Source: an uncultured SAR86 cluster bacterium
Lineage (GTDB): Bacteria; Pseudomonadota; Gammaproteobacteria; Magnimaribacterales; D2472
Reading direction: 5' to 3'
DNA length: 64,000 nt
NCBI GenBank assembly: GCA_943788365.1
Contig: CALSPZ010000001.1
Coordinates: 1,070,572-1,134,571 of the forward strand
The first letter of the stretch is position 1. Every line of letters begins with the position of its first letter. This document shows, piece by piece, positions 1-64,000 of this stretch. The notes beneath the pieces are model-generated. The model worked only from the letters and a program-made list of their open reading frames with translations, had not been told where the DNA came from and ran no database searches. The position numbers and the translations under genes were made by a program.

Positions 1-679
1 TGGCATTTAAAATTTCTTCACCGCTAATATCAAAATCATGACTCTTAGACCTAAAATCATCAGCTATATCTTTAATATAGCCACCCTTATAAGAGCTTTC
101 TGGCATCTGATTATCTTCTAAATCAGCAAGCCTCAAACACACACTAGCAGTCAAAATATCAATCTGTCTCCCTGCATCATTTACGTAGTATTCTTTATGC
201 ACCTCATGTCCGCAGGCCTCTAAAATCCTTCCAATAGCATCGCCATAAGCAGCACCTCTTCCATGACCAACATGAAGTGGCCCAGTAGGGTTAGCTGAAA
301 CAAATTCTATTTGAATTTTTTTCTTAGAATCAAAACTATTTCTTCCATAATTCTCTAGCTCCATATTGGCAATATTTATAGAATTTAAAAATGCTTGTCT
401 TGAAAGTCTAATATTTACAAAACCAGGGCCTGCTGATTCAGCAGATTCTATGAAAGAGAATTTAGAAAGATTTGCAGCTAAATTTTTTGATAGCTCAGCT
501 GGATTTTTTTTTAAAATACCTGCTGCAATCATGCACACATTTGATGTGATATGCCCCTTTGACAGATCATCAGTAATTGATGTTGTATATTTTTTTTGAA
601 GAGTTTCTAGCATCTTTGGTTCAATGCTACAAAAATCTATAAAAAATGAGTCTATCAATTCATTAATATCTTTGATCAT
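1..679 (-). CDS. argS: Arginine--tRNA ligase, N-terminal part (gene runs off the left edge of the window)
   Basis: Absent from the ORF track because there is no stop in the window. My own minus-strand translation from the ATG at 677-679 reads MIKDINELIDSF...KIQIEFVSANPTGPLHVGHGRGAAYGDAIGRILEACGHEVHKEYYVNDAGRQIDIL. It has the class-I HIGH motif (HVGH) and the ArgRS-typical SANPTGPLH and YVNDAGRQ blocks. Confidence 0.85.
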   Translation of the reverse strand, partial: MIKDINELIDSFFIDFCSIEPKMLETLQKKYTTSITDDLSKGHITSNVCMIAAGILKKNPAELSKNLAANLSKFSFIESAESAGPGFVNIRLSRQAFLNSINIANMELENYGRNSFDSKKKIQIEFVSANPTGPLHVGHGRGAAYGDAIGRILEACGHEVHKEYYVNDAGRQIDILTASVCLRLADLEDNQMPESSYKGGYIKDIADDFRSKSHDFDISGEEILNA

Positions 680-683
680 ATAA

Positions 684-1244
684 TTATGCTCGGCTTGAGT
701 ACTCCTCTGTTCTAGTGTCAACTTTAATCTTCTCGCCTTCATTAACAAACAAAGGAACATTAACAATTACTCCAGTTTCTAGCTCAGCTGGTTTTGTTGC
801 TCCAGACACTGTATCTCCTTTAACCCCAGGCTCGGAATTAGATATAGTGAGTTCAACAAAGATAGGCGGCTCCACTAAAATAGGCACATCATCCCAAGTA
901 ACAACCTCGCATATCTCTTGGCCTATAAGCCATTTTTTCGCATCTTTCATTACCTCAATCCCTACCTCTATCTGTTCATATGTAGAAGAGTCCATAAAAT
1001 GCCAGCTACTTCCATCGGAGTACAAGAACTCCATTTCTTTATGATCAATATCAGCAGTCTCGACAGATTCTCCCGACTTGAACGTTTTATCATTTGTGTT
1101 TCCCGTTATAAGGTTTTTATATTTAACTCTCATAACAGCTTGCCCTTTTCCAGGCTTATGGAACTCATGACTAACAATTGAGCAGGGCGCTCCATCTAAT
1201 AAAAGCTTTGTTCCATTTTTGAATTGGCTTGTAGAAATTTTCAT
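684..1244 (-). CDS. efp: Translation elongation factor P
   Basis: 186 aa. Begins MKISTSQFKNGTKLLLDG...EFHKPGKGQAVMRVKYKNL. It has the EF-P KPGKGQA loop with the modifiable Lys, and the length and domain order are typical. Confidence 0.95.
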   Translation of the reverse strand: MKISTSQFKNGTKLLLDGAPCSIVSHEFHKPGKGQAVMRVKYKNLITGNTNDKTFKSGESVETADIDHKEMEFLYSDGSSWHFMDSSTYEQIEVGIEVMKDAKKWLIGQEICEVVTWDDVPILVEPPIFVELTISNSEPGVKGDTVSGATKPAELETGVIVNVPLFVNEGEKIKVDTRTEEYSSRA

Positions 1245-1277
1245 AGTTGTGTTATTTTAATTGAAGAGGTCATTAGA

Positions 1278-3098
1278 ATGAAAAAATTATTTATATTTAT
1301 TATTACTTTCGCAATTGTAACTTCTTGTAGCAAATCAAGCGAACAAACCAAACAAAATGAAGAACTTATAAACTTTCTTGAAAAAGTAGAACAAGATAAC
1401 GAATTATTGAATCCAGTTATTTATTCAGCTTCATGGATTAGTTCAAACTTCATAACACATGACTCGCAGATGGTTCTCTCTGACTATTCAAAAAGAAGTA
1501 CTTTAGATGCTTTACAGAAGTCAAAAGATGCAAGCGCATTTAATAATGTCATTACTTCTGATAGCAATAGAAGAAAATTAGAAATACTTAAAACGGCTTT
1601 TGTTATGCCGCCGCCTTTTGATGATGCGCTTGCTTCTGAACTATCAAAAATAGAAACAAAGTTAAGTGCGATGTATGGAAGTGGTAAATACTGCTATTCA
1701 GAAAACGACTGTAACGATCTAGAAGGTTTTGAATCAATTATAGATAAATCAAGAGATCCAGATCAGCTAAAGCGAGCTTGGAGCGGTTGGCATGAGATAG
1801 GAAAACCCATGAAAGATCCCTATATAAGAATGGTTGAGATAGGCAATAAAGGCGCACAAGATTTAGGTTTTTCAGACTTATCAGATCTTTGGTTTAGTAA
1901 ATATGATATGCCTTCCGAAGAGTTTCTAAATAGTATTGATGGTGTATGGGAGGATGTTAAGCCGCTCTATGAGGCTCTTCATTGCCATGTTAGAGATAGT
2001 CTTAATAATGAATATGGTGATGATATCGTAGATATTGCTGGCCCCATCCCCGTACATTTGCTGGGAAACATGTGGGGCCAATCCTGGTCAAATATTTACG
2101 ATCTTGTTTACAAGCCTGATAGCAAAGAAAGCTCATATGATGTTACCAATATAATACTAGAGAAAGATCTTAGCGAAATAGAAATGGTCGAGATAGCTGA
2201 AGATTTCTTTTTGTCTATTGGTTTTGATTCTTTGCCAAAAACATTTTGGGAAAGATCTTTATTTACGAAGCCATTAGATAGGTCGGTCGTATGCCATGCA
2301 TCTGCCTGGAATCTAGATCCAGCAAATAATGACCTAAGAATTAAAATGTGCATTGAAAGAAATGAAGAAGATTTTTCTACAATCCATCATGAGCTTGGTC
2401 ATATATTTTACTATCAGGCATACAATCATCTGCCGTCTCTTTTTAGATCGGGAGCAAATGATGGATTTCATGAGGCCTTTGGAGACCTATTGACCTTATC
2501 TATTACACCTGATTATCTCAAACAAATCGGATTTATCAATCAAGAGCAAGCAGAGAAAGCCAAAGATGATGCTATAGGGCTTTTAATGAAACAAGCCTTG
2601 GAGGGAGTGGTTGTAGTTCCTTGGGCACTAATGCTGGATAAATGGAGAGCAGGAGTATTTAAAGGCGAGACCTCATATGAAAACCTAAATAATTCATGGT
2701 GGGAGATGAGGAATAATTATCAAGGCATATCTGCTCCGGATATAAGAGCAGAGGATAGTTTTGATCCAGGAGCAAAATATCATATACCAGCAAATACTCC
2801 ATACACCAGATATTACCTAGCAAGGATTATGCAATATCAGTTTCATGAGGCGTTATGCAAGTCGTCAGGGTTTGATGGACCACTGCATGAATGTTCGATT
2901 TATGGGAATGTTGATGCGGGTAAAAAAATTATCTCTACCATGGCGCTTGGAAGGAGTGTTCCATGGCAAAGTGCATTTAAAGAAATAACAGGTTCTCAAG
3001 AGCTTAGCGGTCAGTCTATAATTAATTATTATAAACCTTTAAAAGATTGGCTTGATATTCAAAATGAGAATAGGTCATGCGGATGGAGCGAAACATGA
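1278..3098 (+). CDS. Peptidyl-dipeptidase A (MEROPS M2, angiotensin-converting-enzyme-like), predicted lipoprotein
   Basis: HEXXH zinc site HHELGHIFYY plus the downstream FHEAFGD third ligand, as in ACE (HHEMGH...HEAIGD). Start trimmed to the ATG at 1278, which follows AAGAGG. The N-terminus MKKLFIFIITFAIVTSCSK is a signal peptide with a lipobox Cys. Confidence 0.85.
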   Translation: MKKLFIFIITFAIVTSCSKSSEQTKQNEELINFLEKVEQDNELLNPVIYSASWISSNFITHDSQMVLSDYSKRSTLDALQKSKDASAFNNVITSDSNRRKLEILKTAFVMPPPFDDALASELSKIETKLSAMYGSGKYCYSENDCNDLEGFESIIDKSRDPDQLKRAWSGWHEIGKPMKDPYIRMVEIGNKGAQDLGFSDLSDLWFSKYDMPSEEFLNSIDGVWEDVKPLYEALHCHVRDSLNNEYGDDIVDIAGPIPVHLLGNMWGQSWSNIYDLVYKPDSKESSYDVTNIILEKDLSEIEMVEIAEDFFLSIGFDSLPKTFWERSLFTKPLDRSVVCHASAWNLDPANNDLRIKMCIERNEEDFSTIHHELGHIFYYQAYNHLPSLFRSGANDGFHEAFGDLLTLSITPDYLKQIGFINQEQAEKAKDDAIGLLMKQALEGVVVVPWALMLDKWRAGVFKGETSYENLNNSWWEMRNNYQGISAPDIRAEDSFDPGAKYHIPANTPYTRYYLARIMQYQFHEALCKSSGFDGPLHECSIYGNVDAGKKIISTMALGRSVPWQSAFKEITGSQELSGQSIINYYKPLKDWLDIQNENRSCGWSET

Positions 3099-3943
3099 GT
3101 AAATTTATAAATATATTAATTTCAATGGCTGTTTTTATAGTTGCATTGCTCATAGCAAATGGAACTGGATTAGATTTGGTTGTTAAAGCAGTAATAATTG
3201 CATTCTGTATGCAATGGGCAGCATTTATTCCTGCCTATGCACTTCAAACAGAAAAGTTTTATGACTTAATGGGGAGCGTTACTTACTTAACAGTAATGTG
3301 GTTCTCCTTGTATTACTCATCTAATAATTTTTCAAACCTAAACGGTGCAAATATTGCTTTAGTATTTCTTATAAGCTTATGGGCTCTAAGACTAGGCAGC
3401 TTTTTGTTTATGAGAGTACATAAGGATGGGGAGGATAAAAGATTTAGAAGTATAAAGCCATCTGCAACACAGTTCTTCATGACATGGACCCTTCAGGGGC
3501 TATGGGTTTCTCTATGCTCAATGTGTGCCTTAACAGCAATTTCATCAGATACTGGCGTATCCGTAAACATACTATTTTATATTGGACTTGGTTTATTCAT
3601 ATATGGATTTTGTACCGAAGTTATTGCTGATAAGCAAAAATCAATGTTTAGAGCAATTCCTGAAAATAGAGATAAATTTATTACTACTGGTTTATGGGCC
3701 AAATCAAGACATCCAAATTACTTTGGCGAAATAGTCTTATGGCTGGCTGTGGCATTGATGTCACTCTCTTCTTTGCAAGGACTTCAATACATTACGCTTA
3801 TCTCGCCAATCTTCACCTATATACTTTTAGTACATGTGAGCGGGGTAAGAATGCTTGAATCAAGAGGGCATAAAAAATGGGGGCATTTGGATGAATATAA
3901 GCACTATCAGAAATCAACACCAATGCTATTTCCAAAGCTATAA
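3095..3943 (+). CDS. DUF1295 / steroid-5-alpha-reductase-like polytopic membrane protein
   Basis: About 8 hydrophobic segments and the C-terminal RHPNYFGEIVLW motif typical of DUF1295/ICMT-like families. The ATG at 3095 overlaps the upstream stop (ATGA), indicating translational coupling to the M2 peptidase. Confidence 0.7.
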   Translation: MSKFINILISMAVFIVALLIANGTGLDLVVKAVIIAFCMQWAAFIPAYALQTEKFYDLMGSVTYLTVMWFSLYYSSNNFSNLNGANIALVFLISLWALRLGSFLFMRVHKDGEDKRFRSIKPSATQFFMTWTLQGLWVSLCSMCALTAISSDTGVSVNILFYIGLGLFIYGFCTEVIADKQKSMFRAIPENRDKFITTGLWAKSRHPNYFGEIVLWLAVALMSLSSLQGLQYITLISPIFTYILLVHVSGVRMLESRGHKKWGHLDEYKHYQKSTPMLFPKL

Positions 3944-3995
3944 TTTTTCGAAAAGGTGAGATTAAATAATCTTTACATTAAAGTTATATATAGAT

Positions 3996-4031
3996 TTTGC
4001 ATATAAAGCCATCACTGTTATTATATGCAAA
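3996..4031. promoter_or_regulatory. Perfect 11-bp inverted repeat (TTTGCATATAA-N14-TTATATGCAAA) just upstream of the TonB2-type cluster
   Basis: Read directly. Left arm 3996-4006 and right arm 4021-4031 are exact reverse complements. The repeat lies 18 nt upstream of the preferred start codon (4049) and just after a possible TTAAAT-17-TATATA promoter (3962-3990). It could be an operator or a 5'-UTR hairpin. Confidence 0.35.
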
Positions 4032-4048
4032 CTTTTAGGGAGTCAATT

Positions 4049-4837
4049 ATGAAAAATAAATTGTTATTTATGCAATTATGCATAATCTTTTCTTTGCCTT
4101 TAAGCACGTTTTCTGAAGAAAATGTTAACGTTGTAACCGCAACAGTTAATATGGAAAGTGTTTTAAAAGTTGGTAGAGAAAATCAAGAGTTGTCGGCATC
4201 TTCTCAAGATAAAATCGATGCTACAGAAAGACAGACTGATAAGATAGTTAACGAATGGAAAGCAGTTTCAAAGCAGGTAGAAGGCTTAAAGGTCTATAAC
4301 GAACAAAAAAGAATACAAATAAAAGCTCAGCTTGAGTTAATGGATAAGCTCGATGATCAGCTTGTACAAGTAGTTGTTATGCAAAGGCAGATTCCCCCTT
4401 TGGCACAAAGAATGCTTGAAAGTCTTGAGAGCTTTATATCCCTAGATACCCCTTTCAGACTAGAAGAAAGACAGAACAGAATAGATGTTGTTAGATCATC
4501 TCTCGCAAAACCTAAAGTTACTGCTTCTGAGCAAGTTCGACAGGTTTTAGAGGCATACAATATCGAAGCCGAATACGGTAGAAAAGTAGACACATATCCA
4601 CAAACCATATCAATAAATGGAAATGACCTAGAAGTTAATATCCTTGTTATAGGAAGGGTCGGTATGTTTTATCAAACAAAAGATGAAAGATCTAGTGGTC
4701 GTTGGAATAACGAAATCGGTTCATGGGAAGACCTTCCATCAAGCTACACAAAAGCAATCAGAGACGGCATAAGAATGGCTAAGAAGTTAACGCCTGTAGA
4801 TATGCTGATGATGCCAGTAATTAAAGGAGAGGCGTAA
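4049..4837 (+). CDS. DUF3450 periplasmic coiled-coil protein, TonB2-system accessory (TtpB-like)
   Basis: Start trimmed to MKNKLLFMQLCIIFSLPLSTFS (signal peptide) behind GGGAG. The protein is coiled-coil rich. It is the first gene of the conserved order DUF3450, large MotA/ExbB, ExbB, ExbD, TonB, TPR. Confidence 0.7.
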   Translation: MKNKLLFMQLCIIFSLPLSTFSEENVNVVTATVNMESVLKVGRENQELSASSQDKIDATERQTDKIVNEWKAVSKQVEGLKVYNEQKRIQIKAQLELMDKLDDQLVQVVVMQRQIPPLAQRMLESLESFISLDTPFRLEERQNRIDVVRSSLAKPKVTASEQVRQVLEAYNIEAEYGRKVDTYPQTISINGNDLEVNILVIGRVGMFYQTKDERSSGRWNNEIGSWEDLPSSYTKAIRDGIRMAKKLTPVDMLMMPVIKGEA

Positions 4838-6219
4838 TGAAAAATTTAAATATACTTCCGTTTTTTATAGTCTTCTCACTAGTTTCATCTTTATTTGCAC
4901 AAGATGATATTGTTGTTGAAGAGCCTACAACTGTTGAAGCTTTGCTTTCTTTGGTTAAGGAAGGAAAAACAAGAGAACAGTCTGAAAATGCAGAAAGAGA
5001 AAAGAAGTTTCTTTCAAATAAGAATAAACAGGCTTCTATTTTAGCTGCAGAAAAAAGAGAATTAGCAAGACAAGAAAAAATTGCTGATAAGCTCGAAGCA
5101 GATTACAAAAGAAATGAAGAAACTCTAAGGGTAAAGGAAGAGGCATATAAAAAAGAATTAGGTTCATTGGTAGAATTATTTGGACATCTTCAAAGCTCGG
5201 CTGGAGAGGCTGCAGTTCAGTTTGGGGGCTCCCTTACTTCTGCACAATATGGAGCCGAAAGAGTTGCATTCCTTAATGATTTAACAGGAAAAATGTCAGA
5301 GACGACCGAATTGCCTACTATTAGAGAAATAGAAGGTCTATGGTATGAATTACAAAGAGAAATGGTCGCAAGTGGTCAAGTTGTAAGCTTTAACACTATG
5401 GTAAGTGATACTGACGGAACGTCTTCAGAATGCAATGTTGTTAGAGTAGGTCTATTTAATGCAGTATGTGATGGCAAATATCTCGAGTATTCCGTTACAA
5501 AAGGGCAGTATGCTTTTTTGCCTAGACAGCCAGCAGGTAGATTTACAAAAACAGCTAAAAACATAGCCGCATCATCAGGTGAGCAAGTTAAGTTTGGTAT
5601 TGATCCTACAGGCCCTACTGGAGGCAGTCTATTAGCCAACCTAATACAAACTCCTTCATTGGTTGAGAGAGCTCAACAGGGAAGAGAAGTGGGGTATGCG
5701 ATTATCGCAGTTGGTACTATCGGTATACTTATAGCCATATATAAACTTATTGAGCTTGCAGGTGTAGCCAAAGCTGTAAGAAGTCAAGCAAATTCAAAGG
5801 CTGCTGACTCAAGGAATCCACTAGGAAGAGTCTTAAAGGTAGGCCAAGATAATTTTGAGAAAGATATTGATACATTAGAGTTAAAACTTGCAGAAGCAAT
5901 AATGGCTGAGAGACCAGCTATTGAAAGATGGATTGGCGCAGTTAGAATTATTTCTGTTGTAGCTCCACTAGCAGGTTTACTAGGAACGGTAACTGGTATG
6001 ATCGTTACTTTCCAAATGATTACATTATACGGAACAGGAGATCCTAAGCTTATGGCTGGTGGTATCTCACAAGCTCTCGTTACAACAGTTCTTGGTTTGT
6101 TAGTTGCAATACCGACTACTCTTCTTCATTCTTTCACAGCATCTTCTGCTAGAGGAATAATAAGTACATTAGAAGAGCAGAGTACAGGTATTTTGGCTGA
6201 GCATTCTGAAGCTAAGTAG
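4837..6219 (+). CDS. Large MotA/TolQ/ExbB-family proton-channel protein (TtpC-like)
   Basis: 460 aa. It has a signal/coiled-coil N-terminal region and a C-terminal MotA_ExbB core (APLAGLLGTVTGMIVTFQ...MAGGISQALVTTVLGLLVAIP). A 1-nt TAATG overlap joins it to the upstream gene. Confidence 0.8.
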   Translation: MKNLNILPFFIVFSLVSSLFAQDDIVVEEPTTVEALLSLVKEGKTREQSENAEREKKFLSNKNKQASILAAEKRELARQEKIADKLEADYKRNEETLRVKEEAYKKELGSLVELFGHLQSSAGEAAVQFGGSLTSAQYGAERVAFLNDLTGKMSETTELPTIREIEGLWYELQREMVASGQVVSFNTMVSDTDGTSSECNVVRVGLFNAVCDGKYLEYSVTKGQYAFLPRQPAGRFTKTAKNIAASSGEQVKFGIDPTGPTGGSLLANLIQTPSLVERAQQGREVGYAIIAVGTIGILIAIYKLIELAGVAKAVRSQANSKAADSRNPLGRVLKVGQDNFEKDIDTLELKLAEAIMAERPAIERWIGAVRIISVVAPLAGLLGTVTGMIVTFQMITLYGTGDPKLMAGGISQALVTTVLGLLVAIPTTLLHSFTASSARGIISTLEEQSTGILAEHSEAK

Positions 6220-6227
6220 TTATTAAT

Positions 6228-6758
6228 ATGCCATATGCACTTGTAGAAGCACTCTCGTCCATAAGAGACTTTATGGAAGCTGGTGGAAGCGTGCTATGGC
6301 TAATTGCTATTTTGGTTTTCTTTATGTGGGGGATGATCTTTGAGAGAATATGGTATTTTTCTCATGGACATAACATTTATGTCAAAAGCCTTTCTGAAAA
6401 GTGGAACTCACGAAAAGACAAGACCTCTTGGCATGCATTACAGATTAGAGAAAAACTAATATCTGAAGCAAAAATACAAATTAATAAAAATATGACCATG
6501 ATTCAAACGTGCGTAATGCTTGCACCACTTTTTGGTCTTCTAGGAACAGTTACTGGAATGATAGAAGTATTTCAAGTAATGGCTTTTAATGGGGGTGGTG
6601 ATGCTAGGGCTATGGCCGGTGGAGTTTCAAAAGCAACTCTTCCAACTATGGCTGGAATGGTAGTTGCACTTTCTGGAGTCTTTATAAGCATATATCTAAC
6701 AAGTGCTAGTGAAAAACATGAAACAGACCTTAATGAATTAATTAAAAGAGAACTATAG
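6228..6758 (+). CDS. exbB: Biopolymer transport protein ExbB
   Basis: 176 aa with three TM segments and the motif APLFGLLGTVTGMIEVFQ...MAGGVSKATLPTMAGMVVAL. Confidence 0.85.
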   Translation: MPYALVEALSSIRDFMEAGGSVLWLIAILVFFMWGMIFERIWYFSHGHNIYVKSLSEKWNSRKDKTSWHALQIREKLISEAKIQINKNMTMIQTCVMLAPLFGLLGTVTGMIEVFQVMAFNGGGDARAMAGGVSKATLPTMAGMVVALSGVFISIYLTSASEKHETDLNELIKREL

Positions 6759-6766
6759 GAGTATTT

Positions 6767-7177
6767 ATGAGAAGAAATGCAATCACAACAGCAGTTAAAG
6801 AAGAGGATAGCGAAATAAACTTAACGCCTATGCTTGATGTAGTCTTTATCATGCTTATATTTTTTATTGTTACTGCAAACTTTATCAAGGAGCCTGGTTT
6901 GGAAATAAATAGACCTGACTCAGATACAGCAGAAACACAAGAAAATGCTGCCATTCTTATAGCTGTCGGCGCTACTGGTGAAGTCTGGATGGATGGAAGA
7001 AGAATTGATGTGAGACAAGTAAAAGCAAATGTTGTAAAAATGTTAGCTGATAACCCTCAAGGTTCAGTTGTAATTCAGGCAGATGAAAAAGCAGTTGCTG
7101 ATACAATAATTAAAGTAATGGATGGAGCTAGAGAGGCAGGAGTCTCAGCAATTTCTTTAGCTTCTGAACCTAAATAA
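6767..7177 (+). CDS. exbD: Biopolymer transport protein ExbD
   Basis: 136 aa. It has INLTPMLDVVFIMLIFFIV (the ExbD/TolR N-terminal TM with Asp) and a periplasmic domain. Confidence 0.85.
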   Translation: MRRNAITTAVKEEDSEINLTPMLDVVFIMLIFFIVTANFIKEPGLEINRPDSDTAETQENAAILIAVGATGEVWMDGRRIDVRQVKANVVKMLADNPQGSVVIQADEKAVADTIIKVMDGAREAGVSAISLASEPK

Positions 7178-7187
7178 ATAAAAAAAC

Positions 7188-7886
7188 ATGCAATCTGTTC
7201 TTAAGATTTTTTCAGTTCCACTTAGGGCACTTCATGCTTTATATATTTCAGCATTCAATGCAAACAAATGGGTAGCCGGTATAGGTTTTTCAGTTCTTAT
7301 AACTACAGTGCTTTTCTCTATAATGGTATTACTTATATCTCTTGGTGATAGTGGAATAAAAGAAGATAAATCAGTTAAGCTCGCAGATATAGTTATGCCC
7401 GAAAGGCAAATAGAAACTTTTATGACAGAAGTTGATAAGCCAGAGAAGCCGGATGAGCAACCTGAAGATATTGCTCAGCCAGATGTGGACCTGCAGCCCC
7501 TTGCTGGTCTTGATGTAACTATCAGCAAACCTAAAGCACAAAAAATGACAGGCGGAAGTTTTTTTAGAGATGGAGAATATATACCACTATTTAAAGTGAC
7601 TCCTATATACCCAAGGCGAGCTCAGGAAAGAGGAACTCAGGGATATGCTTTAGTAAGATTTACCATTACAGACAGTGGTACTGTAGAAGATGTTGTTCCG
7701 GTTGAGGGAATGTGCGGCGATCCACAGAATCCAGAAACAGAGTTTAGACCCTGCACCATGTTTAATAGCGCTTCAGCAAGAGCCGCTTTGAAGTTAAAAT
7801 ATAAACCAAAGGTTGTTGATGGCAAAGCAACATCTGTAGAAGATGTCCTTCATAGGTTTACATTTATTTTAGCTGAGGATGATTAA
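7188..7886 (+). CDS. tonB: Energy transducer TonB
   Basis: It has an N-terminal TM segment, an acidic Pro/Glu-rich spacer (KPEKPDEQPEDIAQPDVDLQP) and a C-terminal TonB_C domain (YPRRAQERGTQGYALVRFTI...). Confidence 0.8.
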   Translation: MQSVLKIFSVPLRALHALYISAFNANKWVAGIGFSVLITTVLFSIMVLLISLGDSGIKEDKSVKLADIVMPERQIETFMTEVDKPEKPDEQPEDIAQPDVDLQPLAGLDVTISKPKAQKMTGGSFFRDGEYIPLFKVTPIYPRRAQERGTQGYALVRFTITDSGTVEDVVPVEGMCGDPQNPETEFRPCTMFNSASARAALKLKYKPKVVDGKATSVEDVLHRFTFILAEDD

Positions 7887-7888
7887 TA

Positions 7889-9292
7889 ATGAGAACTAAA
7901 TTTTTACAAACTTTATTTATATCAATTTGTCTAACAATGGCCTCAGTTGAGATAACAGCTCAATCTTCAAAATCTAAGTCTGAACAAAAAATTAAATATA
8001 AAAAAGCCAGAGCATTACAGACATCAACTGCAAAAAAAATGGCTAAAGTTTATGAAGCCTTAGAGAGAATGAATGAAGAGACAGGAAAAGAAGATCCAGA
8101 TTATGATACAGCTAAAGAAATCCTTGGGGAGCTAAGAGCAAATGCTGATAACTTAAAAAGCTACGATAGGTCTGTTGTATGGAATTCATGGGGCTACCTA
8201 TATATTGTTGATGAAGAGATTCAGTTAGCAATAAATTCATATAAAAAATTAATAAACGAACCTGAAGTAACTCTAGGCCTTAGAAATGCAGGGTTGCTAT
8301 ATTTAGCTCAGTTATATATGAGTGATGGACAACACCAAAAAGCTGTTGATCTTATTTTAGAGTGGATGTCTCAGGTAGAAAAAATAACGGCACAGTCTTG
8401 GTCAATATTGGCTGGAGCATATTATCAACTCGAAGATTATGACAAATCTTTAATAAATATGGAAAAGGCAATAACACTTGCTGAAGAAGAGGGGTATAAG
8501 CCAAAAGAAAATTGGTATATGACCGTCGTTGCTTCTGTTGAAGAGTTAAAAAATAAAATAGGCATTAAGAAAGCAATGTTAAAACAAGTTGCTATATATG
8601 AAATATTAGTAAACCTCTATCCAAAGAAAGCCTACTTTGTTCGTCTTGGACAAACTTATGGGCAACTCGATAGAGAGAAAGATTTTATGGTTACGCTTAA
8701 TTCAGCATATCTAAAAGATTTACTGGATAAAGAAACCGAGTATGTAACTTTAGCTCAACTACTTCTTCTAAATCAGAACCCTTATCAGGCTGCAAAAGTT
8801 CTTGAAGCTGGAAGAGTAAAAAAAGTTATAAAAGTTAATGAAGAGACAAAAGAAGAACTATTGGTTGTTGTTGTTAAAGACTCTGAAAAAAATCTAAGAC
8901 TTTTAGCTGATGCATGGAGAATGGCTCAAGAGATAGATAGAGCTATTCCTATTCTTGAAAGGGCTGCAAAAATGTCTAAAGATGGAAAGAATTATGTATT
9001 GCTTGGAAATCTATATCTTGCTGAAGATAACCTAGAGCTTGCCATTGATTCTATTAAAAAGGGGCTTGAAAAGGGTAAGGTTTCCAAAGTTTCTCAAGTT
9101 TATTTGACTCTCGGGCAGGCCTACTTTGAGCTTCAGATGTTTAATGATGCAAAAAAACAGTTTGGAAAAGCTTCGAGAGATAAGGATAAAAAAGTTATAG
9201 CAACAGCCAATAATTGGATTAGATATACCGAAAGGGAAGAAGAGAGAGTTAAAAATCTAGAACTAAGAAGAGAGTTTATTAAGAATTCTTAA
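7889..9292 (+). CDS. Secreted TPR-repeat protein, last gene of the TonB2-type cluster (TtpD-like)
   Basis: It has a signal peptide and multiple TPR-like A/Y/L repeats (LGQAYFELQMFNDAKKQF and others). The position after tonB matches Vibrio-type TonB2 clusters. Confidence 0.65.
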   Translation: MRTKFLQTLFISICLTMASVEITAQSSKSKSEQKIKYKKARALQTSTAKKMAKVYEALERMNEETGKEDPDYDTAKEILGELRANADNLKSYDRSVVWNSWGYLYIVDEEIQLAINSYKKLINEPEVTLGLRNAGLLYLAQLYMSDGQHQKAVDLILEWMSQVEKITAQSWSILAGAYYQLEDYDKSLINMEKAITLAEEEGYKPKENWYMTVVASVEELKNKIGIKKAMLKQVAIYEILVNLYPKKAYFVRLGQTYGQLDREKDFMVTLNSAYLKDLLDKETEYVTLAQLLLLNQNPYQAAKVLEAGRVKKVIKVNEETKEELLVVVVKDSEKNLRLLADAWRMAQEIDRAIPILERAAKMSKDGKNYVLLGNLYLAEDNLELAIDSIKKGLEKGKVSKVSQVYLTLGQAYFELQMFNDAKKQFGKASRDKDKKVIATANNWIRYTEREEERVKNLELRREFIKNS

Positions 9293-9764
9293 TATATGTT
9301 TTAACTGAGAAGTTAAATTCATTATCCGCATCTTTAACGAAATCCTCAGAGTCTTTTAAAGACCATTCATTCAAATCTACATCAGGGTAAAAAATATCGC
9401 CATCTACTTCACAATCAACTTTAGTTAGAACCAGTTTATTAAAAAAGCTAATTGATTCTCGAAAAAGATAGCCTCCACCTATTATTACAACCTCTTCGCC
9501 TTTTGGAACGCTCTCAATAGCAGAAGACAAATCCCTAAATACTTCAGCGCCTTCAACACTCTCCAACGTTGAAGATACTATAAAGTTAGTTCTATTTGGT
9601 AAAGGCCTTCCAATTGATTCAAATGTTTTTCTCCCCATTAATATGGTTTTTCCTGTTGTATAGTTTTTAAAATGAGTCAAATCTCTTTTTAATTTCCAAG
9701 GAAGGTCATTATCTTTTCCAATAACGTTATTTTTTGAAACTGCAACTAAATGGCTTATTATCAT
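9279..9764 (-). CDS. folA: Dihydrofolate reductase
   Basis: 161 aa. The sequence VAVSKNNVIGKDNDLPWKLKRDLTHFKNYTTGKTILMGRKTFESIGRPLPNRTNFIVS matches canonical DHFR. Confidence 0.9.
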   Translation of the reverse strand: MIISHLVAVSKNNVIGKDNDLPWKLKRDLTHFKNYTTGKTILMGRKTFESIGRPLPNRTNFIVSSTLESVEGAEVFRDLSSAIESVPKGEEVVIIGGGYLFRESISFFNKLVLTKVDCEVDGDIFYPDVDLNEWSLKDSEDFVKDADNEFNFSVKTYIKNS

Positions 9765-9765
9765 A

Positions 9766-10629
9766 TTAGATAGCCATTTTAGCTTTTATTGGTGGATGGT
9801 GCTCGTAGCCCTCAAGTGTAAAATCTTCAATGGTATATTTTCTTATATCATCTAAAGAGTCAAGATTTGGCATGCGCAATTTTGGTAATGGCTTTGGATC
9901 TCTTCGAAGTTGTTCTTTTACTTGTTCTATTGAGTTGTTGTAGATGTGAGCATCACCAAAAGAGTGAACAAATTTTCCTAATTTAAGATTTAATATATTG
10001 GCTAGAATTGAAAGTAACAATGCATAACTTGCAATGTTAAAAGGAACACCAAGAAACATATCTGCACTTCTTTGATACATGTGACAACTAATTACCCCAT
10101 TGCTCACATAATACTGAGACATCACATGGCAAGGTGGTAGCGCCATTTTATCAATTTCACTCACATTCCATGCAGAGAGAATATGCCTTCTGCTATCTGG
10201 GTTACTTTTAATATCTTCAATAAGTTTTTTTATTTGATCTACCCCAGACCAATCTCTCCACTGAGAGCCATATACAGGCCCAAGTTCTTTTATGGTTTCA
10301 GTATTAATATAGCCTAACGCCTTGCCTTGGTTATCAGCATTATCTGTCCATATGGTTGAATATTTTGACAAATCTTTTAATTCATTTCTTGGTTTGCCAT
10401 ACCTTATTTCAGCAAGTCTTCTTTCATCGCTTGAGCCCTCTAAGAACCAAAGAAGCTCTGAAACAACTCCTTTCCATGCAAGAGATTTAGTAGTTACTGC
10501 AGGAAAGCCATCCCTTAAATTAAATTCAAGTTGATGGCCAAACGAAGAGATAGTTCCTGTATTAGTCCTATCATCTTTTGTCTCACCATTTTCTAAAATA
10601 TATCCCAAAAGATCTAAATATGCCTTCAT
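9766..10629 (-). CDS. thyA: Thymidylate synthase (ThyA type)
   Basis: Contains MKAYLDLLGYILENGETKDDRTNTGTISSFG...ALPPCHVMSQYYV (catalytic Cys)...FGDAHIYNN. Confidence 0.95.
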   Translation of the reverse strand: MKAYLDLLGYILENGETKDDRTNTGTISSFGHQLEFNLRDGFPAVTTKSLAWKGVVSELLWFLEGSSDERRLAEIRYGKPRNELKDLSKYSTIWTDNADNQGKALGYINTETIKELGPVYGSQWRDWSGVDQIKKLIEDIKSNPDSRRHILSAWNVSEIDKMALPPCHVMSQYYVSNGVISCHMYQRSADMFLGVPFNIASYALLLSILANILNLKLGKFVHSFGDAHIYNNSIEQVKEQLRRDPKPLPKLRMPNLDSLDDIRKYTIEDFTLEGYEHHPPIKAKMAI

Positions 10630-11420
10630 ACATTCTTCCTTGAATGATTAAGAATTAATAAACCAGTAAAAATCATAGGTATACAAAGTATCTGCCCCAT
10701 GCTCATATCAAATATAAGAAATCCAATATGTGAATCTGGCTGCCTATAATTTTCAATTATAAATCTAATTACCCCATAAAGTATAAGAAAAGATGAGCAA
10801 ACTACTCCTTTTGCCTTTGTTTTTGTATAAATAAATCGTAAAAGAAAAAATAAGATTAACCCTTCCCCAAGACTTTCATATAGTTGCGAGGGGTGTCTCG
10901 GGATACTAAGATAGTCGGTAGGAAAAACAAACCCCCAACTCCCATCAGTAGCCCTTCCATAAAGCTCTCCATTAAGAAAATTTCCAATCCTAACAAGCCC
11001 AAGTCCAATTGGCATTGAAAGAGTCAAAGCATCGCAAAGCTTAAGAAAGCTTATATTGTTTTTTACTGAGAAAATATAAAAGCTTAATGCAACTCCAAGG
11101 AGGCCCCCATGAAAGCTAAGCCCTCCTTGCCAAACATAAAAAAGAGATAATGGGTTAGCTATTAGCTGCTCCGTCCCATAAAAAAGCATGTAGCCGACTC
11201 TTCCTCCTGCGAAAGCACCAAAGAAAAGACCATATGTGAAAACAAGATCACTAGTTTTATCGAATGAGAAACCAAAATTTTTAATAATCTCATGACTTCT
11301 TAAATATAAGTAAATAAAAATTGCTGACATCAACCATGTAATCGCATAGTATTGAATTTTTATTGGACCAACTTCAATGATACTTGGATTATTAAAAAAT
11401 TCTGATAGTTCAATAATCAT
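10626..11420 (-). CDS. lgt: Phosphatidylglycerol--prolipoprotein diacylglyceryl transferase
   Basis: Polytopic membrane protein with WQGGLSFHGGLLG and HPSQLYES motifs. The lgt-thyA adjacency is classical in Gammaproteobacteria. Confidence 0.9.
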   Translation of the reverse strand: MIIELSEFFNNPSIIEVGPIKIQYYAITWLMSAIFIYLYLRSHEIIKNFGFSFDKTSDLVFTYGLFFGAFAGGRVGYMLFYGTEQLIANPLSLFYVWQGGLSFHGGLLGVALSFYIFSVKNNISFLKLCDALTLSMPIGLGLVRIGNFLNGELYGRATDGSWGFVFPTDYLSIPRHPSQLYESLGEGLILFFLLRFIYTKTKAKGVVCSSFLILYGVIRFIIENYRQPDSHIGFLIFDMSMGQILCIPMIFTGLLILNHSRKNV

Positions 11421-12214
11421 TAAGTAGTTCCAATAAGCATATAAGTTGAGATTAAGATCATAAGCGCCGAAAAAAGTATTGTTAATATTTTATCTGATAT
11501 GGCATGCGCCATACCAGCCCCAATTGATGCTGTAAATACACTAGCTAATGAAATTGCAATCATTGCGGGTATATATATATAACCCATAGTTAAAGAGGGT
11601 AAATTTTCTTGATTTAAGCCAAGCACAACAAAAGAAAGAGACCCAAAGAAAGCAATTGGGATCCCACATGCAGCCGCCGTTCCTACTGATGTCTTCATGT
11701 TCAAGCCATTATATTTAAAGAAAGGAACGGTAAAACTTCCCCCACCTATGCCAAGTACTGAAGAGGCTCCCCCAATTCCAATGCCTGCAATTAAAGAAAC
11801 TATCCTACTGGTTTTTGCTTTTAAATTAACACTATTATTAAAAAGCATTTGCACAGCAATAAGAAATGCAAAAACACCTATTATTCTTCTTAACATTTCA
11901 CCGTTTAACTCATTTGCAATGAGTGCTCCAAAAATTGCTCCAAATGAGATTCCAGTCGCAACGGGAATCAATACTTTTTTATTAATCGACTCTTTTAAAT
12001 AATGCGATCTGGCAGATGAAATTCCAGTAAAAAAAATTGTGGCTAGAGATGTTCCGATGGCTAGATGAACCAAATAAGAACCATCAAATCCTAAAAAAGT
12101 AAATACAAATACCAATACCGGAACAATAATAATACCTCCTCCAACTCCAAACATTCCAGCTAAGATGCCTGCAAGCGATCCTACTAATAAATAAGCCATG
12201 AGCTCAATTAACAT
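11420..12214 (-). CDS. TauE/SafE-family (YfcA-like) anion exporter membrane protein
   Basis: 264 aa. It has two internally repeated Gly-rich TM halves (GVGGGIIIVP / GIGGGSFTVP), typical of TauE/SafE. Confidence 0.8.
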   Translation of the reverse strand: MLIELMAYLLVGSLAGILAGMFGVGGGIIIVPVLVFVFTFLGFDGSYLVHLAIGTSLATIFFTGISSARSHYLKESINKKVLIPVATGISFGAIFGALIANELNGEMLRRIIGVFAFLIAVQMLFNNSVNLKAKTSRIVSLIAGIGIGGASSVLGIGGGSFTVPFFKYNGLNMKTSVGTAAACGIPIAFFGSLSFVVLGLNQENLPSLTMGYIYIPAMIAISLASVFTASIGAGMAHAISDKILTILFSALMILISTYMLIGTT

Positions 12215-12695
12215 CTGAAAACTCTCTAAAATAAACTGGTAATAATTCAGTTAATACATCTCTATAAACCCTTTTCTTAAAAGAGACTATCTTTGAAATA
12301 GGATGCCAGTATGAAACCCATGCAAAATCGTCAAATTCTGCATCAGGGTCATTTTCAAAAGTAATAGGAGCCGATGATTTTATTTTAAACATGAACCATT
12401 TTTGCTTTTGACCTATTATTCCCTTTTTTTTAAAGCTTTTCCTAGCTAGGTCCTTGGGTATCTCATACTTAATCCAATCTTTTATCTTTCCTAAGTTTTT
12501 TATGTTGCTCGACCTAATACCAACTTCCTCAAATATTTCTCTCTTTGCAGCCTTCAATGGAATCTCACTTTCATTAATTCCACCTTGTGGAAATTGCCAT
12601 TGATTTATACCTCTTCTCTTACAAATAAGGACTTTGCCACAATTATTTACAATAATTAAACCTACATTTAATCTATAATTAGCTTCTTCATTCAT
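12204..12695 (-). CDS. rppH: RNA pyrophosphohydrolase (Nudix)
   Basis: Nudix box GGINESEIPLKAAKREIFEEVGI, the WQFPQGG block and the C-terminal pattern of RppH/NudH. Confidence 0.85.
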   Translation of the reverse strand: MNEEANYRLNVGLIIVNNCGKVLICKRRGINQWQFPQGGINESEIPLKAAKREIFEEVGIRSSNIKNLGKIKDWIKYEIPKDLARKSFKKKGIIGQKQKWFMFKIKSSAPITFENDPDAEFDDFAWVSYWHPISKIVSFKKRVYRDVLTELLPVYFREFSDVN

Positions 12696-12708
12696 TTAAT
12701 TTTTTTAT

Positions 12709-13365
12709 ATGAAATTAACAATATTTGACCTTGATAATACCATCCTTAAAGGAGATTCGGATTACTCTTGGATAGAATTTTTAATTAATAATAATTATGT
12801 TGATAAAGAATTTTATAGAAATAAAAATAACTATTTTTATGATCAGTATGTTGCAGGATCACTTAATATTCATGAGTACTGTGAATTTGCTTTAGGTACC
12901 TTTATTAGCTTGGGGAAAGAAAGAACAGAACAGGTCCTAGATATCTTTATGAAAGAAGTCATAGAGCCAATGATTAATATTTATATTCTGAGAGTCTTAC
13001 ATAAGCACTACGAAGCTGGCGATACTTTACTTCTTGCCTCTGCAACTAATTCAATTCTTGTTAATAAAATAGGTGCCAGGCTAGAGTTTAAAAATATTAT
13101 AGGAACAGACCCCGAAATTAATGAGGGAAACATTACAGGCAAAATACTTGGCGTTCCTGCTATAGGAGAGGGCAAGTTAAAAAAAGTTAAATCTTGGATG
13201 AATGAGAATGGGAAAGTAGATTTTAGCGAAACTACATTTTATTCAGACTCTATTAATGATCTTCCATTACTTTTAGAAGTTGAGGTGCCAATTGCTGTAA
13301 ATCCAGATAACATGTTAAGAGAAGAGGCTATTAAACAAGGTTGGGAAATAATAGATCTTATCTAA
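12709..13365 (+). CDS. HAD-IB family hydrolase (SerB-like phosphatase)
   Basis: HAD motif I FDLDNTIL, motif II LLASAT and motif IV YSDSINDLPLL. Confidence 0.75.
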   Translation: MKLTIFDLDNTILKGDSDYSWIEFLINNNYVDKEFYRNKNNYFYDQYVAGSLNIHEYCEFALGTFISLGKERTEQVLDIFMKEVIEPMINIYILRVLHKHYEAGDTLLLASATNSILVNKIGARLEFKNIIGTDPEINEGNITGKILGVPAIGEGKLKKVKSWMNENGKVDFSETTFYSDSINDLPLLLEVEVPIAVNPDNMLREEAIKQGWEIIDLI

Positions 13366-14599
13366 TCTTTTTTTCTATTTTATCAGCAACCATTTCAGCT
13401 GTTGCTGCGCTTAATGTCCATCCAAGATGTCCATGTCCAGCATGGTAGAACACTCCAGGCATTTTACTTTCATGAGTTAGTGGCATCATGCTTGGAGTCA
13501 TTGGCCTTAAACCTGCCCAAGGCGTATATGTTTCAGTGCTAACCTCTGGAAAGAATTCTTTTACCCATTTTAATAAGGGCCTAATTCTATCTTGTCTAAT
13601 ATCTGTATTGATACCAGCAAGCTCTGCTGTGCCAGCAACCCGAAATTTATCTCCAAGACGACTAGCTACAATTTTTACAGGCTGATCTATCAACGAAACC
13701 ATAGGAGCTCCACATTTAGATATCCGATCTTTTAGATCAATGGTTACGCTATATCCTTTAACAGGATAAACATTCATCGAGTCCCCAAGCGTATTAGCAA
13801 ATCTCTGAGTATTTACACCTGCACAAATTACAACATTATCAAACTCATGATTATTAATTTCATTGGTAGATCGACTTGTTAGAACAACCTTATCTCTTTG
13901 TCTTGTTATGTGTGTCACATCGGTATCAGTCAATGAAGTTATTCCATATTTTTCTATTAAGACCCTTTCAAGATTGATACAAAATTTATGAATATCACCA
14001 CTTGCATCTGACTTTGTATAAATGCCGCCAACTATTTTATTTTTTTCATTTGCAGTCTTTAAAGCAGGTTCAAGATTTTCTACCTCATTGGGATTAAGGA
14101 CCTCCCATTCCATTCCAGGCTGCTCAATCCAAGATTTTTTTGCAATATCGTCATTAAATTCTTTTTTAGAATCATAAAATCTTAAGATGCCTTTTTTTAA
14201 TAGATCGAATTCTATTCCCTCCTTATCTGCAATTTCAAAGTAAATCTCTCTTGCTCTTTTTGCGATTTCAATAGTATGAAGAGTATTCTCTTTATGAGTT
14301 CCTCTAAGGGTTTCTGCTAAAAATCCAATCATCCATTTATATTTTTGAACGTTTGGTGAAGGGTTGAAAAGTAAAGGTGCATCGGCCTTAAACATCCATT
14401 TAATTCCACTAATAATATTCTTTGGAGTATTCCAGGTTTCTGCATTACTTGCACTAAGCTGACCTCCATTTGCATAGCTTGTAGCCATTGCAGGATAACG
14501 CCTTGAATCTATTAGTGTTACGTTAAAACCTCTTTTTACTAGCGCGTACGAGGTAGTAGTTCCTGCTATGCCTGCACCAATAATAGCTATTTTTTTCAT
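13358..14599 (-). CDS. FAD-dependent oxidoreductase, D-amino-acid dehydrogenase (DadA)-like
   Basis: N-terminal dinucleotide fold MKKIAIIGAGIAGTTTSYAL. It has DAO-family length and a C-terminal HGHLGWT block. Confidence 0.75.
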   Translation of the reverse strand: MKKIAIIGAGIAGTTTSYALVKRGFNVTLIDSRRYPAMATSYANGGQLSASNAETWNTPKNIISGIKWMFKADAPLLFNPSPNVQKYKWMIGFLAETLRGTHKENTLHTIEIAKRAREIYFEIADKEGIEFDLLKKGILRFYDSKKEFNDDIAKKSWIEQPGMEWEVLNPNEVENLEPALKTANEKNKIVGGIYTKSDASGDIHKFCINLERVLIEKYGITSLTDTDVTHITRQRDKVVLTSRSTNEINNHEFDNVVICAGVNTQRFANTLGDSMNVYPVKGYSVTIDLKDRISKCGAPMVSLIDQPVKIVASRLGDKFRVAGTAELAGINTDIRQDRIRPLLKWVKEFFPEVSTETYTPWAGLRPMTPSMMPLTHESKMPGVFYHAGHGHLGWTLSAATAEMVADKIEKKIR

Positions 14600-14689
14600 A
14601 AATATATTATGGCACAGACATTAATTAGTTTTTTAGTAATACTTAATATTTATAGCAAAATAATAAATATTTTCATGATTTATTGATTA

Positions 14690-14708
14690 GTAAATGAGAC
14701 TCATTTAC
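14690..14708. promoter_or_regulatory. Perfect 9-1-9 palindrome GTAAATGAG-A-CTCATTTAC (Fur-box-like) inside the putative FTR1 promoter
   Basis: Read directly. It shares the inner AATGA-N3-TCATT core and the 19-bp 9-1-9 geometry with the Fur consensus GATAATGATAATCATTATC. It lies between a TTGATT (14683-14688) -35 and a TACACT (14706-14711) -10. Confidence 0.4.
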
Positions 14709-14740
14709 ACTTATAAACATAATTTTTTATTCACAAAAAT

Positions 14741-15628
14741 ATGAGCGAGTTTATTATTGTTTTTAGAGAGGTCTTAGAGGCATCTTTGGTTGTAGGGATT
14801 GTTTATTTATTGCTTGAGAAATCAAATCTAAAATCACATTTCACAAAACTATGGCTAGGAGTAGGCGCTGCCATAGCCGCAAGTGTAATAGTTGGATATT
14901 TTGTAATACTCGCAAAAAATTCACTAGGAAATGACTCAACAAAAGCTCTTTTTGAGGGCATATTTTTATATATAACAGCAATTCTAATTTGGTATGTAAT
15001 TTTCTGGCTTTCCAAGAATGTTTCAAATAAAAATGAACTTGAAACTAATACTCTTGAAGCAATTAAATTGTCATCATGGGGGGTTTTCTTTGTAATATTT
15101 TTTGCTATTCTCAGAGAGGGCTTTGAGACAGCAATTTTCCTAATTTCCAGTCTTTCTATTACAGGATCATTCTCATACCTTGGCTTTTTTATGGGAGCAT
15201 TTCTTGCAGTGCTCATAGGATATATGATCGTTAGGCAGGGTCGAAAGGTTGATATAAGAAATATTTTTAAATATTCAACTCTTCTATTAGTCTTTCTTGC
15301 ATCAGGAATGATTGCTTATGGCACCCATGAAATGGAAGAATATATAGTGAAGTCTGAAATCATCGAAGACTTTGATTCTAAAGATATATATAGACCATGG
15401 AATATTCTTGAGCCAAAAGAGAGCTTGTCTGATAATAATTTAACTTTTATGTATACATATAATGACAGTAGCAAACGGTATACACACTTGCTTCATGACA
15501 AAGGAAGTATTGGTGTTTTTCTAAAAGGCTTTTTTGGTTATAACAGCAATCCAAACTTACCAGAGCTTCTGTTGTGGATGCTATCACTTTTCTTAGGCAT
15601 AAAGATGTGGAGAAGTTTCTACTATTAA
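14741..15628 (+). CDS. FTR1/EfeU-family high-affinity iron permease
   Basis: Two REXXE motifs are present (REVLEA at the N-terminus, REGFET mid-protein), with 7 TM-like segments. Confidence 0.8.
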   Translation: MSEFIIVFREVLEASLVVGIVYLLLEKSNLKSHFTKLWLGVGAAIAASVIVGYFVILAKNSLGNDSTKALFEGIFLYITAILIWYVIFWLSKNVSNKNELETNTLEAIKLSSWGVFFVIFFAILREGFETAIFLISSLSITGSFSYLGFFMGAFLAVLIGYMIVRQGRKVDIRNIFKYSTLLLVFLASGMIAYGTHEMEEYIVKSEIIEDFDSKDIYRPWNILEPKESLSDNNLTFMYTYNDSSKRYTHLLHDKGSIGVFLKGFFGYNSNPNLPELLLWMLSLFLGIKMWRSFYY

Positions 15629-16710
15629 TCCTCGGATAGCTTTTTTTTGGCCTTTGCACCGAGTTCTTCAAGCTTTTTAGCTTGATCAAAGAGATTGCCA
15701 TTGCCTTCTAGTAATTTATTTTCAGCACCTTCAAGAGCAGAAAATGATTGATTTAAATGTCTTTTCAAATCTTTAATATCTGTTTTTAAACCATTAAATT
15801 TATCAATCATAAGTCCAGCTCTTTTTGCTATATCTTGAGCATTTTTATTTTGAGAATCTAATTTCCAAAGGCTTTCAGCCATTCTAAGAATAGATATTAA
15901 GTTAATAGGCGTTACAAATCCCATTTGATTCTGCATTGCTAGCCTTTGGATATCCCAATCAGCCTTCAAAGCAGATGACAAGGCAGATTCCAGTGGGACA
16001 AATATCAAGACATAATCAGGCGCATTTAAACCCTCAAGCGATGCATAGCTCTTTTCTACAAGACCATTCATATGAGCTTTAATTGATTTAATGTGCTCTT
16101 TCAAAGCTTTTTCTTCTTCCTGATCATCACTGGCATCAATATACTTTGTGTATGCTGTTAGCGAGACTTTTGAATCAATTATGATATTCCTATTATCAGG
16201 AAGATAGATTACAGCATCAGGCATATAGTTTTTGCCATCCTTTCCTTTAAAAGATTTCTGTAATTCATAGTCAATACCTTTTCGTAGCCCTGACTCCTCT
16301 AAAGTTCTCTCTAAAACCATCTCACCCCACTGACCTTGAGCTTTTGAATCTGATCTTAGAGCATTGGTTAGGTTGTCAGCATCGACACTTATCTTTGTTG
16401 TCTGCTCAACAACTTTTTCAACTTGTAGAGAAAAGTTTTCCTTTGCTTTTGCTTGCTCTTTTTTAAGATCTGTAATCTGATTATTTAATTGATTAATTTG
16501 CTCTTTAAATGGTGCTAGGGTTTCCTGCAATCTCTCAAAATTACTTTTATTAAGAGTTTCAGTATTTTCCTTCAAAACCTTATTAGCGAGATTGGTTAAG
16601 CTTAATTCTATAAATTTATTTCTTCTTTTGGCCATAAAAGAAAAAATAGCAATTATAATTACAGCAACTAAAATTATTGTTATATATAGGATTAGATTTT
16701 CTTGAACCAT
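15625..16710 (-). CDS. rmuC: DNA recombination protein RmuC
   Basis: N-terminal TM segment, long coiled coil and a C-terminal RmuC nuclease-like domain (GQWGEMVLERTLE...PDAVIYLP...IIIDSKVSL). Confidence 0.85.
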   Translation of the reverse strand: MVQENLILYITIILVAVIIIAIFSFMAKRRNKFIELSLTNLANKVLKENTETLNKSNFERLQETLAPFKEQINQLNNQITDLKKEQAKAKENFSLQVEKVVEQTTKISVDADNLTNALRSDSKAQGQWGEMVLERTLEESGLRKGIDYELQKSFKGKDGKNYMPDAVIYLPDNRNIIIDSKVSLTAYTKYIDASDDQEEEKALKEHIKSIKAHMNGLVEKSYASLEGLNAPDYVLIFVPLESALSSALKADWDIQRLAMQNQMGFVTPINLISILRMAESLWKLDSQNKNAQDIAKRAGLMIDKFNGLKTDIKDLKRHLNQSFSALEGAENKLLEGNGNLFDQAKKLEELGAKAKKKLSED

Positions 16711-16747
16711 ATTTATTTAATTAATTCACCAAAAATTTGTACATATT

Positions 16748-17956
16748 ATGTCTGACCATATTCTAAACCATTTTAATAAACTTAAGGCTAAAGGCCTAAA
16801 TATAGACATAACTAGAGGCAAGCCAGAATCAAAACAATTAGACCTTTCTAATGAGCTATTATCAATGGATATAGAGCCATACTTGGGCGATGTTGATCTA
16901 CGAAACTATGGAGAGCCCCTTGGTTTAAAAGAAGCTAGAATACTTGGATCTAACCTATTGAATACACCTGTAGATAATATTATTACTGGAGAGCAATCAA
17001 GCCTCCTTTTGTCATATCAATTCCTTCTATCTCATTACTTATTTGGCTCAAAAATTGCCTGGAAGGATTTAGATAATCCGAAGTTTATTTGTCCTGTTCC
17101 AGGTTTTGATAGGCACTTCAGAATGTTTGAAGATCTAGGGCTTGAGATGATATCTGTGCCTTTATTAGATCAAGGTGTTGATATTCAAAGCCTTAGAAAA
17201 ATACTAAATCAAGAAAAAGATATAGTTGGGATGATTTGTGTACCAAGGCATTCAAACCCATCTGGTGAGGTTTATTCAGATCAAAATATTTTAGATATCT
17301 TTGAAGCTACGACTAGCTATTCAGATGATTTTGTTGTTTTATTTGATAATGCTTATTTAGTTCATGATTTTCTTCCTACAAATGAACAATCCTCAATATG
17401 GGAATTAGCAAACAAATCAAACGCACTTCACCAAGCTGTATGTGTAACCTCATTTTCAAAAGTAACATTTGGAGGTGGAGGACTATCATTTCTCGGCGCA
17501 GCTGAAAAAAATCTTGAATTAATAAAAAGAATAAGAGCTTCTATGGTTATCTGTCCAGATAAGATTAATCAAAAAAGGCATTTAGATTTTTTTAAAGACA
17601 AGGATGCGATTATTAGGCATATGAAAAAGCATGCAGATCTTGTGAGGCCAAAATTTGAAACAGCTTACGCTATACTTGAATCAATATCCTCTGACTATGG
17701 AACCTTCTCTAAACCAACAGGAGGATATTTTATTACCTATGTAACAAAGAAACCTATAGCAACAAAAGTAGTTGAGTTATGTAAAGAAGCTGGGGTTCTA
17801 ATAACACCGGCGGGAGCAACATTCCCATATGGAGATGACCCATTAAATAACACTATTAGAATTGCGCCTACATTTGTAAATGAAGAAGATTTAAAATTAG
17901 CAATAGATGTTTTTATATCATCGGTGCAAATTGCCCACAACGAGCAGCTAGTTTAA
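16748..17956 (+). CDS. PLP-dependent aminotransferase, class I/II fold
   Basis: 402 aa. It has SFSKVTFGGGG (PLP-lysine context) and NPSGEVY, as in fold-type I aminotransferases. Substrate is not assignable. Confidence 0.75.
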   Translation: MSDHILNHFNKLKAKGLNIDITRGKPESKQLDLSNELLSMDIEPYLGDVDLRNYGEPLGLKEARILGSNLLNTPVDNIITGEQSSLLLSYQFLLSHYLFGSKIAWKDLDNPKFICPVPGFDRHFRMFEDLGLEMISVPLLDQGVDIQSLRKILNQEKDIVGMICVPRHSNPSGEVYSDQNILDIFEATTSYSDDFVVLFDNAYLVHDFLPTNEQSSIWELANKSNALHQAVCVTSFSKVTFGGGGLSFLGAAEKNLELIKRIRASMVICPDKINQKRHLDFFKDKDAIIRHMKKHADLVRPKFETAYAILESISSDYGTFSKPTGGYFITYVTKKPIATKVVELCKEAGVLITPAGATFPYGDDPLNNTIRIAPTFVNEEDLKLAIDVFISSVQIAHNEQLV

Positions 17957-18285
17957 TTATTTGTCCTAGCATGGGGAATATATTTTTCACCATCATAATG
18001 AGAGAAAATTTTATTAATATCAGGGTGACAGCATTCACTATTGTCCATATCAATTAATAGGTTTTGTTCAGACACATAAGCTACATAAAATATGTCTTTA
18101 TTTTCAGCTAGAAGATGATAAAAGGGCTGATCTTTTTGTGGTCTAATTTCTTTTGGTATAGCCATATACCATTCTTCACTATTATTGAACTCAGGATCAA
18201 CATCGAAAATTACACCTCTAAAGTGGAGGAACTTATGCTTAACTATAATTCCAATTGAGAACTTTGTTTCTACAAGATCATGCAT
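17953..18285 (-). CDS. hspQ: Heat-shock protein HspQ (YccV hemimethylated-DNA-binding domain)
   Basis: TKFSIGIIVKHKFLHFRGVIFDVDPEF...PFYHLLAEN...AYVSEQNL parallels E. coli HspQ. Confidence 0.8.
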   Translation of the reverse strand: MHDLVETKFSIGIIVKHKFLHFRGVIFDVDPEFNNSEEWYMAIPKEIRPQKDQPFYHLLAENKDIFYVAYVSEQNLLIDMDNSECCHPDINKIFSHYDGEKYIPHARTNN

Positions 18286-18321
18286 TATATTAATAAATTA
18301 AATCAACTTAGTTAAATTATC

Positions 18322-18663
18322 ATGAGTAAAAAAATTTTAGTAGTAACTTCTAATGAAATATCAGGTTATGAGAATGTAGAACATCTTGGAATTGTTCAAG
18401 GTAGTACAGTTAAATCACGAAATTTTCTTAGCGACTTTCTTGCATCTCTCAAGACTATAATTGGAGGGGAGTTAGTTGGATATTCAAAACTTCTTGCATC
18501 TGCTAGAGGTCAAGCCTATGATCGAATGCTTCTAGAGGCAGAAGATATTGAAGCTGATGCAATTGTTAGTTTCAGATTTCAAACCTCATCAATTGCAAAA
18601 GGAGCTTCCGAGATATTGGCTTATGGAACAGCAATAAAAATAAAAGGTACATCAAATGAATAA
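18322..18663 (+). CDS. ybjQ: YbjQ/UPF0145 family protein
   Basis: 113 aa. Contains LGIVQGSTVKSRNFLSDFLASLKTIIGGE...ARGQAYDRMLLEAEDIEADAIV, typical of UPF0145. Confidence 0.8.
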   Translation: MSKKILVVTSNEISGYENVEHLGIVQGSTVKSRNFLSDFLASLKTIIGGELVGYSKLLASARGQAYDRMLLEAEDIEADAIVSFRFQTSSIAKGASEILAYGTAIKIKGTSNE

Positions 18664-18880
18664 AACAGAAAAAACAGCATTCAGAGAAGCAATCATAGTT
18701 GTTCTAATGGGGGCTGCTATAAATTTTCCACTTCAAACTTTTTTATTGTGGCTAACAATAGACAATTGGCACTGGTCTAACCCTCTGTCTATTTCAATCT
18801 TTACACAATCAATCTTAACTTTTGTAGCTCTTATTAGGGTTTATTCTATTAGAATGCGATTTCAAAGAGGAAAGTTCTAA
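18656..18880 (+). CDS. Hypothetical small membrane protein (2 predicted TM)
   Basis: 74 aa with two hydrophobic helices and a basic C-terminus. The start overlaps the ybjQ stop by 8 nt. No family recognised. Confidence 0.4.
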   Translation: MNKTEKTAFREAIIVVLMGAAINFPLQTFLLWLTIDNWHWSNPLSISIFTQSILTFVALIRVYSIRMRFQRGKF

Positions 18881-19242
18881 CCTTCCTTCTTTTTCTTTCC
18901 TTTCATTTTTTTAGCCATGCCCATTTTTACTCTTTTGTTTATCATATCCTTGCACCAAACATCATATACAGTAGAGTAATGAGCAGCCTGACTTGCAAGA
19001 AAGCTTGCTTTAGCCCATTCTTCTTCATTGTTTATATCTTCCTCAACTTCTTTCCAGGCCTTGTCTGCCATAGCAAGAAATGTGCCTACAGCATCTTTAG
19101 TTTCCCTGCACTCCTTAAAATTAAGAAGGTGATTGGGATGATTCATTCGTGATTCATCAGTATTCTTATTTGATTTATGATCATCTGCAAAAATAGATGT
19201 TGAGAATGTTAATGCCATAATAGGCAATATTAATTTATTCAT
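18877..19242 (-). CDS. Hypothetical secreted protein with Lys-rich C-terminus
   Basis: Start trimmed to MNKLILPIMALTFSTSIFADD (signal peptide) behind GGAGA. It has two Cys and a C-terminal KKMKGKKKKEG tail. No family recognised. Confidence 0.45.
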   Translation of the reverse strand: MNKLILPIMALTFSTSIFADDHKSNKNTDESRMNHPNHLLNFKECRETKDAVGTFLAMADKAWKEVEEDINNEEEWAKASFLASQAAHYSTVYDVWCKDMINKRVKMGMAKKMKGKKKKEG

Positions 19243-19281
19243 ATTAATCTCCATATATTAAAAGTATGACAGAAATAGTTA

Positions 19282-19962
19282 TTAATAGTTCTTAAAATTA
19301 TCATAATCAAGAATTACACAGCCCTTGCTTGGCTTATTTATGTAGGCCACTAGCGAAGCCGCAACGCTTTCAGCTCTAATATTTCTGTACTTTCTGAATA
19401 CTGAAACCATTAAAGGACTTATAGTTTTAAAAATTAATTCATATATTTTAACTTCTATCGCAATAGGTATATCTCTTTTACCAAGAAGATGGCCAGGGCG
19501 AGCAATAACAACCTTATCAAAACCTATATTTAGTATTTCTTCCTCAAGCGCTCCCTTAGTCTTAAGGTAAAAGTTTTTAGATTTTTTATCAGCTCCTATG
19601 GCAGAAACAAGCGCTATTTTTTTAACACCTCTCTCATATGCTGCTTTTGCAACTCGTAAAGGCATTTCAAAATCAACTTCTAGAAAATTTAATCTATCTT
19701 TCTTTTTGATGTGCAGGAGCTGTAAAAGGGTAAGTCTTGTTCCTGTTGAAAGATAAATGCAATCAGCATTCAAAAAGTTCTTAAAGGAATTTACATCTCT
19801 AAAATTAACTATGGCTTCTTCAATATTTTCTGAAGCGATCCCAAGAGATTTTCTATTGAGATGAATTTGATTAATTTTATTATTTTTTAATAGACTGCTA
19901 ATATGCTTACCTATTAAGCCCGAAGCTCCAACTAGAATTGCATCATGTATTTTCAAAAGCAA
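19282..19962 (-). CDS. NAD(P)H-binding (atypical SDR / HTATIP2-like) protein
   Basis: N-terminal ILVGASGLIGKH Rossmann motif, 226 aa. Confidence 0.6.
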   Translation of the reverse strand: MLLKIHDAILVGASGLIGKHISSLLKNNKINQIHLNRKSLGIASENIEEAIVNFRDVNSFKNFLNADCIYLSTGTRLTLLQLLHIKKKDRLNFLEVDFEMPLRVAKAAYERGVKKIALVSAIGADKKSKNFYLKTKGALEEEILNIGFDKVVIARPGHLLGKRDIPIAIEVKIYELIFKTISPLMVSVFRKYRNIRAESVAASLVAYINKPSKGCVILDYDNFKNY

Positions 19963-20450
19963 AGGTCCTCTATTTCCCTTATAGACTCATTTACTGACAA
20001 GGACCCATCTATTGATATGTCTTGAAAATGACTATAGAGAGGTAACCTTTCCTCATATGCTTGCCTAATTGAAAAACCATCTGGCATTGCAAACCCTCTG
20101 TGTGCTGCATCCCCAATTCTCTTTTCTATATCTTCCAAAGGAGTATTTATAAATATAATTGTTGAGAAGGTTTTAAGATGAGTCATTGCCTTAGCTGAAT
20201 AAATAGCACTACCTCCAGTAGCAATAATTTCATAAATATCATCAAGATCAAGGATTATCTTCTCTTCCTCTCTTCGTAAGAATTTATATCCATTACTTTG
20301 CTTAATATCTTCAAGAGACATATTAAATTTTTTTTCAATCAAGATATCTGTATCACAAAAAATAAAGTTATATCTTGCTGCGAGTTTTTTACCAATTGTT
20401 GTCTTACCGCATCCAGCCATACCGATAAGTGAAATAGGTTTTGTAAACAT
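19953..20450 (-). CDS. aroK: Shikimate kinase
   Basis: Walker A GMAGCGKTTIGKKLA followed by FCDTDILIE and ATGGSA, the shikimate-kinase pattern. 165 aa. Confidence 0.7.
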   Translation of the reverse strand: MFTKPISLIGMAGCGKTTIGKKLAARYNFIFCDTDILIEKKFNMSLEDIKQSNGYKFLRREEEKIILDLDDIYEIIATGGSAIYSAKAMTHLKTFSTIIFINTPLEDIEKRIGDAAHRGFAMPDGFSIRQAYEERLPLYSHFQDISIDGSLSVNESIREIEDLCF

Positions 20451-20568
20451 GTCTTAATAATTCCTTAAATTAATTATATGTTTTTTCTATCAGGTTTGAA
20501 GTTAAAAATTAAGTCATATTTTTCATCATTTTGTTTATAGATAAGAAGCACGCTGTTATCATTGCCAA

Positions 20569-21003
20569 ATGGATTATTTAAATAGATCAAACAGGTTTCA
20601 TCTAGCTATAGCTGTGAAGAGCATTGAAGAGTCAAAGTCCTTTTACTGTGACCTTATGGGCTGCCATGCCGGAGATTTTGAAGAGGGAAGGTGGCAAGAT
20701 ATAAATTTTTGGGGCAATGAGCTAACCTTACATCATGGACCAGATGAAGTGGCTAGCAAGAAAAGACATGATGTAGAAATGGGAACTGTTTCAGTTCCAC
20801 ATTTTGGTGCACATCTGTCTGAGGAAGATTTCTTTTCGTTAAAAGATAGAATTGAAGATTCTAAAGATTTCGATTATTTTGATAAGCCATATAGAAGGTT
20901 TGTAGGCAAAGATAGAGAGCAAGAAACATTCTTTATTAAGGATCCTAGTGGGAATGTTTTGGAAATTAAAACAATGGTTAACCCCGAAACTTTATGGAGT
21001 TAA
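20569..21003 (+). CDS. VOC (glyoxalase/bleomycin-resistance/dioxygenase) family protein
   Basis: FHLAIAVKSIEESKSFYCDLMGC...HFGAHL...IKDPSGNVLEIK matches the beta-alpha-beta-beta-beta VOC module pattern. Confidence 0.65.
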   Translation: MDYLNRSNRFHLAIAVKSIEESKSFYCDLMGCHAGDFEEGRWQDINFWGNELTLHHGPDEVASKKRHDVEMGTVSVPHFGAHLSEEDFFSLKDRIEDSKDFDYFDKPYRRFVGKDREQETFFIKDPSGNVLEIKTMVNPETLWS

Positions 21004-21017
21004 TTAATCTTGTAAGC

Positions 21018-21758
21018 TTAACTACCCTTATTTTTTTCGAGACTTGATGTTATATGCGTAAATGCCTCATTCACATCATCGGTATAAAAGAGGTTATCTA
21101 AATCATTATCAGATATTACCCCATACTCGAGAAGTACATCTGTATTTAAGAATTTTTGCCAAAATTCAGCACCAAACATAACAATTGGAAATTCTTTTTT
21201 AATTTTTTGGCACTGTATTAGGGTTAGTAACTCAAATAGCTCATCCATTGTACCAAAGCCACCAGGCATTATTATTAAAGCTTCCGCTCTATAAGCAAAC
21301 CAAAATTTTCTCATAAAAAAATAGTGAAAATCAAAATCTAAGTTTTTACTTAAATATGGATTTTCTATATCTTCAAATGGAAGCTGAATTGATAAACCAA
21401 TACTCTTTCCTCCTGCCTCGTGAGCTCCTTTGTTTGCAGCCATCATAATGCCAGGACCAGCCCCAGTACAGATTGAATATTTATGATATTTAAATGTAGC
21501 TTCATTCCACTTGGCCAGTTTGTAGGCAAGCTCTTCTGCTGCTTTGTTGTATTTAAGTAATTTTAATTTTGGACTTTGAGGATTTTCCTTTTGAAGCTTA
21601 TCTGCCTCTATATCAGAAGGGGCTCGCGCAGATCCAAAAAATACAATCATATTTTCTATTTTTTCATCTTTAAATTTTTGATCTGGTATAAGGTATTCAG
21701 ATAGAATTCTTTCTACTCTATCCTCATTGATATGGGAATTATTTTCTCTTTCTGACAT
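21018..21758 (-). CDS. LOG/TIGR00730-family nucleotide 5'-monophosphate nucleosidase
   Basis: TGAGPGIMMAANKGA and the signature PGGFGTMDELFE. Confidence 0.8.
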   Translation of the reverse strand: MSERENNSHINEDRVERILSEYLIPDQKFKDEKIENMIVFFGSARAPSDIEADKLQKENPQSPKLKLLKYNKAAEELAYKLAKWNEATFKYHKYSICTGAGPGIMMAANKGAHEAGGKSIGLSIQLPFEDIENPYLSKNLDFDFHYFFMRKFWFAYRAEALIIMPGGFGTMDELFELLTLIQCQKIKKEFPIVMFGAEFWQKFLNTDVLLEYGVISDNDLDNLFYTDDVNEAFTHITSSLEKNKGS

Positions 21759-21822
21759 AACTTAGATAATGATATCAGATATACAGCCAACAAGAGAGCG
21801 ATAACATTTTATGTTTTTTAAA

Positions 21823-22776
21823 TTAGTTTTGAGCAAATTTATTTGTAGCAGAGACTAGAAGATGCACTATCTCTTTCTCAAAAGCAGAATGCCCTGAATC
21901 CTTTGCTATTTCAAATATAGCTTCAGGCCATCTTCTTGAAACTTCATAAGCTGTTTCCATAGGGCAAACCATGTCATATCTTCCTTGAATGATAACCGCA
22001 GGAATATCTCTTATCTTTTCTATACCATCCAACAACTGTTCTTCGTATTCAAGAAACCCCTTATTTACAAAGTAATGATTTTCTATTAATGCAAATGCAA
22101 GAGCAAAATGAGCGTTAGAGAACTCATCTATAAGACTATCATTTTTTATGAGTTTGCTAGTTGATGCCTCCCATCTGGACCATGCTAGAGCAGCATTTAA
22201 TTTGGCCTCTTCATCAGAGCCATTGAAAATTTCATTGTAAGCTTTCATAAGATTAGATCTTTTATTTTTATCAATAACTTCAATGAATTTTTGCCATTCA
22301 TCAGGAAAGATCTTACTTGCGCCTTCCTGATAGAACCAATCTAGCTCATATTGCTGAAGCATGAATATACCTCTAATTACTATCTCACTTACTGAGGAGG
22401 GGTGTAACTGAGAGTATGCTAAAGCCAATGTTGAGCCCCATGAACCTCCAAATACCATCCACTTATTAATACCAAGCTGCTGCCTTAACTTTTCTATATC
22501 AGACACTAAATCCCATGTTGTATTATTTGTAAGGCATCCATGAGGAGTACTTCTTCCACAACCTCTCTGATCAAAGACCACGATTCTGTAATATTTTGGA
22601 TCAAAAAAACGTCTTACATCTTTACTTCCACCGCCACCTGGCCCGCCGTGAAGAAATACAACAGGTTTACCATTTTTATTACCGCATTCTTCGAAATAAA
22701 TATTATGTTCAGAGCATTTTAAATAGCCTGTATTAAAAGGTTCTATGTGAGGAAAAAGGGATAGCTTATTTGTCAT
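21823..22776 (-). CDS. pip: Proline iminopeptidase
   Basis: VVFLHGGPGGGGS and the nucleophile elbow GGSWGSTLALAY. It has alpha/beta-hydrolase length and the pip-type cap. Confidence 0.9.
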   Translation of the reverse strand: MTNKLSLFPHIEPFNTGYLKCSEHNIYFEECGNKNGKPVVFLHGGPGGGGSKDVRRFFDPKYYRIVVFDQRGCGRSTPHGCLTNNTTWDLVSDIEKLRQQLGINKWMVFGGSWGSTLALAYSQLHPSSVSEIVIRGIFMLQQYELDWFYQEGASKIFPDEWQKFIEVIDKNKRSNLMKAYNEIFNGSDEEAKLNAALAWSRWEASTSKLIKNDSLIDEFSNAHFALAFALIENHYFVNKGFLEYEEQLLDGIEKIRDIPAVIIQGRYDMVCPMETAYEVSRRWPEAIFEIAKDSGHSAFEKEIVHLLVSATNKFAQN

Positions 22777-22821
22777 ATTTAGTAACTTACAAATTAATTA
22801 AAGCTTTTTCAACTATTTATC

Positions 22822-22850
22822 TTTACAAAAATATCATTATCAAGTTTAAT
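22822..22850 (+). promoter_or_regulatory. Sigma-70-like promoter TTTACA-17 nt-TTTAAT for the alkB-like operon
   Basis: Read directly: -35 at 22822-22827 and -10 at 22845-22850. The predicted TSS is near 22857, the first bases of repeat copy A. Confidence 0.4.
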
Positions 22851-22855
22851 ACTGA

Positions 22856-22926
22856 AATCGTAATTTGATCCTATTGCCGCGATATAAAAGAAAGTGCTAA
22901 AACGGTACTACTATTCCATGGATTTA
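22856..22926 (+). repeat. Leader element copy A (~71 nt)
   Basis: AATCGTAATTTGATCCTATTGCCGCGATATAAAAGAAAGTGCTAAAACGG + TACTACTATTCCATGGATTTA. The 50-nt core is identical to copy B except for one base. Confidence 0.8.
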
Positions 22927-22932
22927 ACACTT

Positions 22933-22962
22933 CAAGCTGATTTTATCAGATTTGTTATGTTT
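22933..22962 (+). terminator. Weak terminator/attenuator-like hairpin plus U-run between the two leader elements
   Basis: CAAGCUGAU-UUU-AUCAGAUUG (5+3 bp with one G.A mismatch) followed by UUAUGUUU. It is AT-rich and therefore weak. Confidence 0.3.
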
Positions 22963-22967
22963 CACTT

Positions 22968-23039
22968 AATCGTAATTTGATCCTATTGCCGCGATTTAAA
23001 AGAAAGTGCTAAAACGGAAGATGTATTCCCTAGGATTTA
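22968..23039 (+). repeat. Leader element copy B (~72 nt)
   Basis: AATCGTAATTTGATCCTATTGCCGCGATTTAAAAGAAAGTGCTAAAACGG + AAGATGTATTCCCTAGGATTTA. It lies 112 nt downstream of copy A and ends about a dozen nt before the AAGGAG SD of the alkB-like gene. Confidence 0.8.
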
Positions 23040-23065
23040 TTAATTATTAAGAAGGAGATTTTCTT

Positions 23066-24217
23066 ATGAAGTTTTTTATAAATGCAAGGTACCTAATTGT
23101 TCCAATATCATCTTTAATGACTATCTTTGGGATATTTATTGGCAGCACATATGCCTGGACTGGAGTAATACTGTTTGGCCTATACACCATAATAGATACT
23201 TTAACGAAAGATATTCATCTTAAAGCCGAGATAGATGATGATGGAAACTCATATGGCATTAAGATTTTTCAATATCTTGTTATGTATGTCATGTTGCCAG
23301 TTTTTATTACAATACAAATCATTTTGGCCTGGAGAATCTATCAATACACTTCAGGAGTAATTTTACAGAACTTATCTTTGGGATCAATTGAATATCAGAA
23401 TGGAATATCAGGCATAAATCTCATAGGCGCCGTCATATCATCAGCCTTATGGGCTGGGCTTGGCATTATTTATGGGCATGAATTATCACATAATAAAAAA
23501 GAAGGCTTTTTTGTTTCAAGACTTATCATGGCTTTAAGCGGAGCTTCTCATTTTACATATGCCCATGTATACAATCATCATCTGGATTTAGGTCATGAAG
23601 ATGATCCAGCCACTGCACCGAGAGGGAGAAATGTATATTTACATACATGGCTTTCTCATGCTGGTCAGTCAAAGTTTTCATTTGATATGGAAGCCAAAAA
23701 GCTAAAAAATCAAGGGAAGAGTTTTATAAATAAAGATAATAGATGGCTGCTTGGATATTTTTATAGCTTACCTTCAATATTCCTATTTATTTGGTCTGGG
23801 GGCTTGGTTGGGTTGGTTGCATTGGCAGCAGTTTGGATTTTATCAAACTTTCTTTTAGAGGCTTTAAATTTCATGGGCCATTATGGCTTGATAAGAAAAG
23901 ATGGTGCTGTTGAGCACAGACACTCATGGGACAATGATTCAGTTTTTACAAGCTGGTTTTTTATTGAGATTGGAAGACAGTGTGACCATCATGTCAGAGG
24001 TGAAACTTATTTTTGGGAACTTGATGATGTAGGGGGGCCTAATTATGGAATAGGCTATTTCAGTCTTTTTGTATTGACTCTATACCCTCCATTATTTAGA
24101 AAATTTGTTCACAAACATCTTGATAATTGGGATAAGAACTTCGCAACTGATGAAGAGAGGTTAATAGCAAATAAATTTAATATTGATCAACTAGGCAAGG
24201 CTTCTTTAGTTTCTTAA
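23066..24217 (+). CDS. AlkB/XylM-family integral-membrane di-iron oxygenase (alkane-1-monooxygenase-like, divergent His boxes)
   Basis: His boxes align with P. putida AlkB as I recall it: GHELSHNKK (HELGHK), SHFTYAHVYNHH (GHFFIEHNKGHH), NFMGHYGL (NYIEHYGL), GRQCDHH (LQRHSDHH). N-terminal TM helices are present. Strong SD AAGGAG. Confidence 0.75.
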   Translation: MKFFINARYLIVPISSLMTIFGIFIGSTYAWTGVILFGLYTIIDTLTKDIHLKAEIDDDGNSYGIKIFQYLVMYVMLPVFITIQIILAWRIYQYTSGVILQNLSLGSIEYQNGISGINLIGAVISSALWAGLGIIYGHELSHNKKEGFFVSRLIMALSGASHFTYAHVYNHHLDLGHEDDPATAPRGRNVYLHTWLSHAGQSKFSFDMEAKKLKNQGKSFINKDNRWLLGYFYSLPSIFLFIWSGGLVGLVALAAVWILSNFLLEALNFMGHYGLIRKDGAVEHRHSWDNDSVFTSWFFIEIGRQCDHHVRGETYFWELDDVGGPNYGIGYFSLFVLTLYPPLFRKFVHKHLDNWDKNFATDEERLIANKFNIDQLGKASLVS

Positions 24218-24228
24218 AAGATAATTCA

Positions 24229-24549
24229 ATGTTAAAGATTTTTAAGAAAAATAAAATTCCGAAGAGAGCAGCTCTCCTCCAAAGCAATATTAATTTTGAG
24301 GTATTGCCCAGAACAACTCTGCTTTCTTCGGCCCTATCGAAAGGTATAGATTGGCCACATAGATGCAAGGTAGGCAGTTGCGGAACATGCAAATGTAGAG
24401 TCGTTTCTGGAGAAGTAAAACCCAACATTGATTTTAGTTATACATTAAATCAAGAAGAGATAGATGCAGGATTTGTACTGGCCTGCCAAAGCGAGCTGCT
24501 ATCTGATATAGAAGTAGAAATAAATATTAAAAACAAGGAAAAAAAATGA
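24229..24549 (+). CDS. Plant-type [2Fe-2S] ferredoxin (stand-alone)
   Basis: 106 aa with the cluster motif CKVGSCGTCKC (C-X4-C-X2-C) plus a distal ACQS Cys. It resembles the N-terminal Fdx domain of XylA / oxygenase reductases but lacks an FNR domain. Confidence 0.8.
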   Translation: MLKIFKKNKIPKRAALLQSNINFEVLPRTTLLSSALSKGIDWPHRCKVGSCGTCKCRVVSGEVKPNIDFSYTLNQEEIDAGFVLACQSELLSDIEVEINIKNKEKK

Positions 24550-24749
24550 AAAATTTAAAAGCATTCTCAATCATAGGCTTGATAACAGCATCGGTAGGCA
24601 TTTTATTATATGCTTTTGATGCACACTTAAATTACAGAAATTTATTCTGGGCAATAGGGATATCAACCACTCTTTTAATTACACACATACTAAATATGGC
24701 TGTATATTTTAAAGTTGCTGGCGATCAGCCTTACAAATGGTTTAAATAG
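24546..24749 (+). CDS. Hypothetical small membrane protein (2 TM), third gene of the alkB-like operon
   Basis: 67 aa with two hydrophobic helices. The start overlaps the ferredoxin stop (ATGA). No family recognised. Confidence 0.4.
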   Translation: MKNLKAFSIIGLITASVGILLYAFDAHLNYRNLFWAIGISTTLLITHILNMAVYFKVAGDQPYKWFK

Positions 24750-24757
24750 AAAAAGAA

Positions 24758-24833
24758 TGGTGCCCAGAGGTGGGATCGAACCACCGACACAAGGATTTTC
24801 AATCCTTTGCTCTACCGACTGAGCTATCTGGGC
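24758..24833 (-). tRNA. tRNA-Phe (anticodon GAA), CCA encoded
   Basis: The reverse complement GCCCAGATAGCTCAGTCGGTAGAGCAAAGGATTGAAAATCCTTGTGTCGGTGGTTCGATCCCACCTCTGGGCACCA folds as a cloverleaf. The anticodon loop is TTGAAAA, and the sequence is near-identical to E. coli tRNA-Phe. Confidence 0.95.
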
Positions 24834-24848
24834 ATTAAGTGAAAAGGG

Positions 24849-24877
24849 ATTATAGGAAAGTTTTAAGTTAATGTCAT
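24849..24877 (-). promoter_or_regulatory. Sigma-70 promoter ATGACA-17 nt-TATAAT for tRNA-Phe
   Basis: On the minus strand the -35 is at 24872-24877 and a perfect -10 TATAAT is at 24849-24854. The predicted TSS is about 9 nt upstream of the mature tRNA 5' end. Confidence 0.45.
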
Positions 24878-24906
24878 CAATACATTTATTTAATGTCATT
24901 AATACA

Positions 24907-25176
24907 CTAAGTTAATGCCTTAAATCCCGATGCTTGTTCATAATCCTCATTGTTAAAAAATTTATCCATTTCATCTATTAACCATTTTCTGTCTTTAGCA
25001 TCAGACATATCAAGATGCTTTTCATTTATTAGAGTTGTTTGATGCGATCTCCACTCTTTCCAAGCTTTGTCAGAAACCGTATTCATTAATTCAATTCCTT
25101 TGGGTCCTGGCATTGGAGGTACAGACATAGCATCTAGCTCTTCATTAAATTTTTTACAGAATATTTTTTTTGTCAT
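24907..25176 (-). CDS. yggX: Fe(2+)-trafficking protein YggX
   Basis: 89 aa. MTKKIFCKKFNEELDAMSVPPMPGPKGIELMNTVSDKAWKEW...LINEKHL is the YggX hallmark. The mutY-yggX pairing is conserved. Confidence 0.9.
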   Translation of the reverse strand: MTKKIFCKKFNEELDAMSVPPMPGPKGIELMNTVSDKAWKEWRSHQTTLINEKHLDMSDAKDRKWLIDEMDKFFNNEDYEQASGFKALT

Positions 25177-26177
25177 AGAGTCACTAATATATCTTTAATA
25201 GGCTTTGGAACACCAATATTATCTATATCTATCTTATTAATCCAGTAAACTTCTGAATTTGAAAGCACATCAAATGGTTTTTTAAACTTCAATAAAGAAA
25301 CGCTGATCACTAATTCAAGGTGGGATAATTTATGAGATATATTTATCTTATTAATGCTTTCGGCTTTACTATGATCAATAATAATTCCACTATTTTTTTC
25401 AATTGGAACCCAGAGTGATTGCCAAAATCTTTTTTTATCTCTTTTAATTAAAAGTATTTTATCCAGCGTATAAGCAAGAACATAATCCATCTTTTCTTTT
25501 TTTAATTTCTTTGATTTGGGGAGCAATAATCCTTTATTTAGACTTTTAAATGCTGATTCACATTCTTTATTTAAAGGACAGTTTTTGCAATTCATATTCT
25601 TTGCGGTACATACAGTCGCTCCAAGATCCATAATACCCTGTGTATATTCAAATATTTTTTTATCTGCCTTTAATCTTGTTGACTCTAACCAAAGTGCTTT
25701 ATCTAATTTTGTTTTTGAGAACTCATCAATACCAGAATACCTAGTTATAACCCGCTTAACATTCGCATCTAAAATCGGATAAGATTTTTTATATGCAATT
25801 GCCATAATTGCTCCTGCAGTGGATCTTCCTATACCTGGAAGCATAAGTATTTCTTCAAATTTATCTGGAAATTTATTGCTAAAATCATTTTTAATAATTT
25901 CTTTTGCTTTAAATATATTCTGAGCTCTTTTATAAAATCCTAGGCCTGACCATATAGCAAGCAACTCATCTTCAGAGGCTTGACTAATTGAATCAATATC
26001 CGGATAGCGCTCAATAAATTTTTTAAAGTAGGGAATGACTGTTTTAACTTGAGTTTGTTGAAGCATTATTTCAGAAATCCAAACCCTGTAAGGAGAAATA
26101 TTGTTCCTCCATGGCAAATCTTTTCTTCCCTTTTCAAGGTACCAGCTTATTATTTTTTCAGAAAAATTATTACTCAA
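25173..26177 (-). CDS. mutY: A/G-specific adenine DNA glycosylase
   Basis: HhH-GPD region (MLQQTQVKTVIPYF...LPGIGRSTAGAI), a 4Fe-4S loop (CTAKNMNCKNCPLNKEC) and a C-terminal Nudix-like domain. Confidence 0.9.
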   Translation of the reverse strand: MSNNFSEKIISWYLEKGRKDLPWRNNISPYRVWISEIMLQQTQVKTVIPYFKKFIERYPDIDSISQASEDELLAIWSGLGFYKRAQNIFKAKEIIKNDFSNKFPDKFEEILMLPGIGRSTAGAIMAIAYKKSYPILDANVKRVITRYSGIDEFSKTKLDKALWLESTRLKADKKIFEYTQGIMDLGATVCTAKNMNCKNCPLNKECESAFKSLNKGLLLPKSKKLKKEKMDYVLAYTLDKILLIKRDKKRFWQSLWVPIEKNSGIIIDHSKAESINKINISHKLSHLELVISVSLLKFKKPFDVLSNSEVYWINKIDIDNIGVPKPIKDILVTL

Positions 26178-26195
26178 AATAGCAAGAGGCTATCT

Positions 26196-26816
26196 CTAAT
26201 AGAGATTAACTTTCTCTGAAATAGACCCACTTCCATCAAAAATATATTTAATAGGGGCTCCAGTTGGAATTTCTAAATTCACAATATCTTCTTCATTAAT
26301 ATCATCAAGTTGCATTATTAAAGATCTTAATGAGTTTCCATGAGCGGCAATTAGAATATTAGAGCCATAAACTACCTTAGGTAAAATTTCTTTATTAAAA
26401 TATGGCAAAACTCTCTCAGCTGTATTTTTTAGACTCTCTCCATCTGGAGGAGGTATATCAAAAGACCTTCTCCATATATGAACCTGTTCATCGCCCCATT
26501 TTTTTCTAGCATCGTCTTTATTCAGACCAGCAAGGCTTCCATAGTTTCTTTCATTTAATGCAATATTTTTATAAATAGGAATATCTAACTGATCAATTGC
26601 TTTTAAAATAACACTCCCAGTTATCTGTGCTCTTATAAGCTCTGATGTATACATGCTATCAAAAGAAATGTTTTCTTTCTTTATAGTATTTCCTGCACCC
26701 AAAGCCTCTTTCATTCCTTCATCAGTGAGTCCAGGATCTTTCCAGCCAGTAAATAGATTTCTTGCATTCCATTCACTTTGCCCATGCCTTACAAGAATAA
26801 GATGTCTTTTTTTCAT
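26196..26816 (-). CDS. gpmA: 2,3-bisphosphoglycerate-dependent phosphoglycerate mutase (short form)
   Basis: LILVRHGQSEWNARNLFTGW (catalytic RHG), ERNYG and AAHGNSLR. Confidence 0.9.
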   Translation of the reverse strand: MKKRHLILVRHGQSEWNARNLFTGWKDPGLTDEGMKEALGAGNTIKKENISFDSMYTSELIRAQITGSVILKAIDQLDIPIYKNIALNERNYGSLAGLNKDDARKKWGDEQVHIWRRSFDIPPPDGESLKNTAERVLPYFNKEILPKVVYGSNILIAAHGNSLRSLIMQLDDINEEDIVNLEIPTGAPIKYIFDGSGSISEKVNLY

Positions 26817-26867
26817 AATTTTATAATAATAAGATACAACTAATATATTTTAATAGATAATAGTGGG

Positions 26868-27278
26868 ATGTTAGAATTTTTTTCATTCTTATATGAGCAG
26901 TGGTTTCTCTCCATTCCGCTAGTAATTTTTATTGGCCTTTTCTTTTCTTCGCTCTCAAAAAAAGGGGGTAAAAAGATTTCTACACATGAGCTCATAAATT
27001 TAAACAATCAAGGGTTAGCAAAGCTAGTTGATATAAGAAAATCAGACGAATTTAATGCGGGCCATATTGCAGGAGCAATTAACATACCTTTTGCTGATTT
27101 TGAAAAAAGACACTATGAGCTGCCCAATAAAAAAGATCTTTCTATTATTCTTGTTTGTGAAATGGGGAACCAATCGGGAAATGCAGGCGAAATTCTTCAA
27201 AAATCAGGGTTTAAAAATTCTTTCATACTTAGCGGGGGCATTTCTGAGTGGAGGCACAACAGCCTTCCATTAGTTTAG
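26868..27278 (+). CDS. Membrane-anchored rhodanese-domain sulfurtransferase
   Basis: An N-terminal TM helix followed by a rhodanese fold with the active-site loop VCEMGNQSG. Confidence 0.75.
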   Translation: MLEFFSFLYEQWFLSIPLVIFIGLFFSSLSKKGGKKISTHELINLNNQGLAKLVDIRKSDEFNAGHIAGAINIPFADFEKRHYELPNKKDLSIILVCEMGNQSGNAGEILQKSGFKNSFILSGGISEWRHNSLPLV

Positions 27279-27281
27279 GGT

Positions 27282-28661
27282 CTATATACCAAGATCTTTT
27301 ATCTTTTTCGCAAGAGTGTTTCTACCTAGTCCTAAAATATTTGCAGCATCATTCTTTTTACCATTTGTTTTTTCTAAAACTAGCTTTATTAATATTTTTT
27401 CAATTTTTGGATTAACGGTATCCAATAGATCGCTTTCATTATTATCTATTAGATTCTTTAACCAAAAAGAAAAACCGTCTTCCCATGATGACGTGCTAGA
27501 TATTGTGGCAGCTTTCGTTTCTATAATTTCATTTGGTAAATCTATGGGTTGAACATTTTGAGTAGGGCTCATTAATGTTAGCCAGTAACATGTATTTTCG
27601 AGCTGCCTTACATTTCCAGGCCACTGATATTTGCGCAATACCTCTATTGATTCTTGGGATAGAACTCTTAATTCCTCATCAAGAGAATCAGAATTTTGTT
27701 TTAAAAAGTATTTAGCTAAAATTTCTATATCTTCTCTGCGCTCTCGTAAGGGAGGGACATCAACTTTTATTACATTAAGCCTATAAAAAAGGTCTTCTCT
27801 AAATTTTGTTTGTGATACAAGATTATGAAGGTTTTGGTGGGTTGCTGCGATAATTCTCACATCTACCTTTATAGGCTTATCACCACCAACTCTATAAAAC
27901 TCTTTGTTTGAAAGTACTCTTAATAGTCTTGTTTGAGAATCCAGTGGCATATCTCCAATTTCATCTAAAAAAAGCGTTCCTCCATTGGCCTGCTCAAACC
28001 TACCAAGCCTTCTGTCAACAGCTCCTGTGAAAGCACCTTTTTCATGACCAAATAACTCTGATTCAACAAGTTCTTTTGGTATATCAGCCATATTTAGAGC
28101 TATGAAGGGCATATCATGGCGAGGACTATTTTTATGAAGTGATTTTGCTATCAATTCTTTGCCTGTTCCTGACTCTCCTTGAACTAAAACCGTTGCATTC
28201 GTATTGGAAAGCTTGCCAATAGCTCTAAATACCATTTGCATCGATTGAGCTTTTCCGATTATGTCTGTTTTCGGAGCAGACTTTAGCCCTTTTGTTGAGG
28301 GTTTTTTTTCAAGAGCTCTAGTAATTATTTGAATAGTCTCATTTAGGTCAAAGGGTTTGGGTATATATTCAAAAGCACCACTACCATATGAATCAACCGC
28401 TGCTTGCATATCAGCAAAAGCTGTCATAATTATTACAGGAAGGTCAGAAAAATTATTATTAATATGTTTAAGCAAATCATAGCCATGCATGCCTGGCATT
28501 TGAACATCTGTTAAAATTAGATCTGGTTTTGCATTAGCAAGACTTTCAACGAGGTCAGTTGCTGTTTCAAAAGTTCTTATTTCAAACCCAGCATCTTTTA
28601 AACTTTCTTCAAGAACAATTCTAATTGCCTCATCATCATCTGCTAACCAAACTTTATGCAC
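27282..28661 (-). CDS. ntrC: Nitrogen regulation response regulator NtrC (sigma-54 activator)
   Basis: Receiver domain (DLILTDVQMPGM), AAA+ sigma-54 interaction domain (GESGTGKE, GAFTGA, ESELFGHEKGAFTGA) and a C-terminal HTH. Confidence 0.9.
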   Translation of the reverse strand: MHKVWLADDDEAIRIVLEESLKDAGFEIRTFETATDLVESLANAKPDLILTDVQMPGMHGYDLLKHINNNFSDLPVIIMTAFADMQAAVDSYGSGAFEYIPKPFDLNETIQIITRALEKKPSTKGLKSAPKTDIIGKAQSMQMVFRAIGKLSNTNATVLVQGESGTGKELIAKSLHKNSPRHDMPFIALNMADIPKELVESELFGHEKGAFTGAVDRRLGRFEQANGGTLFLDEIGDMPLDSQTRLLRVLSNKEFYRVGGDKPIKVDVRIIAATHQNLHNLVSQTKFREDLFYRLNVIKVDVPPLRERREDIEILAKYFLKQNSDSLDEELRVLSQESIEVLRKYQWPGNVRQLENTCYWLTLMSPTQNVQPIDLPNEIIETKAATISSTSSWEDGFSFWLKNLIDNNESDLLDTVNPKIEKILIKLVLEKTNGKKNDAANILGLGRNTLAKKIKDLGI

Positions 28662-29730
28662 TTTCTTCTCCAGTATTTTTTATATTTAAAGGGATTTGAA
28701 TAGAAAAAATAGTTTGTTGTGGCTTTGATGAGAAAGATATACCACCACCATGCACTCTTATAATATCTTGAGCTATTGATAGCCCAAGACCAGAGCCCTC
28801 ATCTTTAGATGAGATCATAGGAAAAAAAACATGCTCTTGTATTTCTTCTGGAATACCAGGCCCGTTGTCTATAATTTCAATGCAACATACTGTTAGATGC
28901 ATTATTCCATTTACTGGTTGGCTGTATTGAATCCTCGATTTAATTTTAATCTCAGCATTTTCTATCTCATTCATAGCTTGCTGGGCATTTTTTACTATAT
29001 TTAAAATAGCTTGAATGAATAAATCCTCATCACCAATTAATTCTGGAATACTGGGATCATAATCTCTCCTTAGCTTAAGGTTTGGAGATAGCTCGGCCTC
29101 AGCAAGTGCATAGACTTTTTCTAGGGCCGAATGAATATTAAACTTTTCTTTATTAGGTTTTTGAGGGGGCGTAAGAATTTTTGTAACAATTCCATTTAAC
29201 CTATCTGTCTCATCAATTATGATTTTTAGGAATTTTTTTGAATAACTATCTTCTAGCTTTTTAGAAAGAATTTGTGCACTACCTTTAATTCCTGAAAGAG
29301 GATTTTTTACTTCATGCGCTAAGGTTCTTGCTAGATTAGCTGCAATTTTTTGTGTTGAAAATACTTTTGTTGAATCTATAATTTTGTTAATGCTGTCTAC
29401 GCATTTAACTTCAAGAATTAAATAATTGTTTGTATTATCTAATGAAACAGTTAAATCTATAATTCTTTTTTCATTTACTCTATTTATAAGCTCCATATCT
29501 CTTTTTGAAAAGGAGCTGGACTCATCTTGTGATTTTTTTAGTAAGTTGAATAATGCAGAATTTAACTCTTCTGGATATTGATTTTTTATAAATTCATTTT
29601 GAGAATTTGCCCAACCATTACTGAGAGCAGATTCGTTAATCCATAAGCTTTTAAGATTTTGGTCAAGAATTATTATTTCAGAAGAAAGCTGGTTCAGTAC
29701 TGATGTATTTAAGTCTGCCGTTTCAATCAT
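28654..29730 (-). CDS. ntrB: Nitrogen regulation sensor histidine kinase NtrB
   Basis: PAS-like N-terminus, H-box HEVKNPLSGIKGSAQIL, and N/G boxes (DNGPGIP, GSGLGLS). It overlaps ntrC by 8 nt. Confidence 0.85.
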   Translation of the reverse strand: MIETADLNTSVLNQLSSEIIILDQNLKSLWINESALSNGWANSQNEFIKNQYPEELNSALFNLLKKSQDESSSFSKRDMELINRVNEKRIIDLTVSLDNTNNYLILEVKCVDSINKIIDSTKVFSTQKIAANLARTLAHEVKNPLSGIKGSAQILSKKLEDSYSKKFLKIIIDETDRLNGIVTKILTPPQKPNKEKFNIHSALEKVYALAEAELSPNLKLRRDYDPSIPELIGDEDLFIQAILNIVKNAQQAMNEIENAEIKIKSRIQYSQPVNGIMHLTVCCIEIIDNGPGIPEEIQEHVFFPMISSKDEGSGLGLSIAQDIIRVHGGGISFSSKPQQTIFSIQIPLNIKNTGEESA

Positions 29731-29735
29731 TTATG

Positions 29736-29763
29736 AGAAAAACGACTCCTCTTTCGAGGAGCC
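29736..29763 (-). terminator. Rho-independent terminator/attenuator between glnII and ntrB
   Basis: The minus-strand RNA reads GGCUCCUC-GAAA-GAGGAGUC (8 bp including one G.U, GNRA loop) followed by GUUUUUCU. It sits 12 nt after the glnII stop. Confidence 0.55.
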
Positions 29764-29774
29764 GGAAATTATAT

Positions 29775-30755
29775 TTATTTATTAAGAGTTCCAACTATAT
29801 GAGAAAGAATTTTATAAGGATCAGCATTTGAAGCAGGCCTTCTATCCTCTAAATAGCCATTCCAATTATGTTCCACAGTGTAAACAGGTATACGTATGCT
29901 TGCACCCCTATCACTTACACCGAATGAGAACTGATCAATGTTCTGAGTTTCATGAAGCCCAGTAAGCCTCATATCGTTATCAGAACCATATGCCTCAATT
30001 CCTTCGGCATGAACCTTGCCTAGTTTTTCACACATACTAGTAAAAAGTGATTCAGAACCATTAGACCTCATTTCTTCATTTGAGAAGTTAGTATGCATAC
30101 CGGAACCATTCCAGTCTCCTGTTTTCGGTTTAGGATGAATATTTACACCAACTCCAAACTCTTCTGCTATTTTATAAAGCATATATCTGCTTACCCATAA
30201 ATCATCAGCAGCTTTAATTCCTTTTCCAAGACATTGATATTCCCACTGCCCTAAAGCAACCTCAGCATTTGTGCCAGTTAAAGTAATGCCAAGATCAAGA
30301 CAGGCTTGCAAATGAGCATCAGAAATTTCTCTACCAACAACGTTACCAGCACCTACACCGCAGTAAAAATCTCCCTGAGCTCTTGGCTCACCATTTTCCC
30401 AACCCAATGGTTCTCCAGTTTCTGGATCAGTAAGAAAGAATTCTTGCTCAAAACCAAACCACCAGTCATCACTTACTACCGCTTCTGCAGCTGCTCTGAA
30501 GTTTGATGGATGAGTAGTATGGTCAGCTGACTGAACTTGTGTCATAACTATGTCATGCCCATGAGGGTTTGAATAAGTTTGTACCGGTATTAATAAGCAG
30601 TCTGAACTTCCTCCTTCTGCTTGTTGGGTTGATGATCCATCAAAAGACCAATCAGGTGGAGTTTCAGCATCCGTTGCCTTAACCTTGCTCCTCATTGAAG
30701 ATTCTGGCTTGTAGCCATCTAGCCATAAGTATTCATATGTTTTGTAACCTGTCAT
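29775..30755 (-). CDS. glnII: Glutamine synthetase, type II (eukaryote-like GSII)
   Basis: Start trimmed to MTGYKTYEYLWLDG behind AGGAG. GSII blocks are present: WSFDGSSTQQAEGGSSDCLL, GDFYCGVGAGNV, NAEVALGQWEYQ, HPKPKTGDWNGSGMHTNFS, GLHET, RGASIRIP, LEDRRPASNADPY. At 326 aa it is far shorter than GSI. Confidence 0.9.
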   Translation of the reverse strand: MTGYKTYEYLWLDGYKPESSMRSKVKATDAETPPDWSFDGSSTQQAEGGSSDCLLIPVQTYSNPHGHDIVMTQVQSADHTTHPSNFRAAAEAVVSDDWWFGFEQEFFLTDPETGEPLGWENGEPRAQGDFYCGVGAGNVVGREISDAHLQACLDLGITLTGTNAEVALGQWEYQCLGKGIKAADDLWVSRYMLYKIAEEFGVGVNIHPKPKTGDWNGSGMHTNFSNEEMRSNGSESLFTSMCEKLGKVHAEGIEAYGSDNDMRLTGLHETQNIDQFSFGVSDRGASIRIPVYTVEHNWNGYLEDRRPASNADPYKILSHIVGTLNK

Positions 30756-30791
30756 TCTATCTCCTATAATTGTGTTTCTTAATACAATATA

Positions 30792-30807
30792 TGCAATATT
30801 AATACCA
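30792..30807 (-). promoter_or_regulatory. Sigma-54 (-24/-12) promoter TGGTAT-TAATA-TTGCA upstream of glnII
   Basis: The minus strand reads TTGGTATTAATATTGCAT. GG-N10-GC spacing is exact, with about 12 of 14 matches to YTGGCACGrNNNTTGCW. The -12 element lies about 37 nt upstream of the ATG. Confidence 0.6.
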
Positions 30808-30824
30808 ATTATTTTTTCTGTATA

Positions 30825-30858
30825 TGCACAAAAACTGTGCTTATTATGCACTAATATA
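30825..30858. promoter_or_regulatory. NtrC-like enhancer half-sites GCAC-N7-GTGC-N7-GCAC
   Basis: TGCACAAAAACTGTGCTTATTATGCAC. The first 17-mer matches TGCACCA-N3-TGGTGCA at about 10 of 14 defined positions with correct half-site spacing. It lies just upstream of the sigma-54 promoter. Confidence 0.35.
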
Positions 30859-30897
30859 GAGCAAATAGAAATTTAATGTTAAATTCTAGTGCGAAAA

Positions 30898-31470
30898 CTA
30901 TAATTTCAGGAAAGAATGTATTTTATTATATTTTTTTTCAAATGATGAGTATGAATGATCCCCACCAAATACAATATCTATTTCAGAGCCCTTAAAAAAA
31001 GATACTGTTTCAAGATAGTTTAATATTTCATCTCCCGACTCAACAAGAATCATAAAATTTTTAGGTGATTTTATTTTTTTGTTTTGTAAAGATCTCAAGT
31101 ATTCAATATCACTTTTACAAATATTAAATTTTTTTTTAGTTACATAGTTTATGTTTTCACCAAGATATTCCTCAAACCCAACTAGAGGATATATAGCTGG
31201 GTTAATTAATACTGCTTTTGTATTATATTTTTCAGCGTAAAATTTAGCGAAGTAACCTCCAAGCGAGCTCCCAGCAAAAAATATTTCTCCCTTAATCCCC
31301 TCAATAATTTTGTTTATTTGCTTTATTGCATCTTTAAAATTATCTTCAATATCAGGAATAAATATTTTTGCATCCCTTGAGTCATTTTTTAAAAGACGCT
31401 TAAAGGCTTGAGCTTTATTGGAGTCTGAGGATGATTTAAATCCATGAAAATACAAAATATTTTTAGTCAT
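30898..31470 (-). CDS. yqiA: Esterase YqiA (alpha/beta hydrolase)
   Basis: ILYFHGFKSSSDSNKA, nucleophile GSSLGG, C-terminal GGDHS. The length is typical of YqiA. Confidence 0.8.
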   Translation of the reverse strand: MTKNILYFHGFKSSSDSNKAQAFKRLLKNDSRDAKIFIPDIEDNFKDAIKQINKIIEGIKGEIFFAGSSLGGYFAKFYAEKYNTKAVLINPAIYPLVGFEEYLGENINYVTKKKFNICKSDIEYLRSLQNKKIKSPKNFMILVESGDEILNYLETVSFFKGSEIDIVFGGDHSYSSFEKKYNKIHSFLKL

Positions 31471-31909
31471 TTCTTATTATATTTTTTATATTATCAGCTT
31501 TAGCAATACCAGTTATAAAAATACTTTCAAGCCACTCAGTAAAGAATCTATTTTGTTGCTCTTTTTCATCGTAAGATTGAATTTGTGATTTTTTAAAAAA
31601 AGAAGGCAATGCTCTCTCGCCTTGATAAGATATTGCCTCTGCCAAACACGCATCAAGACTAACTCTAATTCTGCATATAAAATCGTTAATGCTTATGTTT
31701 TTCGCATTTATTTGTTTAGCTTCAATAATTACAGTGTGTTTAGTTTTGTCTAAAATTAGAAAACTTATATTTTGCATGCTTGAATCAGGGTTAATTCCTT
31801 CAAAAAAATATTCTTTTTCTGTGAAACTCCCTAGCAATCTCCTCAATCTTAAATAATTAGCTTCACACACCACTTGGTTATGTGAGGTTTTTGGAAGATT
31901 TTTTAGCAT
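31463..31909 (-). CDS. DUF1249 protein (YqiB-like)
   Basis: CEANYLRLRRLL, RVSLDACLAEAIS and DEKEQQNRFFTEWLES parallel E. coli YqiB blocks. It is adjacent to yqiA as in E. coli. Confidence 0.7.
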   Translation of the reverse strand: MLKNLPKTSHNQVVCEANYLRLRRLLGSFTEKEYFFEGINPDSSMQNISFLILDKTKHTVIIEAKQINAKNISINDFICRIRVSLDACLAEAISYQGERALPSFFKKSQIQSYDEKEQQNRFFTEWLESIFITGIAKADNIKNIIRND

Positions 31910-33054
31910 CAGATAATTCTATATTCTTTTTTTATCGGTGTATATTCGCTGCATGCATCAATATAACTATCAATAGAATCTTTCTCTTTATCACAGAAGT
32001 CTTGAATTGCTTTCCTAAAATCTTTATGAAGAATAAAATGCAATGAGCTAGATAATTTAGGCTCAAAACCTCTTCTTATTTTATATTCCCCTTGAATTCC
32101 AGGATCAAATAAAGAAAGGTTATTTTCTATGCAATATTCAATTCCTTGATAATAGCAACATTCAAAATGAAGATTTTGTATATTCTTGCTGCAGCCCCAA
32201 TGTCTGCCATACAATATTCCATCTCCTTCAAAACAAAGGGAGCCTGCAACAACTCCGCCATCCTGAATAGCAAAAAAAATAATAGGATTAAGATCATCTC
32301 TATTTCGATGAATTTTTTTAAAAAACTCAATATTTAGATAAGGTTTTTGCATCCTTTCGAGATATGTATTGGCATAGAACTTATAAAAGATATTCCAATC
32401 CTCTTCACCCAATAATCGTTTATCCTTTGTTATAAATTGCACGCCTTCTTTCTTAACCTTCTTTCTTTCAGATTTAATATTCTTTCTTTGCCTAGAAGTA
32501 AATGTTTTTAGAAAATCATCAAAATCTATGAAGTTTTTATTATTCCATACAAATCTATAATCAAAGCGCTCAATAAAGTTATTTTTTTTAAGTATATTTT
32601 TTGTTTTCTCATCCGGGTATAGAACATGCCATGTTTCTATATTTAATTCAGCCATCTTGTCTTTAGTGGCTTTAATCATTTCAGCGGCAATACTCAATTC
32701 AGGCGTTATAAATTTAGATGTTTCACATGGTGTGAAGGGAATAGCTGATAAAAATTTTGGATAGTATTTTCTCTGAGCTCTTTGGAGAGCGTATGACCAT
32801 TGATGATCAAATACAAATTCGCCTTGACTATTGTTTTTAAGATACAAGGGCATAAAACCATTAAGAGTTTGATTCTTATATGAAGTAACATGATGAGGAT
32901 GCCATCCAGCCGAAGGGCTTGCAGAACCACTTGCCTCCATTGATTCTAAAAATTTATACGACATGAAAGGAGAGTTACGAGCATTTGATATACTTTTGAA
33001 TTCTTCATTTGATATATCAGAAATGCTTTTAATGAATTTATTTTTTATAAGCAT
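31909..33054 (-). CDS. DUF482 / FemAB-like GNAT-fold acyltransferase
   Basis: 381 aa. FMSYKFLESMEASGSASPSAGWHPHH and the C-terminal GEYKIRRGF match my recollection of PF04339. Confidence 0.6.
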   Translation of the reverse strand: MLIKNKFIKSISDISNEEFKSISNARNSPFMSYKFLESMEASGSASPSAGWHPHHVTSYKNQTLNGFMPLYLKNNSQGEFVFDHQWSYALQRAQRKYYPKFLSAIPFTPCETSKFITPELSIAAEMIKATKDKMAELNIETWHVLYPDEKTKNILKKNNFIERFDYRFVWNNKNFIDFDDFLKTFTSRQRKNIKSERKKVKKEGVQFITKDKRLLGEEDWNIFYKFYANTYLERMQKPYLNIEFFKKIHRNRDDLNPIIFFAIQDGGVVAGSLCFEGDGILYGRHWGCSKNIQNLHFECCYYQGIEYCIENNLSLFDPGIQGEYKIRRGFEPKLSSSLHFILHKDFRKAIQDFCDKEKDSIDSYIDACSEYTPIKKEYRII

Positions 33055-33906
33055 TTAAATAAGAAATATTTCTATCAAAAAACCAATTATTAAAACAATC
33101 CCCACATTATTATTAAACTTAAAAGCATCCAAGTACCTTCCTGCTTTTACAAGTGTATTTTGGCGATAGAATAAAATTAGCAGTAGGCAAAAAATTACTG
33201 TAAATAAGATTGAAAAATCATTTATATATGCAATTAATGCTATTGCTGCATAAAATATAAATTGCAATATATATGCAATAGATATTGTTTCTTTGCCCCA
33301 TAAAATTGGAGAAGAATTTATACCAATCTTAATGTCATCATCTATATCTTCTAGAGCATAGATGCTATCAAAGCTAACAATCCATGCAATAAGCCCAATA
33401 TATAAAATAATTATGGATAAGGAAAAGCTATCTGATTGAAGTGAGTAAGATATTATTGATCCGGATCCAAATGTAATCCCTAGAATAATTTGCGGCGCTT
33501 TAATAAAACGTTTGGCCAACGGATAAATTAAAATTAGTAGTGAAAAAAATAATGCTAATTTGATAGTGACTGGAGGGGTTAATAAAAGCAGACTAAATGA
33601 AGCAATAGATAAAATAACAAAAAACATCCAAGCTTCTTTGAGACTAATTTTACCAGATGCAATAGGCCTATTTTTTGTTCTTTCAACCAACCTATCAAAC
33701 TTATGATCAAAAATATCATTAACGACACATCCACAAGATCTGACTAGGATTGCTCCAACTATAACGATAACGTAGTTTTTAAAATCAATATATCCTTCAT
33801 TCAGGCCTCCAAGGAAAAGCCCAAGCAAAGATGGCCATAGTAAAAGATATATTCCAATGGGCTTATCTAGCCTAGAAAGACTTATATAGTTCATAAGAAT
33901 TTTCAT
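33055..33906 (-). CDS. ubiA: 4-hydroxybenzoate polyprenyltransferase
   Basis: UbiA motifs NDIFDHKFD (NDxxDxxxD) and a second Asp-rich box DSIYALEDIDDD. About 8-9 TM segments. Confidence 0.9.
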   Translation of the reverse strand: MKILMNYISLSRLDKPIGIYLLLWPSLLGLFLGGLNEGYIDFKNYVIVIVGAILVRSCGCVVNDIFDHKFDRLVERTKNRPIASGKISLKEAWMFFVILSIASFSLLLLTPPVTIKLALFFSLLILIYPLAKRFIKAPQIILGITFGSGSIISYSLQSDSFSLSIIILYIGLIAWIVSFDSIYALEDIDDDIKIGINSSPILWGKETISIAYILQFIFYAAIALIAYINDFSILFTVIFCLLLILFYRQNTLVKAGRYLDAFKFNNNVGIVLIIGFLIEIFLI

Positions 33907-34388
33907 AATAGAAAAACTTCCATGACCGAAATTGGTTCAGAGTTAACGGAGTACTTTATTTTCCTACCCCAATAAATACTCATATCATCATCCAAAAACG
34001 ATGCGCACAACATTTCTAGTTTTGTAAAAATACCAGGAGTAAAAAGAATGTCACCTAGAGGAGCATTTCCTATTTCACCAAGAGAGGATAATCCATTATC
34101 TATAGTCAAAGTTGGAATTACTGATTTGGCATAAACAGCCGGAGCATTGTCACCAAACAGGATAACCTCTCTAACCCTGAAAGTTTCAGAGCTTGATTTA
34201 AGAAATAATAGCTCTTCTTGTGAAATATTATCAAGTTCATCACGCAGCAATTCAAGCTTAAATTTCTTACTTAATTTTATTCTCTTTGTTATTGGGCCAG
34301 CCTCTTTTAGCCAAGATAATACAGACAAATCAACTCTTGATTCAATAGATTCTATGTTTGTCCAAGGAGAAATTTGTTTAAGTTTCAT
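33903..34388 (-). CDS. ubiC: Chorismate pyruvate-lyase
   Basis: 161 aa, overlapping ubiA by 4 nt in the conserved ubiC-ubiA order. The REVILFGDNAPAVYAKSVIP block resembles UbiC. Confidence 0.7.
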   Translation of the reverse strand: MKLKQISPWTNIESIESRVDLSVLSWLKEAGPITKRIKLSKKFKLELLRDELDNISQEELLFLKSSSETFRVREVILFGDNAPAVYAKSVIPTLTIDNGLSSLGEIGNAPLGDILFTPGIFTKLEMLCASFLDDDMSIYWGRKIKYSVNSEPISVMEVFLL

Positions 34389-34456
34389 TAAGTAATTAAA
34401 GTAAATCTGATATTATACTCCGAACTTTTTATCATCATTTGGAATAGATATTAATT

Positions 34457-34627
34457 ATGGAATTAAAAAAATGGGAATGCATTGTATGTGGGCTTATCTA
34501 TGATGAGGCCCTGGGTTGGCCCGAAGATGGAATAGAGGCAGGAACAAGATGGGAAGATGTTCCTGAAGATTGGTTATGTCCAGAGTGTGGTGTTGGCAAG
34601 GAAGATTTTGATATGATAGAGATGTAA
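34457..34627 (+). CDS. rubA: Rubredoxin (56 aa; missing from the ORF track, which lists nothing shorter than 60 aa)
   Basis: My own translation reads [56 protein letters not shown]. Both CxxCG knuckles (CIVCG, CPECG) and the conserved W/Y/F core are present. Confidence 0.9.
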
Positions 34628-35880
34628 TGATAGATGCACCAAATAATTTAACTCGCAATATTCTTTTTGGAATGTTTGCTGGTTTTGTTGTCGGCGCTGT
34701 TTTTTACTACACCAATATTTTTGGAGACCAAATCTCACTATTCTTTGAAAAGTATGTTTTCTTATTGGGAAGCACAATATTTATCAATCTACTGAAGATG
34801 CTAATAGTGCCTTTAATTTTCTTTTCCTTAGTTTCAGGCATTTCTTCTCTTAGCAACTTAAATAGTTTAGGAAAGATTACTGCAAAAACTATTGCGCTAT
34901 ATTTATCAACAACTGCAATAGCTGTCACACTTTCTTTGGCTGTAGGATCACTATTCAAGCCAGGAGCTGGCTACAACTCAGAGATATCTATTGCTCCAGA
35001 AAGCCTTCCTCCAAGTCAAGGCGTATTTGAAACAATAGTAAATATATTTCCTTCAAATATTATTCAAGCTATGGCTAATAATGAAATGCTGGCAGTAGTA
35101 TTCTTCAGCATTTTATTTGGCTTAGCATTAAATAAAACAAATCATCTTACTAATAACTTTAGTCAGTCATTTGAAAAGTTAAATACAGTATTCATGCAAC
35201 TTGTAATTACTATAATTTCATTCGCTCCAATTGGTGTTTTTTGCTTGATAGGCAAGTTTGTAATAGTTGACGGTCTTGATGTTTTTCAAGAAGCTTTTAA
35301 ATACGTAATCCTATTAATACTAGTATTAATACTTCATGTTTTCATAACTTACTCTCTTTTATTAAAGCTTCTAACTTCTATAAATTTAAAAACTTTTTTT
35401 ATAAAAATGAAAGATGTTGCAATCTTTGCTTTTTCAACTTCATCAAGCGCAGCAACAATTCCTGTTACTCTTAAAACAGTTCAGAATGACCTTGGAGTAA
35501 ATAAGAATGTGGCTTCATTTGTTGTTCCTGTGGGAGCCACAATAAATATGGATGGAACCGCTATTATGCAAGGCATGGCAACTATATTTATAGCGCAAAT
35601 GTCAGGTATTGATTTAACTTTAATTCAATATGTTCAGGTAATTATTTTAGCAGTCGTAGCATCCATTGGAGCAGCTGCCGTTCCCTCAGCCGGAACAATA
35701 ACCTTGGTTTTAATTCTTCAACAGTTTGGTTTGCCGCTTGAGGCCATAGGCATTATTCTTGCAGTAGATAGAATTCTTGATATGTTAAGAACTTCTGTAA
35801 ATGTTACAGGTGATGCTGCAGTTGCATGTATTGTTGCTGAATCAGAAGGCTTGTTAGACAAGAAAATATTCAATAAATAG
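34627..35880 (+). CDS. Dicarboxylate/amino acid:cation (Na+/H+) symporter, DAACS family
   Basis: 417 aa. It has the SSSAATIP hairpin HP1 motif and VPVGATINMDGTA (NMDGT), as in GltP/GltT-type transporters. Confidence 0.85.
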   Translation: MIDAPNNLTRNILFGMFAGFVVGAVFYYTNIFGDQISLFFEKYVFLLGSTIFINLLKMLIVPLIFFSLVSGISSLSNLNSLGKITAKTIALYLSTTAIAVTLSLAVGSLFKPGAGYNSEISIAPESLPPSQGVFETIVNIFPSNIIQAMANNEMLAVVFFSILFGLALNKTNHLTNNFSQSFEKLNTVFMQLVITIISFAPIGVFCLIGKFVIVDGLDVFQEAFKYVILLILVLILHVFITYSLLLKLLTSINLKTFFIKMKDVAIFAFSTSSSAATIPVTLKTVQNDLGVNKNVASFVVPVGATINMDGTAIMQGMATIFIAQMSGIDLTLIQYVQVIILAVVASIGAAAVPSAGTITLVLILQQFGLPLEAIGIILAVDRILDMLRTSVNVTGDAAVACIVAESEGLLDKKIFNK

Positions 35881-35952
35881 CTAATTAAATCTCATTTTTC
35901 ATTCTTTTTTTTGATAGAATGCACCATTAATTTTTTTTACTTAGAGGTAAAT

Positions 35953-37953
35953 ATGAACAGTTTGTTGATTGCTCCAATTTTAGGGGTCGTTGGAATGGTT
36001 GTGGCTTTAGTCGTATACCAATTGGTTATGAAGTATCCAGACGGAGAGGATAAGGTCAAAAAAATTGGGGACCAGATTCATAATGGAGCATTGGCATTCA
36101 TGAAAACCGAATATAAATATTTGCTTGTATTTATAGTGGTCCTCGTAATCTTAGCGCAATTATTTTTATCAACAGAATCTGCTATAGCTGTTGTAGTTGG
36201 TGCACTATGCTCATCTTTAGCTGGTTTCATTGGAATGTATGCTGCTACAAAAGCAAATGTAAGAACAGCCACTGCAGCTCAGCAAGACGGAGCAGCAGCA
36301 GCACTATCAGTTTCTTTTTATGGTGGGTCTGTCATGGGCCTATGTGTTGCATCTTTAGGCCTAATTGGTTTAGGTGGCCTTTATTATTTTTTTAATGGAT
36401 ACGAACAGGGCGTTCATGCTTTAGAGGGCTTTGGAATGGGGGCATCAGTAGTTGCTTTATTTTCAAGAGTCGGAGGCGGTATTTTTACTAAAAGTGCAGA
36501 TGTTGGTGCTGATTTAGTTGGAAAAGTTGAGGCAGGAATACCAGAAGATGATCCAAGAAATCCTGGAGTTATTGCAGATAATGTAGGTGATAATGTAGGT
36601 GATGTAGCTGGCATGGGTTCTGATATATTTGAATCATATTGTGGTTCAATGATTGCTTCGATCGCTATTGCATACACAATGGGCAGGACTGATTTAATGA
36701 TGCTACCACTGTTGCTAGCTTCGATTGGCTTATTCGCATCTGTTATTGGTATATTCATTGTTAAACTTCAATCCTCTAAAGCTCCAGCAAGTGCTTTAAG
36801 ATCAGGAACTCTTTTGGCACCTGTTATCTTTATAGCAATGGCTTATTTCTTAATTGATTCTAGAGGGATTGAAACTAATGTTTGGTGGTGTGTTGTGAGT
36901 GGTGCAGTTGGTGGAGTCCTCATAGGGCTAATTACTGAATATTACACAGGTGGAAATCCTGTAAGAAAAATAGCTGAATCTGGAGAAACAGGTTCTGCTA
37001 CCGTTATGATTTCAGGCCTATCCGTAGGAATGCAGTCAGTAGTCATACCTATAATAATTCTTGCAGCCATTATCCTAGCATCTACATCATTAGTTGATGG
37101 TGTTTATGGTGTTGGTATAGCCGCAGTAGGAATGTTAGCAACTGTTGGTATTACAATGGCAATAGATGCTTATGGCCCAGTTGCAGATAATGCAGGCGGC
37201 ATTGCAGAAATGTCAGGAATGGGTAAAGAAGTTCGAGATATAACTGACTCTTTGGACGAGCTTGGAAATACAACAGCTGCAATAGGTAAAGGTTTTGCTA
37301 TTGGTGCTGCTGCGCTTGCAGCATTAGCCATTATATCTGCATATTCAGCTCAAGTTTCTGCTACATATGGGGATGCATTCTCACTTTCACTAGAAAATCC
37401 AATTGTTCTTGTGGGCATGTTCATAGGAATATGCATACCATTTCTTATAGCTTCAATTACCATGACTGCTGTTGGCGATGCGGCTTTTGAAATGATTAAT
37501 GAAATTAGAAGACAGTTTAAAGAAATACCTGGACTAATGGAGGGTCAAGCCGATCCTGATTCTGAAAAATGTGTTGAAATCGCTACTACCGCTGCACTTA
37601 AAAAGATGATGTTACCAGGTGTGATAGCAGTAAGTATGCCTGCAATAGTTGGGTTTGGCTTAGGAGCAATAGCTCTGGGCGGAATGTTAGCTGGTGGCTT
37701 GTTGGGCTGTGTTGCTTTAGCTTTGTTTATGGCTAATGCTGGTGGAGCATGGGATAACGCTAAAAAATATGTTGAAAAAGGGAACTTAGGTGGCAAAGGT
37801 TCTGATACTCACTCAGCTACAGTTGTTGGGGATACAGTTGGAGATCCTTTTAAAGATACATCTGGACCATCAATGAATATTTTAATAAATGTTATGGCAA
37901 TGGTTAGTTTAGTTATTTCAGGTTTATTACCTTTAAACGGTATATTCTTTTAG
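35953..37953 (+). CDS. hppA: Membrane-integral pyrophosphatase, K+-dependent type with Na+-pump-like gate residue
   Basis: Start trimmed to MNSLLIAP behind GAGG. It contains GADLVGKVEAGIPEDDPRNPGVIADNVGDNVGDVAGMGSDIFES, GNTTAAIGKGFAIG and DTVGDPFKDTSGPS. About 16 TM segments. Confidence 0.95.
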   Translation: MNSLLIAPILGVVGMVVALVVYQLVMKYPDGEDKVKKIGDQIHNGALAFMKTEYKYLLVFIVVLVILAQLFLSTESAIAVVVGALCSSLAGFIGMYAATKANVRTATAAQQDGAAAALSVSFYGGSVMGLCVASLGLIGLGGLYYFFNGYEQGVHALEGFGMGASVVALFSRVGGGIFTKSADVGADLVGKVEAGIPEDDPRNPGVIADNVGDNVGDVAGMGSDIFESYCGSMIASIAIAYTMGRTDLMMLPLLLASIGLFASVIGIFIVKLQSSKAPASALRSGTLLAPVIFIAMAYFLIDSRGIETNVWWCVVSGAVGGVLIGLITEYYTGGNPVRKIAESGETGSATVMISGLSVGMQSVVIPIIILAAIILASTSLVDGVYGVGIAAVGMLATVGITMAIDAYGPVADNAGGIAEMSGMGKEVRDITDSLDELGNTTAAIGKGFAIGAAALAALAIISAYSAQVSATYGDAFSLSLENPIVLVGMFIGICIPFLIASITMTAVGDAAFEMINEIRRQFKEIPGLMEGQADPDSEKCVEIATTAALKKMMLPGVIAVSMPAIVGFGLGAIALGGMLAGGLLGCVALALFMANAGGAWDNAKKYVEKGNLGGKGSDTHSATVVGDTVGDPFKDTSGPSMNILINVMAMVSLVISGLLPLNGIFF

Positions 37954-37967
37954 AAATCAAAATTCTT

Positions 37968-38002
37968 ATGGCTTAGGCAGCAAATGTCTAAGCCATCTTT
38001 AT
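37968..38002 (+). terminator. Possible intrinsic terminator after hppA
   Basis: A 9-bp perfect stem ATGGCTTAG / CTAAGCCAT with an 11-nt loop, followed by CTTTAT. The T-run is weak. Confidence 0.4.
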
Positions 38003-38055
38003 AAAAAAGATCAGTCCTTAGTGGAAACATCCATTTATTGCTCTATTATCGAGAT

Positions 38056-38730
38056 ATGAAAGAAAATATTTTAATAATTGGGTTTGGTGATATTGGGCAA
38101 AGGGTTGTTACAAATCTAAATAGCAAAAACTATAACTTTGTTACAGTAAACAGATCATACAATTCTAACAAAACTGAAATCACGCATATCTCTTGGGACT
38201 GGCTGTCAAAAGAAAACCTAAAATTACCTTTTAAAAATTTTAAAAGGATTATTTTTATACCTAAGCCATCAGAGATAACAGAAGAGGGTTATAAAAATGG
38301 CTTCAACAAATCTATAAAAAATATCATGGTATCTCTGAATGATATAACTTACGAATCATTTATAGCCATCTCATCAACCAGGATCTTTGGAAGCAATCAA
38401 TTTGGAATCCTTGATGAGGCTTCATTACCTAAGCCAGATTGCTTCAGAGGAAAAATAATTTTAGAGTATGAAGCATTTCTTAAAAAAAATATTTTAAACA
38501 ATCTAAGCATTCTAAGATTTGGAGGCCTTTATTTATCAGGCACTAAAATACCTGAATTTAACAATAAGCTAGATAGAGATCATGCATCTCAAATCATATG
38601 CTTTTTCATTGAAAATAATTTCGAAGGAATATTTAACTGTACTGAAAATAAAATACTTAATCCCCATGCTCGAAGCGTAAGTGGGGAAAAAATTAATAAT
38701 ACTAATTTTATTATGAGTTCTAATGACTAG
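38056..38730 (+). CDS. Hypothetical NAD(P)-binding Rossmann-fold protein
   Basis: The N-terminal ILIIGFGDIGQRV dinucleotide motif is present. The rest is unassigned. Confidence 0.4.
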   Translation: MKENILIIGFGDIGQRVVTNLNSKNYNFVTVNRSYNSNKTEITHISWDWLSKENLKLPFKNFKRIIFIPKPSEITEEGYKNGFNKSIKNIMVSLNDITYESFIAISSTRIFGSNQFGILDEASLPKPDCFRGKIILEYEAFLKKNILNNLSILRFGGLYLSGTKIPEFNNKLDRDHASQIICFFIENNFEGIFNCTENKILNPHARSVSGEKINNTNFIMSSND

Positions 38731-38763
38731 CCCTAAAATTGATTCCAAAATATAATTATAGTT

Positions 38764-39615
38764 ATGATAACTAGCATGACAGGCTTTGCATCTTCAGAGT
38801 ATGTAGATGGAGATATTCGAATTAATTGTGAAATTAAGACGATCAATCACAGATTTTTAGATGTAACAATAAAGTCCCATGAACTTCCAAGTGACGTGGA
38901 TATCCATATTAGAGAAGCATTATCTAAAAAAATAAAGAGGGGTTCTGTTGATGTAAGGTTTAAAATATCTCAACCTCAAAAAACTTCCTATAAATTTAAT
39001 AAAGACTCTCTTCAAAATCTTTTAGATCTTGTTGCTTCCAATAAAAATTTAAACTCACAAGTGCTTACTTTTGCAGATATTAAAGACGTGCCAGGCATAA
39101 TAAATGCTATCCATAAATCATCAATTAATAAAAAAATCTTAAAAGACATATTTAAGAAAACGTTAGCAGATCTCATTTTGAATAAAAAAGAAGAGGGGGT
39201 AAAGATACAGAAAGTATTTTTGAATAAAATTAATAAAATAAACAAAAATAACTCTTCAATTTCTCTTGGAGCAAAAACTAGTATTAACAAAAGAAATACA
39301 AAGTTTAGGAAAAAAATTAAAGACTATATTACCGATATTGATAAAGAGAGATTAGAACAAGAGGTATCTCTCTTATTGCTTAAGCACGATGTTGCAGAAG
39401 AGCAAGAGCGAATTTCCTTTCACCTCTCTTCATTAGAAAAAGAGTTAAAAGGTAAATTAAGTAAAGGAAAAAAAATTGATTTCATATTGCAAGAGCTATT
39501 TAGAGAAACAAGCACTTTGTCTGTTAAGTTAGACGATCCGGCTCATAAATCAAAAGCATTAGATATGAAACTTTTAGTCGAAGAGATGAGAGAGCAAGCT
39601 CAGAATGCAGAATAA
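38764..39615 (+). CDS. yicC: YicC-family stress-induced protein (endoribonuclease YicC)
   Basis: Contains MTGFASSE...CEIKTINHRFLD and a C-terminal DUF1732 block (EEMREQAQNAE). It sits upstream of gmk as in many Gammaproteobacteria. Confidence 0.85.
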   Translation: MITSMTGFASSEYVDGDIRINCEIKTINHRFLDVTIKSHELPSDVDIHIREALSKKIKRGSVDVRFKISQPQKTSYKFNKDSLQNLLDLVASNKNLNSQVLTFADIKDVPGIINAIHKSSINKKILKDIFKKTLADLILNKKEEGVKIQKVFLNKINKINKNNSSISLGAKTSINKRNTKFRKKIKDYITDIDKERLEQEVSLLLLKHDVAEEQERISFHLSSLEKELKGKLSKGKKIDFILQELFRETSTLSVKLDDPAHKSKALDMKLLVEEMREQAQNAE

Positions 39616-40222
39616 CCATCCTGAGTTATTTATTATTTCAGCTCCATCAGGTGCAGGAAAGTCTACATTAATAAGAAAACTACTTTCTTCAACTAATAAT
39701 TTTGAATTGTCTGTTTCCGCTACAACAAGACCTCCCAGAGATGGTGAGATAAATGGAGTTGATTATCAGTTTATTTCAGAAAATGAATTCAAATCTTTGA
39801 TTAATAAAAATGCATTCATTGAATATGCGAAGGTTCATAATCACAAATATGGAACATTAAAATCTTACATAGATAGAAAATTCATAGAAGGCAAGAGTAT
39901 TATTTTGGATATCGATGTCCAAGGTTTTATGCAAATAAAAGAGTCTAATATTTCAAATACATCTATATTTGTATTGCCGCCAAGCTTTAAAGTGCTTAAG
40001 CAAAGGTTGGAAGACAGACGGTCAGATACGAGAGAGGCAATTGATAAAAGGATGACTAATGCTCGCAAAGAAATTCAATTTTGCGATGAGTATGATTTCA
40101 TTATTGTAAATGATGAGATAGATATAACCATGAAAGCTCTTAAAGAGATAATATTTGAAAAAAGAAATGATTCAGACAAAAATTTAATTGAAAAGATTTT
40201 AATAGATATGTTGTCTTATTAG
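39605..40222 (+). CDS. gmk: Guanylate kinase
   Basis: P-loop SAPSGAGKSTL, TTRPPRDGEINGVDYQF, and the lid region. Confidence 0.9.
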   Translation: MQNNHPELFIISAPSGAGKSTLIRKLLSSTNNFELSVSATTRPPRDGEINGVDYQFISENEFKSLINKNAFIEYAKVHNHKYGTLKSYIDRKFIEGKSIILDIDVQGFMQIKESNISNTSIFVLPPSFKVLKQRLEDRRSDTREAIDKRMTNARKEIQFCDEYDFIIVNDEIDITMKALKEIIFEKRNDSDKNLIEKILIDMLSY

Positions 40223-40259
40223 TGCTTAAGGAATTAGAATACCCACCTAGGAGATAAGT

Positions 40260-40529
40260 ATGGCAAGAATTACAGTAGAAGATTGTTTAGAAAAAATACC
40301 AAGTAGGTTCGATCTAATCATTATGGCATCAAAAAGAGCAAGACAGCTGTCTACAACAAGCAGAGAACCTCTTGTTGAATGGGATAATGACAAGCCAACT
40401 CTTGTTGCCCTAAGAGAGATAGAAGAAGGCCTGATCGATAGAGAGACACTTGATAGAACACTTGAAGAAGATGTTCTGATGGACGGTTTTGCTGCTCCTG
40501 AAGAGGGTGAGGCTGATCCAGCTATATAA
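40260..40529 (+). CDS. rpoZ: DNA-directed RNA polymerase subunit omega
   Basis: [30 protein letters not shown]. Confidence 0.95.
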
Positions 40530-40550
40530 TAAATCTAAAAGGAGCCAGAT

Positions 40551-42740
40551 TTGACAGAACAAACGCTCCCCAAAAAATCTTTAACCAATTTCTCTGATAA
40601 GGACCTTCTTAAGGTTCCCTCCTACCTATTAGCACCTGTCAAAACATATCTTAAGGCAGTTGAAATAAAAAAAATTCAAAAAGCTTATACATTTGCTTTT
40701 ATAGCCCATGATGGGCAAAAAAGAAAAGATGGCTCTGCGTATATTTCCCACCCAGTTGCTGTCGCAAAAATAATTGCTGAACTTAAAATGGACCATGATT
40801 CAATTTGCGCAGCACTAATGCACGATGTTCTCGAAGATTGCGACGTCCAAAAAACTGTTTTAGAAAAAAACTTTGGTAAAGACGTTGCCAATATAATTGA
40901 TGGGGTAAGTAAGCTTGGAAAAATTAGCATGCAAAATAAGGCTGAAACTAATGCAAATAATTTCCAGAAAATGGCGCTAGCAATGGCAAATGATGTTCGA
41001 GTCATCTTGGTAAAGCTATGCGATAGACTTCATAACATGAGAACAATTGATTTTATGCCTAGGCATAAGCAAATTCTTAAATCTAAAGAGACATTAGAAA
41101 TGTTTGCTCCACTAGCCTTAAGAGTTGGCATGATTGATATTAAAAATGAACTTGAAGATAGAGCTTTTAGATGCCTGCATCCATTAAGGGCTGAAATGCT
41201 AGATTCTGCAATCAAAAAATCCAGCGGCGGAAGAAAAAAAATTATAGAGAAAGTAAGAAAAGAGCTTAAATCAAATTTAAAAAATAATGGTATTGAAACA
41301 GCAGCTGTTAAAGGGAGAGAAAAAAATGCATTTAGTATTTATAATAAAATTAAAACAAAACACAAACCATTTTCAGAAATATTAGACGTTTATGGTTTCA
41401 GAATTTTAGTAGACACTGTTGACGAGTGTTATAGAGCGCTTGGTATTATCCATAATTATTATTCCCCAATAGATAATAGATTTAAAGACTATATTGCAAT
41501 ACCTAAAATGAATGGCTATCAAGCACTTCATACTGGACTTCTAGCCTTAGATGCATTTCCAATAGAAGTTCAAATCCAAACGAGAAGCATGTTTGATACT
41601 GCTAATAGAGGCATTGCTGCTCACTGGGGCTACAAGACATCTGGAGAAGGTGTTGGAACTGAACTAAGAGCAACAAAATGGCTTGCCGGCTTGTTAGATT
41701 TATATAAAGAATCAAAAGATTCATCAGAGTTTGTTGAATCAATAAAAACAGATTTAGAGCCAGAAAGAGTTTTTGTTTTTTCTCCAAAAGGACATATTTT
41801 TGGACTAAAGATAGGCGCCACCCCAATAGATTTTGCATATGCTATTCATAAAGATCTAGGAGATACCATCGTTGGCTGTAAGGTAAATAGAAAAGAAGCT
41901 CCCATAAACGTAGTGCTTGAGAGCGGACAGACGGTTGAAATCATAACCTCAAAAAATAATGTAGTTATTGATCCAGCCTGGCTTAATTTCATAGTAACAA
42001 GTAGAGCTAGAAGTGGAATTAGGGCAAGATTAAGAAAGCAAAAGGTTTCATCAGCAAGAAAAGCTGGAAAAATTATGCTGGAAACTGAGCTTAAACGTTC
42101 AGGTATAAAATTATCAGATTACAAAGGGGCTACATTAAAAAGGGTTCTAGGCTCAATTGGAGTTCCATCTTTAACAAAACTAATGACTGATCTTGGCCTT
42201 GGAAAGAAAACAGGTAATATTGTTGCTCAAAAGTTTTACGAAGGTCTTCAAATAAGAAAAAACTCAGATAACCAAGAGATAAACCCTCTTAGACTGGTTA
42301 ATAAAAAAATTGAGGGCATATCAGTTGTATTTGCAAAATGCTGCAGGCCAATTTTAGGCGATGAAATCATAGCTCATTCTGATACTGAAAGAGGGATAGT
42401 AATACATCATAAGATCTGCCAACAGGTTGTTCCATTTCTAGCAAAAGATGTCAGATATCAACCAGCTCTATGGGATTCTAAAAAAAAGAGTCACTTATAC
42501 ATAGCAAAACTTAAAGTAATTTCTGAAAATAAAGTAGGAGTTCTTTCTGATGTTTTGTCTATATTTACAAGGGAGGGAATAAATGTTGTATTTGTTAATA
42601 CCAATGCCATAGATTCCAAATTTGCAAATATAGAGCTTGAAATTGAAGTCAATGACATAAATCACCTAAATACTTTGATAGATAAAGTTGATGCAAAGAA
42701 ATTTGTTTCTAATTGCTCTAGACAGATCAATGAAGGTTGA
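40551..42740 (+). CDS. spoT: Bifunctional (p)ppGpp synthetase/hydrolase SpoT (RSH family)
   Basis: The TTG start lies 7 nt after AGGAG. It has an HD hydrolase domain (HPVAVA...MHDVLEDC), a RelA/SpoT synthetase domain (YGFRILV...GYQALHT), and TGS and ACT domains. The rpoZ-spoT order is conserved. Confidence 0.9.
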   Translation: MTEQTLPKKSLTNFSDKDLLKVPSYLLAPVKTYLKAVEIKKIQKAYTFAFIAHDGQKRKDGSAYISHPVAVAKIIAELKMDHDSICAALMHDVLEDCDVQKTVLEKNFGKDVANIIDGVSKLGKISMQNKAETNANNFQKMALAMANDVRVILVKLCDRLHNMRTIDFMPRHKQILKSKETLEMFAPLALRVGMIDIKNELEDRAFRCLHPLRAEMLDSAIKKSSGGRKKIIEKVRKELKSNLKNNGIETAAVKGREKNAFSIYNKIKTKHKPFSEILDVYGFRILVDTVDECYRALGIIHNYYSPIDNRFKDYIAIPKMNGYQALHTGLLALDAFPIEVQIQTRSMFDTANRGIAAHWGYKTSGEGVGTELRATKWLAGLLDLYKESKDSSEFVESIKTDLEPERVFVFSPKGHIFGLKIGATPIDFAYAIHKDLGDTIVGCKVNRKEAPINVVLESGQTVEIITSKNNVVIDPAWLNFIVTSRARSGIRARLRKQKVSSARKAGKIMLETELKRSGIKLSDYKGATLKRVLGSIGVPSLTKLMTDLGLGKKTGNIVAQKFYEGLQIRKNSDNQEINPLRLVNKKIEGISVVFAKCCRPILGDEIIAHSDTERGIVIHHKICQQVVPFLAKDVRYQPALWDSKKKSHLYIAKLKVISENKVGVLSDVLSIFTREGINVVFVNTNAIDSKFANIELEIEVNDINHLNTLIDKVDAKKFVSNCSRQINEG

Positions 42741-42812
42741 TAAAAGAAATATCTTCTATTAATTAATGTATTATGCTCAAATATTTAAGTACTTTTTTCT
42801 GGAGAATGCCTT

Positions 42813-43199
42813 ATGGCAAAGAAGATAATCTACACTGAGAATGCGCCCAAGGCTATTGGCCCATATTCACAAGGGGTTCTTGCTGGAGATTTTTTATATA
42901 TCTCAGGCCAGGTCCCCATAAATCCTTCAAACGGAGATGTTCTTAAAGATTCAATTGGGATGCAAACAAATCAAGTTATCAGCAATATTGAAAGTATATG
43001 TTTAGAAGCTGGGTGCGGACTATCAGATATTGTAAAAATAACTATTTACTTAACGGATCTTGGAGATTTTGCTGAAGTTAATAAGGTTATGGTTGAAAGA
43101 TTTAGTGAGCCTTACCCAGCTAGAGCAACAATAGAAATTTCAGCATTACCTCTTGGGGTTAATGTTGAAATAGATGCAGTGGTATATACGAATGATTAA
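42813..43199 (+). CDS. ridA: Reactive intermediate/imine deaminase RidA
   Basis: APKAIGPYSQGV...ISGQVPINP...PARATIEISALPLGVNVEIDAV. Confidence 0.9.
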   Translation: MAKKIIYTENAPKAIGPYSQGVLAGDFLYISGQVPINPSNGDVLKDSIGMQTNQVISNIESICLEAGCGLSDIVKITIYLTDLGDFAEVNKVMVERFSEPYPARATIEISALPLGVNVEIDAVVYTND

Positions 43200-44100
43200 A
43201 AATTTACTTAGCCTAAATGATCTAACTAAAGATGAATTAATCTCTTTATTGGACTTTGCTGAAAACTTTATTGACGCAGATGGTAAATTTAAAAAAGATA
43301 ATTTATTTCCAGATAAAACAATAGCAAATATATTTTTTGAACCAAGCACCAGAACTAAATGTTCTTTTGATATAGCTGGAAAAAATTTGGGATGCTCAGT
43401 TGTTGACTTTAATTCTGAAAATTCTTCTGTTTCAAAGGGCGAATCAATTTATCAAACAGTTGATGCATTGTCATTAATGGGTGTTGATTTATGTGTTTTA
43501 AGGCATCCTAACTCAGTAATATCAGAACTTGCAGAATACTTGCCAGAGATGGTTTTTATTAATGCTGGAGAAGGATCCACAGCTCATCCAACACAAACAT
43601 TAATTGATCTTATGACAATAAGGCAGTTAAAGGGCTCTATTGATAATCTTAAAATAACAATAGTAGGTGACCTAGATCACTCAAGAGTTGTGAAATCATT
43701 TGTTGAAGGGGTTTCTAATTTTTCTATTGAATCTCTAACCTTCTCTGGACACCCAAGTATGTGCTCAAACTATATGGATCCAGTTATTGGTTCGTACGAG
43801 CCTAACTTAGACATAGCAGTTACTGATGCAGATGTTGTGATGGCTCTTAGAATTCAGCATGAGAGATTTGAAACTGATATGAGCCTTGACCTTGATGAAT
43901 ACAAACACTTATATCAACTAACCACAGAGAGAATATCTATGGCCAAAGGAGATGCAATTATCATGCATCCCGGTCCCGTAAATATGGATATTGAGATCTC
44001 AGAAACAGCATATCAATCTGAGAATTCAGTTATTAGAAATCAAGTTGCAAATGGTGTTGCTATGAGAATGGCGGTCTTAGCTAGATTTTTGAGCCAATAA
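43192..44100 (+). CDS. pyrB: Aspartate carbamoyltransferase catalytic subunit
   Basis: Start trimmed to MIKNLLSLNDL (ATG overlaps the ridA stop). Contains FEPSTRTKCSF, HPTQTLIDL and HPGPVN. Confidence 0.9.
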   Translation: MIKNLLSLNDLTKDELISLLDFAENFIDADGKFKKDNLFPDKTIANIFFEPSTRTKCSFDIAGKNLGCSVVDFNSENSSVSKGESIYQTVDALSLMGVDLCVLRHPNSVISELAEYLPEMVFINAGEGSTAHPTQTLIDLMTIRQLKGSIDNLKITIVGDLDHSRVVKSFVEGVSNFSIESLTFSGHPSMCSNYMDPVIGSYEPNLDIAVTDADVVMALRIQHERFETDMSLDLDEYKHLYQLTTERISMAKGDAIIMHPGPVNMDIEISETAYQSENSVIRNQVANGVAMRMAVLARFLSQ

Positions 44101-44691
44101 AACTTTTTTTACCGTATCAACAATAGCAATTGTATTCTGATCAATCTCTATATTTACAAGATCTTGTAAATCTAACTCATTAATATTTGTTATTTTAAGA
44201 GTCTCAGGTATTAGATGTATATAAAAACTATTATCAACAATTTTGCCTAAAGTAAGACTACATCCATTAATTCCTATATATCCTTTCTCCATGAGGTAGG
44301 GCAAATATTTATCTGAAATTTCTATCAATATATCTTTTGAATTTTTTCTTATATCAGTTTTTATAACTTTTCCTGTGCAATGAATATGTCCAGACATTAA
44401 ATGCCCACCAATTTCTGAAGAAGCTTTTATTGATCTTTCAAGGTTTACTTCATCTCCAATGGCCATTTCAGAAAATTTTGTTCTGTTTATTGTTTCACCA
44501 ACAATATCAAACTTTAATGCATTATCTCCATTGTCCTTGGATGTTAGGCAAACTCCATCAATAGATATACTTGCACCATTTTCTAAATTCTCATTAAATC
44601 CCTTAGGGCAATAAACTTCTATGCTAAAAATATCTCCATGATTATCAATTTTAGAAATTCTCCCTTTACATTCAACTATCCCAGAAAACAT
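44077..44691 (-). CDS. ribE: Riboflavin synthase
   Basis: MFSGIVECKGRI...NGASISIDGVCLT / INGCSLTLG, the duplicated lumazine-binding repeat. Confidence 0.9.
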   Translation of the reverse strand: MFSGIVECKGRISKIDNHGDIFSIEVYCPKGFNENLENGASISIDGVCLTSKDNGDNALKFDIVGETINRTKFSEMAIGDEVNLERSIKASSEIGGHLMSGHIHCTGKVIKTDIRKNSKDILIEISDKYLPYLMEKGYIGINGCSLTLGKIVDNSFYIHLIPETLKITNINELDLQDLVNIEIDQNTIAIVDTVKKVLLAQKSS

Positions 44692-44692
44692 C

Positions 44693-45331
44693 CTATGCTC
44701 CCCAAAGCTCTCTATAATTTCGAAGTTCTGCTAAATATTGTTCATATTCAGGACTAGTATTAACAAAAGAAATAAGTGTATCTAAATTAATTATTGAAAT
44801 AACAGATATATCGTAAGCATCCTCAAGCTGATCTCTGGCAGAGAGGCTTGAACTTCCTTTTTCCTGTCTATCTAGTCCTATAAGAAAAAATTTAGGTATT
44901 GCGCCATTTTCTTTAATAATTTCTATTGACTCTTTAGCAGCTGTTCCAGCTGACAAAACATCATCAATTATAAGAATATTACCATCTGGTTTAGAGCCAA
45001 TAATATTACCTCCTTCTCCGTGATTCTTAACTTCTTTTCTATTAAAGGAAAGAGGATATTCTGTGCCATTAATACTAAATTGCATAGCCACAATAGAACC
45101 AATGAATATTCCTTTGTAAGCTGGGCCATAGATGCTGTCAAACACTAACTCTTTTTCTTTAATGACCTCTGCATAACACCAGGCAAGCTCTGATATATTT
45201 CCACCTTTAAGCATTTTTGCAGCATTAAAAAAATATGGACTTTTCCTACCTGATTTAAGGGTGAAATTGCCAAACTCTAATGCTTCAGTTGCTAATGCAA
45301 TTTTAAGGAATTTCTTTTGGTAAGCTTTCAC
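44693..45331 (-). CDS. pyrE: Orotate phosphoribosyltransferase
   Basis: [17 protein letters not shown] and the PRPP loop [13 protein letters not shown]. Confidence 0.9.
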
Positions 45332-46035
45332 TGATCCAGACTAGCTTTTTGCAAATCAATTAACTCCTCAATTGCTTTACTGCCAACTTCTATCATTTTA
45401 GATAATTGCTCTTTAGTGAAAGGATTTTCTTCGCCAGTTCCTTGGATTTCAATTAGGTTCAAATCATCAGTCATTACTAAATTAAGATCTGTCTCTGCAG
45501 AGCTATCTTCAATATAATCAAGATCTAGTATCACTTCGTCATTAAGAACACCGAGAGACACTGCTGCTACAAAAGATTTAATAGCTCTATTATCATTATG
45601 ATGATTTTTAAGTGCTAGAAATAGAGCAATACATCCACCTGTAATTGAAGCAGTTCTTGTACCGCCATCAGCCTGGATTACATCACAATCAATATTAATA
45701 GTTTTTCCTTTAATATATTTTAGGTTAACTGCTTGTCTTAAAGATCTTCCAATCAACCTTTGAATTTCTTGAGTTCTACCACTCTGCTTCCCTCTGGCAG
45801 CTTCTCTTCCCATTCTTTCATTTGTAGATCTTGGAAGCATGCCATATTCTGCTGTTATCCAACCTTCTTCACTATTTCTCATCCATCTAGGGACTTTATT
45901 TTCAATAGTTGCTGTGCATATAACTTTTGTATTTCCAAAGGAAATAAGAACAGAGCCTTCAGCATGGATATTTATATTAGTTTCTATTTTTATTTCACGA
46001 AGTTGATTTGACTCTCTTTTGCTATGTCTGGTCAT
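45328..46035 (-). CDS. rph: Ribonuclease PH
   Basis: R...[41 protein letters not shown]. The rph-pyrE order is conserved. Confidence 0.95.
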
Positions 46036-46048
46036 ATTATTTTATGTT

Positions 46049-46492
46049 TTAACTTAATTGATCTTTAACAACTTTGCTTACAATACCCATATCAGCTGAG
46101 CCTGATAAGGAATTTTTTAATAACCCCATAACTTTTCCTATATCTTGCATTGAAGATGCATTAGATGTGGAGATAGCCTCACGAACTCTTAAAATGATTT
46201 GATCTTCACTAAGCTGAGCAGGTTTATATTTATTTAAAACATCTACTTCGGAAAGCTCCTTCGCAACAAGGTCATCTCTTCCACCTTTTGTAAATTGCTC
46301 AATAGAATCATTCCTTTGCTTAATCATTTTATTGATAATTTGAAGAACTTTAGCATCATCTGCCACTTCTTTAGAGTCTATTTCAAATTTTTGAACTTCG
46401 GCAAGAAACATTCTAATGGTATCTCTAACCAAAATGTTTTTATCAAGCATGGCTTGCTTGAGATCGGACTTGATATCTGAAAGTAAAGACAA
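46049..46492 (-). CDS. GatB/YqeY-domain protein
   Basis: 147 aa. It has the LKQAMLDKN...LRMFLAEVQK pattern of the YqeY family and sits downstream of rpsU as usual. Confidence 0.85.
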   Translation of the reverse strand: MSLLSDIKSDLKQAMLDKNILVRDTIRMFLAEVQKFEIDSKEVADDAKVLQIINKMIKQRNDSIEQFTKGGRDDLVAKELSEVDVLNKYKPAQLSEDQIILRVREAISTSNASSMQDIGKVMGLLKNSLSGSADMGIVSKVVKDQLS

Positions 46493-46494
46493 GA

Positions 46495-46710
46495 TTATCT
46501 AAATCTTGATCTAGAAAATGAAAACTTTCTATTAGACTTTCTTGCTCTTTTTACAGCAGCAGCCATTAGACGTTTTCTTTTTTCAGTTGGTTTCTCATAA
46601 AATTCTCTAGCTCTTATCTCAGGAACAATAGCTGCTTTTTCACAAGCGCGTTTAAATTTTCTTAAACCAATATCAAAGTGTTCTGTTTCTTTTATAATAA
46701 TTGAAGGCAT
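46495..46710 (-). CDS. rpsU: 30S ribosomal protein S21
   Basis: [47 protein letters not shown]. Confidence 0.95.
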
Positions 46711-46760
46711 AATAAGTTCGCTAGTTTAGGCTTTAATTAGATAATTTGCAAAACATTTTT

Positions 46761-47765
46761 ATGAAAACTTTAGGTATTGAAACATCATGCGACGAAACAG
46801 CTATAGCTGTTTATGATTCTGTGGAAGGGATTGTAGGAGAATCTGTTTTCAGTCAGATAAAAATGCATGCTGAATATGGTGGAGTAGTTCCAGAGCTTGC
46901 CTCAAGAGATCACTGTAAAAAAATAATTCAGGTTTTTGAAGAAGCCACAAAAGGTATAGACCTTAACTCAATTGACCAAATAGCTTACACAGCTGGCCCT
47001 GGGCTATTAGGAGCATTATTAATTGGTGAAAGTTTTGCTAAGGGCTTAGCATTTTCAATGGGAGTCCCTTTAATACCAGTAAATCACCTTGAGGGGCATT
47101 TAGTCTCGCCAAGCATGGAGTTTAAAGATATTAAACCTCCATACATATGTTTATTAGTAAGTGGTGGTCATAGCATGATCGTTGATGTTAAAAGCATCGG
47201 CGCATATGAGATATTAGGTCAATCAGTTGATGATGCGATTGGAGAAGCTTTTGATAAAGTAGGCAAATTATTGAATTTACCTTACCCAGGAGGTCCACAT
47301 ATTGAAAAAATAGCTCAAAACGGTAACTCAGAAACTTATAAGTTTCCAAGGCCTATGATCCATAGTGATAATTTAAATTTAAGTTTTAGCGGTTTAAAAA
47401 CATCTGTTCTATACAAAGTTAAAGAAATTGGAGAGCTTAGCGAGCAAAACAAAGCTGATATCGCGGCTTCTTTTCAGCAAGCTGCTATCGATGTTCTGAA
47501 TAAAAAAATAATAAAAACAATTAAACAAACTGGAAGAGAGAATATAATAATAGCGGGAGGAGTGGCAGCAAATAAGAGGCTAAGATCATCTATGAAACAG
47601 CTCGAGACCTCAATGGGAATAAATGTTTACTATCCAGATCTAAAGTATTGTGGAGACAATGGAGCAATGATTTCTTTTTTAGGTTCAATAAGGTCTAGTT
47701 ATAAAGAAACTGTCTCTAGATCTCACGTACGATCAAGATGGCCATTAACGGAATTATCAAAATGA
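46761..47765 (+). CDS. tsaD: tRNA N6-adenosine threonylcarbamoyltransferase
   Basis: Start trimmed to MKTLGIETSCDETA. Contains HMEGH-like NHLEGHL and GGVAAN. It is divergent from rpsU as in E. coli. Confidence 0.95.
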   Translation: MKTLGIETSCDETAIAVYDSVEGIVGESVFSQIKMHAEYGGVVPELASRDHCKKIIQVFEEATKGIDLNSIDQIAYTAGPGLLGALLIGESFAKGLAFSMGVPLIPVNHLEGHLVSPSMEFKDIKPPYICLLVSGGHSMIVDVKSIGAYEILGQSVDDAIGEAFDKVGKLLNLPYPGGPHIEKIAQNGNSETYKFPRPMIHSDNLNLSFSGLKTSVLYKVKEIGELSEQNKADIAASFQQAAIDVLNKKIIKTIKQTGRENIIIAGGVAANKRLRSSMKQLETSMGINVYYPDLKYCGDNGAMISFLGSIRSSYKETVSRSHVRSRWPLTELSK

Positions 47766-48109
47766 AAGATATTATTTATATAAAAGATTTAAGAGTAAAA
47801 ACTATCATTGGAATATTTGATTGGGAAAGAAAAACAAAGCAAGAGGTTAGTATTGATATGGAATTTCCATTTGATTGCAAAAAAGCAGCTGCATCTGATT
47901 CAATTGATGACGCTTTAGATTATAAAGTAATCACAAAAGCAGTAATTAAGTTTGTTGAAGAGTCCTCTTTTCAGCTTCAAGAAACTCTAGCAGAGGGAAT
48001 AGCTGCATTAATAAAAGAGAACTTTGATGTTGAGTCATTAAAACTAAGGATTTCCAAGCCAGGAGCTCTAAGAGGGGCTAAAGATGTTGGACTCGTAATT
48101 CATAGATAA
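47762..48109 (+). CDS. folB: Dihydroneopterin aldolase
   Basis: Start trimmed to MKDIIYIKDL (overlaps the tsaD stop). Contains IIGIFDWERKTKQEV...DYKVITKAV. Confidence 0.85.
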   Translation: MKDIIYIKDLRVKTIIGIFDWERKTKQEVSIDMEFPFDCKKAAASDSIDDALDYKVITKAVIKFVEESSFQLQETLAEGIAALIKENFDVESLKLRISKPGALRGAKDVGLVIHR

Positions 48110-48483
48110 TGAAATACTTTCTTTCAATAGGTAGCAATGTTAACCCAAAAGAAAATATCGATTTTGCTTTAGATGAGCTAAAGCTTATTCTTGATTCAAC
48201 AATTTCATCATCAATTCACCAGACCCCTTCAGTGGGCTTCAAGGGAGATGATTTCCTTAATCTAGTTATCAGCGGTGAATCTGAAAGCAGTTTCGATGAG
48301 CTTAATAAAAGACTAAAAGATATTGAAGACAGGTCAGGACGGGATAGAAATAAACCAAAGTTTAGCTCCAGATGTTTAGATATTGATATTGTTTTACAGC
48401 TAGATGGAGATCAAATTGTATTTGAGAGCGAGGAGGTTTCTAAATATTCTTTTGTTTCCTTGCCTTTAAAAGAGATTATTTAA
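48109..48483 (+). CDS. folK: 2-amino-4-hydroxy-6-hydroxymethyldihydropteridine pyrophosphokinase (short, 124 aa)
   Basis: YFLSIGSNVNPKENI...RCLDIDIVL aligns with the HPPK core (IGSN..., R.LDLDIL). The C-terminus is about 25-35 aa shorter than E. coli FolK. Confidence 0.8.
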   Translation: MKYFLSIGSNVNPKENIDFALDELKLILDSTISSSIHQTPSVGFKGDDFLNLVISGESESSFDELNKRLKDIEDRSGRDRNKPKFSSRCLDIDIVLQLDGDQIVFESEEVSKYSFVSLPLKEII

Positions 48484-49537
48484 AATTCTTTTCAACAATC
48501 GACCAAGCACCTTCTGACAATGGATAGACTTTCATACCTCTGTCCTCGGCATGTTTACTAGCAGCAGTTCCATCTCTTACTCTCCCTAATATTCCCTGAC
48601 AAATGGCCGCAACTTTAAATATATTAAAGGCCATATAAAATTCCCAGTTCGAAGATAAGTCTTTTCCAGTTGCTTCAGAGTACATATCACGATACTCCAT
48701 TTCATTAGGTATCCCTAATTCCTTTAACTTTGGATAATCATAGTACATGGGCTCTGTTCTCCACGTTAAACAATGATAGCTAAAATCAGCCACAGGATGC
48801 CCAAGAGTAGATAGCTCCCAGTCCAATACACCGATTACATTATTATTTTTGTATATCATATTGTCCAGTCTAAAATCTCCATGAACTATAGAAGTCTCAT
48901 CATCATTTGGAATATTCTCTGGCAACCATTTAATAAGATTATTCATCGCATCAATATTATCTGTTTCTGATGCTTTGTATTGGCGGGACCATCTTGCAAT
49001 CTGTCTTGCAACATAATTCCCAGGTTTCCCATATTCACCTAGGCCAACTTTTTTATAATCAACGCTATGTAACGCTGCAAGCGTTTTATTTTTATTAGAA
49101 TAAATTTTCATCCTATCTTCCTTATTTAAAGAGGGAAGCATTGGGTTCCAATAAATATCTCCATCAAGAAAATCCATAACAAAAAAAGCAGTTCCTGCAA
49201 TGCTTGCATCTTCACACAGGCCATATGTTTTAGGGACAGGCACATCTGTTTCATATAATGCAGAAATAACCTTATATTCCCTATCAACAGCATGAGCTGA
49301 TGGGAGCAGCTTTCCTGGAGGCTTTCTTCTTAAAACCAAATCTTTATTATCAGTAATTATTTTATACGTTGGATTTGATTGACCACCTTTGAATTGTTCG
49401 ATAGTTTTGATTCTTCCAGCCCCATCAACATGCGCATCTATCCATGGCTGAAGTTTTTCTGAACTAATTTTTAAATTTTCTGCTACTTTTTTTGTACCAG
49501 AAAAAATCTCATCATAATTTTCTATATCATGTGTCAT
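48476..49537 (-). CDS. APH-fold phosphotransferase (ACAD10/11-type kinase domain family)
   Basis: Kinase-fold Brenner/catalytic motif HGDFRLDNMIY and DWELSTLGHP. 353 aa. Confidence 0.75.
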   Translation of the reverse strand: MTHDIENYDEIFSGTKKVAENLKISSEKLQPWIDAHVDGAGRIKTIEQFKGGQSNPTYKIITDNKDLVLRRKPPGKLLPSAHAVDREYKVISALYETDVPVPKTYGLCEDASIAGTAFFVMDFLDGDIYWNPMLPSLNKEDRMKIYSNKNKTLAALHSVDYKKVGLGEYGKPGNYVARQIARWSRQYKASETDNIDAMNNLIKWLPENIPNDDETSIVHGDFRLDNMIYKNNNVIGVLDWELSTLGHPVADFSYHCLTWRTEPMYYDYPKLKELGIPNEMEYRDMYSEATGKDLSSNWEFYMAFNIFKVAAICQGILGRVRDGTAASKHAEDRGMKVYPLSEGAWSIVEKNFK

Positions 49538-50262
49538 AACAATGATCTTCCTCCATCAACTTTAATAGTTTGCCCCGTAATATATTTAGCATTAACAAGG
49601 AACTTGACAGTATTTGCTATATCTTTTTCTGATCCCATTCGTTTAAGCGGGATATTTTTTATAACACTAGCTTTTTTTTCATCACTCCATGTTACATCAG
49701 GTGGTTCCAGCATAGCCCCTGGAGCTACAGCATTGACATTTATATTTGGAGCAAGTTCTCTTGCCAAGCCCTTTGTAATTGATTGTAATCCCCCTTTCGC
49801 AGCTGTGTATACAGAGAAATCTGCAACACCTTTAGTTAAATTTGTATCAGTTATATTAATAATACTGCCATTTACACTGGCTATCATTTCATGAAGGCCT
49901 TTGATCAAAAAAAGCGGCCCTTTTAAATTAGAACCAATAAGTTTATCCCAGTCATCAGTTGATGCATTTTTGATTGGAGTGGGATAAAAAGCTGATGCAT
50001 TATTAACCAAAACATCGATCCTACTAAAAAAGGATTTACTAGCATGAATTAATCTTTCTACATCTTCTTGAATATCTAAATTTGCTTGTATGATTTTGGC
50101 AGAATTTGGATTGGCACTATTTAAAATGCTTTGCAAATCTTCAGCATCCTTTTTTGAAGAATTATAGTGAATAATAATATTCCAGCCCATATCAGAAAAA
50201 GTTAAGGCAATTTCTTTACCTATTCTTTTGGCGGCACCTGTTATTAAAATTGTTTTACTCAT
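49534..50262 (-). CDS. Short-chain dehydrogenase, pteridine reductase / FolM-like
   Basis: Start trimmed to MSKTILITGAAKRIGKEIAL; the GAAKRIG motif is typical of PTR1/FolM. It has YxxxK (YTAAK) and lies in a neighbourhood with folB-folK. Confidence 0.65.
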   Translation of the reverse strand: MSKTILITGAAKRIGKEIALTFSDMGWNIIIHYNSSKKDAEDLQSILNSANPNSAKIIQANLDIQEDVERLIHASKSFFSRIDVLVNNASAFYPTPIKNASTDDWDKLIGSNLKGPLFLIKGLHEMIASVNGSIINITDTNLTKGVADFSVYTAAKGGLQSITKGLARELAPNINVNAVAPGAMLEPPDVTWSDEKKASVIKNIPLKRMGSEKDIANTVKFLVNAKYITGQTIKVDGGRSLL

Positions 50263-51277
50263 AAAATCTCGAAAGAATTTCATTGTACATACTATCTTTG
50301 TTATCTTGTATTTTTCTAGGTTCGATATCTTTCAGACTTGTGAAGTCTATTTCGTGAACAGCCTCTAAAATCTCCTCAATAAAACTTTTAAACTCAGTTA
50401 AACATTTAAGGACTAGCAAGTTATTTATTAATTTAGTATTTCTTGAGACATTTAGTTCTTGAATAATTGTATTTAATTTATCCATTTTTATATTTTTATT
50501 AATCTTTATAAGTAATTTCAAAAGATCGCTGGCTTGGTTAAAATTTTTAGGAATTGGTAGACAGCCATTTAAAAGAAACCCATTATTAAATTGTAGCTCC
50601 GCCCATTTTATATCAGGGAATATCGAAGAGTTACAATCTGCAATCGTTAGATTAGGCATAAAAAATTTGCTTATATTTAAACTAATTATTTTCTCAAAGA
50701 AAGCTGTCGAATTTTTAGATATCAATGATTTATTTATTTCAGACCAAAATCTATCAGGAGAAAGTTTCTCAATCTCTCCAGAATCTACAATTTTTTTTAC
50801 TATTTCTTTGGTATCACTAGAGATATTAAAGTTTTGTAAATGTTCGTAAGAGTGAAACCTTGCAAGACGGACTGCTCTTAGGGGGTCTTCCTCGAAAGCA
50901 GAAGACACATGTCTAAAAATTTTTTTATCAATATCGTCTCTTCCGTTAAACGGATCAATAATATTTCCTTGACTGTCTTGAGCTATAGCATTTATTGTCA
51001 AATCTCTTCGAGATAAATCTTCTTCTAACGTAACCTCTTTTCCAAAGAAAAAATTAAAACCTTTATATCCATACCCGGTTTTTTTTTCTGTTCTGGCTAA
51101 GGCATATTCTTCATTCGTTTTTGGATGCAGGAATACAGGAAAATCTTTACCAATTGGTCTATAGCCGTTATCTATCATTTCTTCTGGAGAACTTCCAACT
51201 ACAACCCAGTCACTATCCTTGGGCTTCTCTCCCAGAAGCGAATCTCTTATTGCACCACCTACTTTATATATTTTCAT
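50255..51277 (-). CDS. cca: tRNA nucleotidyltransferase (CCA-adding), no recognisable HD domain
   Basis: MKIYKVGGAIRDSLLG...DSDWVVVG...RRDLTINA...EDPLRAVRLARF is close to the E. coli Cca head/neck. The C-terminal ~125 aa lack the H...HD...D phosphohydrolase motifs. Confidence 0.85.
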   Translation of the reverse strand: MKIYKVGGAIRDSLLGEKPKDSDWVVVGSSPEEMIDNGYRPIGKDFPVFLHPKTNEEYALARTEKKTGYGYKGFNFFFGKEVTLEEDLSRRDLTINAIAQDSQGNIIDPFNGRDDIDKKIFRHVSSAFEEDPLRAVRLARFHSYEHLQNFNISSDTKEIVKKIVDSGEIEKLSPDRFWSEINKSLISKNSTAFFEKIISLNISKFFMPNLTIADCNSSIFPDIKWAELQFNNGFLLNGCLPIPKNFNQASDLLKLLIKINKNIKMDKLNTIIQELNVSRNTKLINNLLVLKCLTEFKSFIEEILEAVHEIDFTSLKDIEPRKIQDNKDSMYNEILSRFYE

Positions 51278-52079
51278 TATTCTTAACTGAATATAATTTT
51301 TTATTTTCTAGCTTTATAGCAGTCAACTCGCCACCCCATACACAACCAGTATCCAGACCAATTATCCTACTTAAATCGGTCGTACCTCTAAGAGCTGCCC
51401 AGTGCCCAAATAGAATATATTCATCACTCTTCATATTTTTTATTGTTAGATCAAACCATTTTATTAGACTATCTGACGCTTTCAAATCTTTAGTCTTCAA
51501 TTCCAATGATCCATCTGTATTGAGAAAGCGCATGCGAGTAAAATAATTAATAATTAATCTGGATCGTTCATGCCCCTGCAAATTATTATTCCATAAGTTT
51601 GGAAGATCACCCCACATATTGCTTAGAATATTTTTAGGATTCTTGTTTAGCTCTTTTAAGATCTCATCAGAGTATTTTTTCGCCTCGTCAAATGTCCATT
51701 GAGGAGGTATTCCAGCATGCATTATATAAAAAGTTTCTTTTCTATCTTTTAAGTAAATAGATCTCATCAAAGGACATGACTTTAACCATGAATAAATAGC
51801 ATTTAATTGAGGACTTTCTAAAATCTCTTGTAAACAATCATCATTTCCTTTGCTTTCTATAAGATGCATTAAATATAAGTCATGATTTCCCAAAACTGCA
51901 CTCACACTTCCTGGATTTGATACGCAGAAGTCTAATACCCTTAGAGAATCTTTCCCTCTATTTACTAAATCACCTGCAAAGATAATTTGATCATTGTCAT
52001 GACTAAAATTAATTCTAGTTAGTAATTCATCTAGCTGGTTAAAACATCCCTGAACATCGCCTATAACAAAATGCGACAT
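51264..52079 (-). CDS. apaH: Bis(5'-nucleosyl)-tetraphosphatase, symmetrical
   Basis: HFVIGDVQGC...GDLVNRG...GNHD, the calcineurin-like metallophosphatase motifs. The position after rsmA is conserved. Confidence 0.9.
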   Translation of the reverse strand: MSHFVIGDVQGCFNQLDELLTRINFSHDNDQIIFAGDLVNRGKDSLRVLDFCVSNPGSVSAVLGNHDLYLMHLIESKGNDDCLQEILESPQLNAIYSWLKSCPLMRSIYLKDRKETFYIMHAGIPPQWTFDEAKKYSDEILKELNKNPKNILSNMWGDLPNLWNNNLQGHERSRLIINYFTRMRFLNTDGSLELKTKDLKASDSLIKWFDLTIKNMKSDEYILFGHWAALRGTTDLSRIIGLDTGCVWGGELTAIKLENKKLYSVKNNENI

Positions 52080-52080
52080 T

Positions 52081-52851
52081 CTATTTTTCTAGACTCAAGG
52101 ATATATCAATAAAGTCTTTGATCTTTAAATCTTCTGCTCTTGCAGAGGGGTCTACCTCAAGTAGAGACCAATCAATATTTAGTTTTTTTAAATTATTTTT
52201 TATGTTTTTGCGCCTTGTAGCAAATGATAGATCAATAATTTTAAATAGATTGTTTTTCTCCTTAGGCAATATGAAATTATCTACCACTGGGGTAAGTCTA
52301 ATAAAACTAGAATTTACTTTTGGCCTGATATCAAAGGATTCAGGAGGAACATCAAATAATTTTTGGGCGTTAAAAAATAAACCAATTTTAATAGATAATT
52401 TACCCCAATTTTTACTTGAAGCGGAGCCGCAAATTTTTTCCGCAACTTCCTTTTGTACAAGAAAATGCATATCTTTAATATGTTGATTGAATTCTAGCAA
52501 TCTAATAATAATTTGTGTTGAAATATTGTAAGGCAGGTTTCCAATAACTCTGTACTGACCCGCACTAAGGAAACCTAGGTCAGCTTTCATAATATCATCA
52601 CATATCAAATTAACACTTTCGATCCTTTGTAAATTTTTTTGCAAGTAATCAATATTCTTTGGATCAATATCCATTGCTATTATTTCAACATCATCTTTAT
52701 TAATAACCCTTGTTAAAGCACCCATTCCAGGACCAATTTCAAAGATATTTTCATTTCTGGATGCATTTATGGCTTCACCCATTTCAAATAAAATAGCTGG
52801 GTCTTTTAAATAGTTTTGACCAAACTGTCGTCTTCTATTTCTATCAATCAT
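52081..52851 (-). CDS. rsmA: 16S rRNA (adenine1518/1519-N6)-dimethyltransferase
   Basis: FGQNYLKDPAIL, the SAM motif EIGPGMGALT, and NLPYNIST. Confidence 0.9.
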   Translation of the reverse strand: MIDRNRRRQFGQNYLKDPAILFEMGEAINASRNENIFEIGPGMGALTRVINKDDVEIIAMDIDPKNIDYLQKNLQRIESVNLICDDIMKADLGFLSAGQYRVIGNLPYNISTQIIIRLLEFNQHIKDMHFLVQKEVAEKICGSASSKNWGKLSIKIGLFFNAQKLFDVPPESFDIRPKVNSSFIRLTPVVDNFILPKEKNNLFKIIDLSFATRRKNIKNNLKKLNIDWSLLEVDPSARAEDLKIKDFIDISLSLEK

Positions 52852-53831
52852 TAAATTAATCGTTGAGCAGTTTTAAATGCTTCTATTAGTGATGAAGGGT
52901 CAGAATTCCCAGTTCCTGCCACATCTAAAGCAACTCCATGATCCACTGATGTTCTTATAATTGGAATACCTAAAGTGATATTTATAGACTTTCCAAAACT
53001 TAATGCTTTTAATACTGGCAAGGCCTGATCATGATACATGGCGAGATATGCATCGGTTTCATTGAGAGTTTTTTTTGTAAATGCAGTGTCTGCTGATATT
53101 GGATCAGATATATTGATGCCTTTTGCTCTGAGTTTTCTAGCTAATGGATATAAAATCTCCTTTTCTTCTATTCCAATTTTCCCTCCCTCTCCGGCATGAG
53201 GATTTAAACCAAGCAGCTTTATTTTAGGCTTAGAGATACCAAACTTGGTCTTTAGCTCTTGATCTAAAATTTCTATTTTAGTTTGAAGCATCTTTCCATT
53301 GATTGACGATGCAACTTCTTTCAAGGGAATATGGGTCGTAGCTAGGGCAACTTTAATTTTTCCTGATGCAAGAAGCATTAAAACATCACTACTAAAGGTT
53401 AAATCCTGAATTCTTTCAGTATGCCCAGTAAAACTTTCCTCTATTTTAATAATATTTTCTTTGCTAAGGGGCCCGGTTACAAGCGCTGTATTTTTATCAT
53501 TAAAGGCAAGCTCAATACCATAATCAAGATTCTTCAAAGTATAGGATGCATTGGATTTATAAAGCTTTCCTGGTGTAAAATTTTTGCATTTACTTAAAGT
53601 AATAATTTTTATTTGTGCATGCTTATTTCTAGAATAAATCTCATTTTCAGAAACTTTTACAATATCAATCTTTCTATTTAAGAGTTTTGCTCTACTTTGG
53701 AGCAGCAAAGGGTCTGCAAGCACAATTACAGGAAACTTAATTTTTTCCCAAAAATCAGAAGTTGCTAGTTGTATTATTAGATCAATTCCAATTCCAGAAG
53801 GCTCCCCAGGAGAATATACTAATCTTTTCAA
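52851..53831 (-). CDS. pdxA: 4-hydroxythreonine-4-phosphate dehydrogenase
   Basis: GEPSGIGIDL, TGHTE, GLNPHAGEGG, IIRTSVDHGVALD. Confidence 0.9.
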   Translation of the reverse strand: MKRLVYSPGEPSGIGIDLIIQLATSDFWEKIKFPVIVLADPLLLQSRAKLLNRKIDIVKVSENEIYSRNKHAQIKIITLSKCKNFTPGKLYKSNASYTLKNLDYGIELAFNDKNTALVTGPLSKENIIKIEESFTGHTERIQDLTFSSDVLMLLASGKIKVALATTHIPLKEVASSINGKMLQTKIEILDQELKTKFGISKPKIKLLGLNPHAGEGGKIGIEEKEILYPLARKLRAKGINISDPISADTAFTKKTLNETDAYLAMYHDQALPVLKALSFGKSINITLGIPIIRTSVDHGVALDVAGTGNSDPSSLIEAFKTAQRLI

Positions 53832-55069
53832 TCTAAATCTTTTATTTCAACAAAAGCCTCTGCTCTCATAGTTCTTAGGGTATTTTCAAGCTCTTCGTCA
53901 TACTTTCTTGAATAAAGAATGTTGAAGGCTCTATTTTCAATAGCTTCATTGGTCATGTCTTTATTCCTTTGATCCATAAGCTCCAAGAAATGGAATCCAA
54001 ACTCAGTTTGGAAAACATCCGATATAACCCCTTTCTCGATAGTTGTAAAAGTTGCTTCAAACTCTGCTGCTGTTATTCCTTTTCCCATCCAATCCAGCTC
54101 ACCACCTTTTTGAGCAGACCCTGGATCCTCAGAAAACTCTTTGGCAAGTAATTTGAAATCCTCTCCATTTATAACTCTATTTCTTATATCAATTAATTCG
54201 AGCTCTGAAGCTTCCTCATCTCTAATTTCTGATGGCATCAAAAGGATATGTCTAACTAGCCACTGATCCTCGTATTGAACAAATTCACCTCTCTTTTCTT
54301 CTACTTTTAAAATATGAAAACCAGCTCCGCTCTCCAGCGGCGACGATATATAACCAACATCAATACCTTCTAGACCTTCAGCAAAGAGAGAGGGCATATC
54401 TGACTTTTTACGCCACTTCATTAAACCACCCTCAGAAGCATTTGAACTAATAGATAGCTGTTTGGCTAAATCTTCAAAGCTCTGATCAGCATTTATTCTT
54501 TCTAACACCTTTTCTGCATCAGTTAATGTTTTTACCAATATCTGCCTTACTAGTAGCTCAGGCTCAAGTTGCTTTAGAGATTCATCTGTTGCTAGGAATG
54601 CTTCAAATTCTTTATCAGTAATATTAATAGAAGATCCAACACGACCTCTTTGAACTCTCTGAACAGTCATTTCTTTCTTTATATTATCTCTTAGTCTTTG
54701 ATAAGACTCTCCTTCGCTATCTAGATATAAAATAAATTCTTCTAATGACATTCCGTTATTTGATGCAATACGAGCAACAGTAGTATTTAGTTCAGCATCA
54801 CTAATTCTTACACCTGCCCGTTCAGCCATTTGAAGTTGAAGCTCTTCAACTATTAATTTTTCTATGGTTTGTTCTCTAAGCACACTAATTGCTGGCTTAG
54901 GTATATTTTGAGCATCGTACCTTTTAATGATTTCTTCTAAAGCCAAATCGATCTGAGATTCCATTAGAATCCCATCATCAACAATTACAGCTATCCTATC
55001 CAACGTTTCAATTTTTGAAATTGAAGGCATGGAGATTAAAGCTGTGAAGAGGAATATTATTTTTTTCAT
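53828..55069 (-). CDS. surA: Periplasmic chaperone / PPIase SurA
   Basis: Signal peptide, SurA N-domain (LDRIAVIVDDGILMESQID) and parvulin domains (HILL..., GGELDWMG, FGFHFLE). Confidence 0.9.
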   Translation of the reverse strand: MKKIIFLFTALISMPSISKIETLDRIAVIVDDGILMESQIDLALEEIIKRYDAQNIPKPAISVLREQTIEKLIVEELQLQMAERAGVRISDAELNTTVARIASNNGMSLEEFILYLDSEGESYQRLRDNIKKEMTVQRVQRGRVGSSINITDKEFEAFLATDESLKQLEPELLVRQILVKTLTDAEKVLERINADQSFEDLAKQLSISSNASEGGLMKWRKKSDMPSLFAEGLEGIDVGYISSPLESGAGFHILKVEEKRGEFVQYEDQWLVRHILLMPSEIRDEEASELELIDIRNRVINGEDFKLLAKEFSEDPGSAQKGGELDWMGKGITAAEFEATFTTIEKGVISDVFQTEFGFHFLELMDQRNKDMTNEAIENRAFNILYSRKYDEELENTLRTMRAEAFVEIKDLD

Positions 55070-55075
55070 AGTAGA

Positions 55076-57445
55076 TTAGTAGTTAAGAAGCGAATTATTA
55101 AACAATCTGGTTATATTATCAAAGGATGAATTAAAGCCTTTCAATTCAAAGCTTAAATTTAACCTGCTTTTGTTCTCAATATCTATAATATTATTCCAAG
55201 CATCATTTAGATATAGATAATTTATTTCATTATTCAAGCCAACATACTTTGATAATTCTTTGTCTGAATAGCTTAGTTGAATCCCAATACAGCAGTTTTG
55301 AAATCCTATGCCAAATAAACTCTCAATACTTGTATTAGTTTCATGATCTCTTTTTATTTTAGCTATGAAATCTAAATTTTTATTAATACCAATCTTTGCA
55401 AATACCTCGGAGTAATCCATGGGTATATTAAAATTTCCTGCCATTCTTCTATATCTTCTTGAATACCCAAAGGAGCCGTATTTGTTAGTTGTTTTCATAT
55501 TTGTGCCTCCTAACAAAATAGAATTATTTTTTTTATCTAGGCCGCTATACATCATCAGCATTGTATTTTTCTTAGGCATATAACTTGCCATAAACACTAT
55601 CGGTTCTGCATTCATGCCCATCATCATTGGGTTGTGAGATGGCATCTGCTCACTCACCTCGGCTTGATGCATCATTGGATTAACCCATACCCGGCGATCT
55701 CTGAGATATATCTTCTTTGATACATCCAATCTAAGCTTGTCCATGCCCATTTTTTTTGTTGTATAGGTGATCCCTATAGTATAAAAATTTTGATCTCCGA
55801 TTCTATCTAACCCTGAAAATCTAGAATTATTAAAAAGTTGATTATTTGCTGATAAATTGTCACTATCAAAAATAGGATTCATAGATTGATCTTCATATCC
55901 AACATATCCTAATGCAAGCTTTGGCTCTAAGATTTTAGTCAATCCTTTTTCTTTTTTAAAAAAAGTAGACCTTACTAATATATTTATATTAGGCACAGAT
56001 ATATCTTTAGTAGGACTATCCTTATTAACTAAATTATATGCAATATTCTGTATGCCAATTTGAGATGAAATTTTAAAATTCTTGTAGCTCGTGTAATTGC
56101 TTACTGAAGCTTCTGAAAATACTCTTGCCCCCTCATTAGGACTTTCATTTAAGAAAAGGTATTTCCCCATAATTTGATAACCATTAAAGCCATGTACTTT
56201 GCTAGCTGAAAATTTAGAGTAGTTTATTTTGTAATTAAAATTAAAATTATTAATTGTCTTTGCATATTCAAGATCTACCTCTGGTGACTTTGAATAACCA
56301 TTGGTTAGAAGAGGATTGAGGCTCTGATATGCTAAATGGCTTATAGTAAGATCGATATCTTCGAAATTGCTTTGAAAAACAACATTTTGTATTAAATTCT
56401 CTGCTCTTTGATTTCCTAAAGCTACTATATCGCCTGGGATATCTCTTAAAACCATAGAATCAGAGGCTTTTGACCATTCAAATGCAATATTACTTGAATC
56501 CCCAATACTGAAGTTGTCATTAAAAGCATAAGCCCATCTATCAACTTTTGGTGAATTAAACTCTTTTGAATACTCCTTATCTTTATTTAAATAGACTATG
56601 TCTAAATTTCCAAGAGCATTTTCTTTTCCATGCACATATCTAGCATTGAATTCTAAACCTACACCTCTTTTTGCGATCAATCTTGGGGCTAAAGTGAAGT
56701 CTGATTTCTCTGAAGTAACTTTGAAATAAGGTGCAAGAAAATCCATGCCATCTGAGGAGTATGACAGCGAAGGCTCTAAAAATCCTGACATACGATCAGA
56801 AGAGATTGCGAAAGGAACTATAGGTAGTATTAATATTTTCTTATTAAAAAGCTCTAAGGAAACATTCTTGGCAATCCCTCTTTTTGTTTCATTATTTAGT
56901 AAAATATTTTTAGCATTTAGAGCCCACCCATACTTTGGTTCACTACATGAAGTTATAGACGCGTTCGACATTTGAATATTTTTAACCATATCTCCATTTA
57001 GCTGTTCAAAAGATACTAATAGAGACCTTTCTGATAAAAACATACTGCCATTTGAAAGAGAAACATTCTGGTTGCCCCTATTAAAAGTGCCTTTCTTTGC
57101 ACCAAATAAAACATTCTCAAGAGAAATAACCCCCTCTGCTTCAAAAGAAATTAATTTGTTATCTCTATCGACATCTGCAGAACCAGCTTTAAGAACCCCT
57201 CCATCAAAGTCTATAATTACATCACCATTTAAGATAAGTTTATTGTCCTTTGTGATCTCAAATTCTTCTGATCTAATATCTAAATCTTTATTATCATCAA
57301 CACTGCCGAGATCAGGTAAATAATTAAAGCATGATAGTTGCGAATTTGTTGTATTTATAAGCTTATTGGTTATATCTGCAGCCAGACTCTGAGACTGCGC
57401 GATAATAATAAAAGTTATTATTGAAGTTTTATATATTATTTTCAT
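55076..57445 (-). CDS. lptD: LPS-assembly outer-membrane protein LptD
   Basis: Signal peptide, OstA N-domain and a large beta-barrel. It has four Cys in the E. coli pattern (two N-terminal plus a C-terminal CC in FQNCCIG). The lptD-surA-pdxA order is conserved. Confidence 0.9.
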   Translation of the reverse strand: MKIIYKTSIITFIIIAQSQSLAADITNKLINTTNSQLSCFNYLPDLGSVDDNKDLDIRSEEFEITKDNKLILNGDVIIDFDGGVLKAGSADVDRDNKLISFEAEGVISLENVLFGAKKGTFNRGNQNVSLSNGSMFLSERSLLVSFEQLNGDMVKNIQMSNASITSCSEPKYGWALNAKNILLNNETKRGIAKNVSLELFNKKILILPIVPFAISSDRMSGFLEPSLSYSSDGMDFLAPYFKVTSEKSDFTLAPRLIAKRGVGLEFNARYVHGKENALGNLDIVYLNKDKEYSKEFNSPKVDRWAYAFNDNFSIGDSSNIAFEWSKASDSMVLRDIPGDIVALGNQRAENLIQNVVFQSNFEDIDLTISHLAYQSLNPLLTNGYSKSPEVDLEYAKTINNFNFNYKINYSKFSASKVHGFNGYQIMGKYLFLNESPNEGARVFSEASVSNYTSYKNFKISSQIGIQNIAYNLVNKDSPTKDISVPNINILVRSTFFKKEKGLTKILEPKLALGYVGYEDQSMNPIFDSDNLSANNQLFNNSRFSGLDRIGDQNFYTIGITYTTKKMGMDKLRLDVSKKIYLRDRRVWVNPMMHQAEVSEQMPSHNPMMMGMNAEPIVFMASYMPKKNTMLMMYSGLDKKNNSILLGGTNMKTTNKYGSFGYSRRYRRMAGNFNIPMDYSEVFAKIGINKNLDFIAKIKRDHETNTSIESLFGIGFQNCCIGIQLSYSDKELSKYVGLNNEINYLYLNDAWNNIIDIENKSRLNLSFELKGFNSSFDNITRLFNNSLLNY

Positions 57446-57497
57446 TAAAATGGCTTTACCTAAAATTTAGATAGAATTTTTACAAGAAAGTTCTTTT

Positions 57498-58094
57498 TTA
57501 AGTTTTTAATGCATCTTCCAATTGATCAAGATGATCTTTACCAAAAAAGATTTCATCTTTATATATAAATGTTGGTACCCCAAAAACTCCTTTATCTACG
57601 GCATTTTGAGTATTTTTTATAAGTTCATCTTTGCAAGCTTGAGATGAGATAATTTCTTTTATCTTTAAATCATTTAACCCATTTTTTTTCAGAGTTTCAA
57701 AAAAATTCTCTTCATTGGCTAAATCTATATTTTGTTCCCAAACTGCTGAAAAAATACATTCTAAATAAGCATCTAAAATATTTAGCTGTTTTGCAGCTAT
57801 TGCACCACGCTGGATGGCTACAGTTTTCATTGGAAAGTTTGAGTTAAACTTAAAATTTACAAGATTGTGTTTCTTTATAAATCTATCCATTTCAATCATT
57901 TGATACTTCATTTTACTTTCAACATCTGAGAAAGCTACGAAAGGAGGTTTGTTATTTGTTAAATGCATAATGCCACCAAGCAAACAGGGGATATAGTTAA
58001 ATATAACTCCTGTTTTTGATTCAAAAGCAGGGATAATTTTATGAACGAAATATGCGTTAGGGCTTGCAACATCAAAGATAAAGTCTACTTTCAT
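57498..58094 (-). CDS. DsbA-fold 2-hydroxychromene-2-carboxylate isomerase family protein
   Basis: 198 aa. It has the N-terminal DVASPNAY pattern and the C-terminal GVFGVPTFIYKDEIFFGKDHL typical of HCCA isomerase/FrnE-like proteins. Confidence 0.75.
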   Translation of the reverse strand: MKVDFIFDVASPNAYFVHKIIPAFESKTGVIFNYIPCLLGGIMHLTNNKPPFVAFSDVESKMKYQMIEMDRFIKKHNLVNFKFNSNFPMKTVAIQRGAIAAKQLNILDAYLECIFSAVWEQNIDLANEENFFETLKKNGLNDLKIKEIISSQACKDELIKNTQNAVDKGVFGVPTFIYKDEIFFGKDHLDQLEDALKT

Positions 58095-58141
58095 TTTTAC
58101 CTACAATTTTGTAAAGTGGAATAAAACAATTAAACACTTTT

Positions 58142-58882
58142 ATGAAAGATTTATCAAAGTTTTCAGCAGTCATCATAGGCGCTGGCGATGCCACAGGTTC
58201 AGCAATTACAAAGAAATTTGCATCAAAAGGTTACAAAGTATGTCCAGTGAGAAGACCTAAAAGTATTTCTAAATTAAATAATCTTTGCGATGAAATCAAT
58301 CAATCGGGAGGATATGCGAAAGGCTTTGGTGTTGATGCAAGAAGTGAGGATGAAATTATTAATCTATTTAGGGAAATAGAATCGTCAATAGCACCTATTG
58401 ATGTTGTTATTTTCAACCCAGGAGCAAATGTTTACTTTCCTATAGAAGAAACAACCTCAAGAGTTTATCGAAAGGTTTGGGAGATGGCTGCATTTGCAGG
58501 ATTTTTATCTGGAAGAGAGGCTGCTAAATATATGAAGAAAAGAGGCCACGGCAGTATATTTTTTACTGGTGCAACAGCATCGTTAAGAGGTAGCTCTGGA
58601 TTCTCTGCATTTGCGGGAGCTAAATTCGCATTAAGAGCTTTAGCACAAAGTATGGCAAGAGAGCTTGGTCCAGAAGGAATTCATGTTGCTCACTTTATTA
58701 TCGATGGAGCAATAGATACTCAATTTATTAAAGAGATGTTTCCTGACACATATGCTCTTAAAGATAAAGATGGCATTCTTAAACCTGACATGATTGCAGA
58801 AAATTATTGGAATATTCATTCTCAGCATAGAAGTGCCTGGACGCATGAGCTAGACTTAAGACCATACATGGAAAAATTTTAA
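58142..58882 (+). CDS. Short-chain dehydrogenase/reductase (SDR)
   Basis: Rossmann motif IIGAGDATGSAI, the NPGAN variant and catalytic AFAGAKFALR. 246 aa. Confidence 0.7.
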   Translation: MKDLSKFSAVIIGAGDATGSAITKKFASKGYKVCPVRRPKSISKLNNLCDEINQSGGYAKGFGVDARSEDEIINLFREIESSIAPIDVVIFNPGANVYFPIEETTSRVYRKVWEMAAFAGFLSGREAAKYMKKRGHGSIFFTGATASLRGSSGFSAFAGAKFALRALAQSMARELGPEGIHVAHFIIDGAIDTQFIKEMFPDTYALKDKDGILKPDMIAENYWNIHSQHRSAWTHELDLRPYMEKF

Positions 58883-58918
58883 TAAACTAATTCAATTCAT
58901 ATTATATAAGGATAAAAA

Positions 58919-59776
58919 ATGAGCTTAAAAGATAAGGTAATATTTATGTCAGGTGGTAGCAGAGGTATTGGCCTAGCAATGGCCAAAAAAGCTGCTAAAG
59001 ATGGGGCTAAGATAGTAGTAGCAGCCAAAACATCAGAGCCTCATCCAAAGCTTCCAGGAACAATCTTTACCGCAGCTGAAGAAATTATTGAGATTGGTGG
59101 AGATGCTCTTCCTGTAGTGTGTGATATAAGAAATGAGGATAATGTTAGAGATGTGGTGAATCAAGCGGTCGAGCATTTTGGAGGCATAGATATTTGCATT
59201 AATAATGCATCTGCTATTCAACTAACAAATGTTACAGATACAGCAATGAAGCGTTATGACCTAATGCATCAAATTAATGGAAGAGGCACCTATATGGTCA
59301 GCAAATACTGCCTTCCTCATTTAATGAAATCTCAAAATCCGCATATATTGAATTTATCACCACCTTTGGATATGAGCCCTAAATGGTTTTCAGGAACTGT
59401 TGCATACACTATGGCAAAATATACGATGAGCATGTGTGTCTTAGGCATGGCTGAAGAATTTAAAGAGTTCGGCATAGCAGTTAATGCTCTTTGGCCTAGA
59501 ACTGCCATTGCTACAGCAGCAGTTCAAAATCACTTAGGAGGAGATGAGATAATGAGGCTATCAAGAAATGTAGACATTATGGCTGATGCAGCATATGAAA
59601 TTCTCACAAAGAGCTCAAAAGAATTTACTGGAAATTTCTGTATAGATGATTTAGTTCTTCATAATGCAGGAGTAAAAGATTTTACAAAATATGCCAATGT
59701 TCCTTTTGCAGAATTAATGCCTGACTTTTTTGTTCCTGACGACACTCCAGTGCCAGAAGATGTTAAAAACAGTTAA
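58919..59776 (+). CDS. SDR family oxidoreductase (HSDL2-like)
   Basis: SGGSRGIGLAMA, AAKT..PHPKLPGTIFTAAEEI, NNASA and YTMAKY, the pattern of the HSDL2-type SDR subfamily. Confidence 0.75.
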   Translation: MSLKDKVIFMSGGSRGIGLAMAKKAAKDGAKIVVAAKTSEPHPKLPGTIFTAAEEIIEIGGDALPVVCDIRNEDNVRDVVNQAVEHFGGIDICINNASAIQLTNVTDTAMKRYDLMHQINGRGTYMVSKYCLPHLMKSQNPHILNLSPPLDMSPKWFSGTVAYTMAKYTMSMCVLGMAEEFKEFGIAVNALWPRTAIATAAVQNHLGGDEIMRLSRNVDIMADAAYEILTKSSKEFTGNFCIDDLVLHNAGVKDFTKYANVPFAELMPDFFVPDDTPVPEDVKNS

Positions 59777-60739
59777 TTGAATCAGGAGAACTTAAAAGAT
59801 TTAGTAAAACAGCTTGGTTTAAATGCTGTTGAAATAACTTCTTTAAAGCTTGAAGCTAGCGGAAGAGAATATTATCGTTTACATTTTAGCGATAGTGAGT
59901 CATTGGTCCTATGCTATCTAGACCCAGTCTCTGGAAGCCATGAAAAATTTGTAATGCTTTCTGAATTTCTTCAAAGATCAAACATACCATCACCAAAAAT
60001 TTTAACTTATGATGCTGCGATTGGTGTGACTATACAAGAAGACCTAGGAGATACATCATTATTAGATTTTGATATGTCACAAAAAGGCAATCTGCTTAAG
60101 TTAGACGAGGCAATTTCAATCTTAGCCAAACTTCAACAGGCCATGATTCCTCAGCTACCATCATTAGATACATCTTCACTTTCGATACAAATGAACATGA
60201 TGAAAGAAGTTTTCTTGAATAGTTTTCTTGATATATCTCTAAATTTTGAAATCGACAGACTTCGTGATGAAGCTATAGAAAAACTTCAAGAACAGCCATG
60301 GATGAATTGCCATTTTGATTTTGAAAGAAGAAACCTTCATTTCAACAAAGATAATCAATTATGTATTATAGACTTTCAAGACCTAACTCATGGACCAATT
60401 GGGATAGATTTAGCTGGCATATTGATAGATCATTACCAACCTTTGCAAAAAAAAGAAGTTTTAAACAAGTTAGATTTTTATAAAAAAGAACTAGATCTTG
60501 ATGTTGACAGCAATGATATCTATGAATGGCTTAGATGGGGAGGGATTCAGAGAGGAATGAGAATTCTTGGGACATTGCCATATATATATTTTAATTCTGG
60601 AAGGTCATATAGACTTAAAGATCTTCCACAAATATTAGATAATTTTATTAATCTTATTCCAAATAGTTACGATATATTAAAAAAAGAATTAGAAGAGAAT
60701 GTAAAAACAAAAATGATAAATAGGCTAGATAAGTTATGA
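59777..60739 (+). CDS. amgK: APH-fold kinase, anomeric MurNAc/GlcNAc kinase AmgK-like
   Basis: The TTG start directly abuts the upstream stop. It has the kinase-fold motif HFDFERRNLHF...IIDFQD. The assignment rests mainly on the 4-nt-overlapping murU partner and proximity to lptD, as in Pseudomonas. Confidence 0.6.
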   Translation: MNQENLKDLVKQLGLNAVEITSLKLEASGREYYRLHFSDSESLVLCYLDPVSGSHEKFVMLSEFLQRSNIPSPKILTYDAAIGVTIQEDLGDTSLLDFDMSQKGNLLKLDEAISILAKLQQAMIPQLPSLDTSSLSIQMNMMKEVFLNSFLDISLNFEIDRLRDEAIEKLQEQPWMNCHFDFERRNLHFNKDNQLCIIDFQDLTHGPIGIDLAGILIDHYQPLQKKEVLNKLDFYKKELDLDVDSNDIYEWLRWGGIQRGMRILGTLPYIYFNSGRSYRLKDLPQILDNFINLIPNSYDILKKELEENVKTKMINRLDKL

Positions 60740-61410
60740 AAGCAATGATACTTGCAGCTGGCCTAGGCAAAAGATTGAGACCGCTTACCAATACTGTACC
60801 AAAACCTAATTTAATGGTTGGAGATAAATCTCTTATACAAAGAAATATAGAAAAATTGATAAGCTCTGGATTCAAAGAAATAGTTATAAATATCTCTCAC
60901 CTAGGGCATAAAATTAAAGAGCATGTCTGCGAGAATTTTTCTGATATAGAAATTTCTTTTTCGGAGGAATCAGAGCCTCTTGGCACAGGTGGCGGGGTCA
61001 AAAAAGCTCTTAATTTATTAGGTGAAGAACCTTTTCTCCTTCTCAATGCTGATATCTATCATTTAATTGATTTAAATATAGCTCATCATGATGTCGAATT
61101 TGCCCATATTATTGGAGTCCCTAACCCAGAGCATAACCTTAAAGGCGATTTTTCACTTGATGGCACTAAGGTGTCGATAAAGAAGAATTCAAATAATGAA
61201 TTTACCTGGAGCGGCATATCAATAATAAATCCTGTTATTTTTAATGATACAAATAATCTAATTGCGCCATATAGTATTTGGGGATCTGTAATAAAAAAAT
61301 ATATACAAGATGCAAAGGTAACAGCAGAAATATCACAAAAAACATGGATAGATACTGGAACTATTGACCGCCTAGGCCTTGCCAATAAATCATTTAAAGA
61401 AGAGAATTAA
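60736..61410 (+). CDS. murU: N-acetylmuramate alpha-1-phosphate uridylyltransferase MurU-like nucleotidyltransferase
   Basis: MKAMILAAGLGKRLRPLT (NTP-transferase G-rich loop), 224 aa, paired with the amgK-like gene. Confidence 0.7.
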   Translation: MKAMILAAGLGKRLRPLTNTVPKPNLMVGDKSLIQRNIEKLISSGFKEIVINISHLGHKIKEHVCENFSDIEISFSEESEPLGTGGGVKKALNLLGEEPFLLLNADIYHLIDLNIAHHDVEFAHIIGVPNPEHNLKGDFSLDGTKVSIKKNSNNEFTWSGISIINPVIFNDTNNLIAPYSIWGSVIKKYIQDAKVTAEISQKTWIDTGTIDRLGLANKSFKEEN

Positions 61411-61413
61411 TAT

Positions 61414-62079
61414 ATGGATAAAAAAAATATAATTGCGCCTTCTATACTAGCTGCTAATTTTGCAACTCTCGGTGATGAGGTTAAAAATGTTCTCAAGGCA
61501 GGAGCAGATTGGATTCATTTCGATGTAATGGATAATCATTACGTGCCTAATTTAACTATTGGACCTATGGTATGCAAATCTCTTCGAGACTATGGAGTAA
61601 AAGAATTTATCGATGTTCATTTAATGATTGATCCAGTAGACAATCTTGCTCAAGATTTTATCAAAGCGGGAGCGGACCTGATTAGCTTCCATCCCGAAGC
61701 ATCAAAGCATGTTCATAGATCTATTAGCGCAATAAAAGAAGCTGGCTGCAAAGCTGGACTTGTTTTTAATCCAGCAACTCCTCTAAGTATTCTAGATAAT
61801 GTTATAGAAGATTTGGATCTTGTTTTGATCATGAGTGTAAATCCTGGATTTGGTGGACAGTCTTTTATTCATAGCTCTTTAGAGAAGGTAGCAATAGTTA
61901 GACAGATGATTGATGCTACAGGTAAGGATATCCGTCTAGAAATTGATGGCGGCATCAATAATGAGACTATTGGGTTGGCATCTGAGGCAGGTGCAGATAC
62001 CTTTGTAGCAGGATCAGCAATTTTTAATACCGAAGATTATGAGAACACCATTTCAACACTTCGCTCTAAGATTATTTAA
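61414..62079 (+). CDS. rpe: Ribulose-phosphate 3-epimerase
   Basis: [17 protein letters not shown]...[12 protein letters not shown]...[12 protein letters not shown]. Confidence 0.95.
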
Positions 62080-62482
62080 ATTCACTTGGCTTTTCTTATT
62101 TGTCTTACCGGGCAATGCATCTGATAAAATTAGCTTAGACCAATATCTAACTAAAATAGATATAGCCGACACCTTTAACAAAAGAAAAAAAGGCCTAATG
62201 TTTAAAAAAAGTATACCAGGCGACTATGGTATGTTTTTTATTTGGAATTCTTCCAAAATACAATGCATGTGGATGAAAAATACATTTGTTCCATTAAGTG
62301 TTGCTTATATAGATTCTCAGGGAAAAATAATTGATATATATGATATGGTGCCATTATCCAAGGCATCAATTTGCTCAAGCAAGCCTTTACCTTACGCTCT
62401 TGAAGTAAATAAGGATTGGTTTAATGATAATAATATCAATATTGGCGATACTATAGATCTAAAAAATATTTTAAAAAAATGA
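62039..62482 (+). CDS. DUF192 family secreted protein
   Basis: Signal-like N-terminus, RKKGLMF...GMFF...[16 protein letters not shown] and [10 protein letters not shown], matching the DUF192 pattern. It overlaps rpe by 41 nt, with no alternative ATG. Confidence 0.65.
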
Positions 62483-63945
62483 TTACTAAAGATGAGTTTT
62501 CTAATTATGTGAATCAAGGTTTTTCTATGATTCCTATAGTAAAGAAATTATCGATTAAAAATGAAACTCCTTTAACAATATACTCAAGGTTAAATGGGAT
62601 TAAAAATACTTTCCTGCTTGAGTCTGTGGAGGGGGGTGAGAAATGGGCTCAGTACTCTATCATAGGCTTAGATTGTATAGAGACGATAAAGGTCTCTGGA
62701 AAAAAAGTTGAAAGCATATCTAATGGCATCACCAATTCATTCATTTCAGATGATCCATTAAACAGTATAAGAAAACTAACTAAAAATTATAAAGCTCCAT
62801 ATATAAAAGATTTACCAAGATTCTTTGGAGGTTATGTCGGCTTTTTTGCATACGAAAGCGCTGGTTATGCAGAGGCAAAAATTGGAGATCTTCCGGCTAA
62901 AAGCTCTAAGTTTAAAGATCATATGCCTGAGATATATCTTGTTAAAGCAGAAAAGCTAATAGTGTTCGATAATATAGAAAAATCCATTCAGATTATTTTT
63001 AATACCGAACCAAAAGATAATTGTTATGAGGATGCTTTAGATCAGATCTCAAAGATAGAAAACGTTTTTAACTCTAAGCCTAAAGACCAAAATATAGGCT
63101 TTAAGAAACCAAAAGGAGAGATAAATTTCAATTCTAATTTTAAAAAAGAAGAATATTTAAATGCTGTAAATACAGTGAAAGATTATATTAAAGAAGGCGA
63201 TGTTTTTCAGGTTGTTTTGGCCCAAGACTTTTCACTACCATTCAATTCTGATCCATTTATGCTTTATAAGGCTCTCAGGGAATTAAATCCATCTCCATAT
63301 ATGTATTTCTTGAATCTTGATGAATGCCAGGTTGTTGGCGCTTCCCCAGAAATACTTGTTAGATTAGAGGATAATGATTTAACTTTAAGGCCTATAGCAG
63401 GAACAAGAAAAAGGGGTGTTGATGATATTGAAGATAAAAAAAACGAACTAGATCTTTTAAGCGATCCCAAGGAATTGGCTGAGCATTTAATGCTTATTGA
63501 TCTTGGAAGAAATGATGTTGGCAGAGTTTCTAAATTAGGGTCAGTTAGAGTCACCGATAAAATGATCATTGAAAAATACTCGCATGTTATGCATATAGTC
63601 TCAAATGTGGTGGGCAAAATATCTGATCAATTTGATTACATAGACGCTATGAAGTCAGCTCTTCCTGCAGGCACTTTATCAGGGGCTCCAAAGATAAGAG
63701 CTATGGAAATTATTAACGAAATTGAACCGAGCTCAAGGGGAATATACGGAGGTGCTATTGGTTATATTTCATGGAATGGAAATATTGATACAGCAATAGC
63801 GATAAGAACAGCGGTAATCAAAGATGATGTAATTCATGTAGGGGCAGGGGCAGGCATAGTAGCTGATTCCATTCCTGAAAATGAATGGAATGAATGTAAG
63901 CAAAAAGCAAAAGTCTTTTTAGATGCCTTGGAGATGATTGAATGA
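62479..63945 (+). CDS. trpE: Anthranilate synthase component I
   Basis: LLESVEGGEKWAQYS, SPYMYF, GTLSGAPKIRAMEII, GIYGGAIGY. Confidence 0.95.
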   Translation: MITKDEFSNYVNQGFSMIPIVKKLSIKNETPLTIYSRLNGIKNTFLLESVEGGEKWAQYSIIGLDCIETIKVSGKKVESISNGITNSFISDDPLNSIRKLTKNYKAPYIKDLPRFFGGYVGFFAYESAGYAEAKIGDLPAKSSKFKDHMPEIYLVKAEKLIVFDNIEKSIQIIFNTEPKDNCYEDALDQISKIENVFNSKPKDQNIGFKKPKGEINFNSNFKKEEYLNAVNTVKDYIKEGDVFQVVLAQDFSLPFNSDPFMLYKALRELNPSPYMYFLNLDECQVVGASPEILVRLEDNDLTLRPIAGTRKRGVDDIEDKKNELDLLSDPKELAEHLMLIDLGRNDVGRVSKLGSVRVTDKMIIEKYSHVMHIVSNVVGKISDQFDYIDAMKSALPAGTLSGAPKIRAMEIINEIEPSSRGIYGGAIGYISWNGNIDTAIAIRTAVIKDDVIHVGAGAGIVADSIPENEWNECKQKAKVFLDALEMIE

Positions 63946-64000
63946 TTCTTGTAATAGATAATTACGACAGCTTTACTTATAACCTTGTGCATTATATTGG
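63942..64000 (+). CDS. trpG: Anthranilate synthase component II / glutamine amidotransferase, first 19 codons (runs off the right edge)
   Basis: My own translation reads MILVIDNYDSFTYNLVHYI, the canonical TrpG/PabA N-terminus. The ATG overlaps the trpE stop (ATGA). Confidence 0.8.
   Translation, partial: MILVIDNYDSFTYNLVHYI

Follow-up and report, generated by a model that had tools for sequence, protein, structure and literature searches.

Two near-identical direct repeats upstream of an AlkB-like gene, in the 64-kb stretch of DNA analysed here (hereinafter the window), are very probably tandem SAM-II-class aptamers lying in the 5' leader of a three-gene operon, whose expression would go down when SAM is plentiful. 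The element is a divergent SAM-II riboswitch and belongs to a known RNA class. This reading is carried by several findings: the copies belong to the fold family, their pairing covaries, the bases that contact the ligand do not vary, the regulon context fits, and both copies are under selection. We infer SAM to be the ligand of copies A and B. The layout of the locus is as follows.

22822-22850, + strand: putative sigma-70-type promoter, with -35 TTTACA at 22822-22827, a 17-nt spacer and -10 TTTAAT at 22845-22850
22856-22917 and 22968-23029, + strand: direct repeat in two copies, 62 nt, 90% identity, 112-nt spacing
22856-22926, + strand: copy A in full, upstream SAM-II-type aptamer (RF00521 match, pair counts)
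22926-22961, + strand: linker hairpin with U-rich stretch (inner stem 22933-22954), -7.2 kcal/mol, z = -1.5
22968-23039, + strand: copy B in full, downstream SAM-II-type aptamer (RF00521 match, covariation)
23052-23068, + strand: translation initiation region, with SD AAGGAG at 23052-23057, an 8-nt spacer and ATG at 23066-23068
23066-24217, + strand: gene 1, AlkB-like membrane diiron oxygenase, 383 aa, FA_desaturase family (PF00487, E = 1.9e-20)
24229-24549, + strand: gene 2, 2Fe-2S ferredoxin, 106 aa (PF00111, E = 4.6e-17)
24546-24749, + strand: gene 3, small hydrophobic membrane protein, 67 aa, with a homologue downstream in 47 of 50 loci

The repeat pair and its fold

A first-pass annotation of this DNA had described two direct copies 112 nt apart, and its account of their sequence is borne out by repeat comparison. 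The 50-nt core is found at two places, and no more, in the 64-kb window, where shuffles would give 0; the sole core difference between the copies is an A at 22884 in copy A versus a T at 22996 in copy B. The 25 nucleotides 3' of the core have diverged as described, differing at 13 positions with TATTCC and GGATTT retained, and the noted pairing of GATCCTA is indeed present, with GGATT in copy A (5 bp) and with TAGGATT in copy B (7 bp). The 289-nt gap that holds them (22777-23065) does lie between divergent genes; however, the claim that no other stretch is both long and non-coding does not hold, since 40223-40550 (328 nt) is likewise devoid of ORFs of at least 90 aa.

The same annotation had taken the identity of the cores as a sign of constraint. 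Near-identity instead stems in part from family-wide conservation, with gene conversion a probable further contributor at the locus L001. At five other loci (L003, L004, L052, L175 and L176) copies A and B differ at 7-9 of the 50 core positions, including a compensatory change in P1, and the tandem arrangement is kept in 12 loci. Selection acts on both tandem copies, and tandems of the window's type are restricted to a SAR86 subclade.

No riboswitch class had been recognised in the core at first reading, but both copies align with the SAM-II model RF00521 over its full length, end to end. The requisite Rfam comparison gave 22.9 bits (E = 0.0055) for copy A at 22847-22921 and 30.2 bits (E = 5.7e-5) for copy B at 22959-23033, both under the gathering score of 36 bits. 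Relatives in the same sequence family do reach that score (L032 with 36.6, L117 with 39.4 and L062 with 36.1 bits); the threshold thus splits a divergent SAM-II subfamily, failing the window copies and passing their close relatives. Neither copy has a rival Rfam family: SAM-V (RF01826) gave no match at E <= 10 across 22700-23200, SAM-II long loops (RF01726) stayed below its gathering score of 44, with 16.7 and 15.2 bits, and the core strings are missing from the published long-loops alignment (Weinberg 2010). The parts of the two aptamers can be laid out as follows.

22856-22861 with 22879-22884, + strand: copy A P1, with an A.A outer pair
22862-22866, + strand: copy A L1 (AAUUU)
22867-22873, + strand: copy A pseudoknot 5' strand (GAUCCUA)
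22874-22877 (UUGC) with 22896-22900 (GCUAA), + strand: copy A P2b
22903-22905, + strand: copy A proximal CGG
22920-22924, + strand: copy A distal GGAUU
22968-22973 with 22991-22996, + strand: copy B P1
22974-22978, + strand: copy B L1
22979-22985, + strand: copy B pseudoknot 5' strand (GAUCCUA)
22986-22989 (UUGC) with 23008-23012 (GCUAA), + strand: copy B P2b
23016-23019 (GGAA) with 23026-23029 (UUCC), + strand: copy B inserted hairpin, -3.5 kcal/mol
23031-23037, + strand: copy B distal strand (UAGGAUU)

These parts reproduce the P1 hairpin and H-type pseudoknot of SAM-II (Corbino 2005; Gilbert 2008), together with its L1 AUUUG, its UUGC/GC(U)AA helix with a bulged U, and its A-rich L3, which is here an 11-nt linker without a stem. 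The Rfam alignment places AAUUUG/AUUGC/GCUAAAA on the consensus GAUUUG/CUUGC/GCUAAA. Unlike the consensus, the window copies have a loop 4 nt shorter, a hairpin of variable length (GGAA..UUCC) after GCUAAAAC, and, following this hairpin, a second loop-complementary strand, AGGAUU. The SAM contacts known from SAM-II (U10, U11, A20, U21, U22, U46, A47 and A49; PMC11508383) map to the AUUUG, AUUGC and GCUAAA blocks, whose contact columns are invariant in 51 sequences.

Covariation was examined on this set of 51 distinct aptamers, in which both P1 and the pseudoknot covary. P1 is paired in 97.4% of cases, with AU:43/GC:8 at pair 2-28 and five standard pair types at pair 1-29, while P2b is 100% paired and essentially invariant, the one change being from C-G to U-G. 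The outer pseudoknot helix is 96.7% paired in the proximal register and 83.4% in the distal one, with UA-to-CG changes in each. Overall, 92-98% of cells are paired as against 29-49% in slid controls, and none of 500 shuffles reached the observed value. Across these 51 aptamers covariation passes the two outer-helix registers equally and does not separate them: a proximal CGGA, as in classical SAM-II, and a distal AGGAUU past the inserted hairpin fit equally well.

In copy A the basal pair of P1 is an A.A mismatch, the inserted hairpin is degenerate (folding energy 0.0 kcal/mol) and the score is the lower of the two; hence, this sensor may be weaker or in decay.

An extra hairpin is also tolerated in SAM-V and SAM-II long loops, which share the binding-pocket architecture and a marine distribution with the window element. 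In SAM-V the extra stem (P3) sits within L3, after the P1 3' strand (PMC6061858), and the long-loops insert apparently falls in the same L3 region, judging from the alignment rows in the available portion of that report (PMC2864571); in contrast to both, the hairpin of the window element is placed after the GCUAAAAC strand.

Leader organization and the direction of switching

The proposal of tandem riboswitches in a leader of about 210 nt, with a promoter just before copy A, is supported. The TTTACA and TTTAAT motifs of that promoter are present 17 nt apart, with a predicted transcription start at ~22856-22858, and their comparative position agrees: among the 147 distinct leaders of the family, 47 have a TT[TG]ACA box 36-37 nt 5' of P1, where the background is 4%. 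A consensus scan of 22650-23150, on the other hand, found no promoter on the + strand, the TTTAAT -10 box having no A at position 2. Promoters a few nucleotides before P1 are the arrangement described for SAM-II (Corbino 2005, PMC1273637).

The hairpin and U-run between the copies (22933-22962) had been taken for a terminator, a reading that its folding energy and z score do not bear out; a terminator scan of 22650-23150 found nothing. A hairpin nonetheless occupies the linker position in 7/7 genome-derived tandem loci, with differing sequences and energies of -6.4 to -11.8 kcal/mol, and the U-tract is missing from those of L003, L004 and L052. The linker hairpin may act as a terminator, if a weak one, or as an insulating spacer. 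Similarly, the AAGAA/UUCUU hairpin proposed around the SD is as stable as shuffled sequence (z = -0.08).

Tandem arrangements of the SAM-II type are not new, and a report by Poiata in 2009 is said to be among those describing them. A later survey lists 44 tandem SAM-II examples, some of which combine a terminator with an RBS platform (Sherlock 2022, PMC9481103). Mixed tandems, SAM-II/SAM-V and SAM-II/SAM-I/IV, are known as well. The window resembles the published tandems (PMC9481103) in having two SAM sensors in series, with a hairpin between them and the second sensor beside the RBS. It differs from them in that both aptamers are of the same divergent SAM-II subtype and near-identical over 50 nt, and in that its inter-copy hairpin is not a canonical terminator.

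Plentiful SAM would be expected to lower operon expression through both sensors, and low SAM, as in a shortage of sulfur or methionine, would let the operon be expressed. Two sensors in series would make repression tighter and steeper, with copy A possibly acting on transcription via the weak linker hairpin and copy B on translation.

How the aptamer might act on the ribosome-binding site appears to vary between leader groups. In shuffle-controlled comparisons, complementarity of the SD or initiation region to the strand released from the aptamer is strong in Acidimicrobiales, Porticoccaceae, Woeseiaceae and metY leaders, is not seen in SAR86-type and alphaproteobacterial leaders, and has the reverse sign in leaders of a 586-aa lipoprotein. 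In the window-type leaders no specific complementarity of the SD to this strand was found (L001, z = +0.4; L002, z = +0.5). Since SD sequestration is strong, absent or reversed depending on the leader group, no general platform model emerges. A comparison of SD accessibility with the aptamer free versus removed was discarded as biased, for loss of pairing partners can only free the SD.

The same data bear on an improbable alternative, in which the SAM-II-like fold works as an ON switch and SAM activates the operon. The ligand-bound state would be a three-way junction formed via the distal strand, and without SAM the hairpin 3' strand and the distal strand would pair with the SD. Such a switch would account for the length of the distal pairing, which spans 5-7 bp against 3 bp for the proximal one and also covaries, and for the conservation of the hairpin and distal strand irrespective of the downstream gene. 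It would also fit the complementarity of the distal strand to the SD region in L032 (z = -4.6) and L013 (z = -4.3) from Acidimicrobiales and Porticoccaceae, as in the distal register this pairing would sequester the SD without SAM. However, metY leaders carry the same aptamer and the same complementarity (-8.97 versus -4.23 kcal/mol in shuffles), and activation of metY by SAM would be metabolic nonsense; moreover, every characterised SAM-II and SAM-V switch is an OFF switch (PMC6061858, PMC1273637). Some metH leaders can form 11-13 bp between the distal strand and all of L1, a pairing that bars the ligand-bound triplex, and the classical-looking SAM-II copies at L045 and L054 use a contiguous outer helix of 2-3 bp. 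We hence favour tandem SAM-II-class OFF switches.

A SAM regulon beyond the window

A search for the core in marine metagenomes recovered 119 contigs with the same core, in which the gene 3' of it encodes MetH in 45, an AlkB-like protein in 36, a homocysteine S-methyltransferase in five and a MetY-type enzyme in four. At the family level the targets thus match those of SAM-II, namely metH, metY and homocysteine methyltransferase genes; the AlkB-like target differs from them, as does the host, a SAR86-type gammaproteobacterium and not an alphaproteobacterium. Against a SAM-II identity, it may be observed that the window's own target does not count among the recognised methionine or SAM genes. 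In about 50 of 56 loci the core precedes the orthologous operon, as the tandem-riboswitch proposal anticipated.

Gene 1 orthologues that lack the element described here have SAM-I/IV riboswitches scoring above the gathering threshold (L029, L031, L047, L049-L051 and L054). The leader at L054 has a SAM-II followed by a SAM-I/IV, matching a published arrangement, and L045 has two SAM-II matches. In Kangiella and Acidimicrobiales, MetY-type genes under SAM-I or SAM-I/IV riboswitches adjoin the operon. The leader sequences thereby tie the operon to the SAM regulon in three predicted ways, by SAM-II alone, by SAM-I/IV alone and by tandems, and the SAM-riboswitch tandems on it appear to be of independent origin.

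That the aptamer derives from SAM-II and has an altered ligand, e.g. SAH or another sulfonium or methylthio compound, is a reading we regard as very unlikely. The scores of both copies below the SAM-II gathering threshold, the additional hairpin 3' of GCUAAAAC and the atypical target gene could be seen in its light; yet the ligand-contact blocks are all invariant, metH, metY and homocysteine methyltransferase genes stand under the identical core, and bona fide SAM-I/IV riboswitches are found on orthologues of the target gene.

That the copies are paired operators bound by a transcription factor, as the first-pass annotation had offered, or a mobile REP/MITE-type repeat is scarcely credible: two near-identical direct intergenic copies and a core recurring at many loci might suggest either, but RNA pairing is preserved by compensatory changes, dyad symmetry is absent, the SAM-II resemblance is clear, the element is invariably in the sense orientation, 3' of a positioned promoter and 5' of an SD, and all loci fall in one regulon, the other carriers of the core being methionine or SAM genes, with only 2 copies in the 64-kb window.

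The oxygenase operon

For the tandem SAM-II-class aptamers, the RNA element itself adds little, as SAM-II and tandem SAM-II are known already, beyond the finding that the Rfam gathering score misses a large marine SAM-II subfamily, including both window copies. The unexpected part would be the predicted SAM-II control of a membrane oxygenase whose usual annotation is alkane hydroxylase. The target worth following is the three-gene oxygenase module, which is routinely annotated as alkane 1-monooxygenase.

The ferredoxin gene lies directly 3' of the oxygenase gene in 51 of 53 loci, and the oxygenase module is kept across phyla (SAR86, Kangiella, OCS116 and Acidimicrobiales). Of these carriers Kangiella is in culture, and the locus L010 comes from Kangiella sp. 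HZ709. NCBIfam has no model matching the oxygenase or the 67-aa protein, and the latter likewise has none in Pfam. In the source records, orthologues of gene 1 are named either 'alkane 1-monooxygenase' or 'fatty acid desaturase'. Its homology to the solved AlkB 8sbb is distant (E = 4.7e-24 over 240 residues), with the His motifs kept. The protein shares with AlkB (PDB 8sbb, 8f6t) the membrane diiron fold, the HELSH, HVYNHH and CDHH motifs and an adjacent electron-carrier gene, but the partner is a 2Fe-2S ferredoxin and not a rubredoxin, and the gene has SAM riboswitches as its predicted control and adjoins metY-type genes in some lineages. With this distant homology, ferredoxin partner and SAM regulon context, an assignment of gene 1 as an AlkB alkane hydroxylase would not appear warranted.

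Enzyme functions have repeatedly been predicted from associations between riboswitches and genes. The predicted control of its gene by SAM riboswitches suggests that the oxygenase takes part in sulfur or methionine metabolism; by this link it would help to supply methionine or sulfur in bacteria unable to reduce sulfate (PMC3358033). It is possible, if doubtful, that the operon represents an unrecognised marine system for the assimilation of organosulfur compounds or methyl groups, switched on at low SAM. As one option, the oxygenase might hydroxylate a methyl thioether, e.g. dimethylsulfide (DMS) to give methanethiol, which MetY-type enzymes could turn directly into methionine. Were this true, some 'alkB' genes in ocean hydrocarbon surveys would be sulfur cycle genes, and a second way from DMS to methionine would be open to SAR86 and other lineages that do not assimilate sulfate. 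The riboswitch link also serves as a caution that not every marine 'alkB' marks hydrocarbon degradation (cf. PMC13488336).

The association with the oxygenase gene is not mentioned in the available portion of the published text of Sherlock 2022 (PMC9481103), and our literature searches turned up no link between the gene and SAM riboswitches, OmpW or the oxidation of DMS. As for the genomic neighbourhood, metY-type genes often adjoin the operon, and an OmpW channel gene adjoins it at two loci.

A tandem SAM-II-type element upstream of an oxygenase operon

The 289-nt gap at 22777-23065 is bounded by divergent genes, the plus-strand gene starting at 23066, and contains a direct repeat of 62 nt with 90% identity and a spacing of 112 nt (22856-22917 and 22968-23029). 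The surrounding features are:

21823-22776, minus strand: prolyl aminopeptidase gene, divergently transcribed, forming the left border of the gap
22856-22926: copy A of the element
22968-23039: copy B of the element
23066-24217, plus strand: AlkB-like diiron oxygenase gene
24229-24549, plus strand: 2Fe-2S ferredoxin gene
24546-24749, plus strand: gene for a 67-aa hydrophobic protein
24761-24833, minus strand: tRNA gene directly after the three-gene operon (Rfam 72.3 bits), the sole match in the window over an Rfam gathering score

The two copies of the 50-nt core are one base apart (A at 22884, T at 22996); their 3' parts have diverged at 13 of 25 positions and retain UAUUCC and GGAUUU. There are exactly two occurrences of the core in the 64-kb window and none in shuffles, and a looser pattern of the conserved blocks recovers the same two sites alone. 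The first-pass annotation had described the repeat accurately, except in taking the gap for the only long non-coding stretch: 40223-40550 likewise lacks ORFs of at least 90 aa. At 328 nt this stretch is longer than the gap, and a permissive Rfam scan of 40100-40700 returned chance-level matches only; smaller gaps lie at 46493-46745 and 34389-34626.

In a permissive Rfam scan of 22700-23200, both copies matched the SAM-II model (RF00521) over its full length, copy B with 30.2 bits (E = 5.7e-5) and copy A with 22.9 bits (E = 0.0055), each under the gathering score of 36. In the same stretch, SAM-II long loops gave weak matches (16.7 and 15.2 bits; gathering score 44), SAM-V gave none, and beyond these there was one unrelated chance match with E near 10. 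The AAUUUG, AUUGC and GCUAAAA blocks of the element align on GAUUUG, CUUGC and GCUAAA of the SAM-II consensus. The nucleotides contacting SAM in SAM-II (U10, U11, A20, U21, U22, U46, A47 and A49; PMC11508383) fall inside these three blocks, which form the major-groove triplex pocket common to SAM-II and SAM-V (PMC6061858). One orthologous leader (L032) scores 36.6 bits, over the SAM-II gathering score. Judged from sequence, the element is part of a marine SAM-II subfamily straddling the Rfam threshold, since two copies from metH leaders pass it (L117, 39.4 bits; L062, 36.1 bits) and the remaining metH-leader copies have 30-34 bits.

Orthologues of the downstream protein (383 aa, PF00487), with 60-91% identity, are found in many marine lineages, including SAR86, Kangiella, Porticoccaceae, Woeseiaceae, Halieaceae, OCS116/Hyphomicrobiales and Acidimicrobiales; the window (GC 33.8%) is closest to SAR86 MAGs. 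A check of the 56 orthologous loci for which upstream sequence was available found the element at the same place in about 50. Pair counts from an alignment of 51 distinct aptamers follow.

Base pairing across 51 distinct aptamers
P1: 97.4% of cells paired; one pair is AU:43/GC:8, and the outermost occurs in five types
P2b (UUGC/GC(U)AA): 100% of cells paired; essentially invariant
Outer helix, proximal register (loop with CGGA): 96.7% of cells paired; UA:42/CG:4 at one pair
Outer helix, distal register (loop with AGGAUU beyond the inserted hairpin): 83.4% of cells paired; UA:42/CG:5/UG:3 at one pair
Inserted hairpin: folds in 49 of 51; sequence variable, up to 40 nt in Kangiella

GCUAAAAC precedes the inserted hairpin, and the distal strand follows it. 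With the distal register, the model pairs 92.3% of all cells; sliding the 3' partners lowers this to 29-48%, and none of 500 shuffles equalled the observed pairing or covariation score. The Rfam match, the covariation and the regulon described below support the riboswitch proposed from the sequence; its supposed membership of an unrecognised class gives way to SAM-II. The finding is real, and both the class and the tandem layout are already known.

The SAM regulon, the tandem and the probable promoter

Where orthologues lack the element, a SAM-I/IV riboswitch (RF01725) scoring over its gathering score lies just upstream (L047, L049, L050, L051, L054, L029 and L031). A scan of metagenome contigs with a pattern in which the pseudoknot core was fixed and P1 left free matched at least 119 marine contigs.

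Genes downstream of the core among the matches listed
Five-domain MetH: 45 contigs
AlkB-like: 36 contigs
Secreted lipoprotein of about 586 aa, no Pfam match: 12 contigs
Homocysteine S-methyltransferase: 5 contigs
MetY-type PLP enzyme: 4 contigs
Others: a few contigs

On this genomic evidence the marine SAM-II subfamily controls a coherent methionine/SAM regulon, and the scattered REP/MITE-type repeat against which the core was checked can be dismissed. For cultured Proteobacteria, the published SAM-II regulon lists only metY, metA, metX, metC, hom and metW (PMC4239095). The uncharacterised genes that follow a SAM-II-type core are candidate new members of the marine regulon. They encode the ~586-aa secreted lipoprotein (L106, L174, L098, L108, L088 and seven more) and, among the matches listed, a 131-aa secreted protein (3 loci), a thioredoxin-like protein (1 locus) and an 876-aa protein whose N-terminus looks TonB-dependent-receptor-like by eye (1 locus); the last three groups correspond to L077, L126, L118; L081; L163.

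Two copies are confined to the closest relatives of the window's oxygenase gene (12 loci, 81-91% protein identity). In five of these (L003, L004, L052, L175 and L176) copies A and B differ at 7-9 of the 50 core positions, among them a compensatory substitution in P1 (GUCG/CGAC versus AUCG/CGAU). Across genomes the A copies group with one another; therefore, the duplication is old and both copies have been maintained. In the window's own group the cores are identical or one base apart. The earlier preference for constraint over recent duplication holds in part: the core is nearly invariant across phyla, so that the identity of the two cores needs no recent duplication, but a lineage-specific base common to both copies in L001 suggests gene conversion. 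In the window, copy A is mismatched (A.A) at the outer pair of P1, its hairpin does not fold (0.0 kcal/mol) and its Rfam score is the lower of the two.

Published tandems include 44 SAM-II doublets, in some of which a terminator follows the first aptamer and the second controls the ribosome-binding site, and seven cases of SAM-II followed by SAM-I/IV (PMC9481103). The latter order, SAM-II first, recurs in a gammaproteobacterial MAG (L054, 2754-2953; SAM-II 35.2 bits, SAM-I/IV 63.9 bits), and a Halieaceae MAG has two different SAM-II copies (L045, 2716-2968; 30.0 and 31.7 bits). By sequence, both look independent of the SAR86 tandem, and part of the interest lies in tandem SAM sensors apparently having evolved repeatedly and independently on this oxygenase gene.

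The promoter proposed earlier, TTTACA-17-TTTAAT, is rejected by a consensus scan, yet its -35-type box is positioned alike across the family. A TT[TG]ACA box is found in 59 of 147 distinct family leaders versus 4% of random 60-mers, and 47 of those 59 have it 36-37 nt upstream of P1, the same position as in the window; 48 leaders have a -10-like hexamer at the correct distance. Because this position recurs across the family and matches the arrangement in the SAM-II of Corbino et al. (PMC1273637), transcription likely starts on the first bases of copy A.

Expression platforms and switch models

A linker hairpin between the copies is predicted in all seven genome-derived tandem loci, with sequences that differ between loci and folding energies between -6.4 and -11.8 kcal/mol. 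Of the hairpin and U-run noted earlier at this place in the window, both parts are present, but the fold is weak (-7.2 kcal/mol, z = -1.5) and a terminator scan of the window leader found nothing; the U-rich tail is seen only in the window, L001, L002 and L005. The linker hairpin may be a weak AU-rich terminator or a mere spacer. The Shine-Dalgarno sequence AAGGAG (23052-23057) lies 14 nt past the distal strand of copy B, and the hairpin claimed to enclose it is not significant (z = -0.08). A comparison of its accessibility was discarded as biased by construction.

Two models of the switch are compatible with the pairing data, and the role of the inserted hairpin and distal strand is part of what makes the element interesting. 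In one, the ligand-bound fold would be a three-way junction, with the loop pairing to the distal AGGAUU and the hairpin as a peripheral stem. In the other, it would be a classical SAM-II fold in which UCC of the loop would pair to the proximal GGA that immediately follows GCUAAAAC; hairpin and distal pairing would then represent the ligand-free state, and SAM binding would free the strand UUCC..AGGAU to pair with the Shine-Dalgarno region.

Several observations favour the classical fold. It yields the expected OFF logic, and the classical-looking SAM-II copies of L045 and L054 have, by eye, a contiguous outer helix of 2-3 bp. In some metH leaders, moreover, the distal strand pairs with the whole of L1 (11-13 bp), an arrangement that cannot coexist with the ligand-bound L1 triplex. 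In several lineages the freed strand is strongly complementary to the Shine-Dalgarno region (L032, -18.9 kcal/mol as against -7.9 in shuffles, z = -4.6; L013, z = -4.3; L012, z = -3.9), and so it is in metY leaders. As a general mechanism, however, the classical-fold switch is opposed by the SAR86/alphaproteobacterial-type leaders, the window's included, which lack this complementarity (z of about +0.4 to +0.8), and by a non-significant partition-function test over the whole initiation region.

The metH leaders with the distal strand extended to the entire L1 are of two types: in that of L059 (with L084, L124 and L158) GUGAUUUGAUC pairs with GAUCAAAUCAC over 11 bp, and in that of L167 (with L125, L061, L149, L157 and L113) the pairing spans about 13 bp with one bulge, both by eye.

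The regulated oxygenase module

Homology of the oxygenase to AlkB is distant (PDB 8sbb, E = 4.7e-24), with the histidine motifs retained. Its label in public sources is 'alkane 1-monooxygenase' or 'fatty acid desaturase', and NCBIfam has no model that matches. The 2Fe-2S ferredoxin gene comes next in 51 of 53 loci and a homologue of the 67-aa hydrophobic protein is downstream in 47 of 50. In Kangiella a divergent MetY-type gene under SAM-I adjoins the operon, the order in Acidimicrobiales is SAM-I/IV, MetY-type gene, SAM-II-type element and oxygenase, and a formyltransferase-family gene is downstream in L045. Gene neighborhoods of this kind point to methionine supply. Among these neighbors is also an OmpW-family outer-membrane channel gene, which follows the operon in L054 (4777-5579), where it has its own SAM-I/IV riboswitch (63.8 bits), and in L008 (4832-5488). 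AlkL, from the Pseudomonas alk system, is a member of the OmpW family; by analogy, the channel suggests that a small hydrophobic substrate is taken up.

SAR86 can neither take up sulfate nor reduce it by the assimilatory route (PMC3358033), and DmoA is the sole enzyme listed for conversion of DMS to methanethiol in a 2026 review (PMC13360808). Purely as a hypothesis, the oxygenase module might act on a methylated, hydrophobic sulfur compound and free from it methanethiol or some other precursor of methionine. Our literature search found no paper tying this gene family to SAM riboswitches. That an oxygenase module annotated as 'alkB' is part of the SAM regulon across such a phylogenetic breadth is an unreported feature of interest.

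The module also varies in gene order. In L029-L031 (around 2757-2987) a gene for a small hydrophobic protein follows the SAM-I/IV riboswitch and precedes the oxygenase, rather than coming after the ferredoxin, its product having a C-terminal motif like that of the window's 67-aa ORF by eye. A MAG labelled Pseudomonadota (L047, 4202-4561) encodes a bacterial-like globin between oxygenase and ferredoxin, and the related Rhodobiaceae MAGs L050 and L051 have a comparable gap there.

What the first reader, a model, noticed from the sequence alone, without database searches (positions are those of the whole stretch)
23066..24749. Divergent AlkB/XylM-type membrane oxygenase teamed with a stand-alone plant-type 2Fe-2S ferredoxin and a 67-aa membrane protein
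The 383-aa protein aligns with alkane-1-monooxygenase across all His boxes but deviates at conserved positions, compared with P. putida AlkB as I recall it:
- HELGHK becomes HELSHN.
- EHNKGHH becomes AHVYNHH.
- NYIEHYGL becomes NFMGHYGL.
- In box 3, LQRHSDHH becomes GRQCDHH, so the first His is replaced by Gln.

Canonical AlkB takes electrons from rubredoxin, and XylM from XylA, a ferredoxin fused to an FNR reductase. Here the translationally adjacent partner is only the ferredoxin module (CX4CX2C...C, 106 aa). It is followed by an ATGA-coupled two-TM miniprotein, and no reductase is present. The window's only rubredoxin lies 10 kb away, fused into another operon.

Together with the unusual leader, this looks like an uncharacterised three-component variant of the AlkB family whose substrate and electron chain are unknown.
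Basis: partly seen in the sequence, partly recalled or inferred. Interest (0 to 1): 0.65.

Follow-up and report, generated by a model that had tools for sequence, protein, structure and literature searches.

The report
SAM-controlled AlkB-like oxygenase, probably DMS-cleaving
A three-gene operon in this SAR86-type marine bacterium encodes an unusual membrane iron oxygenase that is switched by the cell's methionine-status sensor (SAM riboswitches) and probably splits the climate-relevant gas dimethylsulfide to win sulfur for methionine, an enzyme type not described in the papers searched.

Summary
ORFs 23066-24217 (383 aa), 24229-24549 (106 aa) and 24546-24749 (67 aa) encode an AlkB/XylM-fold membrane diiron protein, a plant-type 2Fe-2S ferredoxin and a two-helix miniprotein. 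The first His of box 3 is Gln in 239 of 240 family members.

The trio travels together in about 80 loci from several phyla. It forms its own clade outside rubredoxin-dependent AlkB, nearest the ferredoxin-linked XylM group.

New evidence on function:
- The leader holds two SAM-II/V-type aptamers.
- All 55 testable loci at 60% identity or more carry a SAM riboswitch (SAM-II-type or SAM-I/IV).
- The same aptamer core precedes bhmT, mmuM, metH and metY elsewhere.
- metY, which uses methanethiol or sulfide, is adjacent in Acidimicrobiales and Kangiella.
- A 54%-identical subclade sits in DMS-oxidising Methylophaga next to globin, GST, a ferredoxin-FNR reductase, the miniprotein and a FadL/TodX porin, near methanethiol oxidase.
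- Genes annotated the same way are 29- to 136-fold induced on DMS in M. thiooxydans, whose first DMS enzyme is unknown.

Best reading, about 55%: a membrane DMS (methyl-sulfide) C-monooxygenase that yields methanethiol for methionine. This is inferred, not shown biochemically.

The parts
22848..22923 (+). Distal SAM-II/V-type riboswitch aptamer (copy 1 of the tandem leader)
   Evidence: Own covariance model R1 scores 83.2 bits. Rfam SAM_alpha RF00521 scores 22.9 bits, below the gathering score of 36. It shares the core AUCGUAAUUUGAUCCUAUUGCCGCGAU with copy 2.
22960..23035 (+). Proximal SAM-II/V-type riboswitch aptamer (copy 2), about 30 nt upstream of the ATG
   Evidence: R1 scores 89.9 bits. 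Rfam RF00521 scores 30.2 bits, E 2.7e-4. In 42 aligned aptamers, P1 plus the pseudoknot pairs are 97.1% paired, against 35-47% when slid, and six pairs show compensatory changes. The same 27-nt core precedes bhmT, mmuM, metH and metY in metagenomes.
23052..23057 (+). Shine-Dalgarno AAGGAG of the oxygenase gene
   Evidence: Read from the sequence. The aptamer loop AUCCUA is complementary both to a conserved downstream UAGGAU and to the SD region. The switching mechanism is not resolved.
23066..24217 (+). 383-aa AlkB/XylM-fold membrane diiron oxygenase, Gln-type box 3 (HELSH, AHVYNHH, HYGL, RQCDHH)
24229..24549 (+). 106-aa plant-type [2Fe-2S] ferredoxin, the presumed electron donor
   Evidence: PF00111 scores 62 bits. 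It is 41-47% identical to the Fer2 domain of Fd-FNR reductases in the sister subclade and of XylA. It is co-located with the oxygenase in nearly all loci.
24546..24749 (+). 67-aa two-helix membrane miniprotein, the hallmark third subunit
   Evidence: It has no Pfam or NCBIfam family. It is present in more than 80 loci and gives 71 distinct sequences with the conserved motif LL-x-tH-x-x-N-x-x-x-YFk-x-aG-x-x-Py-x-W.
24758..24833 (-). tRNA-Phe (GAA). It marks the downstream boundary of the operon and is not part of the system.
   Evidence: ARAGORN. Rfam tRNA scores 72.3 bits.

Best explanation
The operon encodes a three-part membrane monooxygenase: an AlkB/XylM-fold diiron hydroxylase with a Gln in place of one His ligand, a [2Fe-2S] ferredoxin and a 67-aa membrane subunit. 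Tandem SAM-sensing riboswitches are expected to keep it off when S-adenosylmethionine is plentiful.

Proposed chemistry (inferred). The ferredoxin is reduced by a housekeeping reductase encoded elsewhere and delivers two electrons to the diiron site. The site hydroxylates a methyl C-H of dimethylsulfide or a close methyl-thioether. The hemithioacetal CH3-S-CH2OH then falls apart to methanethiol and formaldehyde.

Physiological role (inferred). Methanethiol is condensed with O-acetylhomoserine by MetY to give methionine. That would supply reduced sulfur to SAR86-type cells, which are reported to lack sulfate assimilation.

Shown here: the fold and family, the conserved three-gene module, SAM-riboswitch control, and linkage to metY, mtoX and DMS-degrading Methylophaga.

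Not shown: the substrate, the products, the direction of switching and the role of the miniprotein.
For: (1) SAM control.
- Two aptamers lie in the window leader.
- The ortholog in L004 carries a canonical SAM-II aptamer (41.9 bits, above the gathering score of 36) plus a SAM-I/IV aptamer (60.8 bits, above 41.1).
- SAM-I/IV aptamers lie upstream in L039, L040, L041, L059, L061 and L062.
- Model R1 finds the SAM-II-type aptamer directly upstream of the gene in 48 loci and nowhere else in 780 kb.
- The Acidimicrobiales copies reach Rfam's gathering score (36.6 and 36.7).
- The same 27-nt core precedes BhmT-like (23), MmuM-like (5), MetH (3) and MetY (2) genes, and the alkB-like gene in 38 loci, among 80 metagenome hits.

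(2) metY linkage.
- In Acidimicrobiales the order is SAM-I/IV riboswitch, metY, SAM-II aptamer, alkB-like, fd, mini.
- In Kangiella, a SAM-I-controlled metY is the divergent neighbour.
- Both MetY proteins pass NCBIfam cut-offs.

(3) Sister subclade (54% identity, same Gln box).
- It occurs in the DMS oxidisers Methylophaga sulfidovorans and M. thiooxydans DMS010. There it sits with globin, GST, Fd-FNR, the miniprotein and a FadL/TodX porin.
- MtoX methanethiol oxidase lies 8 kb away in DMS010 and directly adjacent in L096.

(4) Published transcriptome of M. thiooxydans on DMS versus methanol (PMC6548844, Table S6).
- 'Oxidoreductase, NAD-binding domain': 618 vs 12.
- glbN: 601 vs 21.
- The paper states that no dmoA or ddhA is present and that the first DMS enzyme is unidentified.

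(5) Outer-membrane channels for hydrophobic molecules follow the operon: OmpW in L004, L017, L023, L026, L028 and L031, and Toluene_X in subclade B.

(6) SAR86 is reported to lack sulfate assimilation (review PMC13360808).
Against: - There is no biochemical evidence for any member.
- Boden et al. 2010, as cited in PMC6548844, detected no DMS monooxygenase activity in M. thiooxydans and proposed a methyltransferase. A labile membrane multi-component enzyme could escape such assays.
- I could not verify that locus tags MDMS009_226, _61, _199 and _906 are the genes of cluster L101. Only the annotation strings, and the strand for three of them, agree. The strand given for _906 differs. A 'cyanoglobin locus' gene from the paper's supplement is not in L101.
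- The SAR86-type subclade lacks the GST, globin and reductase, so its substrate may differ from that of Methylophaga.
- From my own knowledge, classical AlkB S-oxygenates thioethers rather than demethylating them.
- A third subclade (51-55% identity, stand-alone) has neither partners nor a riboswitch.
- The window aptamers score below Rfam's gathering threshold.
Confidence: 0.55

Rival explanations
1. The enzyme and regulation are as above, but the substrate is another organosulfur compound rather than DMS. Candidates are methanethiol itself (giving H2S and formaldehyde, with sulfide going through MetY to homocysteine), dimethyl disulfide, 2-(methylthio)ethanol or other MTA-salvage thioethers, or methylmercaptopropionate.
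For: SAM riboswitches and metY linkage require only that the product feeds methionine synthesis. MetY-type enzymes accept sulfide as well as methanethiol (NCBIfam names them bifunctional). DMS-grown Methylophaga also contains methanethiol, so induction on DMS does not separate the two substrates. The SAR86-type subclade lacks the GST and globin of the Methylophaga clusters.
Against: Methylophaga already has two strongly induced MtoX enzymes for methanethiol but no known enzyme for DMS. Destroying methanethiol when SAM is low would waste a direct methionine precursor. The porins (OmpW, FadL/TodX) suggest uptake of a hydrophobic external substrate.
Confidence: 0.2
2. It is a membrane-lipid desaturase or hydroxylase that remodels lipids under sulfur or methyl-group limitation or under oxidative stress. 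This is how the authors of the Methylophaga study read it.
For: Pfam places it in FA_desaturase, and NCBI names it 'fatty acid desaturase'. From my own knowledge, a Q-x-x-HH third box is known from front-end lipid desaturases. PMC6548844 proposed a role in lipid homeostasis under H2O2 stress.
Against: The sequence and the model match AlkB specifically, and the nearest relatives are XylM or Fd-FNR-linked hydroxylases in catabolic clusters. Clustering with metY, mtoX, a porin for hydrophobic solutes, a GST and a dedicated reductase, together with roughly 100-fold induction on DMS, is not expected for a lipid desaturase.
Confidence: 0.1
3. It is an ordinary alkane or aromatic-methyl hydroxylase, as JGI annotates it ('alkane 1-monooxygenase'), used for hydrocarbon catabolism.
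For: It has the AlkB fold and His boxes. JGI's annotation says so. OmpW and FadL neighbours also occur in alkane and toluene clusters.
Against: No alcohol or aldehyde dehydrogenase, rubredoxin or AlkS/XylR-type regulator accompanies it in the SAR86-type loci. No NCBIfam AlkB model matches. It forms a separate clade with an altered metal ligand. Control by SAM riboswitches of two classes, shared with bhmT, metY and metH, has no rationale for hydrocarbon use.
Confidence: 0.07
4. It S-oxygenates DMS to DMSO (sulfoxidation) rather than cleaving it.
For: From my own knowledge, classical AlkB sulfoxidises methyl thioethers. The DMS induction in Methylophaga would fit.
Against: DMSO does not feed MetY or methionine synthesis, so the SAM riboswitches and metY adjacency would be unexplained. 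Methylophaga needs methanethiol as the intermediate that its induced MtoX consumes.
Confidence: 0.05

Closest known systems
Xylene monooxygenase XylM/XylA (TOL plasmid pWW0), and AlkB-like hydroxylases fused or adjacent to Fd-FNR reductases (Polaromonas pPNAP01 fusion, Hydrocarboniclastica plasmid)
   Same: Both are membrane diiron hydroxylases of the FA_desaturase/AlkB fold. Electrons arrive from a plant-type 2Fe-2S ferredoxin module. The subclade-B reductase is 41.6% identical to XylA. These are the nearest branches in the NJ tree, and the alignment covers 95% of the length.
   Different: Identity is only 25-33%. The first His of box 3 is Gln. There is an extra conserved 67-aa membrane subunit. 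In SAR86-type loci the reductase domain is missing. No downstream alcohol or aldehyde dehydrogenases are present. Regulation is by SAM riboswitches.
Alkane 1-monooxygenase AlkB with rubredoxin AlkG (solved structures 8f6t and 8sbb)
   Same: The fold is the same (TM 0.72 and 0.69). Eight of the nine His ligands and all four motif blocks are shared.
   Different: Identity is about 20-28%. The electron partner is a ferredoxin, not a rubredoxin. The protein lies outside the canonical clade, and no NCBIfam AlkB model matches. One ligand is Gln.
DMS monooxygenase DmoA/DmoB (Hyphomicrobium; flavin-dependent, LuxA-like)
   Same: The proposed overall reaction is the same: DMS + O2 + reductant gives methanethiol + formaldehyde.
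   Different: The protein family, cofactor (FMNH2 versus diiron) and location (soluble versus membrane) are unrelated. dmoA is absent from Methylophaga. This is a functional analogy only.
SAM-II / SAM-V riboswitches of marine bacteria (Pelagibacter bhmT, mmuM, metY leaders)
   Same: The conserved core (GAUUUG...UUGC...GCUAAA) and the H-type pseudoknot are shared. The same 27-nt core occurs upstream of bhmT, mmuM, metY and metH genes. Tandem arrangements are known in Pelagibacter (PMC5069961).
   Different: Here the aptamers control an oxygenase operon rather than a methionine-biosynthesis gene. The window copies score below the RF00521 gathering threshold. A conserved extra hairpin and a distal AGGAU strand follow the core.

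Membership tests
AlkB/XylM-type membrane diiron hydroxylases (FA_desaturase superfamily, PF00487) | Match to PF00487 above the gathering score | tested here: met
   74.1 bits against a cut-off of 29.7.
AlkB/XylM-type membrane diiron hydroxylases (FA_desaturase superfamily, PF00487) | AlkB three-dimensional fold | tested here: met
   The AF2 model (pLDDT 71, pTM 0.78) matches 8f6t at TM 0.72 and 8sbb at TM 0.69. There are no other significant PDB matches.
Canonical alkane 1-monooxygenase AlkB | Nine conserved His ligands (HxxxH, HxxxHH, an H in NYxEHYG, HxxHH) | tested here: not met
   Eight are conserved. The first His of the last box is Gln305. This Gln is present in 239 of 240 family members.
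Canonical alkane 1-monooxygenase AlkB | Rubredoxin as the dedicated electron partner, and placement inside the AlkB clade or a curated AlkB model | tested here: not met
   The adjacent partner is a Fer2 ferredoxin. No NCBIfam family matches. The NJ tree places the family outside the rubredoxin-linked AlkBs.
Xylene monooxygenase XylMA | Hydroxylase paired with a Fer2-FNR reductase (XylA type) | tested here: inconclusive
   The sister subclade has a 363-aa Fer2-FAD_binding_6-NAD_binding_1 protein, 41.6% identical to XylA. The window operon keeps only the Fer2 module. The hydroxylase is 25% identical to XylM and forms a separate, fully supported clade.
Plant-type [2Fe-2S] ferredoxin (PF00111) | Fer2 domain above threshold with the C-x4-C-x2-C...C ligand pattern | tested here: met
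   62.2 bits against a cut-off of 21. The ligands are C46, C51, C54 and C86.
SAM-II / SAM-V riboswitch | Score at or above the Rfam gathering threshold (RF00521, 36 bits) | tested here: inconclusive
   The window copies score 30.2 and 22.9 bits. Orthologous leaders score 36.6 and 36.7 (L042, L054), and the distal aptamer of L004 scores 41.9.
SAM-II / SAM-V riboswitch | P1 helix plus H-type pseudoknot supported by covariation | tested here: met
   97.1% of cells are paired, against 35-47% for slid controls. Six pairs show compensatory changes, and 0 of 500 shuffles reach the observed covariation score.
SAM-II / SAM-V riboswitch | Located in leaders of methionine/SAM-metabolism genes | tested here: met
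   The same core lies upstream of BhmT-like, MmuM-like, MetH and MetY genes. It is interchangeable with SAM-I/IV aptamers in orthologous leaders.
SAM-II / SAM-V riboswitch | Binds S-adenosylmethionine and represses expression | not testable with these tools
   This needs in-line probing or ITC and reporter assays. Folding of the expression platform was uninformative.
DMS monooxygenase (functional class) | Catalyses DMS + O2 + 2e- to methanethiol + formaldehyde | not testable with these tools
   Only contextual evidence is available.

The most novel reading that the evidence does not exclude
This Gln-box AlkB-like family, together with its ferredoxin and 67-aa subunit, is the missing DMS-demethylating monooxygenase of the sea. 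It would be the unidentified first enzyme of DMS degradation in Methylophaga. In its SAM-riboswitch-controlled form it would be the route by which abundant sulfate-assimilation-deficient bacterioplankton (SAR86, SAR92/Porticoccaceae, marine Acidimicrobiales, OCS116, Marinimicrobia) turn DMS into methanethiol and methionine. That would make it a large, unrecognised biological sink for DMS.
Probability: 0.5. Interest if true: 0.92.

Novelty: new variant of a known kind. Interest (0 to 1): 0.85.

Why it matters
DMS is the main biogenic sulfur gas emitted by the ocean, and bacterial consumption removes most of it before it escapes. The known DMS-consuming enzymes are DmoA, DdhA, Tmm and DsoB.

The first enzyme of DMS degradation in the model organisms Methylophaga thiooxydans and M. 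sulfidovorans has stayed unidentified. SAR86 is reported to lack sulfate assimilation, and no route from DMS to methionine is on record for it in the papers searched.

If this family is a DMS-cleaving oxygenase, several things follow:
- It would give a gene marker found in at least 268 species-level genomes and in over a thousand 90%-identity protein clusters from marine metagenomes.
- It would add a new reaction type and a new metal-ligand variant to AlkB enzymology.
- It would widen the known SAM-riboswitch regulon from methionine biosynthesis to oxidative sulfur scavenging.

Cultured hosts (Kangiella, Methylophaga) make the idea directly testable.

Tried and rejected
- I looked for a reductase or rubredoxin in the operon. 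There is none; the only rubredoxin motif is at 34478-34588.
- The promoter/terminator scan of 22700-24950 gave counts close to the shuffled expectation and no convincing sites in the leader.
- RNA folding of 22990-23075 gave z = 0.84, so the expression platform stays unresolved. Python pairing analysis showed that the aptamer loop AUCCUA can pair with a conserved distal UAGGAU or with the SD region, but it cannot say which state SAM favours.
- I tried to map MDMS009_226, _61 and _199 to the L101 genes through the paper's supplements. No accession numbers or sequences are given for them, and a 'cyanoglobin locus' gene (MDMS009_1795) is not within L101.
- I tested whether the cassette is a phage auxiliary gene. 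200 IMG/VR contigs carry a 51-55% relative, but on the one contig whose neighbours gave informative matches these are cellular housekeeping genes (hemB, hemE, prs, an aminotransferase). No ferredoxin, miniprotein or riboswitch accompanies the gene, so I rejected this as support for viral carriage.
- MtoX adjacency is not general. Within the 4-kb flanks searched it was found only in L096 and L097, and 8 kb away in DMS010.
- Literature searches linking SAM riboswitches, AlkB or desaturases and DMS returned nothing beyond PMC6548844.
Full report
**1. Observation**

The first two are separated by 11 nt, and the last two overlap as ATGA. A tRNA-Phe on the minus strand (24758-24833) closes the unit.

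Family matches:
- The 383-aa protein scores 74 bits on PF00487 FA_desaturase.
- The 106-aa protein scores 62 bits on PF00111 Fer2.
- The 67-aa protein matches nothing.
- No curated NCBIfam family, including any AlkB model, matches the 383-aa protein.

Against solved structures the only sequence matches are the two Fontimonas AlkB entries, 8sbb (E 5e-24) and 8f6t. In that alignment the query motifs line up as follows:

| Query motif | Residues | AlkB motif |
|---|---|---|
| HELSH | 138-142 | HELGHK |
| AHVYNHH | 166-172 | EHNKGHH |
| NFMGHYGL | 268-275 | NYIEHYGL |
| GRQCDHH | 303-309 | LQRHSDHH |

Gln305 therefore occupies the position of a His ligand, and this is not a misalignment. An AlphaFold2 model built on a 30-sequence alignment (pLDDT 71, pTM 0.78) matches only AlkB structures, with TM 0.72 and 0.69. 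The only rubredoxin motif in the window is at 34478-34588.

**2. A distinct, conserved family**

The protein has 1212 relatives among 90%-identity clusters, nearly all from marine metagenomes. In the 50%-identity representative library only one full-length cluster lies near it (53% identity, also RQ-DHH). Everything else falls to 27-37% identity and keeps RH(S/A)xHH.

A neighbour-joining tree gives three results:
- The Gln-box family is monophyletic in 40 of 40 bootstraps.
- It lies outside the rubredoxin-linked AlkBs of Rhodococcus, Methylibium and Marinobacter.
- It sits among ferredoxin-linked relatives, namely XylM of pWW0, the Polaromonas Fd-FNR::hydroxylase fusion and a Hydrocarboniclastica gene next to a XylA-like reductase.

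Gln is present in 239 of 240 family proteins.

A scan of one genome per GTDB species found 268 stretches encoding a relative. They come from SAR86, Porticoccaceae/HTCC2207, Woeseiaceae, cultured Kangiella, OCS116, Rhodobiaceae, marine Acidimicrobiales, Marinimicrobia, Methylophaga and Thiotrichales. Proteins 70-75% identical occur in different phyla, which suggests lateral spread.

**3. Conserved partners**

tblastn shows the ferredoxin and the miniprotein beside the oxygenase in nearly every locus. This holds even where the surrounding genome is unrelated, as in L004, which has arg genes upstream and OmpW downstream.

The miniprotein gives 71 distinct sequences with two hydrophobic helices. 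Its conserved C-terminal motif is LL-x-tH-x-x-N-x-x-x-YFk-x-aG-x-x-Py-x-W. In three loci it is encoded upstream of the oxygenase instead.

In the more distant subclade (54-61% identity) the module is enlarged:
- a truncated haemoglobin;
- a small Fer4_19 protein;
- one to three GST-like genes;
- the ferredoxin as the N-terminal domain of a 363-aa Fer2-FAD-NAD reductase, 41.6% identical to XylA;
- the miniprotein and a FadL/TodX porin downstream;
- a divergent CbbQ/NorQ-type AAA protein plus a VWA protein upstream.

The SAR86-type stand-alone ferredoxin is thus a reductase that has lost its FNR half. Its reductant must be encoded elsewhere (inference).

**4. The leader is a tandem SAM riboswitch**

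Rfam reports two sub-threshold SAM-II (RF00521) matches at 22847-22921 (22.9 bits) and 22959-23033 (30.2 bits; gathering score 36).

Comparative evidence shows they are real:
- The 78%-identical ortholog in L004 has a canonical SAM-II aptamer (41.9 bits), a terminator-like hairpin and then a SAM-I/IV aptamer (60.8 bits).
- SAM-I/IV aptamers above threshold precede the operon in L039, L040, L041, L059, L061 and L062.
- An alignment of 42 leader aptamers has an almost invariant core.
- P1 plus the pseudoknot pairs form in 97.1% of cells, against 35-47% in slid controls. Six pairs carry compensatory changes, and no shuffle reaches the observed covariation.
- A covariance model built from this alignment finds the element in 48 loci plus the window. 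It always lies just upstream of the oxygenase gene, and nowhere else in 780 kb.
- The Acidimicrobiales versions reach Rfam's gathering score.

Counting both aptamer classes, all 55 testable loci of the group at 60% identity or more carry a SAM riboswitch. L050 has no upstream DNA, and L063 was not scanned. None was found in the Methylophaga-type subclade.

A scan of metagenome contigs for the 27-nt core returned 80 loci. What follows the aptamer in each:

| Downstream of the aptamer | Loci |
|---|---|
| alkB-like gene | 38 |
| BhmT-like gene | 23 |
| MmuM-like gene | 5 |
| MetH | 3 |
| MetY | 2 |
| Unknown small secreted protein | 3 |
| No ORF called | 3 |
| Contig cut | 3 |

The methionine genes are the classes that carry biochemically validated SAM-V/SAM-II riboswitches in Pelagibacter (PMC5069961). 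The ligand is therefore almost certainly SAM, and the oxygenase operon belongs to the methionine/SAM regulon.

The direction (off at high SAM) is inferred from the family and from the co-regulated biosynthetic genes. I could not resolve the expression platform.

**5. Links to methanethiol and DMS**

- In marine Acidimicrobiales the gene order is SAM-I/IV riboswitch, metY, SAM-II aptamer, oxygenase, ferredoxin, miniprotein.
- In Kangiella a SAM-I-controlled metY is the divergent neighbour.
- Both MetY proteins pass NCBIfam cut-offs for O-acetylhomoserine sulfhydrylase. By established knowledge this enzyme makes methionine from methanethiol, or homocysteine from sulfide.
- The sister subclade occurs in the genomes of Methylophaga sulfidovorans and M. 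thiooxydans DMS010 (protein EEF81234.1/C0N2A0, 'Fatty acid desaturase domain protein').
- Methanethiol oxidase MtoX lies 8 kb upstream in DMS010 and directly adjacent in L096. Both score above the NCBIfam equivalog cut-off.
- Kröber and Schäfer (PMC6548844) report that these two DMS-oxidising species lack dmoA and ddhA and that the primary DMS enzyme is unidentified.

Their Table S6 lists, among the most DMS-induced transcripts:

| Annotation in Table S6 | DMS | Methanol |
|---|---|---|
[quoted passage not shown] | glbN | 601 | 21 |

Four genes of the L101 cluster carry matching annotations. The authors read the desaturase as a lipid-repair enzyme. I could not verify the locus-tag mapping, so this link is strong but circumstantial.

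**6. Proposed mechanism**

- Shown: an AlkB-fold diiron protein with an altered ligand, a dedicated 2Fe-2S ferredoxin, a conserved small membrane subunit, SAM-riboswitch control, and neighbourhood with metY, mtoX and hydrophobic-solute porins.
- Inferred: the enzyme hydroxylates a methyl group of DMS or a similar methyl thioether. The hemithioacetal decomposes to methanethiol and formaldehyde. MetY converts methanethiol to methionine. In SAR86, reported to lack sulfate assimilation, the operon is de-repressed when SAM falls. In methylotrophs the same chemistry feeds carbon and energy metabolism through MtoX.
- The Gln ligand, the miniprotein, the globins, the GSTs and the CbbQ/VWA pair have no assigned role. 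Metal-site tuning, docking, O2 or sulfide handling and metal insertion are speculation.

**7. Rivals**

- Another organosulfur substrate with the same physiological logic (about 0.2).
- A lipid desaturase or hydroxylase (about 0.1).
- A conventional hydrocarbon hydroxylase (about 0.07).
- DMS sulfoxidation to DMSO (about 0.05).

The last three leave the SAM regulation and the metY linkage unexplained.

Evidence against the favoured reading:
- There is no biochemistry for any member.
- A reported failure to detect DMS monooxygenase activity in M. thiooxydans extracts.
- The reduced gene set of the SAR86-type operon.
- A third, stand-alone subclade without partners or riboswitch.

**8. Novelty**

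The protein belongs to a known superfamily, and its nearest analogues are XylMA-type systems. It differs in its Gln-box clade, its obligatory miniprotein, its riboswitch control and its predicted reaction. Nine full-text searches found no paper connecting these elements. I rate it a new variant of a known kind. Interest is high because it makes the identity of a marine DMS-consuming enzyme directly testable in cultured Kangiella and Methylophaga.

Noticed in passing
L104-L183 (IMG/VR contigs), e.g. L161 5995-7059: A third subclade of the Gln-box oxygenase (about 351-377 aa, 51-55% identity, IGRQ[AG]DHH) is found on 200 contigs labelled viral. No ferredoxin, miniprotein or SAM riboswitch lies nearby. 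In L161 the neighbours are cellular housekeeping genes (hemB, hemE, PRPP synthetase, an aminotransferase), so the viral label looks doubtful.
   Followed up: partly
L218, L247 and L254 (metagenome contigs), first ORF downstream of the aptamer: The same SAM-II/V aptamer core precedes a roughly 120-aa secreted or membrane protein (signal peptide, SYHGG..GGYGGS, one hydrophobic helix) with no Pfam family. It is an unexplained member of the marine SAM regulon.
   Followed up: partly
L092 3616-6514 (-), L101 5781-8590 (-), and L067-L077: A CbbQ/NorQ-type AAA protein and a roughly 690-aa VWA protein lie divergently next to the oxygenase in 13 Methylophaga-type loci. By analogy with NorQ/NorD they might load iron into the diiron site.
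   Followed up: no
L092 8061-8423 and 12041-12523; L062 5202-5561: One or two truncated haemoglobins (Bac_globin) are encoded inside the enlarged clusters. In Rhodobiaceae one sits between the oxygenase and the ferredoxin under a SAM-I/IV riboswitch. Their role (O2 delivery or sulfide binding) is unknown.
   Followed up: no
L066, L073, L076 (all on OX044353.1): One gammaproteobacterial MAG chromosome carries three copies of the family at different positions. L066 has no ferredoxin or miniprotein nearby.
   Followed up: no
L095 8001-9179: This member (75% identical to the M. sulfidovorans protein) sits alone inside an LPS/glycosyltransferase gene cluster without any partner genes.
   Followed up: no
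window 22985-23060 and all aligned leaders: The aptamer loop AUCCUA is complementary both to a conserved UAGGAU/CAGGAU 14-20 nt after GCUAAAACGG and to the Shine-Dalgarno region. Between them lies a covarying small hairpin (GGAA...UUCC). The architecture is longer than the Rfam SAM-II model, and the switching logic is unresolved.
   Followed up: partly
window 34478-34588 (+): A rubredoxin-type motif (CIVCG...CPEC) lies just upstream of ORF 34627-35880. It is the only one found in the window and is unrelated to this operon.
   Followed up: no
L004 7851-8525; L017, L023, L026, L028, L031 at about 5800-6500: An OmpW-family outer-membrane protein follows the miniprotein gene in SAR86- and Porticoccaceae-type loci. 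By my own knowledge this is the family of the alkane importer AlkL. It is absent from the window, where a tRNA-Phe follows instead.
   Followed up: partly
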